A stretch of DNA of 32,000 bases from Candidatus Hermodarchaeota archaeon (GTDB lineage: Archaea; Asgardarchaeota; Heimdallarchaeia; Hodarchaeales; Hodarchaeaceae). The DNA lies in assembly GCA_048886185.1 (NCBI GenBank), contig JBHLKY010000004.1:180001-212000 (forward strand), in the 5' to 3' direction. The notes beneath the pieces were generated by a model that saw nothing but the letters and a program-made list of their open reading frames with translations, was not told where the DNA came from and made no database searches. A program made the translations under genes and the position numbers. This document shows positions 1 through 32,000 of this stretch, in pieces; position 1 is the stretch's first letter; the number at the start of each line of letters is the position of its first letter.

Positions 1-103
1 GCCAAATTTCTCCTCTCCGAAGTTGAGAGAAAAAGCCAGTACTTACTGGAAACCATTTCCTAAGGCCTCGACATGAAACCAAGGGCTTACCGTTTATACT
101 CAT
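1..103 (-). CDS. oppF: Oligopeptide/dipeptide ABC transporter ATP-binding subunit (OppF/DppF-like), 5' part only; runs off the window edge
   Basis: Hand translation from ATG at 103: MSINGKPLVSCRGLRKWFPVSTGFFSQLRRGEIW. The L.K.FPV..G start is typical of OppF, and the ATG lies 2 nt after the oppD stop. Not in the ORF track. Confidence 0.8.
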   Translation of the reverse strand, partial: MSINGKPLVSCRGLRKWFPVSTGFFSQLRRGEIW

Positions 104-105
104 GG

Positions 106-1104
106 CTATACCTTCCTACCAATACTATAACCTTCGCTTGTTATTCTTCCTGCCGCAAGATGGCATGCTACAAAGTGATTATCCTTCAATTCCTCAGCTG
201 GCGGATCATCAGTTCGACACATGCTTTGAGCATAATCACATCTCGGATGAAAACGACAACCAGAAGGAGGATCCAATAGATTTGGTGGTTGACCAGGAAT
301 CGAAGCCAATGTTTGGTTGTGAGATTTTTCAATTGATGGAATCGAAGCGATTAATCCTTGAGAATAAGGATGCATTGGTCGTTCAAAGATTTCAACTACT
401 GTACCAGATTCAACTATTTTTCCGGCATACATGATTATAACCTTTTCACAGGTCTCTGCTACAACAGAAAGATCATGCGTAATAAGTAAAAGAGTAATAT
501 TTAGCTCCTTTACAAGCAATCGGAGAAGATCCATTATCTGAGCCTGTACTGTGACGTCTAAGGCTGTTGTAGGTTCATCAGCGATAATAAATTTAGGATT
601 ACAAGCCAATGCCATCACTATCATTGAACGCTGCTTCATTCCTCCACTAAACTCGAAAGGATAATGATCCACTCGACCAGGATCAATCCCAACCATCTTA
701 AAAAGCTCTCGTACTCTTTTTAGAGCTTCTTTTTTTGAAATTTCCATATCATGTTGCATAATGGCTTCAGTAATTTGATCCTTGACCTTAATGATGGGAT
801 TGAGGGCGTTCATCGCACCCTGAAAGACCATGGACATCTGTTTCCAGCGGAATTTTCTCATCTCCTCCTCAGAAAATTCCACTAAATCTTGATCATCATA
901 GTAGATGTGACCTCCCATGATCTGCCCTGGGAAAGGTAACATCCGGAGGAGAGCAAAAGCAACGGTGCTCTTACCGCATCCTGATTCGCCAACGAGGCCA
1001 ACTGAGTCACCTTGTCCAATAGTAAAGGAGATATCTTCAACAGCTCGACAATCTCCTCGTTTCATACAATAATATACTTTAAGATCCTCAACGCGTAATG
1101 ACAT
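106..1104 (-). CDS. oppD: Oligopeptide/dipeptide ABC transporter ATP-binding subunit (OppD/DppD)
   Basis: Walker A GESGCGKS, signature FSGGMKQR, Walker B IIADEPTTALD, H-loop ITHDL, C-terminal GCRFHPRC...VACH. ATG at 1104 preferred over GTG at 1116 because AGGTG lies 9 nt upstream. Confidence 0.96.
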   Translation of the reverse strand: MSLRVEDLKVYYCMKRGDCRAVEDISFTIGQGDSVGLVGESGCGKSTVAFALLRMLPFPGQIMGGHIYYDDQDLVEFSEEEMRKFRWKQMSMVFQGAMNALNPIIKVKDQITEAIMQHDMEISKKEALKRVRELFKMVGIDPGRVDHYPFEFSGGMKQRSMIVMALACNPKFIIADEPTTALDVTVQAQIMDLLRLLVKELNITLLLITHDLSVVAETCEKVIIMYAGKIVESGTVVEIFERPMHPYSQGLIASIPSIEKSHNQTLASIPGQPPNLLDPPSGCRFHPRCDYAQSMCRTDDPPAEELKDNHFVACHLAAGRITSEGYSIGRKV

Positions 1105-1116
1105 TTCTGTTTTCAC

Positions 1117-3516
1117 CTATAGTTTTCGTTGTCGTGGATTCATTGCTTTATCTGTAGCATATCCGATGAATACAAAACCCATCGATAGCAGTACAATCAT
1201 AAGCCCAGGTGGCACAACAAACCACCATGCCATATTTTGTAGTGCTGCGGCATTGTAACCCGCTTGAAGCATACGTCCCCATGATACAAGGCCTTGTGGA
1301 GTTAAGGCGAGAAAACTCAAAGCTGCTTCTGAAAGAATTGCTCCAGAAACGCCAGTAGCGAGTTGGACAAAGACTAAAGTTAAGACATTTGGAAATACAT
1401 GCTTGAAGATAAGATAAACATCGCCTGCACCAGCTGCTTTTGCGGCTTCAACATAAGACTTCTCCTTCTCAACAAGGACTTGAGACCGTATGACCCGAGA
1501 GACGCCAGGCCATGCAAACAGTGCAATAATAATTGTTGTAATTTCTAGACTGGGGCTGAAAAGAGCAGCTAGAATCATCATAATTGGCAACCCAGGCATA
1601 ATTAAGAAAAAGTCGACGATTCGCATTAGAATCTCATCGATATAACCACCAAAATACCCTGATACCAAGCCAACCATAAGTCCTACGAAAACACCAATAA
1701 AAGTCGCAACTAGGCCAATGAATAATGAAACCTGAGCTCCCCACATTAACTGGGACATTACATCTTGACCCGCATCAGTAGTTCCTAATAAACCATAATA
1801 GCTAGGATGAACAATGATCCTAACATTGTCAAACCAAGCAATAGCAGTCCCATTCTCATTCTGGGGGACTGGGGGATTATAAGGATTTATTATCGTATTG
1901 GACCACTCTAATCCAAATTCAATTTCTACAATATTATCTTTCTGAAATGCATAATGATATCCAAGAAGAGAGATATTTCGTGTATATGTTTTCCAAATGT
2001 TATGATAAGGTGGTTCGATCTCAGCTCGTGCAAGATAACCTGGAAAAGGGCTTTCCTCTGGTGTTACAATTTGCGCATAAGGAGAGATATAATTTGGATT
2101 TGACCCAGAATATATACATTTGAAATCATATTTTATGGTCACCCATGTTGGTGCAGAATAATTGAATGCAAAAGAGGTATTTGCTTTCACACTAGTTTTG
2201 TGCCTATAAAATATATTTGGGGTTGTTTCCATTCCATCTATAATTGTCATTTTTACTGATCTTGTACCTTCTGTGAAATTCCCCTCACTGTAATCGAACT
2301 CATATGATCCTCTTGTATCATTTTCATATCCTGGTATTACCTGAACCTCTCCAAACCAAGGTCTGATGCCTTCTGAGCGGAATTCCCAAGAATCATTTTC
2401 TTCAAAAGTAGGATCTAAGATATAATTTTTATATGGTGGTGCCTCTGGATCAGTAATGTCTCGCACCCATATAGGAGCAGCATAATCAGGGCCAACTCGT
2501 GCAAGTACTCCTGGATATAAGGGATATGCAATAGGTGCACCAAGTGCTATAATTACAAAAATGATTACTATGACGAGACCCACCACACCATGTTTAACTT
2601 CAGTGAACTGTTTCCATACTCCTATTGATCGTTCTTTAAAGCCTTTTCGATGAGTATAAGATGTTGGCCATTCCAGGGAGCGAATTGTATCTGCAGTGAC
2701 CTTAAGCATGAAGGTGAGTATAAGAATAACTATTAAAGCTCCGATAAGAATAAAAATGGTATATAGAATTAACTCTATGAGGAGATTAAAGTACGAACCG
2801 ACTGGTAGGTCCAGAATCTGAATTGAACTAATATCAAATGTGAAAAAAACTCCCAGAATACCCCCCATTACAGTAATAGTGATCCCTAGTATCAGAGAAA
2901 TCATAGTTACAAATGTTAATAATAATACTATATATATTAATGCTTCTAATGCTGCTCCAAATGCTCCTCGCCAGTTTATTTTATTTTCTGTTGATTGTAT
3001 TGAGACTTTTATAATTGAAGCAACTATCCCTATTATTGTTAATACAAAACCAATGATTTCAATTATATCATGATAATAACTAAAAGTCCTATTTATGACA
3101 CCTGTGGTGTATTTAAAAAAGTCAATAAATATTCCAGTTTCAAGTAAGAAATCTGAAGTCGATCTTATAAGTTCGGGGCTTATTTCAACTAAAATTACAA
3201 TTATTGCCCAAAAACATGCATAAATGAAACCAATGATAGCGAATCTAAGTGCACGAATCCATTCTAGTTTATGGATTGTGGAGGCAGACACTTTTATAAA
3301 AGACATGAGGGCTCCAATACCAAATATTACCATTGCTACAGTGAATACAGCTAATGTTAGAATTTGACTAGTATCATCTGTAAGAGACAATCCATTAATA
3401 ATGCGGTCTCCAACAGCTATCAAGACACTAGATATGATTCCAAATACAAAAAGATAGAGAAAAGAAATGGTTCCTGATTTAAATGCGTCTGGCCATTCCA
3501 AATTTGCTACTGACAT
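1117..3516 (-). CDS. oppC: OppC/DppC-type ABC permease with three N-terminal membrane repeats and a large extracellular insertion
   Basis: C-terminal core has LLGTTDAGQDV, IDEILMRIVDFFL, EAA loop YVEAAKAAGA, LSEAALSFL, WGRML and NPR. Residues 1-280 and 361-570 are extra to a canonical OppC. Confidence 0.92.
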   Translation of the reverse strand: MSVANLEWPDAFKSGTISFLYLFVFGIISSVLIAVGDRIINGLSLTDDTSQILTLAVFTVAMVIFGIGALMSFIKVSASTIHKLEWIRALRFAIIGFIYACFWAIIVILVEISPELIRSTSDFLLETGIFIDFFKYTTGVINRTFSYYHDIIEIIGFVLTIIGIVASIIKVSIQSTENKINWRGAFGAALEALIYIVLLLTFVTMISLILGITITVMGGILGVFFTFDISSIQILDLPVGSYFNLLIELILYTIFILIGALIVILILTFMLKVTADTIRSLEWPTSYTHRKGFKERSIGVWKQFTEVKHGVVGLVIVIIFVIIALGAPIAYPLYPGVLARVGPDYAAPIWVRDITDPEAPPYKNYILDPTFEENDSWEFRSEGIRPWFGEVQVIPGYENDTRGSYEFDYSEGNFTEGTRSVKMTIIDGMETTPNIFYRHKTSVKANTSFAFNYSAPTWVTIKYDFKCIYSGSNPNYISPYAQIVTPEESPFPGYLARAEIEPPYHNIWKTYTRNISLLGYHYAFQKDNIVEIEFGLEWSNTIINPYNPPVPQNENGTAIAWFDNVRIIVHPSYYGLLGTTDAGQDVMSQLMWGAQVSLFIGLVATFIGVFVGLMVGLVSGYFGGYIDEILMRIVDFFLIMPGLPIMMILAALFSPSLEITTIIIALFAWPGVSRVIRSQVLVEKEKSYVEAAKAAGAGDVYLIFKHVFPNVLTLVFVQLATGVSGAILSEAALSFLALTPQGLVSWGRMLQAGYNAAALQNMAWWFVVPPGLMIVLLSMGFVFIGYATDKAMNPRQRKL

Positions 3517-3966
3517 TTTTTTTCACCCTAGAGTACAAACAATTATATCGTTGAATTTATTTCTTAATGCTAAAATGGTAATTTCTGGAGGTTTTGTAGC
3601 GTTCAAATAGTTACCTTTATTGATATATTTACCATTCTGGTTTCAACGATGATTTATTGCGTTTTTATGAGTGATATTTATTAATATAACGATATATGCT
3701 AAAAATTCAATTCAAAATTTGTATTGATTTTGTGAAATACCATTTATTTTGAAGCTATGATAGACATTGGTGAATTTAATTATACATACAAAGCCATTTT
3801 GGTGTAAATTTACTTTATTATATCAACAGACAGGAGAAAATTTGCTTATTTCAACAAACTTATTAATACAACACCGAATAGGGTATCAACAGTCACAAGC
3901 AAAATAATTCCAGATAGAAGAGATATTCCGAAATCCTAGCAAGAAATAGATAAAGGGTTAGTTGAA

Positions 3967-4473
3967 ATGAAGAAGATCATTCTGGTTAGTTGGCTTATAA
4001 TTGTTCTATCATTCTCTGGTCTGTTTGTATCTTCGATAGTCTATGAAATTGACGCATGGTACACAATGGTCAATTTTAAATTCGAATTACATGAAATAAA
4101 TATTGTAAAGAATAGTACTGAAGATATTGTCAGTATGAGAGCCTCTGCAACCATTACCAATCCATCACGTATTTCCTCCTTTACATTGTACTCTATTCGA
4201 GTATCTGTATCATTGAATAATCAAAAATTATTGTATATTTCTAACTCTCTGAAGTGGTATTATTTGGATGTTCCTCCTCAAGAAAATAAAATAGTTTCGT
4301 GGGGTTATCTTGACCTACAACAAGCTGATGTAGACATATTAAACGCGGCTGAATCTGAAGGTACCTGGAATTGGTTTCTCAATATTAGGGTCACACTTAT
4401 CTCTGGTTTTCTTGGAACAGAAGACTATGACAGATCTCAATCTTTTTTAGGAGTAAATTTTATCTCAATCTAA
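3967..4473 (+). CDS. Membrane-anchored protein, possible LEA_2/WHy-like beta-sandwich
   Basis: One N-terminal hydrophobic helix followed by alternating beta-strand pattern with ATITNPS, reminiscent of LEA14/WHy domains. The CDS is well supported; the fold call is tentative. Confidence 0.65.
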   Translation: MKKIILVSWLIIVLSFSGLFVSSIVYEIDAWYTMVNFKFELHEINIVKNSTEDIVSMRASATITNPSRISSFTLYSIRVSVSLNNQKLLYISNSLKWYYLDVPPQENKIVSWGYLDLQQADVDILNAAESEGTWNWFLNIRVTLISGFLGTEDYDRSQSFLGVNFISI

Positions 4474-4507
4474 TTAAATAATTGAAGTTGTTAATGACAC
4501 TTTACTC

Positions 4508-4798
4508 TTACTTAGGATGAGGGAGTAAACGATCAGATAACCAAAGGTAAAGCAAAGAAATAATTGACAAAGCGCTGATGATAAATCCTGCCAATAGAAA
4601 TAATAAACCTATTAATGGGTGGAGAAACCCTTGGACAATCAACCCCAAAATCATAATTATTATTCCAATTACACTAAACCACTTCAGAGTTGGTTGTGTT
4701 GCAATGAGTGATCGGAATTCATGATCTGCATTCAAAATTGCATCACCAGAGAAAGAATTTACAGAATTCAATGTTTTAGTTCTTGCATAATTCAACAA
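4508..4798 (-). CDS. Small two-helix membrane protein, start uncertain
   Basis: Two clear hydrophobic segments (WFSVIGIIIMILGLIVQG; LIGLLFLLAGFIISALSIISLLYLWL). Fills the gap between two + strand genes. Only a TTG start is available. Confidence 0.55.
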   Translation of the reverse strand: MLNYARTKTLNSVNSFSGDAILNADHEFRSLIATQPTLKWFSVIGIIIMILGLIVQGFLHPLIGLLFLLAGFIISALSIISLLYLWLSDRLLPHPK

Positions 4799-4869
4799 AT
4801 TTATTAATACTTTGAGTTGTTCATTGTTATTATATCTTTTATCTGTTAAAAGTACCCAAAGGTGCTTCT

Positions 4870-5874
4870 ATGAGCTTACGAACTTACCTTCTGAAACGTC
4901 TTGTTATAGCAGCCGTTCTATTCATCGCTGTTTTAACCTTTAACTTCTTCATTTTCCGACTCCCAGTTTTTGTAATGGGAATGGATCCCTTAAATTTATA
5001 TGTGGATCGTGAGATGGAGCCTACAACAAGAGAAAGATTGAGAGTAATTTATGGGATTCCTAGTGCTGATGCTGATTTTTGGGAGTGGACGAATCATTTT
5101 ATGTTGTACATGAGAAACATGATATTCCTTGATTTTGGTTTTAGTTTCGAAACTTTTGCTCCCGTCACAGACGATATTATGCAGCGATTGCCGAATACGC
5201 TCCTACTGATGGGTACATCAACAATTCTTTCCATAATAATTGGAGTAGTAATTGGTATTGCGGCAGCTAGCCGCCATGGAGGTAAATTTGATACAGCTAT
5301 GATCACAATTGGTCTCTCACTCTATAGTTTCCCTGTATTCTGGATTGGGATGATGTTACTTTTATTTTTGGCTTATTACATAAACCTCTTCCCCTTAGGC
5401 CATTCGGTCAGCGGATCGCATATATATGAGCAAGGGGGACTTGTATACCTGCAGGATCTGCTTTGGCATTTGGTCTTACCCTGTACTACACTTACTGTTG
5501 CCTTTTTCGGAGGATATATGTTATTAATGCGTAATACGTTAGTTGAAATACTGACGGAAGATTATATTCTTACAGCAAGAGCCAAAGGGCTTTATGAACG
5601 CACTGTTCTATTCAGACATGGATTACGAAATGCCTTTTTACCACTGATCACTGTAATCGCTATACAATTTGCATTTATTGTGAGTGGAGCAGTCTTAACG
5701 GAAACTGTCTTTGCTTGGTTTGGAATGGGACGGCTTCTTTTCGAAGCTCTTTTAGCTTATGATTGGCCTGTATGTCAAGCGATCTTTTATCTAATCGCGA
5801 TATGTGTAATAGCCGCAAATATTATCGCTGATATTCTGTATGGAGTATTAGATCCACGCATTAAATACACATGA
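4870..5874 (+). CDS. oppB: OppB/DppB-type ABC permease
   Basis: FLDFGFSF, RLPNTLLL, SFPVFWIG, EAA loop EDYILTARAKGL, HGLRNAFLP, SGAVLTETVF, DPRIKY. Confidence 0.96.
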   Translation: MSLRTYLLKRLVIAAVLFIAVLTFNFFIFRLPVFVMGMDPLNLYVDREMEPTTRERLRVIYGIPSADADFWEWTNHFMLYMRNMIFLDFGFSFETFAPVTDDIMQRLPNTLLLMGTSTILSIIIGVVIGIAAASRHGGKFDTAMITIGLSLYSFPVFWIGMMLLLFLAYYINLFPLGHSVSGSHIYEQGGLVYLQDLLWHLVLPCTTLTVAFFGGYMLLMRNTLVEILTEDYILTARAKGLYERTVLFRHGLRNAFLPLITVIAIQFAFIVSGAVLTETVFAWFGMGRLLFEALLAYDWPVCQAIFYLIAICVIAANIIADILYGVLDPRIKYT

Positions 5875-5976
5875 AGCGTTTATTCATAAAATTGAGATTA
5901 CATTCATTCTACATCCTCTTAGTTTGTATATTGATACATGAAGGAATTTAATCAATATAAAAATAGGGTCTCAAAC

Positions 5977-6396
5977 ATGGCTTTTGAAGATGAGAGTTCG
6001 AATAAAACTACTATGTTCATTATTTCAACAGTTGGAGCAATCATAGTCAGTAGTACAATTATACACGTTCTATATACTCAAATCCTCCCCTTAACCGAGT
6101 TAACATCTGCTATATTTCTAATGCTGCCGGCAGTCTATATTGGAGTTCTAAATGAAGATATTAAGCGTTCAATGCTTTCAATGACCTTAACAACAGTAGG
6201 AATTGTTGTTCTGTCTTCATTCACACTATCATTACCAGCTTTTGTGGGTGTATTTCCCTATAGTAATGATCTTTTCATTTTTCAGCAGATTACTGAAACA
6301 ATACCTTTACTTTTTCTGGTAATCCCCTTTTTGACTATTGGTACAATAATTGGAGTCATCATCAACGAATTCAAACTGAAAAAATCTAGATATTAA
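5977..6396 (+). CDS. Hypothetical four-helix membrane protein
   Basis: Four hydrophobic segments. Start could be ATG 5938 or ATG 5977; 5977 preferred because the first 13 codons look intergenic. Confidence 0.7.
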   Translation: MAFEDESSNKTTMFIISTVGAIIVSSTIIHVLYTQILPLTELTSAIFLMLPAVYIGVLNEDIKRSMLSMTLTTVGIVVLSSFTLSLPAFVGVFPYSNDLFIFQQITETIPLLFLVIPFLTIGTIIGVIINEFKLKKSRY

Positions 6397-6512
6397 ATTA
6401 TAATCTCAAAAGCTAATACCTATAACATATACCACACCAAAAACCATATACCACGAAACCAAAATAAATCCTAGACTAAATAGATTCTATTCAATTTTAG
6501 GAAGGATAGAAT

Positions 6513-6818
6513 ATGAGCACTCCAGACTCGCAGAATCTTGAAGTTCTTTATCGTCGTTGGATCATCCTCATACCGATTTTGATGATTATTGTTGGTAGTG
6601 CTATTATGGCTGTCGTGGGGCCGTATAACAAGTCAGTTGCTTTGATCGGGGGCATAATTGTTTTTATCGGAATACTAATATTTGGAACTTTAATCTCAAT
6701 AATAATTGGGATAGAATTCGGAGTACGAACATTAGCTAAGAAAGTTCAAGCACCTTTGTCATTTCGAGAGCAAATTGAAGCTAATGAATCGTTTAACAAA
6801 GAAAATCAACATGATTAA
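6513..6818 (+). CDS. Hypothetical two-helix membrane protein
   Basis: Purine-rich AGGAAGG upstream of the ATG; two hydrophobic helices and a charged tail. Confidence 0.7.
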   Translation: MSTPDSQNLEVLYRRWIILIPILMIIVGSAIMAVVGPYNKSVALIGGIIVFIGILIFGTLISIIIGIEFGVRTLAKKVQAPLSFREQIEANESFNKENQHD

Positions 6819-7080
6819 TCTTAGAATCTACAAGCAATACATTGTAAATTAAACATTCTCCTCAACGCCTCCATCTTTTAACTCTACTGCAGAAGACTCT
6901 CTGTAGAATTTCATAATCAACTCTTAACAATGAATAAAAATCACATAAGATAATCTGATCAAAGCAGAGATATTACTATAAACATGTGATAGAAGAGGGA
7001 TAGAGTTTTCTTTATGCATTTAAACGAATTTTATCATTTTATGAGGAAGAACTAAGTTAAAACTTACCTTTGATGTTGGA

Positions 7081-7103
7081 TCTTTTCCTTTTTTTTCTTT
7101 TTC
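7081..7103 (+). terminator. Oligo-T tract, candidate archaeal intrinsic terminator for the oppB unit
   Basis: tcttttccttttttttctttttc lies downstream of the + strand genes and just upstream of a TATA-like element. Confidence 0.4.
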
Positions 7104-7115
7104 ATCTAACATAGC

Positions 7116-7123
7116 TTATATAA
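7116..7123 (+). promoter_or_regulatory. Candidate TATA box for the binding-protein gene
   Basis: TTATATAA about 120 nt upstream of the ATG at 7241. No clear BRE identified. Confidence 0.3.
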
Positions 7124-7240
7124 AATGAACCTTGGTTAGTAGAGAAAATGAGATATTTACTCAGTAGTAATACCATAAAGTAATTAATTGCTGAGTATAT
7201 GCTCAATATGAAATGAAAAAAGAAATAGGAAGATCTTCAA

Positions 7241-9184
7241 ATGAAAAAAACTAAACTACTAAGTCTAGTAGGTGCAATAGCATTATTGGCTATAATTTCT
7301 GCCAGTAATGTGGGTGCTCACACAACACAAGTGTTTACTAGCACCAAATGGCCTACACCTTGGCGTCCCTATGGAGGGTACGTCGATGAGATAGAGTTCG
7401 TAGTCTACACTGAAACCGAGATTCCCCTTGCGATGCTAGCACTCCAAAATGGAGATATTGACGCGTACGATGAACGTGTCTTACAGGACTACCTAGCCGC
7501 TCTTGTACGGGATCCGAATATTGAGGTGACATTTACCCCAAGTGTACGATATCGAGCACTCACTTTGAATTGTATGAAATTCCCAACAAACATTACTGCA
7601 TTCCGCCGTGCCATGGCTTTCGGATTTGATAAATACCGAGCCAATGTGGAATGTATTGGAGGTGTTGGACAGCCCCAAGACAGTTATATTCCTCTGATCT
7701 CGACTGAATGGGAAGTTGAGAGCGTACTCCCTGTGCATTTCTATGACGCTGACTTTGTTTCTGGAAACGCATCTCTAGAAAATGCTGGTTTCAAAGATTT
7801 GGATCAAGATGGATGGCGTGAATACGATACAAACGGTAATGGTATCTGGGATGCAGGTATCGACCTAGATGACAATGCATACGCTGAAGGCGGTATTATG
7901 TCACTATACGCGACTGCAGGATATGATCCAGCAATCAGGGCTTGTGACATCATGGTTGATGGTCTTGAACAAATGGGTGTCCGTGCTGTAACTGAAGAGA
8001 TGGACTTCTTGGCGATCTTTGATGAATTGTGGGCTGGTAGAGCCTGGGTTGCTTGCTGGACAGAAGGTGTAGCTTACGTTAATACAGTCAAATTACTTTA
8101 CGACAACTTTGCCATTGGTGGACAGGGTAATGTCGATCCATACAACTATTATCACTTTAACAATCAAACAATCTCTGATATTCTTGAAGATATGGTAGGT
8201 ACCAATGATATCGATGAAGTTAAACAATACGCTCGGGAAGCAAGCTTACTTTTGGCTTTTGAGCAACCGCAGATTGTTGTTTATAATGATGTCAATATCG
8301 GTGCTTACCGTAATGATAGATTTGATGGTTGGTTTGAATTTGCTGGCGCTGGGGTAGCTAGTGGTGACAACTGGGCCTGTGCAACCAAGGTACACCTTAA
8401 AGAATCCCTTGGTGGTCCATATGGTGGTACATTCTACTATTGTCTATCCGATAACATGGGAACACTTAATCCTTATTTCCAGACAACTGGTTATGAAGCG
8501 ACCGTGAACCAATATGTTTATGAAGGGCTTATCAACGTTGATCCAGCCACATGGGATCTCGAACCAGGATTAGCCTATGAGTGGGATATAGAATCCACAA
8601 CTGAAGATGTTGGTGCAGGAATACAAGATGGTCAGAAATACACATTCTATCTATATCAAAATGAAACTTGGCATGATGGAACCCCATTCACAGCCCAAGA
8701 CGTCAATGTCTCTATACTCCAGTGGACTGCCTCTCCCCGAAGTGGTCCTGAGATGCTAGACATCTACAAACTTGAAATCCCAGACGACTACACCCTCGTC
8801 ATGTATGTGAATAAGTCTGGTTTCTTTGAGTTCGTTGATACTCAGGTACCTTATGTTGTCCCCGCTCACATTTATGACCCAAGTCTTGTCGGAAACATTA
8901 CTGCATTCAATCCAACACTTGCTGATTACGTCGGTACTGGTCCTTATAAAGCCGCTGCACGAGTCCCAGGTGAATATATCCGTCTTGAACGCCACGAAGA
9001 TTGGCGCTGGGATATCCGTGATGTGCCCCCACCACCGCCACCATCAGAAACAACAACTTCTGAAGCTCCAATCGAAACAACCACTACTTCCTCAACAGCA
9101 GAGGGAGGTCCTGGATTCGAACTATTGACTGCATTCGCGGTAATCATGGCAACTACAGTCCTAATTAGAAGAAGAAGAAAATAA
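7241..9184 (+). CDS. oppA: Family 5 (OppA/DppA-like) substrate-binding protein, circularly permuted, with C-terminal PGF-CTERM-like anchor
   Basis: Signal peptide; SBP5 motifs ALQNGDID, FRRAMAFGFD, TLNP, VYEGL, PGLAYEW, WHDGTPFTAQDV, GTGPYK; Pro/Thr/Ser linker; C-terminal PGF + hydrophobic helix + RRRRK. Confidence 0.95.
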   Translation: MKKTKLLSLVGAIALLAIISASNVGAHTTQVFTSTKWPTPWRPYGGYVDEIEFVVYTETEIPLAMLALQNGDIDAYDERVLQDYLAALVRDPNIEVTFTPSVRYRALTLNCMKFPTNITAFRRAMAFGFDKYRANVECIGGVGQPQDSYIPLISTEWEVESVLPVHFYDADFVSGNASLENAGFKDLDQDGWREYDTNGNGIWDAGIDLDDNAYAEGGIMSLYATAGYDPAIRACDIMVDGLEQMGVRAVTEEMDFLAIFDELWAGRAWVACWTEGVAYVNTVKLLYDNFAIGGQGNVDPYNYYHFNNQTISDILEDMVGTNDIDEVKQYAREASLLLAFEQPQIVVYNDVNIGAYRNDRFDGWFEFAGAGVASGDNWACATKVHLKESLGGPYGGTFYYCLSDNMGTLNPYFQTTGYEATVNQYVYEGLINVDPATWDLEPGLAYEWDIESTTEDVGAGIQDGQKYTFYLYQNETWHDGTPFTAQDVNVSILQWTASPRSGPEMLDIYKLEIPDDYTLVMYVNKSGFFEFVDTQVPYVVPAHIYDPSLVGNITAFNPTLADYVGTGPYKAAARVPGEYIRLERHEDWRWDIRDVPPPPPPSETTTSEAPIETTTTSSTAEGGPGFELLTAFAVIMATTVLIRRRRK

Positions 9185-9207
9185 ACAATTTCTTCTAACT
9201 TCACCCC

Positions 9208-9222
9208 TTTTTTTCTTTTTTT
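9208..9222 (+). terminator. Oligo-T intrinsic terminator after the binding-protein gene
   Basis: tttttttcttttttt 23 nt after the stop codon, the usual form of archaeal intrinsic terminators. Confidence 0.65.
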
Positions 9223-9450
9223 AACAAACTGGGAGAGAAATTTTTAGCAATTCTATCAGACATGAATCATGATGGAATCAAGAAAAAGAGTGAAAGCAGA
9301 GTTTTTTTGAGAGACATTAAACAATTCTTTCTTTCATTTAAACTGGATAATCTGATCAAACAAGTCGGTAATTTGGTCATGTAGATTACTTGCTGGTATT
9401 AAATAAGAACCTCCTTCTCTCCTCTCGTTCAATGATAATAAATTAGCAAA

Positions 9451-10212
9451 TTATTTTGGTAGCTTTAATGCAACTAAAAAGTCATCAACCCATTCTGTAA
9501 AGGTAACGGTTTCATTCAGAATACGGTTAACTTGGATCTCATATTCTTCTGCCGCTGCCTGAGTGGGTATGATCAAAAATGTATCTTTGTTCTCAATGGG
9601 TTGTAACCGGATCATAGGTTTCTCTACTTTAGAGGCATCATCTGCAGTAGCCAATTCAAGTTCTAAAAGGAAGAGAAAATCTTTTGCTGTTATAGCTTTA
9701 AAACCATATTTTTCCATATTACCATCTGGTTTCAAATCAAGTAATATTCGGCTCCATTCAGTGATCCAATATTCATCAGTGAACCAATACTCCAAATATT
9801 CTTTTTGTCGACTGCGAATTTCACTTAAAACAATCATGTAGCGAATCATACCCTCTCTGACTCGCTTCATTAAGTTCAGGCCTGGATAGTCATAAAGCTC
9901 ATTAAGTTTGGCTCGTTCCTGACTTAACAGAACCATAATTTTCACGATTTCTTCTAATTGGTGTTCAGAATCAATCGGAACATAGTTAGATACTTTTTCT
10001 AACCATCGAATAGTATCTGAAACTTCCTGTTCACTAACATCGATGCCTTTAATAGCCTCTAATGTACGCTGGACTAACGTTTTATTCCGAATTAGAAGCT
10101 CATGTTCTTTTGTTGGTTTTCTTCCACGATCTTTTATTAGTTTCTCAATAATGCCTGGTGCAAAGCGATGTTTATCAATTTCCAATTTGCAATTCACCCT
10201 AATTATTATCAT
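9451..10212 (-). CDS. Hypothetical soluble protein
   Basis: 253-codon ORF with protein-like, mostly helical and charged composition. No motif recognised. Confidence 0.75.
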   Translation of the reverse strand: MIIIRVNCKLEIDKHRFAPGIIEKLIKDRGRKPTKEHELLIRNKTLVQRTLEAIKGIDVSEQEVSDTIRWLEKVSNYVPIDSEHQLEEIVKIMVLLSQERAKLNELYDYPGLNLMKRVREGMIRYMIVLSEIRSRQKEYLEYWFTDEYWITEWSRILLDLKPDGNMEKYGFKAITAKDFLFLLELELATADDASKVEKPMIRLQPIENKDTFLIIPTQAAAEEYEIQVNRILNETVTFTEWVDDFLVALKLPK

Positions 10213-10526
10213 AACATTTTAGAAGAGTATGATGACTGTAAATTAAGTAAGTTATTTGTTTTTATTGTTTTGGCCGATCATTAAGATTCAACATAAATTA
10301 TTTTTGATATATGCTGGGTTTTTTCATCGAAAAATTCTAACACTTCTAATCAGAACGCTTACTTGTCTATGTGCAACGAAACAAATTCTAAAAGTGAAAA
10401 TCGGTTAAAATCCTTTGAGAGTCGAAACAAAGAAACCCTCCGGGTTATTCCTCACTGCTTTTATTTCACATGAAGAAATTCTGTGGTCATTTTACGAGAA
10501 TGAATGAAAATGACTCTATATTTGTT

Positions 10527-11300
10527 TTAATCTACTTCTTTGAGAAAATTGATCGTACGGGTATATAATTCTACTTTAAATAAATCATCATTCATAATAG
10601 GGTGTGGGGCTCCTTCTACATACCATAGTTCCTTTTTTGAAGAACTAATACTTTCATATATTTGTCTTGCGCTGTTTAAGGATACTAATTCGTCCATAGT
10701 ACCTTGAATAATGAAGGCTGGACATGTTACATTTTTCAATGATTGCTTAACTTTCCTTAATGCTTCTAATACAGTAAAACCAATTGAAGTGGGTATCCAA
10801 TCATATCCCACCCAACCTTGTTCCTTTAATGTCTCGGGAACAAGACTAGAAAATTTTTCAGGGATAACTCGTTTGATTAGAGGTATTTTATTGATAATAG
10901 GCAAGAATGACAGCATACAACTTTTCACGTTCAGTGCTGCAGCCCAAGTTACAATAGCATTGATCTCTTTTCTCTCTGAGGCTAAGAGAAGAGCCAAAAT
11001 ACCTCCCATACTATGGCCAAGAACGAAGATGTGTTCGCATTTCTGTTGGAGTATATTGATGCCCTCATGGGCATCATGCAGCCAATCGGAAAAGGTAACA
11101 TTATAAAGGTCTTGAGGATCTGTACCAAATCCACTTAACGTTGGAAGCCAAATAGATGTCCCTAATTTCGAGTTAAGGGTATAAGCAAAGTCTTTTAAGT
11201 CCCAAGTAGTACCTCCACCAGCACCATGTAAGAGTAAACACCCTGTTGTCGATCCCTTAATGTAAAGTGATTCAGCTCCATCCAAAAATTTGCGTTTCAT
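10527..11300 (-). CDS. Alpha/beta hydrolase, carboxylesterase/monoacylglycerol lipase-like
   Basis: Oxyanion LLLHG, nucleophile elbow GHSMGG, acid GTMDELV, base APH. ATG 11300 (MKRK) preferred because it avoids overlapping the upstream gene. Confidence 0.9.
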   Translation of the reverse strand: MKRKFLDGAESLYIKGSTTGCLLLHGAGGGTTWDLKDFAYTLNSKLGTSIWLPTLSGFGTDPQDLYNVTFSDWLHDAHEGINILQQKCEHIFVLGHSMGGILALLLASERKEINAIVTWAAALNVKSCMLSFLPIINKIPLIKRVIPEKFSSLVPETLKEQGWVGYDWIPTSIGFTVLEALRKVKQSLKNVTCPAFIIQGTMDELVSLNSARQIYESISSSKKELWYVEGAPHPIMNDDLFKVELYTRTINFLKEVD

Positions 11301-11322
11301 TTTTATGCCAAAAAAGGATATT

Positions 11323-12207
11323 TTATACACGCTTAATTAAGTTCTCTAGAATCGAATCACCTACAGCGTGATACCTATGAATAGCTGGATAAATCTTGAC
11401 CTTTGATTCTAAATTCACTGATTCGATAAGTTGAGGAATCGCTTTTATGATTTTTTTAATGGTCGAAGTGAAAGGAAAAACCATATGATCGCAAGGAAAT
11501 TCTTGTTGAGAGAAATAAGGTATATTTTCTATTTCTGATGCTTCGAAAAGAGCACTTTCTCTCGAAACGACCTTATCGAAGGTACCCACAGCGTTAAACC
11601 ATAAAATATTTGGATTTAATAGTGGAGGTGAATTAAGTGAGGTAAGTAGGTGACTTTTTTGAGAAAGTTGAATGAAACCAAGCCCTAGATCGGTTGCTAA
11701 TGGTTCTTGATCATCTTTGAGAAATTTACGAAGTATTAATACAGTTTCTTCTAAACGAGAAATGTCTCCTGTTCCTACTCCATGATTTGGAACAGTAAGT
11801 AAAGCAATTCCTTGAACCATTTGTTCAATCCGGTGAAGGGGATAAGGATGCTTAAAATGAGGACTGGTAAAAACACGTGAAATTATCCCCCCCATACTGT
11901 GCGCTACAATCAAAACCTGTACTTTTCTTTCTCTGTAAATGAAATCAACAGCAGTTAGTAAATCTTCATGAGCTAACGTCTCAATGTTACCAGATATTGC
12001 ATTGCTAAGATTTAAAGCCCAGCAATCCAGATTTTTTTCAATAAAATAATTCCCTAATGAATCCTTATAGGTAAACCATACCTGTGAATTTGATCCAAAT
12101 CCATGAAGAAATAATACAGGGGTACCAGTTGAATCAGGTGTGCAATGATGAAGTCTTGCCAATCCTTGCTGTGTATCAATCTCATAAATAATTTGTGAAA
12201 TGGAAAT
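11323..12207 (-). CDS. Alpha/beta hydrolase, lipase/PGAP1-like
   Basis: FLHGFGS, AHSMGG, VPNHG, TFDKVV, CDH. ORF track starts at TTG 12162, but the frame is open further; ATT at 12207 lies 6 nt after GAGGGA. Start uncertain. Confidence 0.85.
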   Translation of the reverse strand: MSISQIIYEIDTQQGLARLHHCTPDSTGTPVLFLHGFGSNSQVWFTYKDSLGNYFIEKNLDCWALNLSNAISGNIETLAHEDLLTAVDFIYRERKVQVLIVAHSMGGIISRVFTSPHFKHPYPLHRIEQMVQGIALLTVPNHGVGTGDISRLEETVLILRKFLKDDQEPLATDLGLGFIQLSQKSHLLTSLNSPPLLNPNILWFNAVGTFDKVVSRESALFEASEIENIPYFSQQEFPCDHMVFPFTSTIKKIIKAIPQLIESVNLESKVKIYPAIHRYHAVGDSILENLIKRV

Positions 12208-12318
12208 GATAAATCCCTCAATTTCTTAATGGGTAATTTTTTGGATAAAAAAATAGCTTCTCTTCTATAAATAGGAGTGATAACTTTTCTAATTATTAAG
12301 TAGAATCTAGGAATGTAG

Positions 12319-12960
12319 TTAGTTTGTTTTCATAAGAAGTAGCTTTACAAGTCGTATAGGTTCAGGTAGCTTATAAAGAAGAAGAGGTAATATTATGGTA
12401 GTGGCTGTTTGTAATGTAATTTTATGACCAATTGATAGAAAAATTCCCTTTTTATTTCCTTTTTTCTTAATGAAATAAGCTATTAGATGCCCTTCATTGA
12501 AAACTGGAAAAATTTCACACTTCTCTTCCTCTTGGGGATGAGAATGGTCAATTTCACCAAACAATGGTTTTTGGGTAATCCCAATAGTAGGAACATCCAG
12601 ATCGACCCCCAATTCACATGCAAGACCAAAATATCTTGGGTGTTGTCTTCCCGCACCCTCAACCAGAAGAAGGTCGAAAGTATGAAAATGCTTGATAACT
12701 TGGAGAAGGGGGGATTTATTACGAAGACTCAAAAAAGAGCTGATATAAGGAAAAGGAGAATGGACTACTTCCCCCAGAAAGGAATCTTTCTGCTGTTTTA
12801 ATTCAAGATCATAGAGAACTCCTCCCGCTCTAATGTCCTGAGTTCTTTGAGTAACTGTAACAGCTAGCACTGTTTTAGGTTCTTTAATGTAATCTTTTTC
12901 TTCAACAAAGGATGCCTTGGTTATTTGATATTGTTTTACCTCCTCCAGATTAAATCGCAG
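12319..12960 (-). CDS. nfi: Endonuclease V (Nfi) homolog, predicted catalytically inactive
   Basis: FPYIS.FLSLR, LLVEGAG..HPR..GLA..LG, PTIG, SIGH, LPEP.R. The frame extends 30 codons beyond the ORF-track start (RFNLEEVKQYQITKASFVEEKD resembles the EndoV N-terminus) to CTG 12960, 8 nt after AGGTG. Confidence 0.85.
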   Translation of the reverse strand: MRFNLEEVKQYQITKASFVEEKDYIKEPKTVLAVTVTQRTQDIRAGGVLYDLELKQQKDSFLGEVVHSPFPYISSFLSLRNKSPLLQVIKHFHTFDLLLVEGAGRQHPRYFGLACELGVDLDVPTIGITQKPLFGEIDHSHPQEEEKCEIFPVFNEGHLIAYFIKKKGNKKGIFLSIGHKITLQTATTIILPLLLYKLPEPIRLVKLLLMKTN

Positions 12961-13001
12961 TTTCTAAACACCTGAATTGAATTCATTTATCTGAACTTAG
13001 A

Positions 13002-13286
13002 TTATTCCTTTAATAAAGTGAAATTCCCATCAATAATTCGTAGTACATTAGTCCTATTCTTCAAGCCCCATAAGATCTGATGCCCTTCTTGAGCCATCCG
13101 TGCATCTCATGAATCCTTCTAAGGATTTTGTTCGATAAATCAGATATCATGGTAGGTCACATTCCGCAAACCAGACTTTACACGATGAATTGGATAAAAT
13201 TGTCCATCCAATTCGACCCCATGTTGATTTGTGAAGATAGCCTCAAAGATTTTAAGGGATGCCTCCTTCAAGTCTTCATAATTCAT
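13002..13286 (-). pseudogene. Small uncharacterised archaeal protein (FIEQNP...MA.EGH.I.W type) with three in-frame stops
   Basis: Hand translation from ATG 13286 (GAGG upstream): MNYEDLKEASLKIFEAIFTNQHGVELDGQFYPIHRVKSGLRNVTYHDI*FIEQNP*KDS*DARMAQEGHQILWGLKNRTNVLRIIDGNFTLLKE*. One frame throughout. Family resemblance is from memory. Confidence 0.7.
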
Positions 13287-13437
13287 GTCCTCATCGTTCT
13301 CTTTCTCATTAATCGTTCAGTATTTCAGAATTATTGTCATTAAGTTCAGCTAAAAATCAACATTTTTTCATTTCTGAAATCTTCAAAGAAGTACCCCTCC
13401 TAAAATAACCTATTAAGAAAAGAGACCCAGTAATATT

Positions 13438-13452
13438 AAAAATAAAAAAGAA
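13438..13452 (-). terminator. Oligo-T terminator after the ferredoxin gene
   Basis: Minus strand reads ttcttttttattttt about 15 nt past the stop. Confidence 0.5.
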
Positions 13453-13467
13453 GAGTGAGGAGTGCCC

Positions 13468-13683
13468 TTACCAAGAACAGTGGTCTAAGATGGCGTCATT
13501 TGGACAAACTCCATCACATGCGGCACATTCTGAGCAATCCCCGATGTTTGGAACAGTAACCTTCCCATCTACGATTTCATAGACATCCTCGGGACAGACG
13601 TCAACGCATTCGCCTGCTCCGGTGCATAGGTCGAGATCGATTTCTACCCAGAGATCTCCTTCTTCAAATCGTTGTTTTGCCAT
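13468..13683 (-). CDS. fdx: Dicluster ferredoxin, probably [3Fe-4S][4Fe-4S]
   Basis: CTGAGECVDVCP and CSECAACDGVCP. ATG 13683 follows GGAG. Confidence 0.93.
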   Translation of the reverse strand: MAKQRFEEGDLWVEIDLDLCTGAGECVDVCPEDVYEIVDGKVTVPNIGDCSECAACDGVCPNDAILDHCSW

Positions 13684-14191
13684 TAATTTTATCTCCAATT
13701 ATCTTTTTGTGACTATAAATGATTTTGTGTGGACTGAAACCTGCTGAAAATGACTTCAATAAATAATTTTTCTTTTGGAGATTTACGAAATTTTAACCAT
13801 TTTTACAGGAATCTAGTTTACTTCCTAATTATACCCTTAGATAGATCTTTCTCTGTTAATGAATGCTCTGTAATTTGAAGAAAGTTTTGACCTAATTTTG
13901 GCACAATACAATCCGCAAATGATTATAATTGTTCTTCTGATATTTTTTCTTATTTTACTTCTTTACTGGAATTTTGATTCAGTGTAAAACTCAATCTTTC
14001 AAAATGAAATACACAGCGTAGTTAACTTTAAATAGCTGGAAGTCGAACTATCCCTTTAATCATTTGATATCTGATGCCAAAACGATAGTAAATTGGGAAA
14101 TGATAATTCCGAAGAGAGGAGTAATCACTCACCATTTCCTTCTTCCTTGAACAACTACTGTTTCGAGAATAACAATATTTGGTGATTAAAT

Positions 14192-15073
14192 TTGGATATT
14201 GTTGATATAATCGTTCATTATTTGGATTTTTTTATGGCAATGGATCTAATTTATCAGATTGTCACTCTGGTATCAGTTTTTTGGATTCCAGCAGGATTTG
14301 TCGCATTACGAAACTATCGTCGGATTGGATCTTTGGACTACCTCATTTTTGCAGGGTGGTTCTTTACCAATAGTCTTGGATTTCTATTAGGATCTTTCTA
14401 TATTTCGATGCTTGAAGGTGGTACTATTGATCCAATATTCATCTTTTTTAATTTTCTTAATCAATTTCTTATTCTATTCTTTCAAACAACACATGCTCTC
14501 AGGCTTCGTTGGCAGTGGAAAAATAAACCCACAATTCTTTGGATCATCCTAGGAGTATTTATGGTGGTTCTGCAAACATATTTAACATTAATGACTATTT
14601 TTCCTGATTCCTTTCCCTTTGAGATTCTTTTATTTTTCTTTTATTTAGGTGGTTTTTATTATGCAACTGTATGGTTATATGTTTACCTCACACTCAGGCC
14701 AGCATACCCCGATACACGTGTTAAGATGGTTATTTATGCTTGGATTTATATTGGTCTAGTTGATTTTATACAAATGTCTACATATATTGTTACCTTTATT
14801 CTAGATTTTCTCTCTCTACCCACCATAGATTTTGAAATCATCTCCGAATTCGTGTATAGGTATCTTACAATCCCTTATGTCACGGTGGTGTTTTTGGTTG
14901 GTGTTCTCCTCCCAGAAGCAATGATTATTTCCGAAGCCCAAATTCTGAGGGCTTACAAATTATATACAACAGTTAAAAAGTATAATTGTGAACCTGAGAT
15001 TGTTGATCAAGACAGACTCCTTAGCTATATGTGTAAAGCTAGTGAGGAACTTTCTTTCACCCGCGAATCCTAG
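14192..15073 (+). CDS. Polytopic (about 7 TM) membrane protein with short soluble tail, possibly a sensor
   Basis: About seven hydrophobic segments; TTG start 7 nt after GGTG. No catalytic motif seen. Confidence 0.75.
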   Translation: MDIVDIIVHYLDFFMAMDLIYQIVTLVSVFWIPAGFVALRNYRRIGSLDYLIFAGWFFTNSLGFLLGSFYISMLEGGTIDPIFIFFNFLNQFLILFFQTTHALRLRWQWKNKPTILWIILGVFMVVLQTYLTLMTIFPDSFPFEILLFFFYLGGFYYATVWLYVYLTLRPAYPDTRVKMVIYAWIYIGLVDFIQMSTYIVTFILDFLSLPTIDFEIISEFVYRYLTIPYVTVVFLVGVLLPEAMIISEAQILRAYKLYTTVKKYNCEPEIVDQDRLLSYMCKASEELSFTRES

Positions 15074-15116
15074 GTAATAAATTCAGATCCGTTTGTAGAT
15101 AATATCTTCTCACTTC

Positions 15117-15869
15117 TCAAAGGAGGCCGTTGAACATGTTGTTTATAGCTTTTTTTAAAGCCACATGGAAAGGATGTTCTGCTGAAAAAATCATCGCTTC
15201 ATGGGCCATCTGATAGGATGTCTCACACGAACATGAAATATACCCAGCGTATTTTATTCCATTTTTTTGGAATTGTTCCCCCCAGCGTTCTAAATCTGTA
15301 ATCATTTCAATTTCTGGAACCTGATTGAAAAGTATAAACATATCCCAATTTCTTATAGGTTTTGCTCTCTTATAAATTATTTCGATCATTTTCTGAGTTC
15401 CTGAAACCGCGTATGAATTTGGTCGAAGGATAAGAATCGCTTTATTACATAACATGATCAGATTAATTAAGATCATGTGCCATCCAGGTGGAGAGTCAAA
15501 AATAACAAAATCATAATGGTCTTCAAGGGCTTCAAGATCCTTCATCATGCGTTGGAGCGTTACTATAAACCATTTCTGATCAGATCCCATAATTTTCTCA
15601 TTAGGATCAAAATCTTTGTTTGTAAAAATCACATCTATATTGAGATTAGTCTCATGGATGATTGTTTCATTAAAATTGACATCCCCTTTCAAATAATCGT
15701 TAAAATATAGTTCAGGTTTACTTTGAAAGATATAATGAAATGAGGGCATAAAGAAGTCACTCTCAATTAATAACACTTTATTCTCACTCGCTAATTGATT
15801 AGCCATATTTAAAGCGATTGTGGTTTTTCCTGTTCCTCCCTTATAGCTGTGGACAAGTATCCTCTCCAT
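15117..15869 (-). CDS. MinD/ParA-family P-loop ATPase
   Basis: Deviant Walker A SYKGGTGKTT with signature Lys, LLIESD, Walker B VIFDSPPG, FILFNQV. Confidence 0.92.
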   Translation of the reverse strand: MERILVHSYKGGTGKTTIALNMANQLASENKVLLIESDFFMPSFHYIFQSKPELYFNDYLKGDVNFNETIIHETNLNIDVIFTNKDFDPNEKIMGSDQKWFIVTLQRMMKDLEALEDHYDFVIFDSPPGWHMILINLIMLCNKAILILRPNSYAVSGTQKMIEIIYKRAKPIRNWDMFILFNQVPEIEMITDLERWGEQFQKNGIKYAGYISCSCETSYQMAHEAMIFSAEHPFHVALKKAINNMFNGLL

Positions 15870-15890
15870 ATAAAAACATCCTAATTAAGA

Positions 15891-16424
15891 TCATCGAGCA
15901 TAATAATAAATCTTACCTTCGGACTCTCTGAAGTCAAGTAATGCCTCGGCGACAAATTTTTCAATATGTTTTCGTATTGAAATTCGGTCTTTATTCAGGT
16001 ATTCCATTAAATCATCAATTGTCACACCTGGAATCTTTTTTAGTTGTAATTCGAGCAATGCTAAAGCAGTATTATTTTCTTCAGGGGAGAGTGTTTGACG
16101 CATATTCCAATTTTTCAGACTCCATTCTTCTTTTAAAGTTTCTAGAAAATCACTAATTGCTCGTTTGATAAAATCATTAATGCTTGTTATTGCATATTTA
16201 ATCTTGATGTGACGGCTTGAAATAATTTTTTGTATTTCATTAGAAATATCTTCATCAACCTCAAGGGTCATACCATGGTAGACCTTATTTACACAAAAAC
16301 GAAGAACTTCAGACTTACTCTTCAATTTAAACCTTTCTTGAATTGTCAAAAACTTTTTTTCATCGTCTTTGTCGAGATTCACTCTGATGGGGAACTTATG
16401 AAGCCCTGGGTTTTTAGATGACAC
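15891..16424 (-). CDS. Putative DNA-binding protein: two ribbon-helix-helix-like units plus C-terminal winged helix
   Basis: IRVNLDKDDEKKF...SKSEVLRFCV and TLEVDEDISNEI...SINDFIKRAI fit RHH spacing; VTIDDLMEYLNKDRISIRKHIEKF...GKIYYY fits wHTH. GTG start 8 nt after AGGTG. Confidence 0.7.
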   Translation of the reverse strand: MSSKNPGLHKFPIRVNLDKDDEKKFLTIQERFKLKSKSEVLRFCVNKVYHGMTLEVDEDISNEIQKIISSRHIKIKYAITSINDFIKRAISDFLETLKEEWSLKNWNMRQTLSPEENNTALALLELQLKKIPGVTIDDLMEYLNKDRISIRKHIEKFVAEALLDFRESEGKIYYYAR

Positions 16425-16455
16425 TTTTTTTACACCTTTTAATAGAATGAAGAGG

Positions 16456-16536
16456 TATAATATAAGTTATATGTATAGTATTATTTTATAAACTTTGGCA
16501 TAGAAAGCTTAATATAATATAGTATTTTATAATATA
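16456..16536. repeat. Short AT-rich direct repeats in the divergent promoter region
   Basis: TATAATATA at 16456, 16513 and 16528; TATAGTATT(ATT)TTATAA at 16474 and 16518. Confidence 0.4.
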
Positions 16537-16635
16537 TCATATTATTCTACAATGAATAATATGTTCCTTCATGATAGTCTGGCCTTAAAAAATTGAAAGT
16601 CAGTCAGTAGTACTAATAATAAGGTGAAAAAAATA

Positions 16636-17832
16636 ATGAAATTAAAATCTAATAGAATTCTCATAATATTAGCTGGATTGATACTCACTACAGTATTGGT
16701 ATGCATTGAAAGTGTGCCAATAGGTTTAGCTTATAAGAAAATTATCATTCCACATGTTGGTAATGAAGCAGACCTTGCTACAGCTGGTTGGTTTGATAAT
16801 TTCGATGGAAACTTAACTGATTGGACAATAGAAAATGGTACCTTTTCTGTTACTGATAGCATCCTACATGCCACAGGTGGAAACATATGGCATGTTGCTT
16901 CTCATACTAGCTCTGTAGCGAATGGAACATGGAGTTTTGATGTTTACATTAATAAGACCAATCTCAGGCTTGGTGAACATCTCTATATTTTTTTTATGGC
17001 AAATAATCTCGAAAGCGATCAACAGAATGGTTATGATATCATGATATGGATAGACCCTAACACAGGAACCCCTGGGTTTACTCTGTGGAAACGTGTAGAC
17101 GGCGCAGTGAGCGAACTTGGTTCTTGTGGTTATCCTAGCGGCCTTTCTGGTTGGTATCATATTGATGTGACCCGTCATTCAAATGGACAATTTTACATGT
17201 TCGTTGATGGATCATTAAAAATTCCTGCACTGGATACAACGTTCACAACATCAAAATACTTCGGAATCGTAATGAAAGGTGGCCATTCGTTAGATAATAT
17301 CAATATTTCTAATGAGATATATCTTTACCCTAAACCAAGTAACCTCAAATTCAGCTATGCTTCGAGATCAGTTTCAGTTCAACAAAAAAGTAATAGTTCC
17401 GTCTTTTTTTATGTAGAAAATGATGGAGAACTTCCAGGGTCTGGAACCCTTACTACAGGAGTAACACCTATCGGTATCAATGTGAGTTTTGATCCCAATA
17501 CAATTACCAACTTATGCCCAACAATACACGGTTGTTCTCAAAGGGTGGAAATAACCGTTGAAGCGGCCTCATTTGTTGATCCAGGTGAGTATGAAGTCAT
17601 TGTGGAGTTACGCAATACCAGTCATGTTTTGGACGAGATGCCCCTATTTATTACTATTTTAGAAGCTCCAATTGAAACTACCTCAATTGATACAACATCT
17701 GTGCCCACTTCTTCAGCAGCCACAAGCTCGAAAACACAACCTCTTGACGAAACAACATCACAAGGGATTCCAATTATTGGTTTGATCTTAACACTTAGCG
17801 TAATAGTGCTCTTCTGGCGAAAACGGAGTTAA
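16636..17832 (+). CDS. Secreted surface glycoprotein: ConA/LamG-like domain, Ig-like domain, Ser/Thr linker, C-terminal membrane anchor
   Basis: N-terminal signal; beta-rich WFDNFD..W...G, WSFDV, WYHIDVTR, FVDG, LDNI pattern; FYVENDG...PGEYEVIV Ig-like segment; several N-x-S/T sequons; GIP + hydrophobic helix + RKRS. ATG 16636 lies 9 nt after AGGTG. Confidence 0.8.
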   Translation: MKLKSNRILIILAGLILTTVLVCIESVPIGLAYKKIIIPHVGNEADLATAGWFDNFDGNLTDWTIENGTFSVTDSILHATGGNIWHVASHTSSVANGTWSFDVYINKTNLRLGEHLYIFFMANNLESDQQNGYDIMIWIDPNTGTPGFTLWKRVDGAVSELGSCGYPSGLSGWYHIDVTRHSNGQFYMFVDGSLKIPALDTTFTTSKYFGIVMKGGHSLDNINISNEIYLYPKPSNLKFSYASRSVSVQQKSNSSVFFYVENDGELPGSGTLTTGVTPIGINVSFDPNTITNLCPTIHGCSQRVEITVEAASFVDPGEYEVIVELRNTSHVLDEMPLFITILEAPIETTSIDTTSVPTSSAATSSKTQPLDETTSQGIPIIGLILTLSVIVLFWRKRS

Positions 17833-18008
17833 GAATGCACAATTTATCAGTTTAAACCAGAAAATCTCTTTGTTGTGTTTATCCAGCAACATTGGTCATT
17901 ATTCTCCACTAGAGAATAATGGCTTTAATTTTTCATGCTTCATGTGAATTGAAAAAAATTTATTTTCCACTCTAGATTAAGTCACAGGTATTAGATTGAG
18001 GAGTTTTA

Positions 18009-26057: not shown

Positions 26058-27329
26058 TCACGCTCTCTTTAGGATGAAATTGCTAATGGATGTGCCTGTT
26101 CCTGCATGAGAATTGACTAAACCAACTTCAGCATCTTTGACTTCATTTTCTGTTGATCTGTGTTCCCTTGGAATCAAACCTCCAAGTTGATAATAACACT
26201 CAATGGTAGACATCAATCCAGTTGCACCAACTGGATGGCCATATCCAATAAGTCCACCACCAGGATTTGTAGGAATTTCGCCTTCCATCATAGGCATTCT
26301 ATCCTGAATGAATTGTTTGGGAGTAACTGACTCACACCATCCAAGAGCATTATATATTTGGAATTCAGAGGTTGAAAATGCATCATGGACTTCTGCTACA
26401 TCCAAGTACTTATAGGAATCCTTCCATTCAATTCCAGCCATTTTGAATGCGATTTCTGCGGAATGACGACATGCAGCAAACTCGCCTAACCCAGGATAGC
26501 CCTCTCCATATCTTTCTGTCCATCCTGGAAACGCATAACGATCACCTGCACGAATAGTACAAGAGGATAATCCAGCACCAGTAATCTCGACGTAGTGATC
26601 TGGTGAATATTGTTTAGCGAACTGTTCGTTACACACCAAGACCGTAGCAGCTCCCTCAGACATGAAACAACAATCCCACTTCTTTAATGGATATGAAATT
26701 AGTCGACTATTCATGACATCATCCACAGTCATTTTTTTCTCTCCAAGTTTCCTGAAATGTTGTGCCTTTTCACCAGTCGCTGCGGCGTTATTCTTATTTT
26801 TAACCGCTATTTCAGCAAAATCCTCTTCTGTCAGTCCATACTTTTCCATAAATACTCTTGCTAGCCCTGCATAGTAATTTGTATAGTTTGCTCCGAGCAT
26901 TGCTTCATACCTAGTATCTGACGCAATCGCTATGAATTCTGATCCTTTGCTCTGTGAAACTGATCCCATTAATTCATACCCAATTACAGGAACAATGTCT
27001 GCAAGTCCCGCTCGTACGAGAGCATAAGCTGCATACAGAGCTGATCCACCAGTATTACCCCCATTATCAATCCGAAAATGAGGAACTCCAACTAGGCCCA
27101 GATGGTCATGCAATATCCAATAGCTAGTAAGTTGGTGGGCAAAATGCACACTGAAATGACTGTAAACCACCATTCCGTGTTCCCTTACATCTTTCAGATG
27201 AAATTCAGGAACATCAGTATATAATTGACGTATACAATTCGCTACCATCTCTTCGATTTGGAGATTTAAGGGGTAATCGAAGGGTGTGGTAGTCCCTCCT
27301 GCGATATACACCTTTTGTTGTTCTGGCAT
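26058..27329 (-). CDS. Thiolase-fold protein of the SCP2/Ltp type, lacking the nucleophilic Cys
   Basis: IAVKN..NA, CCFMSEGAA, EVHDAF, NPGGGLIGYGHPVGATG. The usual E-x-x-C-A-S-G-G segment reads D-N-G-G-N-T-G-G. Confidence 0.9.
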   Translation of the reverse strand: MPEQQKVYIAGGTTTPFDYPLNLQIEEMVANCIRQLYTDVPEFHLKDVREHGMVVYSHFSVHFAHQLTSYWILHDHLGLVGVPHFRIDNGGNTGGSALYAAYALVRAGLADIVPVIGYELMGSVSQSKGSEFIAIASDTRYEAMLGANYTNYYAGLARVFMEKYGLTEEDFAEIAVKNKNNAAATGEKAQHFRKLGEKKMTVDDVMNSRLISYPLKKWDCCFMSEGAATVLVCNEQFAKQYSPDHYVEITGAGLSSCTIRAGDRYAFPGWTERYGEGYPGLGEFAACRHSAEIAFKMAGIEWKDSYKYLDVAEVHDAFSTSEFQIYNALGWCESVTPKQFIQDRMPMMEGEIPTNPGGGLIGYGHPVGATGLMSTIECYYQLGGLIPREHRSTENEVKDAEVGLVNSHAGTGTSISNFILKRA

Positions 27330-27610
27330 GACTTATTCACTTATTTTTATTTAACTGAATTTTTCATAGGTTATATTAAAGTCATAAATCAAAAAATTTC
27401 CACCTGCCTTAAAGCTCTTCTATTTAAAAAATCCTCCTTATGTGGCATTAATCTTTCAAGATATATTTATAATGTGATTAAATTGAAAGAAAGCACACAT
27501 GTCTTATTTAATTGATGAAGCTATTAAAGTATCCAAAAACAGGATATGTCGTACTAATAATCTAGTTATTAGATGAAGTTATAACAGGACTAATTGTTGT
27601 AGAGATTGAA

Positions 27611-29149
27611 ATGCAATACATCTTAGCTATAGATAGTGGATCTACTGGGATAAAAGCTGTCCTAGTTAATAAAAAAGGAGAGATTATTGCCCGTGAGTAT
27701 GAGCAAATAACACATCTCCGTCCAAAAGTAGGGTGGATTGAACATGATCCTATCGATCTTTGGCAATCATTGTTAACTGTTGTCAATCGTCTTTTTCAAG
27801 TTTCTAATCTATCTCCAGAAGATATTGCGGCAATTGGTATCACTAATCAGCGAGCAAGCTTCACAATGTGGGAAAAAGATACTGGTAAACCAGTAATTAA
27901 CTTTATTAACTGGGCCGATGTTCGTGCAGCAGATACATGTAAATTAATGAATAATAATAAAAAGTGGCGCCTCTTAAAGAAAATCTCTTGGATTCTTAGT
28001 AAAATCACGCGGAATACCATGCTCACTGCAACTTCAATGCTTGATTTTACCACAGATCATGTCACAGTACGCTTATGTTGGGTATTAGACAATATCGAAG
28101 ACCTATATGAGAGATGTAAGAGGGGAGAAATAGCATTTGGCACAATAGATACTTGGTTCATTTACAAGTTAACAGGAGGAAAAATCCACGCTTCTGATTA
28201 TAGTAATGCAGCAACAGGGCTCTTAAATCCTTTTCAATTGAAATGGAATAAAATCATCTTAAAAATCTTCAAAATTCCAGAGAAAATTCTTCCTAACCTT
28301 AAAGATTCAATTGGTGATTACGGAACCACGGATTTTTCCTTATTTCAGGGAGCTGAGATTCCAATTCGTGCTGCTTGTGGTGATCAACAAGCTTCGCTTT
28401 TTGGTCAATGTTGTTTTCATTCTGGAGATGTTAAGATTTCTCAAGGTTCAGGAAGTTTTGTTGATATGAATGTGGGAGAAAAAGGAAAACTTTCAAAGCG
28501 AGGATTATTTCCTCTTATTGCTTGGGTGATTAACGGGAATCCAACATATATGCTTGAAGGATTTGTAGCTACGGCTGGAACTCTTATTGATTGGCTTGAT
28601 CAAGGTATAGGTTTAAGTGATACACCTCAAGTGTTGAATGAATATGCTTCTCAATGTTCTGATACAGAAGGAGTGATCTTTATTCCAACTCCATCAGGCA
28701 TTCGCTTCCCCTACTTCTCTCCAAACGCGCGAGGTGCAATTTTAGGATTATCTTTGAATACACACCGTAAACATGTAGCTCGTGCAGTATTTGAAGGAAT
28801 CTCTCTTCGACTTGTTGATATACTTGAAGGACTAGAACAAGATACAAAGATTCCGATTCGTTCAATTAAAACTGACGGTGGAGTGTCCAAATCAGACATT
28901 TTATTGCAGTGTCTTGCTGATTTTGCAAACTTAGAAGTCAAACGTTCTCCAGAACTAGATATGACTGCAACTGGTATTGCGTTTTTAGCAGGACTAAGTG
29001 TTTCTTACTGGCAAGACATTGATGAATTACAGCAAATTTATGCTAGTCTGAAACCTACAATATTTCGGCCTCAAATGGATTCTAGTATTCGTCAAGCTAA
29101 GATTTATAGTTGGAAACAAGCTTTAAAGGTAATTTTAACCGTTAAATGA
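27611..29149 (+). CDS. FGGY-family glycerol kinase, GK5-like
   Basis: LAIDSGST, ITNQRASF, WADVRA, FGTIDTW, GDQQASLFGQCC, KTDGG, plus the extra segment found in GK5. Confidence 0.88.
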   Translation: MQYILAIDSGSTGIKAVLVNKKGEIIAREYEQITHLRPKVGWIEHDPIDLWQSLLTVVNRLFQVSNLSPEDIAAIGITNQRASFTMWEKDTGKPVINFINWADVRAADTCKLMNNNKKWRLLKKISWILSKITRNTMLTATSMLDFTTDHVTVRLCWVLDNIEDLYERCKRGEIAFGTIDTWFIYKLTGGKIHASDYSNAATGLLNPFQLKWNKIILKIFKIPEKILPNLKDSIGDYGTTDFSLFQGAEIPIRAACGDQQASLFGQCCFHSGDVKISQGSGSFVDMNVGEKGKLSKRGLFPLIAWVINGNPTYMLEGFVATAGTLIDWLDQGIGLSDTPQVLNEYASQCSDTEGVIFIPTPSGIRFPYFSPNARGAILGLSLNTHRKHVARAVFEGISLRLVDILEGLEQDTKIPIRSIKTDGGVSKSDILLQCLADFANLEVKRSPELDMTATGIAFLAGLSVSYWQDIDELQQIYASLKPTIFRPQMDSSIRQAKIYSWKQALKVILTVK

Positions 29150-29155
29150 ATAATA

Positions 29156-31468
29156 ATGACTTCCAATTCTCTTAATGAACTAACACAGATCCTACCTTAC
29201 TTCATATCATCTGTACAAGAATCTATACTTGATCAAATTATCAGAATAGGCCGACGACAGCTCACAGATTTAGATGGGAAAAAATACCAAGCTGGAACTC
29301 ATCATGTTTTGGAAAGATTTTTCAACCAAACAAAAAAGCCTCTAGGTCCTTCCTCTATTAAAAAGGTGAGAAGTAAAGTTGTATTGTATTCAACTTTAAA
29401 TTATTTAGCCAAGTTAATTCTTTCTAAATATATGAAAATTAATGAAAAATCATCTAAATATAAGTTAAATCTTCCAAATACAGATTTTGATTATTTTTAT
29501 CCCTCTAAAAAAGTGAAAACAGATATCTCTGGTACTCTTACGAAGTATAATATTAAGAAACTGAATATTTATCAAATTGGAATCTTATATCAGGAAATTC
29601 TAAAATTATGTCAACTTCAACAAACTCTAGGAGCATTTTATACTCCTAAAGAAACAGTAGATTATATGGTATCAAAGCTTGATCTTTCATCTAATCCAAT
29701 TATTATTGATCCTGCCTGCGGAAATGGACAATTTCTAGAAGGTTGCATAAGCGAAGTCAAAAGAAGCCTGAGAAATGAGGGTTACTCAGACTTAGATGCA
29801 ACAAAGAAAGCTATCTCTCATATTTGGGGAATTGATGTTGATCCTTTTGCGGTACTTCTTTCTACTCTTAGAATATTTTTCTTAAGCGGCGAATATTATG
29901 TGCAATGGAAATCTAACGTGTTCAATTTTGATACTCTTGACTTGAAGAACTGGATTCACTTTTTAAATGGTCAAAACTTCGATTGTATCATAGGGAATCC
30001 TCCCTACGGAAGAAAATCTCCATCATATCTTAAAAATATATACAAACAAATATATCATGACCTTGCCAGCGTTTATGGTTACAAATTGGGGGCAAACGAT
30101 CTCTACACGTTATTTTTGGCCAATGCAATTCATAACGTAAAGAATAATGGAACTATTTGTTTTATTCTTAGTGATACTTTTCTTTCCTTGAAATCGCATA
30201 CGATTCTCAGACGTTTGATTTTAGATACTTGTAAGATCAATGAAATATTGCTTGCTCCCATTGACCTATTTAGGCCGATGACGACATCACGAACCTGTAT
30301 TATAACTTTAACCAAACGATTGTGTGAGAAAGGATACAGTGTTTCATCAAGAGAAAATAACCAACAGAATAAAAGTCACTGTGATTGCGATAGTTGTAGT
30401 AATCGTAAAACTAATAAAATAAAATTAATCGATCGGCTGAAAACTCAAAATGAGTATTTTAAACCTCCAAAAAAGAAGGTAAAATTTATTAATCAAGAAG
30501 AATATGAATGGGTAAAGGGTACTCCCTTTTGGGTAAATGTTGATTTAAACTTCATTCAAATAATGCGATTGTGTAATTCTATAAACCCTAATAATGTTAA
30601 GAATGGATGGAAATATGAAGAATTAAGGGAGCACATTATTGGAGGTGAGGGATTATCCACTGGTGACAATTATGGACATCTTGTTATTATAAAAGGATCA
30701 AAACTTTGGGAGGACTTACATAACCGTGGTAGTATTAAGCTTGACAAATATCGGATTTTGGGCAAGGATAAAATTATTGATTTGTCCATTGTAAATAAAG
30801 AGATACTAGAACATTATAGGTTAAATGGTATTAACGGAGATAAATTTCTTGTGCCCTTTGAAAGAGGATCATATTATCCATATTGGGGGTCTGAAGGATG
30901 GTATATCGATTGGAGTCCTGATTCAGTAAAGCTAATAAAAACTCGTGCACGAGATTCAAAAGGAAGACAGTCTGTTTTTAGAAATCCTGATCTTTATTTT
31001 AGAAGGGGAATCACAACTAATGCCCACCACGGGGTAATAAAAGCAACTCTGGTTGAATATGCAATTGTAGCTGGGAATAGCAATTTATTTTATGGTTCAA
31101 CATTAGAAACAGAGTTTGTTTTGGGTTATTTAAATTCTAAACTAGCAAGTTACTTTTTAGGAAAAATAATTAATACCACTCTTGGTGGTATGAGTGGTCA
31201 TGCTACTCCAGAGGATTTTAAGCGTCTACCAGTTCGTATACCTGAGAAAGAGGATATGAGTAATTTTTTCAATCAATTAAAGAATCAAGTAATTGAAAAG
31301 GTGAAAGAAATCATAAATTTATTAAAAAAACAGCCTAAAGCAGATTTTTCTAAAAAGCAAGAGGAAATAGATGAATTAATTTTTGATTGGTTTGACCTTG
31401 ACGAAACTGAAAAAAACGACGTAAATAATTATTTAAATCAATCAAATTACGAGAAAAAGCACTATTAA
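29156..31468 (+). CDS. N6-adenine DNA methyltransferase, Eco57I/TaqI/PglX-like architecture, no nuclease domain recognised
   Basis: GAFYTP, motif I IIDPACGNGQF, GIDVD, motif IV GNPPY, DLYTLF; C-terminal target-recognition region GLSTGDN...FERG...WYIDW...RN.DLYFRRGIT. Confidence 0.9.
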   Translation: MTSNSLNELTQILPYFISSVQESILDQIIRIGRRQLTDLDGKKYQAGTHHVLERFFNQTKKPLGPSSIKKVRSKVVLYSTLNYLAKLILSKYMKINEKSSKYKLNLPNTDFDYFYPSKKVKTDISGTLTKYNIKKLNIYQIGILYQEILKLCQLQQTLGAFYTPKETVDYMVSKLDLSSNPIIIDPACGNGQFLEGCISEVKRSLRNEGYSDLDATKKAISHIWGIDVDPFAVLLSTLRIFFLSGEYYVQWKSNVFNFDTLDLKNWIHFLNGQNFDCIIGNPPYGRKSPSYLKNIYKQIYHDLASVYGYKLGANDLYTLFLANAIHNVKNNGTICFILSDTFLSLKSHTILRRLILDTCKINEILLAPIDLFRPMTTSRTCIITLTKRLCEKGYSVSSRENNQQNKSHCDCDSCSNRKTNKIKLIDRLKTQNEYFKPPKKKVKFINQEEYEWVKGTPFWVNVDLNFIQIMRLCNSINPNNVKNGWKYEELREHIIGGEGLSTGDNYGHLVIIKGSKLWEDLHNRGSIKLDKYRILGKDKIIDLSIVNKEILEHYRLNGINGDKFLVPFERGSYYPYWGSEGWYIDWSPDSVKLIKTRARDSKGRQSVFRNPDLYFRRGITTNAHHGVIKATLVEYAIVAGNSNLFYGSTLETEFVLGYLNSKLASYFLGKIINTTLGGMSGHATPEDFKRLPVRIPEKEDMSNFFNQLKNQVIEKVKEIINLLKKQPKADFSKKQEEIDELIFDWFDLDETEKNDVNNYLNQSNYEKKHY

Positions 31469-31520
31469 AGCGATCTATTTTATACCAGAAATTTTCAATT
31501 AACCTAGTCTTGGGAAAGAA

Positions 31521-32000
31521 ATGGTTATGGAAGTAAAAACACGGATTAAGGATTATATGGACTTATTTCGGTTTTCACTTGGCATCTTAAGTTCCATTAC
31601 GGTCTTGGTTGCAGGTTTTATCATCTTTGTGTTAAGAGGTGAGGAGCCAGATTTTATTATATTTTTATTTAACAATGGAGTAATTAATATCCAGGGAATA
31701 AGCTTAGGATTACTTGCTACATTACTCCTTGCGTCAGCTATTGAAGCTATCAATGATGTTTTTGATGTAGAAACAGACATAGCAAATAAAAGATTTGACC
31801 GTCCAATAGCTCGTGGTGCCTTTTCTAGAAATTTTGTATTAGGTTTGTGTATTGTACTCTTTTCCCTTTCAATCTTTCTCTCCATGACTCTAGTATTATT
31901 CTTTAACGTTACAGTGTTCTTAGTATTCGCTACCATATTTTGTGTGATCATAGGGATTGGATATAACTATATTAAAAAATATGGATTGTTTGGTAACATG
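31521..32000 (+). CDS. UbiA-family prenyltransferase, probably digeranylgeranylglyceryl phosphate synthase; 3' end outside the window
   Basis: Hand translation of the + strand (absent from the ORF track): MVMEVKTRIKDYMDLFR...INDVFDVETDIANKRFDRPIARG...YNYIKKYGLFGNM. Contains the Asp-rich NDxxDxxxD and RP..G motifs. Confidence 0.88.
   Translation, partial: MVMEVKTRIKDYMDLFRFSLGILSSITVLVAGFIIFVLRGEEPDFIIFLFNNGVINIQGISLGLLATLLLASAIEAINDVFDVETDIANKRFDRPIARGAFSRNFVLGLCIVLFSLSIFLSMTLVLFFNVTVFLVFATIFCVIIGIGYNYIKKYGLFGNM

What the first reader, a model, noticed from the sequence alone, without database searches (positions are those of the whole stretch)
2668..3516. OppC permease carries three tandem two-helix membrane repeats at its N-terminus
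Seen: residues about 6-83, 84-179 and 180-280 each start with [LI][EN]W-x-x-A-[FL] (LEWPDAF, LEWIRAL, INWRGAF), contain two hydrophobic helices and end in [IL]KV[ST] (FIKVS, IIKVS, MLKVT). A fourth LEW marks the junction with the normal OppC start. Known: OppC normally begins near residue 290 here. Inference: a small membrane hairpin module was triplicated and fused to the permease, adding about six helices that could act as a scaffold, oligomeriser or regulator. I know of no described OppC with this architecture.
Basis: partly seen in the sequence, partly recalled or inferred. Interest (0 to 1): 0.72.

Follow-up and report, generated by a model that had tools for sequence, protein, structure and literature searches.

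The report
Asgard OppC with triplicated membrane hairpin
In a few closely related Asgard archaea, the OppC membrane subunit of a peptide-type ABC importer has gained about 280 N-terminal residues made of three old copies of a small two-helix membrane protein that also occurs alone in related archaea; the add-on is real and conserved, but what it does is not known.

Summary
The gene at window 1117-3516 (minus strand, 799 aa) is an OppC-type ABC permease. Its first 279 residues are three tandem two-helix hairpins, each starting with a [LI]xWxxAF motif and ending with IKV/LKV. A fourth LEW sits at the junction with the normal OppC start.

The repeats are more than chance:
- R1 vs R2 by profile-profile comparison gives P 6e-11.
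- A profile built only from unrelated stand-alone proteins hits R1 (1e-8) and R2 (3e-6).
- The diverged R3 scores P 2e-6 against a profile that excludes it, above 300 shuffles and all natural hairpin controls.

The module belongs to an unnamed family of 75-113 aa stand-alone Asgard membrane proteins. In one genome it is fused to a zinc ribbon.

Six orthologs from five genomes, three of them checked to lie in the same syntenic locus, are about 480-500 aa and start right where the extension ends. On a tree rooted with short paralogs the three full-length long forms make one clade, so a single gain is the simplest history. Four genomes carry the fusion. Contigs from four runs span it, and dN/dS is about 0.2, so it is not an artefact.

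The function is inferred only: a peripheral six-helix bundle, accessory rather than part of the pore. The closest analogue is MalF. An earlier scan report (e1-2797725) described a different repeated N-terminal membrane module on the Opp permeases of a Heimdall archaeon.

The parts
1117..3516 (-). Long oppC gene, 799 aa. A GGGTG Shine-Dalgarno-like box lies 8 nt upstream of the ATG.
3274..3516 (-). Repeat 1 (residues 1-81): LEWPDAF, TM, acidic outside loop, TM, FIKVS.
   Evidence: the only hit in the whole genome with the stand-alone-only profile, E 2e-5
2986..3273 (-). Repeat 2 (residues 82-177): LEWIRAL, TM, longer outside loop, TM, IIKVS.
2680..2985 (-). Repeat 3 (residues 178-279): INWRGAF, long first helix with an extra hydrophobic stretch, TM, MLKVT. 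This is the diverged copy.
2512..2679 (-). Junction (residues 280-335): the fourth LEW motif (LEWPTSY), a basic cytoplasmic segment (HRKGFKER...) and the canonical OppC TM1 (OppC_N).
1717..2511 (-). Extracellular insert between canonical TM1 and TM2 (residues 336-600): a sequon-rich beta-sandwich, also present in the short orthologs and paralogs.
1117..1716 (-). Core permease domain (residues 601-799, BPD_transp_1 with an EAA loop).
106..1116 (-). oppD ATPase (ABC_tran + oligo_HPY). oppF follows beyond the window's left edge.
3967..4473 (+). Conserved 168-aa protein with one TM, first gene of the divergent unit.
4508..4798 (-). Conserved 96-aa hairpin protein. It is not related to the repeat module (hhalign not significant).
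4870..5874 (+). oppB partner permease (BPD_transp_1_N + BPD_transp_1), of ordinary length.
5938..6818 (+). Two conserved small membrane proteins (152 aa at 5938-6396 and 101 aa at 6513-6818), unrelated to the repeat module.
7241..9184 (+). Family-5 substrate-binding protein with a C-terminal anchor.

Best explanation
This is a real, lineage-specific domain accretion on an otherwise ordinary PepT-family (Opp/Dpp-type) ABC importer.

Origin. In the common ancestor of a few species of one Promethearchaeota (Asgard) genus, a small two-helix membrane protein was joined in frame to the 5' end of oppC. That protein family has a cytoplasmic W-x-x-A-F start, two TM helices with small-residue motifs, and a cytoplasmic IKV-x-x-D-T end. 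Three tandem copies are present. Whether the triplication came before or after the fusion is not known.

Topology. Each hairpin enters and leaves the membrane on the cytoplasmic side. The six added helices therefore keep the N-in topology that canonical TM1 needs.

Inferred mechanism. The three hairpins pack into a six-helix bundle at the lipid-facing edge of the permease next to TM1, like a covalently linked oligomer of the stand-alone protein. The bundle would act as an accessory membrane domain, for anchoring, stabilising or assembling the complex. It is not part of the translocation pathway, which TM2-TM6 and OppB form.

Shown: the repeats, their homology to stand-alone proteins, the single clade of long forms, the identical locus in short forms, and purifying selection.
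Inferred: the bundle geometry, its peripheral position and its accessory role.
For: Repeat homology:
- hhalign R1 vs R2, P 6e-11.
- The 12-repeat profile against the stand-alone profile, P 1.4e-12 over 84 columns. Three other hairpin families from the same locus score P 0.002-0.99 against the two profiles.
- The stand-alone-only HMM hits R1 and R2. In a six-frame scan of the whole 4.8-Mb genome its only hit is R1 of this gene.
- R3 scores 14.7 bits against a maximum of 6.2 in 300 shuffles.

Stand-alone relatives: found in G074, G075, G079 and G306-308, and as P0006-P0010 in the protein database. A zinc-ribbon fusion occurs in G005.

Single gain:
- Orthologs 58-65% identical in the C-terminal 519 aa are about 480-500 aa long and start at xEKxKIIHRKS.
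- They sit in the same gene order, with w253, SBP, w101, w152, oppB, w96 and w168 on one side and oppC, oppD and oppF on the other.
- Long forms make one clade (96/97), and all outgroup paralogs are short.
- Other long OppC paralogs of the genus have one TM before their ectodomain and no extra hairpins.

Not an artefact:
- Four genomes carry the fusion.
- Contigs from 3 of 4 runs cover window 2300-3700 in one piece.
- An SD-like box precedes the ATG.
- There is no plausible internal start at the junction.

Selection: dN/dS is about 0.2 for the extension (0.37/1.89), against 0.013 for the core domain.

Topology: the repeat junctions and the pre-TM1 segment are net positive, while the loops inside the hairpins are acidic.

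Dispensable for transport in relatives: the short orthologs keep the whole locus.

Canonical reference: DppB and DppC have six TM helices each (PMC10954201).
Against: - No experiment or confident model bears on function. The AF2 model of residues 1-345 has mean pLDDT 48 from a 4-sequence alignment, so neither the packing of the helices nor their contact with the core is shown.
- R3 of this protein is not recognised by the stand-alone-only profile. It has a third hydrophobic stretch, so a 2-TM topology for R3 is assumed, not shown.
- The extension evolves much faster than the rest of the protein (53% vs 95% identity to P0003). That fits a loosely constrained or partly neutral add-on.
- The gene tree is a polytomy among the ortholog lineages, so one loss in the ancestor of the short forms is not strictly excluded.
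- The repeat tree does not resolve R1, R2 and R3 into clean positional clades.
Confidence: 0.65

Rival explanations
1. The hairpin array is a docking or regulatory module. Its conserved cytoplasmic face (IKV...T..LEWPxAF at every junction), or its lipid-exposed helices, would recruit a partner and so tune transport in this lineage. Candidate partners are the C-terminal membrane anchor of the binding protein, one of the four conserved small membrane proteins of the locus, or a cytosolic factor.
For: The residues kept across all 12 repeats and the stand-alone proteins (W, A-F, K, and the small-residue motif before IKV) cluster at the predicted cytoplasmic membrane interface. The locus encodes four conserved small membrane proteins and a C-terminally anchored SBP. 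Stand-alone hairpin genes in two genomes sit next to a conserved Cys-rich membrane protein, which hints that the module normally works with a partner. One relative fuses the module to a cytoplasmic zinc ribbon.
Against: Nothing else in the locus differs between long-form and short-form genomes, so no co-acquired partner is visible. Interface tryptophans and lysines are also typical of plain membrane anchoring.
Confidence: 0.17
2. The extension is a tolerated, nearly neutral passenger. A small membrane gene was captured and duplicated at the 5' end of oppC. It persists because it inserts harmlessly, and it has no function of its own.
For: It is confined to one small clade. It evolves far faster than the rest of the protein. 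Copy lengths vary widely between orthologs: R2 is 66 aa in P0005 and 96 aa here, and R3 is 84-102 aa. Short orthologs apparently work without it.
Against: dN/dS of about 0.2 and motifs retained in all three copies across four species that differ by up to about 60% in this region argue for constraint beyond mere hydrophobicity. All four orthologs keep exactly three copies, and the three complete genes keep the reading frame.
Confidence: 0.15
3. The extension is an artefact: an assembly chimera, or a mis-called start codon that joins an upstream small-protein gene to oppC.
For: The genome is a metagenome-assembled genome. In one of the four runs a contig ends inside the repeat region, at window 2957-2985.
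Against: The same continuous frame occurs in four genomes, one of them a single-contig genome. Three runs cover the stretch in one contig, and the fourth shows two overlapping contigs and no alternative joint. There is no stop codon, no start codon and no SD box at the junction. The fourth LEW motif bridges the junction in all orthologs.
Confidence: 0.02

Closest known systems
Canonical OppC/DppC permeases of PepT-family type I ABC importers (e.g. M. tuberculosis DppC; PMC10954201)
   Same: It has a C-terminal BPD_transp_1 core with an EAA loop and an OppC_N-type TM1 preceded by a basic cytoplasmic segment. Its partners are OppB, OppD and OppF with oligo_HPY tails, and a family-5 binding protein.
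   Different: Canonical proteins have six TM helices and about 300 aa. This one has about 12 predicted TM helices and 799 aa. The extra length is a 279-aa triple hairpin before TM1 and a ~265-aa beta-sandwich between TM1 and TM2. Its best NCBIfam score (Opp4C, 220.7 bits) is below the equivalog cut-off of 350, so the substrate class cannot be assigned.
MalF of the E. coli maltose importer MalFGK2 (PMC6906923; that MalF has eight TM helices, with TM3-8 matching MalG TM1-6, is from my own knowledge of Oldham et al. 2007)
   Same: It is the nearest architectural analogue. Extra N-terminal TM helices are placed before the conserved six-helix core, and a large folded extracytoplasmic domain is inserted between the first and second core helices. 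In MalF that insert is the P2 loop, residues 91-276, which docks the binding protein.
   Different: MalF has one extra hairpin and this protein has three. Here the extra helices are repeats homologous to stand-alone proteins. The ectodomain is CBM-like, not Ig-like. The transporter family differs (PepT vs CUT1). There is no sequence relationship: Pfam finds no MalF-specific domain. This is an analogy, not membership.
Unnamed family of small Asgard two-helix membrane proteins (P0006-P0010; L018:664-897, L049:1447-1788, L054:1489-1716), all annotated as hypothetical
   Same: They share the motif order (W-x-x-A-F, TM, loop, TM with a G/A/S motif, IKV-x-x-D-T), the length class and a significant profile match.
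   Different: Those proteins are single-copy and free-standing, 75-113 aa, or in one case fused to a C-terminal zinc ribbon. Here there are three tandem copies fused to a transporter. The family has no Pfam or NCBIfam model and no known function.
Earlier scan report e1-2797725: Heimdall-archaeon Opp permeases with repeated N-terminal membrane modules
   Same: It describes the same kind of event in the same phylum: repeated polytopic modules added to the N-terminus of Opp/Dpp-type permeases, function unknown.
   Different: That report describes a four-helix module on both permeases. Here a two-helix module sits on OppC only, and OppB is of ordinary length. Homology between the two modules was not tested. 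My profile found no other extended permease among 400 Asgard genomes.

Membership tests
OppC/DppC-type ABC permease (PepT family, type I importer) | BPD_transp_1 membrane domain with an EAA coupling loop | tested here: met
   PF00528 matches residues 612-797 at E 2.2e-24, 86.7 bits (cut-off 26.4). An EAAKAAGAG stretch is visible in the translation.
OppC/DppC-type ABC permease (PepT family, type I importer) | OppC_N-type first TM helix after a basic cytoplasmic N-terminus | tested here: inconclusive
   PF12911 matches residues 300-333 at E 1.8e-4, 21.7 bits, just under the 23.9 cut-off. The segment is nearly invariant among orthologs, and the short forms begin just before it.
OppC/DppC-type ABC permease (PepT family, type I importer) | Encoded with OppB, two oligo_HPY ATPases and a family-5 binding protein | tested here: met
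   oppD lies at 106-1116 and oppF follows downstream. oppB lies at 4870-5874 and the SBP_bac_5 gene at 7241-9184. The order is conserved in five genomes.
OppC/DppC-type ABC permease (PepT family, type I importer) | Six TM helices and about 300 aa | tested here: not met
   The protein has 799 aa. Hydropathy gives 7 hydrophobic peaks before canonical TM1, one for TM1 and 5 more (two of them overlapping) in the core; read as six added helices, TM1 and the canonical five-helix core, that is about 12 TM helices. It is therefore a variant architecture of the family.
OppC/DppC-type ABC permease (PepT family, type I importer) | Reaches an NCBIfam equivalog cut-off (assignment of a substrate-specific subfamily) | tested here: not met
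   The best score is Opp4C at 220.7 bits against a cut-off of 350. All other hits are also below their cut-offs.
Small Asgard two-helix hairpin family (unnamed) | Motif order: W-x-x-A-F, TM1, loop, TM2, IKV-x-x-(D/S)-T | tested here: met
   The order is present in all three repeats of all four long proteins and in the stand-alone proteins.
Small Asgard two-helix hairpin family (unnamed) | Significant match to a profile built without the sequence under test | tested here: met
   R1 scores 1.1e-8 and R2 2.8e-6 with the stand-alone-only HMM. R3 scores 1.7e-6 only when R1, R2 and the R3 of P0005 are added to the training set, and is not significant with the stand-alone-only HMM. hhalign of repeats against stand-alone proteins gives P 1.4e-12, and the negative controls are not significant.
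MalF-type extended permease | Sequence homology to MalF N-terminal helices or to the MalF P2 domain | tested here: not met
   The Pfam scan of the whole protein, of residues 1-300 and of residues 330-620, run up to E = 1, gave no MalF-related family. The resemblance is architectural only.
CBM4/CBM11/CBM61-like beta-sandwich (ectodomain, residues ~375-575) | Jelly-roll beta-sandwich fold | tested here: inconclusive
   The AF2 model has pLDDT 74. Foldseek top hits are CBM4-2, CBM11 and CBM61 at E 5e-6 to 1e-4, with target-normalised TM 0.5-0.6 but rmsd 5-9 A and 9-15% identity. Ligand-binding residues were not examined.

The most novel reading that the evidence does not exclude
The triple hairpin is a covalent pseudo-oligomer of an undescribed, widespread archaeal small-membrane-protein family. 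That family would normally self-assemble and act as a modular membrane adaptor. Asgard archaea would have repeatedly bolted such repeated membrane modules onto their peptide importers: here, and independently in the Heimdall case of e1-2797725. This would point to a lineage-typical accessory layer that organises or regulates Opp transporters in the membrane, for example by clustering them or by docking their membrane-anchored binding proteins.
Probability: 0.15. Interest if true: 0.6.

Novelty: new variant of a known kind. Interest (0 to 1): 0.4.

Why it matters
This is a clean, datable example of how a polytopic membrane protein grows. A free-standing hairpin gene family, its triplicated fused form and the unfused orthologs in an otherwise identical locus can all be seen side by side. 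That gives a natural with/without pair for asking what extra peripheral helices do to an ABC importer, a question still open for MalF. It also defines a small, unannotated membrane-protein family in Asgard archaea. Together with an earlier scan report, it hints that N-terminal membrane add-ons on Opp permeases recur in this phylum. It does not change the view of how Opp transporters work, and the clade that carries it is small.

Tried and rejected
- Pfam and NCBIfam gave nothing for residues 1-300, for the stand-alone hairpins or for their Cys-rich neighbour. The only hits were chance-level (Cytochrom_B561 at 0.012; DUF4013 at 0.19; DUF4282 at 1.8).
- The word-indexed protein search with the 12-repeat profile found nothing among short proteins.
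- phmmer of residues 1-290 against 1.84 billion representatives found only the two orthologs.
- The ESM Atlas feature search on residues 1-290 gave no usable hit. For the stand-alone P0006 the nearest clusters are unnamed archaeal hypothetical proteins, and the structural neighbours are generic helical hairpins. These are leads only.
- The AF2 model of residues 1-345 had pLDDT 48 and was too poor for a fold search, so none was run on it.
- I tested whether the hairpin came from one of the small membrane genes of the same locus (w96, w101, w152). It did not: hhalign gave P 0.002-0.99 and probability at most 12%.
- No DNA-level repeat remains apart from a 19-nt chance pair, so the duplications are old.
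- GC3 of the extension (0.24) matches that of the ectodomain (0.25), so there is no compositional sign of recent foreign origin.
- Hits of the repeat profile in 311-321 aa ORFs of G398 and G399 are presenilin-like proteins (YD...GIGD) and were treated as TM-composition matches.
- No RNA holder was listed among the sequencing runs.
- Literature searches found no description of an OppC with extra N-terminal hairpins.
- No stand-alone hairpin copy was found in G000 or G076 with either profile. G067 has only a weak 81-aa candidate at E 0.007.
Full report
**What is there**

The finding lies in one ORF, window 1117-3516 on the minus strand, 799 aa. An SD-like GGGTG sits 8 nt before the ATG.

Pfam places a BPD_transp_1 permease core at residues 612-797 and a weak OppC_N match at 300-333. 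It finds nothing for residues 1-290 or 340-610. NCBIfam's best matches are OppC/DppC/NikC-type permeases, all below their equivalog cut-offs.

oppD follows directly downstream at 106-1116, and oppF lies beyond the window edge. A second unit is transcribed divergently. It holds a 168-aa protein, oppB (4870-5874), two small membrane proteins and a family-5 binding protein (7241-9184), with a 96-aa hairpin gene on the opposite strand. The nearest database relative is annotated as a Promethearchaeota (Asgard) MAG protein.

**The observation**

- On this protein alone the repeat signal is modest: shuffle z-scores are 3.8, 2.4 and 1.2 for the three pairs.
- Three orthologs carry the same N-terminus: P0003 (798 aa), P0004 (cut by a contig end) and P0005 (737 aa, from a single-contig genome). 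In P0005 the three copies are obvious by eye (LEWPTAF / IEWPEAF / LKWSEAF, and ...STIKVAVAT / ...STIKSAVDT / ...STIKSTVDI).
- Profile-profile comparison of R1 with R2 gives P 6e-11 over the full length. R3 matches the others only in its first 20 residues.
- A 12-repeat profile searched over 400 Asgard genomes recovered free-standing ORFs of 75-113 aa with the same layout, beside the repeats themselves. Five such proteins are in the protein database, and those that carry a name are called hypothetical.

Three tests that avoid circularity:

- An HMM made only from the stand-alone proteins hits R1 (1e-8) and R2 (3e-6) of the window protein, and all three copies of P0005.
- In a six-frame scan of the whole 4.8-Mb genome, the only hit of that HMM is R1 of this gene.
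- R3, which that HMM misses, scores 14.7 bits against a profile that excludes it and its two closest orthologs. The maximum of 300 shuffles was 6.2, and the best of 16 natural membrane-protein controls, mostly hairpins, was 5.0.

hhalign of all repeats against the stand-alone family gives P 1.4e-12. Against the three small-membrane-protein families of the same locus, the repeat and stand-alone profiles give P 0.002-0.99.

**Not an artefact**

- The same continuous frame occurs in four genomes.
- Logan contigs from four runs of one study cover window 2300-3700. Three cover it in one piece, and the fourth has two overlapping contigs and no alternative joint. These runs may include the source sample, so the orthologs are the stronger evidence.
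- There is no stop codon, no start codon and no SD box at the junction.
- dN/dS for the extension is about 0.2, against 0.06 for the ectodomain and 0.013 for the core.

**History**

A search of the genus with the C-terminal 519 residues found six orthologs at 58-65% identity in five genomes (G070 carries two near-identical copies). Their open frames are 489-555 aa, and the proteins start at xEKxKIIHRKS, 4-8 residues before the point where the extension ends.

These short genes sit in the same gene order as the long ones: w253, SBP, w101, w152, oppB, w96 and w168, then oppC, oppD and oppF. The only difference in the locus is the ~840 nt of extra coding sequence.

On a maximum-likelihood tree rooted with paralogs, all of which have short N-termini, the three full-length long forms make one clade (96/97) within an unresolved set of ortholog lineages. 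One gain is the simplest reading. One loss is not strictly excluded.

Other long OppC paralogs of the genus (500-680 aa) owe their length to an ectodomain after a single TM1, not to extra hairpins.

The repeat tree groups the stand-alone proteins together (92/85). The repeats fall only roughly by position. No DNA-level repeat is left, and GC3 is like that of the rest of the gene. The triplication is therefore old and predates the split of the four species. Neither G000 nor G076 has a free-standing copy of the hairpin gene.

**Topology and structure**

The junctions between the hairpins and the segment before canonical TM1 are net positive. The loops inside the hairpins are acidic. By the positive-inside rule this puts the N-terminus and every junction in the cytoplasm, and six added spans preserve the orientation of TM1.

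AF2 on residues 1-345 predicts six long helices, an amphipathic helix and TM1, but at pLDDT 48 the packing cannot be trusted.

The conserved residues (Trp, Ala-Phe, Lys, and the G/A/S motif at the end of helix 2) lie at the predicted cytoplasmic interface.

**How it probably works (inference)**

In solved PepT-family importers each permease has six helices (PMC10954201). From general knowledge of type I importers, the translocation path is formed by the core helices of both permeases, with TM1 at the periphery.

A bundle attached before TM1 is therefore most likely peripheral and lipid-facing. Because the unit is a protein that exists on its own, with small-residue packing motifs, the tandem array plausibly mimics an oligomer of it.

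I take it as an accessory membrane domain for anchoring, stability or assembly, and not as part of the pore. The rivals are a partner-docking or regulatory role and a near-neutral passenger. The data here cannot separate these.

**Comparison with known systems**

The protein is a member of the OppC/DppC family, but a variant in architecture.

The closest analogue is MalF. MalF has an extra N-terminal hairpin before the conserved six-helix core, and a folded periplasmic P2 domain between the first and second core helices that docks the binding protein (PMC6906923; the helix correspondence is from my own knowledge).

The present protein has the same two kinds of addition at the same two positions. 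Here, though, there are three hairpins of identifiable origin, and the ~265-aa insert is a beta-sandwich. That insert was modelled at pLDDT 74 and resembles CBM4/CBM11/CBM61 modules.

No sequence relationship to MalF was found.

An earlier report of this scan (e1-2797725) describes a four-helix repeated module on both Opp permeases of a Heimdall archaeon. I did not test whether the two modules are related. Another note (e1-1500192) describes the same split Opp locus with the sequon-rich OppC ectodomain in another genome, which agrees with what I see.

**Verdict**

The feature is real, rare and lineage-restricted, with a traceable origin and an unknown function. It is a new variant of a known kind, and the interest is moderate.

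Noticed in passing
window 1717-2511 (-), residues 336-600 of OppC: A ~265-aa sequon-rich extracellular domain is inserted between canonical TM1 and TM2. It is modelled as a beta-sandwich (pLDDT 74), and its best fold matches are CBM4, CBM11 and CBM61 carbohydrate-binding modules. The domain is shared by the ~500-aa OppC orthologs and paralogs of the genus. It also occurs in ~650-aa non-permease ORFs of the same genome and of G067 (L058, L060), the first of which starts with a signal-peptide-like hydrophobic stretch.
   Followed up: partly
window 3967-4473 (+), 4508-4798 (-), 5938-6396 (+), 6513-6818 (+): Four small membrane proteins (168, 96, 152 and 101 aa), with no significant family assignment, are conserved in position and sequence in the Opp locus of all five genomes compared, both long-form and short-form. 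They could be accessory subunits of the importer.
   Followed up: partly
window 7241-9184 (+): In the binding protein, the N-terminal part of the SBP_bac_5 profile matches residues 440-590, while residues 55-200 match the middle of NCBIfam Opp4A (profile positions 243-395). This fits the circular permutation noted by another first-reader entry (e1-5454630). The C-terminus gives weak Heimdall-CTERM and PGF-CTERM matches, suggesting a C-terminal anchor.
   Followed up: partly
L048:1315-1626 with L048:1663-2214; L049:1447-1788 with L049:830-1450: In two genomes of the genus the stand-alone hairpin gene is immediately followed by a conserved 183-206 aa membrane protein that has Cys/His clusters at both ends (HHPEC...CKSCTG...C..C) and matches no family. 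This is a possible two-gene unit.
   Followed up: no
L052:1372-1998 (+), genome G005: A more distant Asgard genome encodes the same hairpin (SWGRAF...TLIKYTVDEA) fused to a Pro/Gln/Tyr-rich linker and a C-terminal CPxC...CPxC zinc ribbon. The module is therefore reused in other architectures, and its C-terminus is probably cytoplasmic.
   Followed up: no
window 106-1116 (-), C-terminal part of OppD: The oligo_HPY tail of OppD carries four spaced cysteines (C-x6-C-x7-C and a fourth further on), the kind of motif that could bind a metal or an Fe-S cluster. This was seen in the translation only.
   Followed up: no
window 2957-2985: In one of the four public runs the assembly breaks inside the repeat region into two contigs that overlap by 29 nt. 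The other three runs cross it in one piece. One T>A difference at 2383 separates three runs from the window.
   Followed up: yes

What the first reader, a model, noticed from the sequence alone, without database searches (positions are those of the whole stretch)
12319..12960. Endonuclease V homolog with all four catalytic positions substituted
Seen, aligned by eye to T. maritima EndoV (D43, E89, D110, H214): GVD becomes AVT (Thr35), SFRE becomes SLRN (Asn81), VDG becomes VEG (Glu101), and RLAH/D becomes RLVK. The GVAK Lys is Gln. The PYI wedge, HPR, PTIG, SIGH and LPEP motifs are kept and the frame has no stops. Inference: selective loss of catalysis with a retained lesion pocket suggests a pseudo-nuclease that reads or shields inosine-containing DNA/RNA rather than random decay.
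Basis: partly seen in the sequence, partly recalled or inferred. Interest (0 to 1): 0.68.

Follow-up and report, generated by a model that had tools for sequence, protein, structure and literature searches.

The report
Conserved nuclease-dead endonuclease V in Hodarchaeales
An Asgard archaeon (Hodarchaeales) has, as its only endonuclease V gene, a well-conserved version that keeps the fold and the damaged-base pocket but has lost the metal-binding residues needed to cut. It is probably a lesion-binding protein, not the repair nuclease that databases call it.

Summary
Window 12319-12960 (-) encodes a 213-aa Pfam Endonuclease_5 protein (131 bits). T. maritima D43/E89/D110/K139/H214 read T35/N81/E101/Q130/K206. 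The wedge Tyr, base-pocket glycines, HPR and PEP motifs are kept, and the modelled fold matches EndoV (TM 0.84-0.88).

It is not a decaying copy. The same pattern ([T/A/S/G]-N-E-[K/Q/R]-K) is fixed in 14 of 22 species of the genus. dN/dS is 0.15-0.20, the same as for canonical EndoV. The gene always lies at one syntenic site (ferredoxin - EndoV - two alpha/beta hydrolases).

A sister subtype (G048 and four database clusters) has no acidic ligand at all (x-Y-P-K-R/K) yet keeps the binding motifs.

No genome has both forms. Six species carry a canonical D-E-D-K-D/H EndoV elsewhere and have an empty syntenic site. On an RpoB tree this swap happened twice.

Seven orthologs, this one included, start at a conserved CTG behind a Shine-Dalgarno-like motif.

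Best reading: a selected, non-cutting lesion binder. An ATL-like damage sensor is the closest analogy. Biochemistry is untested, and no publication was found.

First-stage readers of this scan noted the same variant, unchecked, in four other genomes.

The parts
12319..12960 (-). CDS of the EndoV-family variant: 213 codons from CTG, plus stop TAA 12321-12319
   Evidence: PF04493 131 bits. AF2 model pLDDT 86.9. TM 0.84-0.88 to EndoV structures.
12958..12960 (-). CTG initiation codon (inferred)
   Evidence: It sits at the aligned position of the ATG of other orthologs, 11 codons before the conserved Gln. CTG is shared by 7 of 15 orthologs.
12964..12966 (-). In-frame TAG that closes the frame one codon upstream of the CTG
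   Evidence: It excludes any upstream in-frame start.
12969..12973 (-). Shine-Dalgarno-like AGGTG, 8 nt before the CTG
   Evidence: GGAGGT-like motifs lie at the same distance in all orthologs.
12856..12858 (-). Thr35 at the position of catalytic D43 (T/A/S/G within the clade)
   Evidence: Tma D43A/C/H mutants are the only ones without cleavage (PMC3025561).
12718..12720 (-). Asn81 at the position of E89 (N in 14/14 NE-type orthologs, E in 33/33 canonical)
12658..12660 (-). Glu101 at the position of D110 (E 14/14 versus D 33/33)
12571..12573 (-). Gln130 at the position of K139 (K/Q/R within the clade)
12343..12345 (-). Lys206 at the position of H214 (K in all 15 orthologs; D or H in canonical)
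12739..12750 (-). Wedge motif P71-Y72-I73-S74 (Tma P79-Y80-I81-P82); Tyr invariant
   Evidence: Role of the wedge from PMC4650699.
12634..12657 (-). G102-A-G104-R-Q-H107-P108-R109: base-pocket glycines and the HPR DNA-binding motif, retained
   Evidence: Pocket residues G111/G113/G121/L142 from PMC4650699.
13468..13698 (-). Upstream syntenic neighbour: 76-aa 4Fe-4S dicluster ferredoxin
11323..12162 (-). Downstream syntenic neighbour: alpha/beta hydrolase (hyd2)
10527..11330 (-). Second alpha/beta hydrolase (Hydrolase_4), overlapping hyd2 by 8 nt

Best explanation
The gene encodes a full-length, correctly folding member of the endonuclease V family that has given up the two-metal nuclease site. 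It is kept by purifying selection as a non-cutting nucleic-acid binder. Shown: the substitutions, their fixation in a clade, the selection, the single-copy state, and the exclusive distribution against canonical EndoV. Inferred: the protein still inserts its Tyr wedge and takes a flipped hypoxanthine (or another EndoV substrate such as a mismatch or flap) into the retained glycine-lined pocket but cannot incise. N81, E101 and K206, invariant in this subtype, probably fill the former metal site, for example through an E101-K206 ion pair and a Lys contact to the scissile phosphate. The likeliest role is a damage sensor that marks deaminated purines and hands them to another nuclease. This would parallel alkyltransferase-like (ATL) proteins, which are dead O6-alkylguanine transferases that channel lesions into excision repair. 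Such a role would explain why acquiring an active EndoV makes the variant dispensable or harmful. The conserved CTG start suggests the protein is made at a low level.
For: Family and fold: (131 bits), (pLDDT 86.9; TM 0.84-0.88 to 4xpu, 2w35, 2w36). Ligand loss fixed in the clade: (N 14/14 versus E 33/33; E 14/14 versus D 33/33; K 15/15; position 43 = T/A/S/G). Tma D43A/C/H are the only mutants of 36 without inosine-dependent cleavage, even in Mn2+ (PMC3025561). Binding elements kept: Q12, Y72, L77, R80, G102, G104, H107, P108, R109, G112, G127, L133, S176, G178, P199, P201, matched to the wedge and pocket lists of PMC4650699. Selection: NG86 dN/dS 0.15-0.20 at dS 0.6-1.4, equal to canonical EndoV at 0.08-0.27. 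The clade is monophyletic with deep internal branches. A second subtype without any acidic ligand (x-Y-P-K-R/K) still keeps the binding motifs across four 50%-identity clusters. There is one EndoV gene per genome. The variant always lies between the ferredoxin and hyd2. That site is empty in four canonical carriers, and the canonical carriers are nested twice among variant carriers.
Against: E101 keeps a carboxylate, and N81, E101 and K206 are invariant, so some altered chemistry in the NE subtype is not excluded. Mutual exclusivity with the active enzyme could equally mean the variant still does the same job. No partner gene specific to variant carriers was found: the syntenic neighbours also occur in canonical carriers, there are no PADLOC hits, and AAG and NucS do not correlate with the state. 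Active-site geometry could not be inspected because no coordinates were available. The RpoB tree rests on one gene, a quick search and long outgroup branches.
Confidence: 0.62

Rival explanations
1. It is still a working inosine-specific nuclease that uses a remodelled active site: E101 plus N81 and K206, or the clade-specific acidic residues E116 and D120, possibly with metal-independent chemistry on RNA.
For: N81, E101 and K206 are invariant rather than drifting. New conserved acidic residues E116 and D120 appear only in the variant clade. The variant and canonical EndoV replace each other, as expected of functional equivalents. In Tma EndoV, E89, D110 and H214 mutants keep specific cleavage in Mn2+ (PMC3025561).
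Against: The D43 position, the only one whose mutation abolishes cleavage in Tma EndoV, is A, G, S or T and is not conserved. The sister subtype has Y and P at the E89 and D110 positions, leaving no carboxylate. No residue set that could act catalytically is shared by both subtypes.
Confidence: 0.15
2. It is a decaying pseudogene or annotation artefact. The missing ATG and the lost catalytic residues reflect neutral erosion of nfi.
For: There is no ATG/GTG/TTG at the conserved N-terminus, and the first standard start would truncate the protein. All catalytic residues are changed.
Against: dN/dS is 0.15-0.20, as for canonical EndoV. Frames are intact in 15 species and about 30 database proteins. 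The replacement residues themselves are invariant. The CTG plus SD arrangement is conserved in 7 orthologs. The fold is predicted with high confidence.
Confidence: 0.02
3. It is an EndoV-fold protein recruited to a role unrelated to damaged-base recognition, for example a structure-specific DNA/RNA binder or a protein scaffold, or an inosine/m1I-RNA (tRNA) reader with no link to repair.
For: Eukaryotic EndoV acts on inosine in RNA rather than DNA (PMC8526164 and PMC7192598 abstracts). There is a clade-specific insertion of about 8 residues after the GITK motif, and many variant-only conserved surface residues such as K166 and K180. No repair genes lie nearby.
Against: A role unrelated to EndoV's would not predict loss of the variant each time a canonical EndoV is present. 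The pocket glycines and wedge Tyr are the most conserved parts.
Confidence: 0.18

Closest known systems
Endonuclease V (Nfi; Pfam PF04493; T. maritima 2W35/2W36, E. coli 4XPU)
   Same: Same family by HMM (131 bits) and same fold (TM 0.84-0.88). It has the same N-terminal Gln, PYI wedge, GxG..HPR..G..A base pocket, PTIG, SxGH and PEP motifs, and a similar length of about 213 aa.
   Different: The metal ligands D43/E89/D110/H214 are T/N/E/K (A, G or S at the first position in relatives). There is an insertion of about 8 residues after the K139 motif. The protein scores below NCBIfam's equivalog cut-offs (111 versus 230 bits). Predicted to be unable to incise.
Engineered Tma EndoV D43A, E89Q and D110N (PDB 2W36, 6OZG, 6OZF)
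   Same: Laboratory versions of the same idea: ligand substitutions that leave lesion binding intact, used to trap enzyme-substrate complexes. Several natural orthologs carry exactly Ala at the D43 position.
   Different: Those are single artificial mutants. Here three or four ligands are replaced at once, naturally, and fixed under selection in a clade.
Alkyltransferase-like proteins (ATL; Atl1 of S. pombe, YbaZ of E. coli, TTHA1564)
   Same: By analogy from general knowledge: a repair enzyme's fold and lesion pocket are retained while the reactive residue is lost, so that the protein acts as a damage sensor passing lesions to another repair pathway. ATLs often occur in organisms that lack the active enzyme.
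   Different: Unrelated fold and lesion. Hand-off to excision repair is demonstrated for ATL but is entirely hypothetical here.
Catalytically inactive PIWI domains of short prokaryotic Argonautes (SPARTA/SPARDA, AfAgo)
   Same: The RNase H-like fold is structurally related to EndoV (distant Foldseek hits). They have lost the DEDX tetrad and serve as binding or sensor modules.
   Different: Those are guide-dependent and genetically coupled to effector domains. No effector partner was found here.

Membership tests
Endonuclease V family (Pfam PF04493) | Sequence match above Pfam's gathering score | tested here: met
   131.1 bits versus a cut-off of 23.4, profile positions 7-195 of 198.
Endonuclease V family (Pfam PF04493) | EndoV variant of the RNase H-like fold | tested here: met
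   AF2 model pLDDT 86.9, pTM 0.87. Foldseek TM 0.84-0.88, E 1e-16 to 1e-18 to E. coli and T. maritima EndoV.
Endonuclease V family (Pfam PF04493) | Wedge (PYIP) and hypoxanthine pocket (Tma G83, L85, G111, G113, G121, L142) | tested here: met
   P71-Y72-I73-S74. L77, G102, G104, G112 and L133 are kept and invariant in the clade. Only the G83 position varies (S/T/G/F), as it also does in canonical archaeal relatives (residue list from PMC4650699).
Functional endonuclease V (deoxyinosine 3' endonuclease, EC 3.1.21.7) | Metal-binding catalytic residues D43, E89, D110, H/D214 (Tma numbering) | tested here: not met
   T35, N81, E101, K206. The clade pattern is [T/A/S/G]-N-E-K. Role of these residues from PMC3025561.
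Functional endonuclease V (deoxyinosine 3' endonuclease, EC 3.1.21.7) | NCBIfam equivalog score (NF008629 / NF041102) | tested here: not met
   111.3 bits versus cut-off 230, and 95.8 versus 300. The canonical Hodarchaeales EndoV also falls short (196.7), so this test is weak.
Functional endonuclease V (deoxyinosine 3' endonuclease, EC 3.1.21.7) | Cleavage of the second phosphodiester 3' to inosine | not testable with these tools
   Needs purified protein and dI-DNA / I-RNA substrates.
ATL-like damage sensor (functional analogy, not homology) | Derived from a repair enzyme with the reactive site lost and the lesion pocket retained, under selection | tested here: met
ATL-like damage sensor (functional analogy, not homology) | Stands in for the active enzyme in the genome | tested here: met
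   One EndoV-family gene per genome, and 0 of 22 species have both forms. The syntenic site is empty in canonical carriers.
ATL-like damage sensor (functional analogy, not homology) | Lesion-specific binding and hand-off to another repair nuclease | not testable with these tools
   No variant-specific partner gene was found in the neighbourhood or by AAG/NucS co-occurrence.

The most novel reading that the evidence does not exclude
Hodarchaeales, the archaea placed closest to eukaryotes, replaced the universal inosine-repair nuclease with a nuclease-dead EndoV. This protein acts as a dedicated hypoxanthine/inosine sensor, an EndoV counterpart of ATL proteins. It is functionally interchangeable with, or antagonistic to, active EndoV, is kept at a low level by a conserved CTG start, and has evolved further into a subtype with no metal ligand at all.
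Probability: 0.35. Interest if true: 0.75.

Novelty: new variant of a known kind. Interest (0 to 1): 0.62.

Why it matters
EndoV is treated as a universally conserved nuclease, and all public records of this clade are named 'endonuclease V'. If the clade cannot cut, those annotations mislead. Most Hodarchaeales would then lack the standard enzyme for deaminated adenine.

A natural, selected, binding-only EndoV would be the first pseudo-nuclease of this family. It would be a ready-made inosine-binding reagent scaffold, since engineered inactive EndoV is already used to capture inosine RNA. It would also be a second example, after ATL proteins, of a repair enzyme turned into a lesion sensor.

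The repeated swap between dead and active forms offers a natural experiment on whether the two are redundant or incompatible. The conserved CTG start adds a documented case of near-cognate initiation in Asgard archaea.

Tried and rejected
- **Second nfi copy in the genome:** none found.
- **Pseudogene decay:** rejected by dN/dS and by the conservation of the replacement residues.
- **Operon partner that explains function:** the ferredoxin and the two alpha/beta hydrolases are syntenic but are also present, in the same order, in species without the variant. They are therefore not variant-specific.
- **Defence-system link:** no PADLOC hits for the gene or its neighbours.
- **Compensation by other hypoxanthine or mismatch enzymes:** Pur_DNA_glyco is present in only 3 of 22 genomes and NucS in 15 of 22, neither tracking the variant/canonical state. 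The own genome has neither. EndoQ was not tested because I had no family accession.
- **Contamination as the source of canonical EndoV:** unlikely. Five related species carry orthologous copies whose tree roughly mirrors RpoB, although their neighbourhoods are not conserved.
- **Upstream ATG in another frame (12986-12984):** it gives a 16-codon ORF that is not conserved in orthologs.
- **Rfam:** no RNA family in the window.
- **Literature:** five searches found no report of a natural inactive EndoV or of EndoV in Asgard genomes beyond passing mentions.
- **Active-site geometry in the model:** not inspectable, because no coordinates are returned.

Full report
**1. What is in the sequence**

On the minus strand, the frame from 12960 to 12319 is open. 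It opens with CTG (12960-12958), preceded by AAA and an in-frame TAG (12966-12964). The ORF lister, which accepts ATG/GTG/TTG, finds only a 183-aa version from GTG 12870.

The 213-aa translation matches Pfam Endonuclease_5 at 131 bits, over profile positions 7-195 of 198. It also matches all solved EndoV chains. The best is E. coli 4xpu at 8e-19, followed by T. maritima 2w35/2w36.

Those alignments and two MSAs put T35 at Tma D43, N81 at E89, E101 at D110, Q130 at K139 and K206 at H214.

**2. Whose genome, and how many copies**

Close homologs are named Hodarchaeales, Hodarchaeota or Heimdallarchaeota MAGs. The window is contig 4 of a 4.84-Mb assembly that is 96% complete. That assembly holds only this one PF04493 match in six frames.

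**3. The substitutions define a clade**

Among 83 genomes of the class, 56 have an EndoV match, nearly always a single one. I extracted all of them.

| State in the window's genus (22 species) | Species | Residues at Tma 43/89/110/139/214 |
|---|---|---|
| NE-type variant | 14 | [T/A/S/G]-N-E-[K/Q/R]-K |
| More derived form | 1 (G048) | Y-Y-P-K-K |
| Canonical EndoV | 6 | D-E-D-K-D/H |
| No match (71% complete) | 1 | - |

A column-by-column comparison of 14 variant and 33 canonical sequences shows clean switches:
- N versus E: 14/14 against 33/33.
- E versus D: 14/14 against 33/33.
- Four further switch columns.

The same comparison shows that the N-terminal Gln, wedge Tyr, L77, R80, G102, G104, H107, P108, G112, A114, G118, G127, S176, G178, P199 and P201 are kept in both groups.

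These kept residues include the wedge and hypoxanthine-pocket residues listed for T. maritima EndoV (P79-Y80-I81-P82; G83, L85, G111, G113, G121, L142; PMC4650699). The lost ones are the metal site (D43, E89, D110, H214; PMC3025561).

In that paper, D43A, D43C and D43H were the only mutants of 36 without inosine-dependent cleavage, even in Mn2+. The variant clade carries Ala, Gly, Ser or Thr there, without conservation. This is what one expects if the site no longer holds a metal.

**4. Under selection, not decaying**

- Pairwise Nei-Gojobori dN/dS within the variant clade is 0.15-0.20 for pairs with dS 0.6-1.4. This is indistinguishable from canonical EndoV in the same genus (0.13-0.27) and in another family (0.08-0.2).
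- The clade is monophyletic (SH-aLRT 93, stem length 0.71), with internal depth like that of canonical family-level clades.
- An AlphaFold model built on 23 clade members has pLDDT 86.9 and pTM 0.87. It superposes on E. coli and T. maritima EndoV with TM 0.84-0.88.

**5. A second, even more stripped subtype**

A profile of the clade, searched against 1.84 billion representatives, found:
- only three 50%-identity clusters of the x-N(R)-E-K-K type;
- four clusters of a [S/T/Y]-Y-P-K-[R/K] type, to which the G048 copy belongs.

The second group has no acidic residue at any ligand position. It still keeps the wedge Tyr, GxG..QHPR..GLA, PTIG.TK, SxGH/N and RLPEP. So the lineage continued to be maintained after every trace of the metal site was gone. 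This is the strongest argument that its function is not hydrolysis.

**6. Genomic setting and exclusivity**

In about 13 variant species the gene lies between a 4Fe-4S ferredoxin and two alpha/beta hydrolases, all on one strand.

In four canonical-EndoV species (G049, G053, G054, G060) the same ferredoxin-hyd2-hyd3 block exists. There, only about 220 nt, or a small ORF, lies where the variant would be. Their canonical gene sits elsewhere, in neighbourhoods that differ between species. No genome has both forms.

On an RpoB tree, canonical carriers are nested among variant carriers in two places (outgroup-rooted):
- G060 is sister to G063 (SH-aLRT 98).
- The G049 group is sister to G048 (88-91).

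The canonical genes of the G049 group are closest to those of another family, f7 (98), and G060's copy is separate. The most economical history is one ancient origin of the variant, followed by two later replacements by acquired canonical genes.

Caveats: this rests on a single marker, a quick tree search and long outgroup branches. Differential loss from an ancestor with both forms is not excluded.

**7. The start codon**

At a fixed 11-12 codons before the conserved N-terminal Gln:
- seven orthologs have CTG (G000, G065, G059, G068, G051, G056, G064);
- four have ATG;
- one to three have TTG.

Every one is preceded at 8-10 nt by a GGAGGT-like motif. In six of the CTG cases an in-frame stop lies within two codons upstream. 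The conserved Gln corresponds to a DNA-binding residue mutated as Q20A in PMC3025561. It lies upstream of any standard start in this window.

CTG initiation is therefore the best reading. Database gene calls for this clade are often N-terminally truncated: 201 aa from ATA here, and 182 and 180 aa elsewhere.

**8. Mechanism**

*Shown:* an EndoV fold with the binding apparatus conserved and the metal site abolished, under purifying selection, as the sole family member in the genome, and exclusive with the active enzyme.

*Inferred:* the protein binds EndoV-type substrates without cutting. The invariant N81, E101 and K206 would occupy the old metal site.

The exclusivity suggests one of two things. 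The variant may serve the same cellular need as EndoV, as a sensor that passes deaminated purines to another nuclease, in the manner of ATL proteins. Alternatively, a tight non-cutting binder may be incompatible with an active EndoV.

I found no partner gene:
- the neighbours are not variant-specific;
- there is no defence-system signal;
- there is no correlation with AAG or NucS, both of which the own genome lacks.

Residual nuclease activity of the NE subtype cannot be excluded without an assay.

**9. Comparison and novelty**

By sequence and fold this is a member of the EndoV family. It fails the defining catalytic-residue test for the enzyme, and it scores below NCBIfam's equivalog thresholds.

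Its nearest analogues are the laboratory D43A, E89Q and D110N trapping mutants and, in concept, ATL proteins and the inactive PIWI domains of short Argonautes.

Five full-text searches found no description of a natural inactive EndoV or of this Asgard clade.

First-stage readers of this scan independently flagged orthologs in four other genomes, and the CTG start in this window. None of those notes had been followed up. My tests agree with them.

**10. Verdict**

The finding extends to a clade-wide, two-subtype pseudo-nuclease lineage with a striking replacement pattern and a conserved CTG start. The function remains inferential.

Noticed in passing
L045 (G048:C157, about 1290-1976, minus strand); proteins P0124, P0125, P0127, P0128: A second subtype of the dead EndoV lineage has Y and P at the E89 and D110 positions and R/K at H214, so no acidic ligand remains. 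It is conserved across four 50%-identity clusters.
   Followed up: partly
L049 (G001), L047 (G034), L048 (G033): Other Heimdallarchaeia families carry independently degenerate EndoV homologs: S-E-H-G-R in G001 and Y-E-L-H/R-H in two f5 genomes (65 bits). Loss of EndoV catalytic residues seems recurrent in this class.
   Followed up: no
Protein P0126 (1285 aa): A very long protein with three separate EndoV-like stretches, scoring 166 bits to the variant profile. Its architecture is unexplored.
   Followed up: no
window 12162-12210 and about 20485: An earlier first-reader note on this window (e1-5454632) proposes further near-cognate starts: ATT 12207 for the hydrolase and ATA 20485 for a YkgJ-like gene. 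I checked only the EndoV CTG. The ORF lister gives TTG 12162 for the hydrolase.
   Followed up: no
window 11323-11330: The two alpha/beta hydrolase genes overlap by 8 nt on the minus strand, so they are probably co-translated. In G049 and G060 the second hydrolase match carries an in-frame TAG or is truncated.
   Followed up: no
whole genome G000: There is no six-frame match to Pur_DNA_glyco (PF02245) or NucS_C (PF01939) in this 96%-complete genome. With no canonical EndoV either, its route for hypoxanthine repair is unclear. EndoQ and AlkA were not checked.
   Followed up: partly
L003-L007 (canonical EndoV loci of G049, G052-G055): The canonical EndoV gene of closely related species sits in different neighbourhoods in each. 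This is consistent with a mobile or rearranging region, or with acquisition by transfer.
   Followed up: partly
window 12961-13467: A non-coding gap of about 500 nt lies upstream of the EndoV variant. It holds only a dubious 71-aa plus-strand ORF (13128-13343), and no Rfam family matches anywhere in the window.
   Followed up: partly
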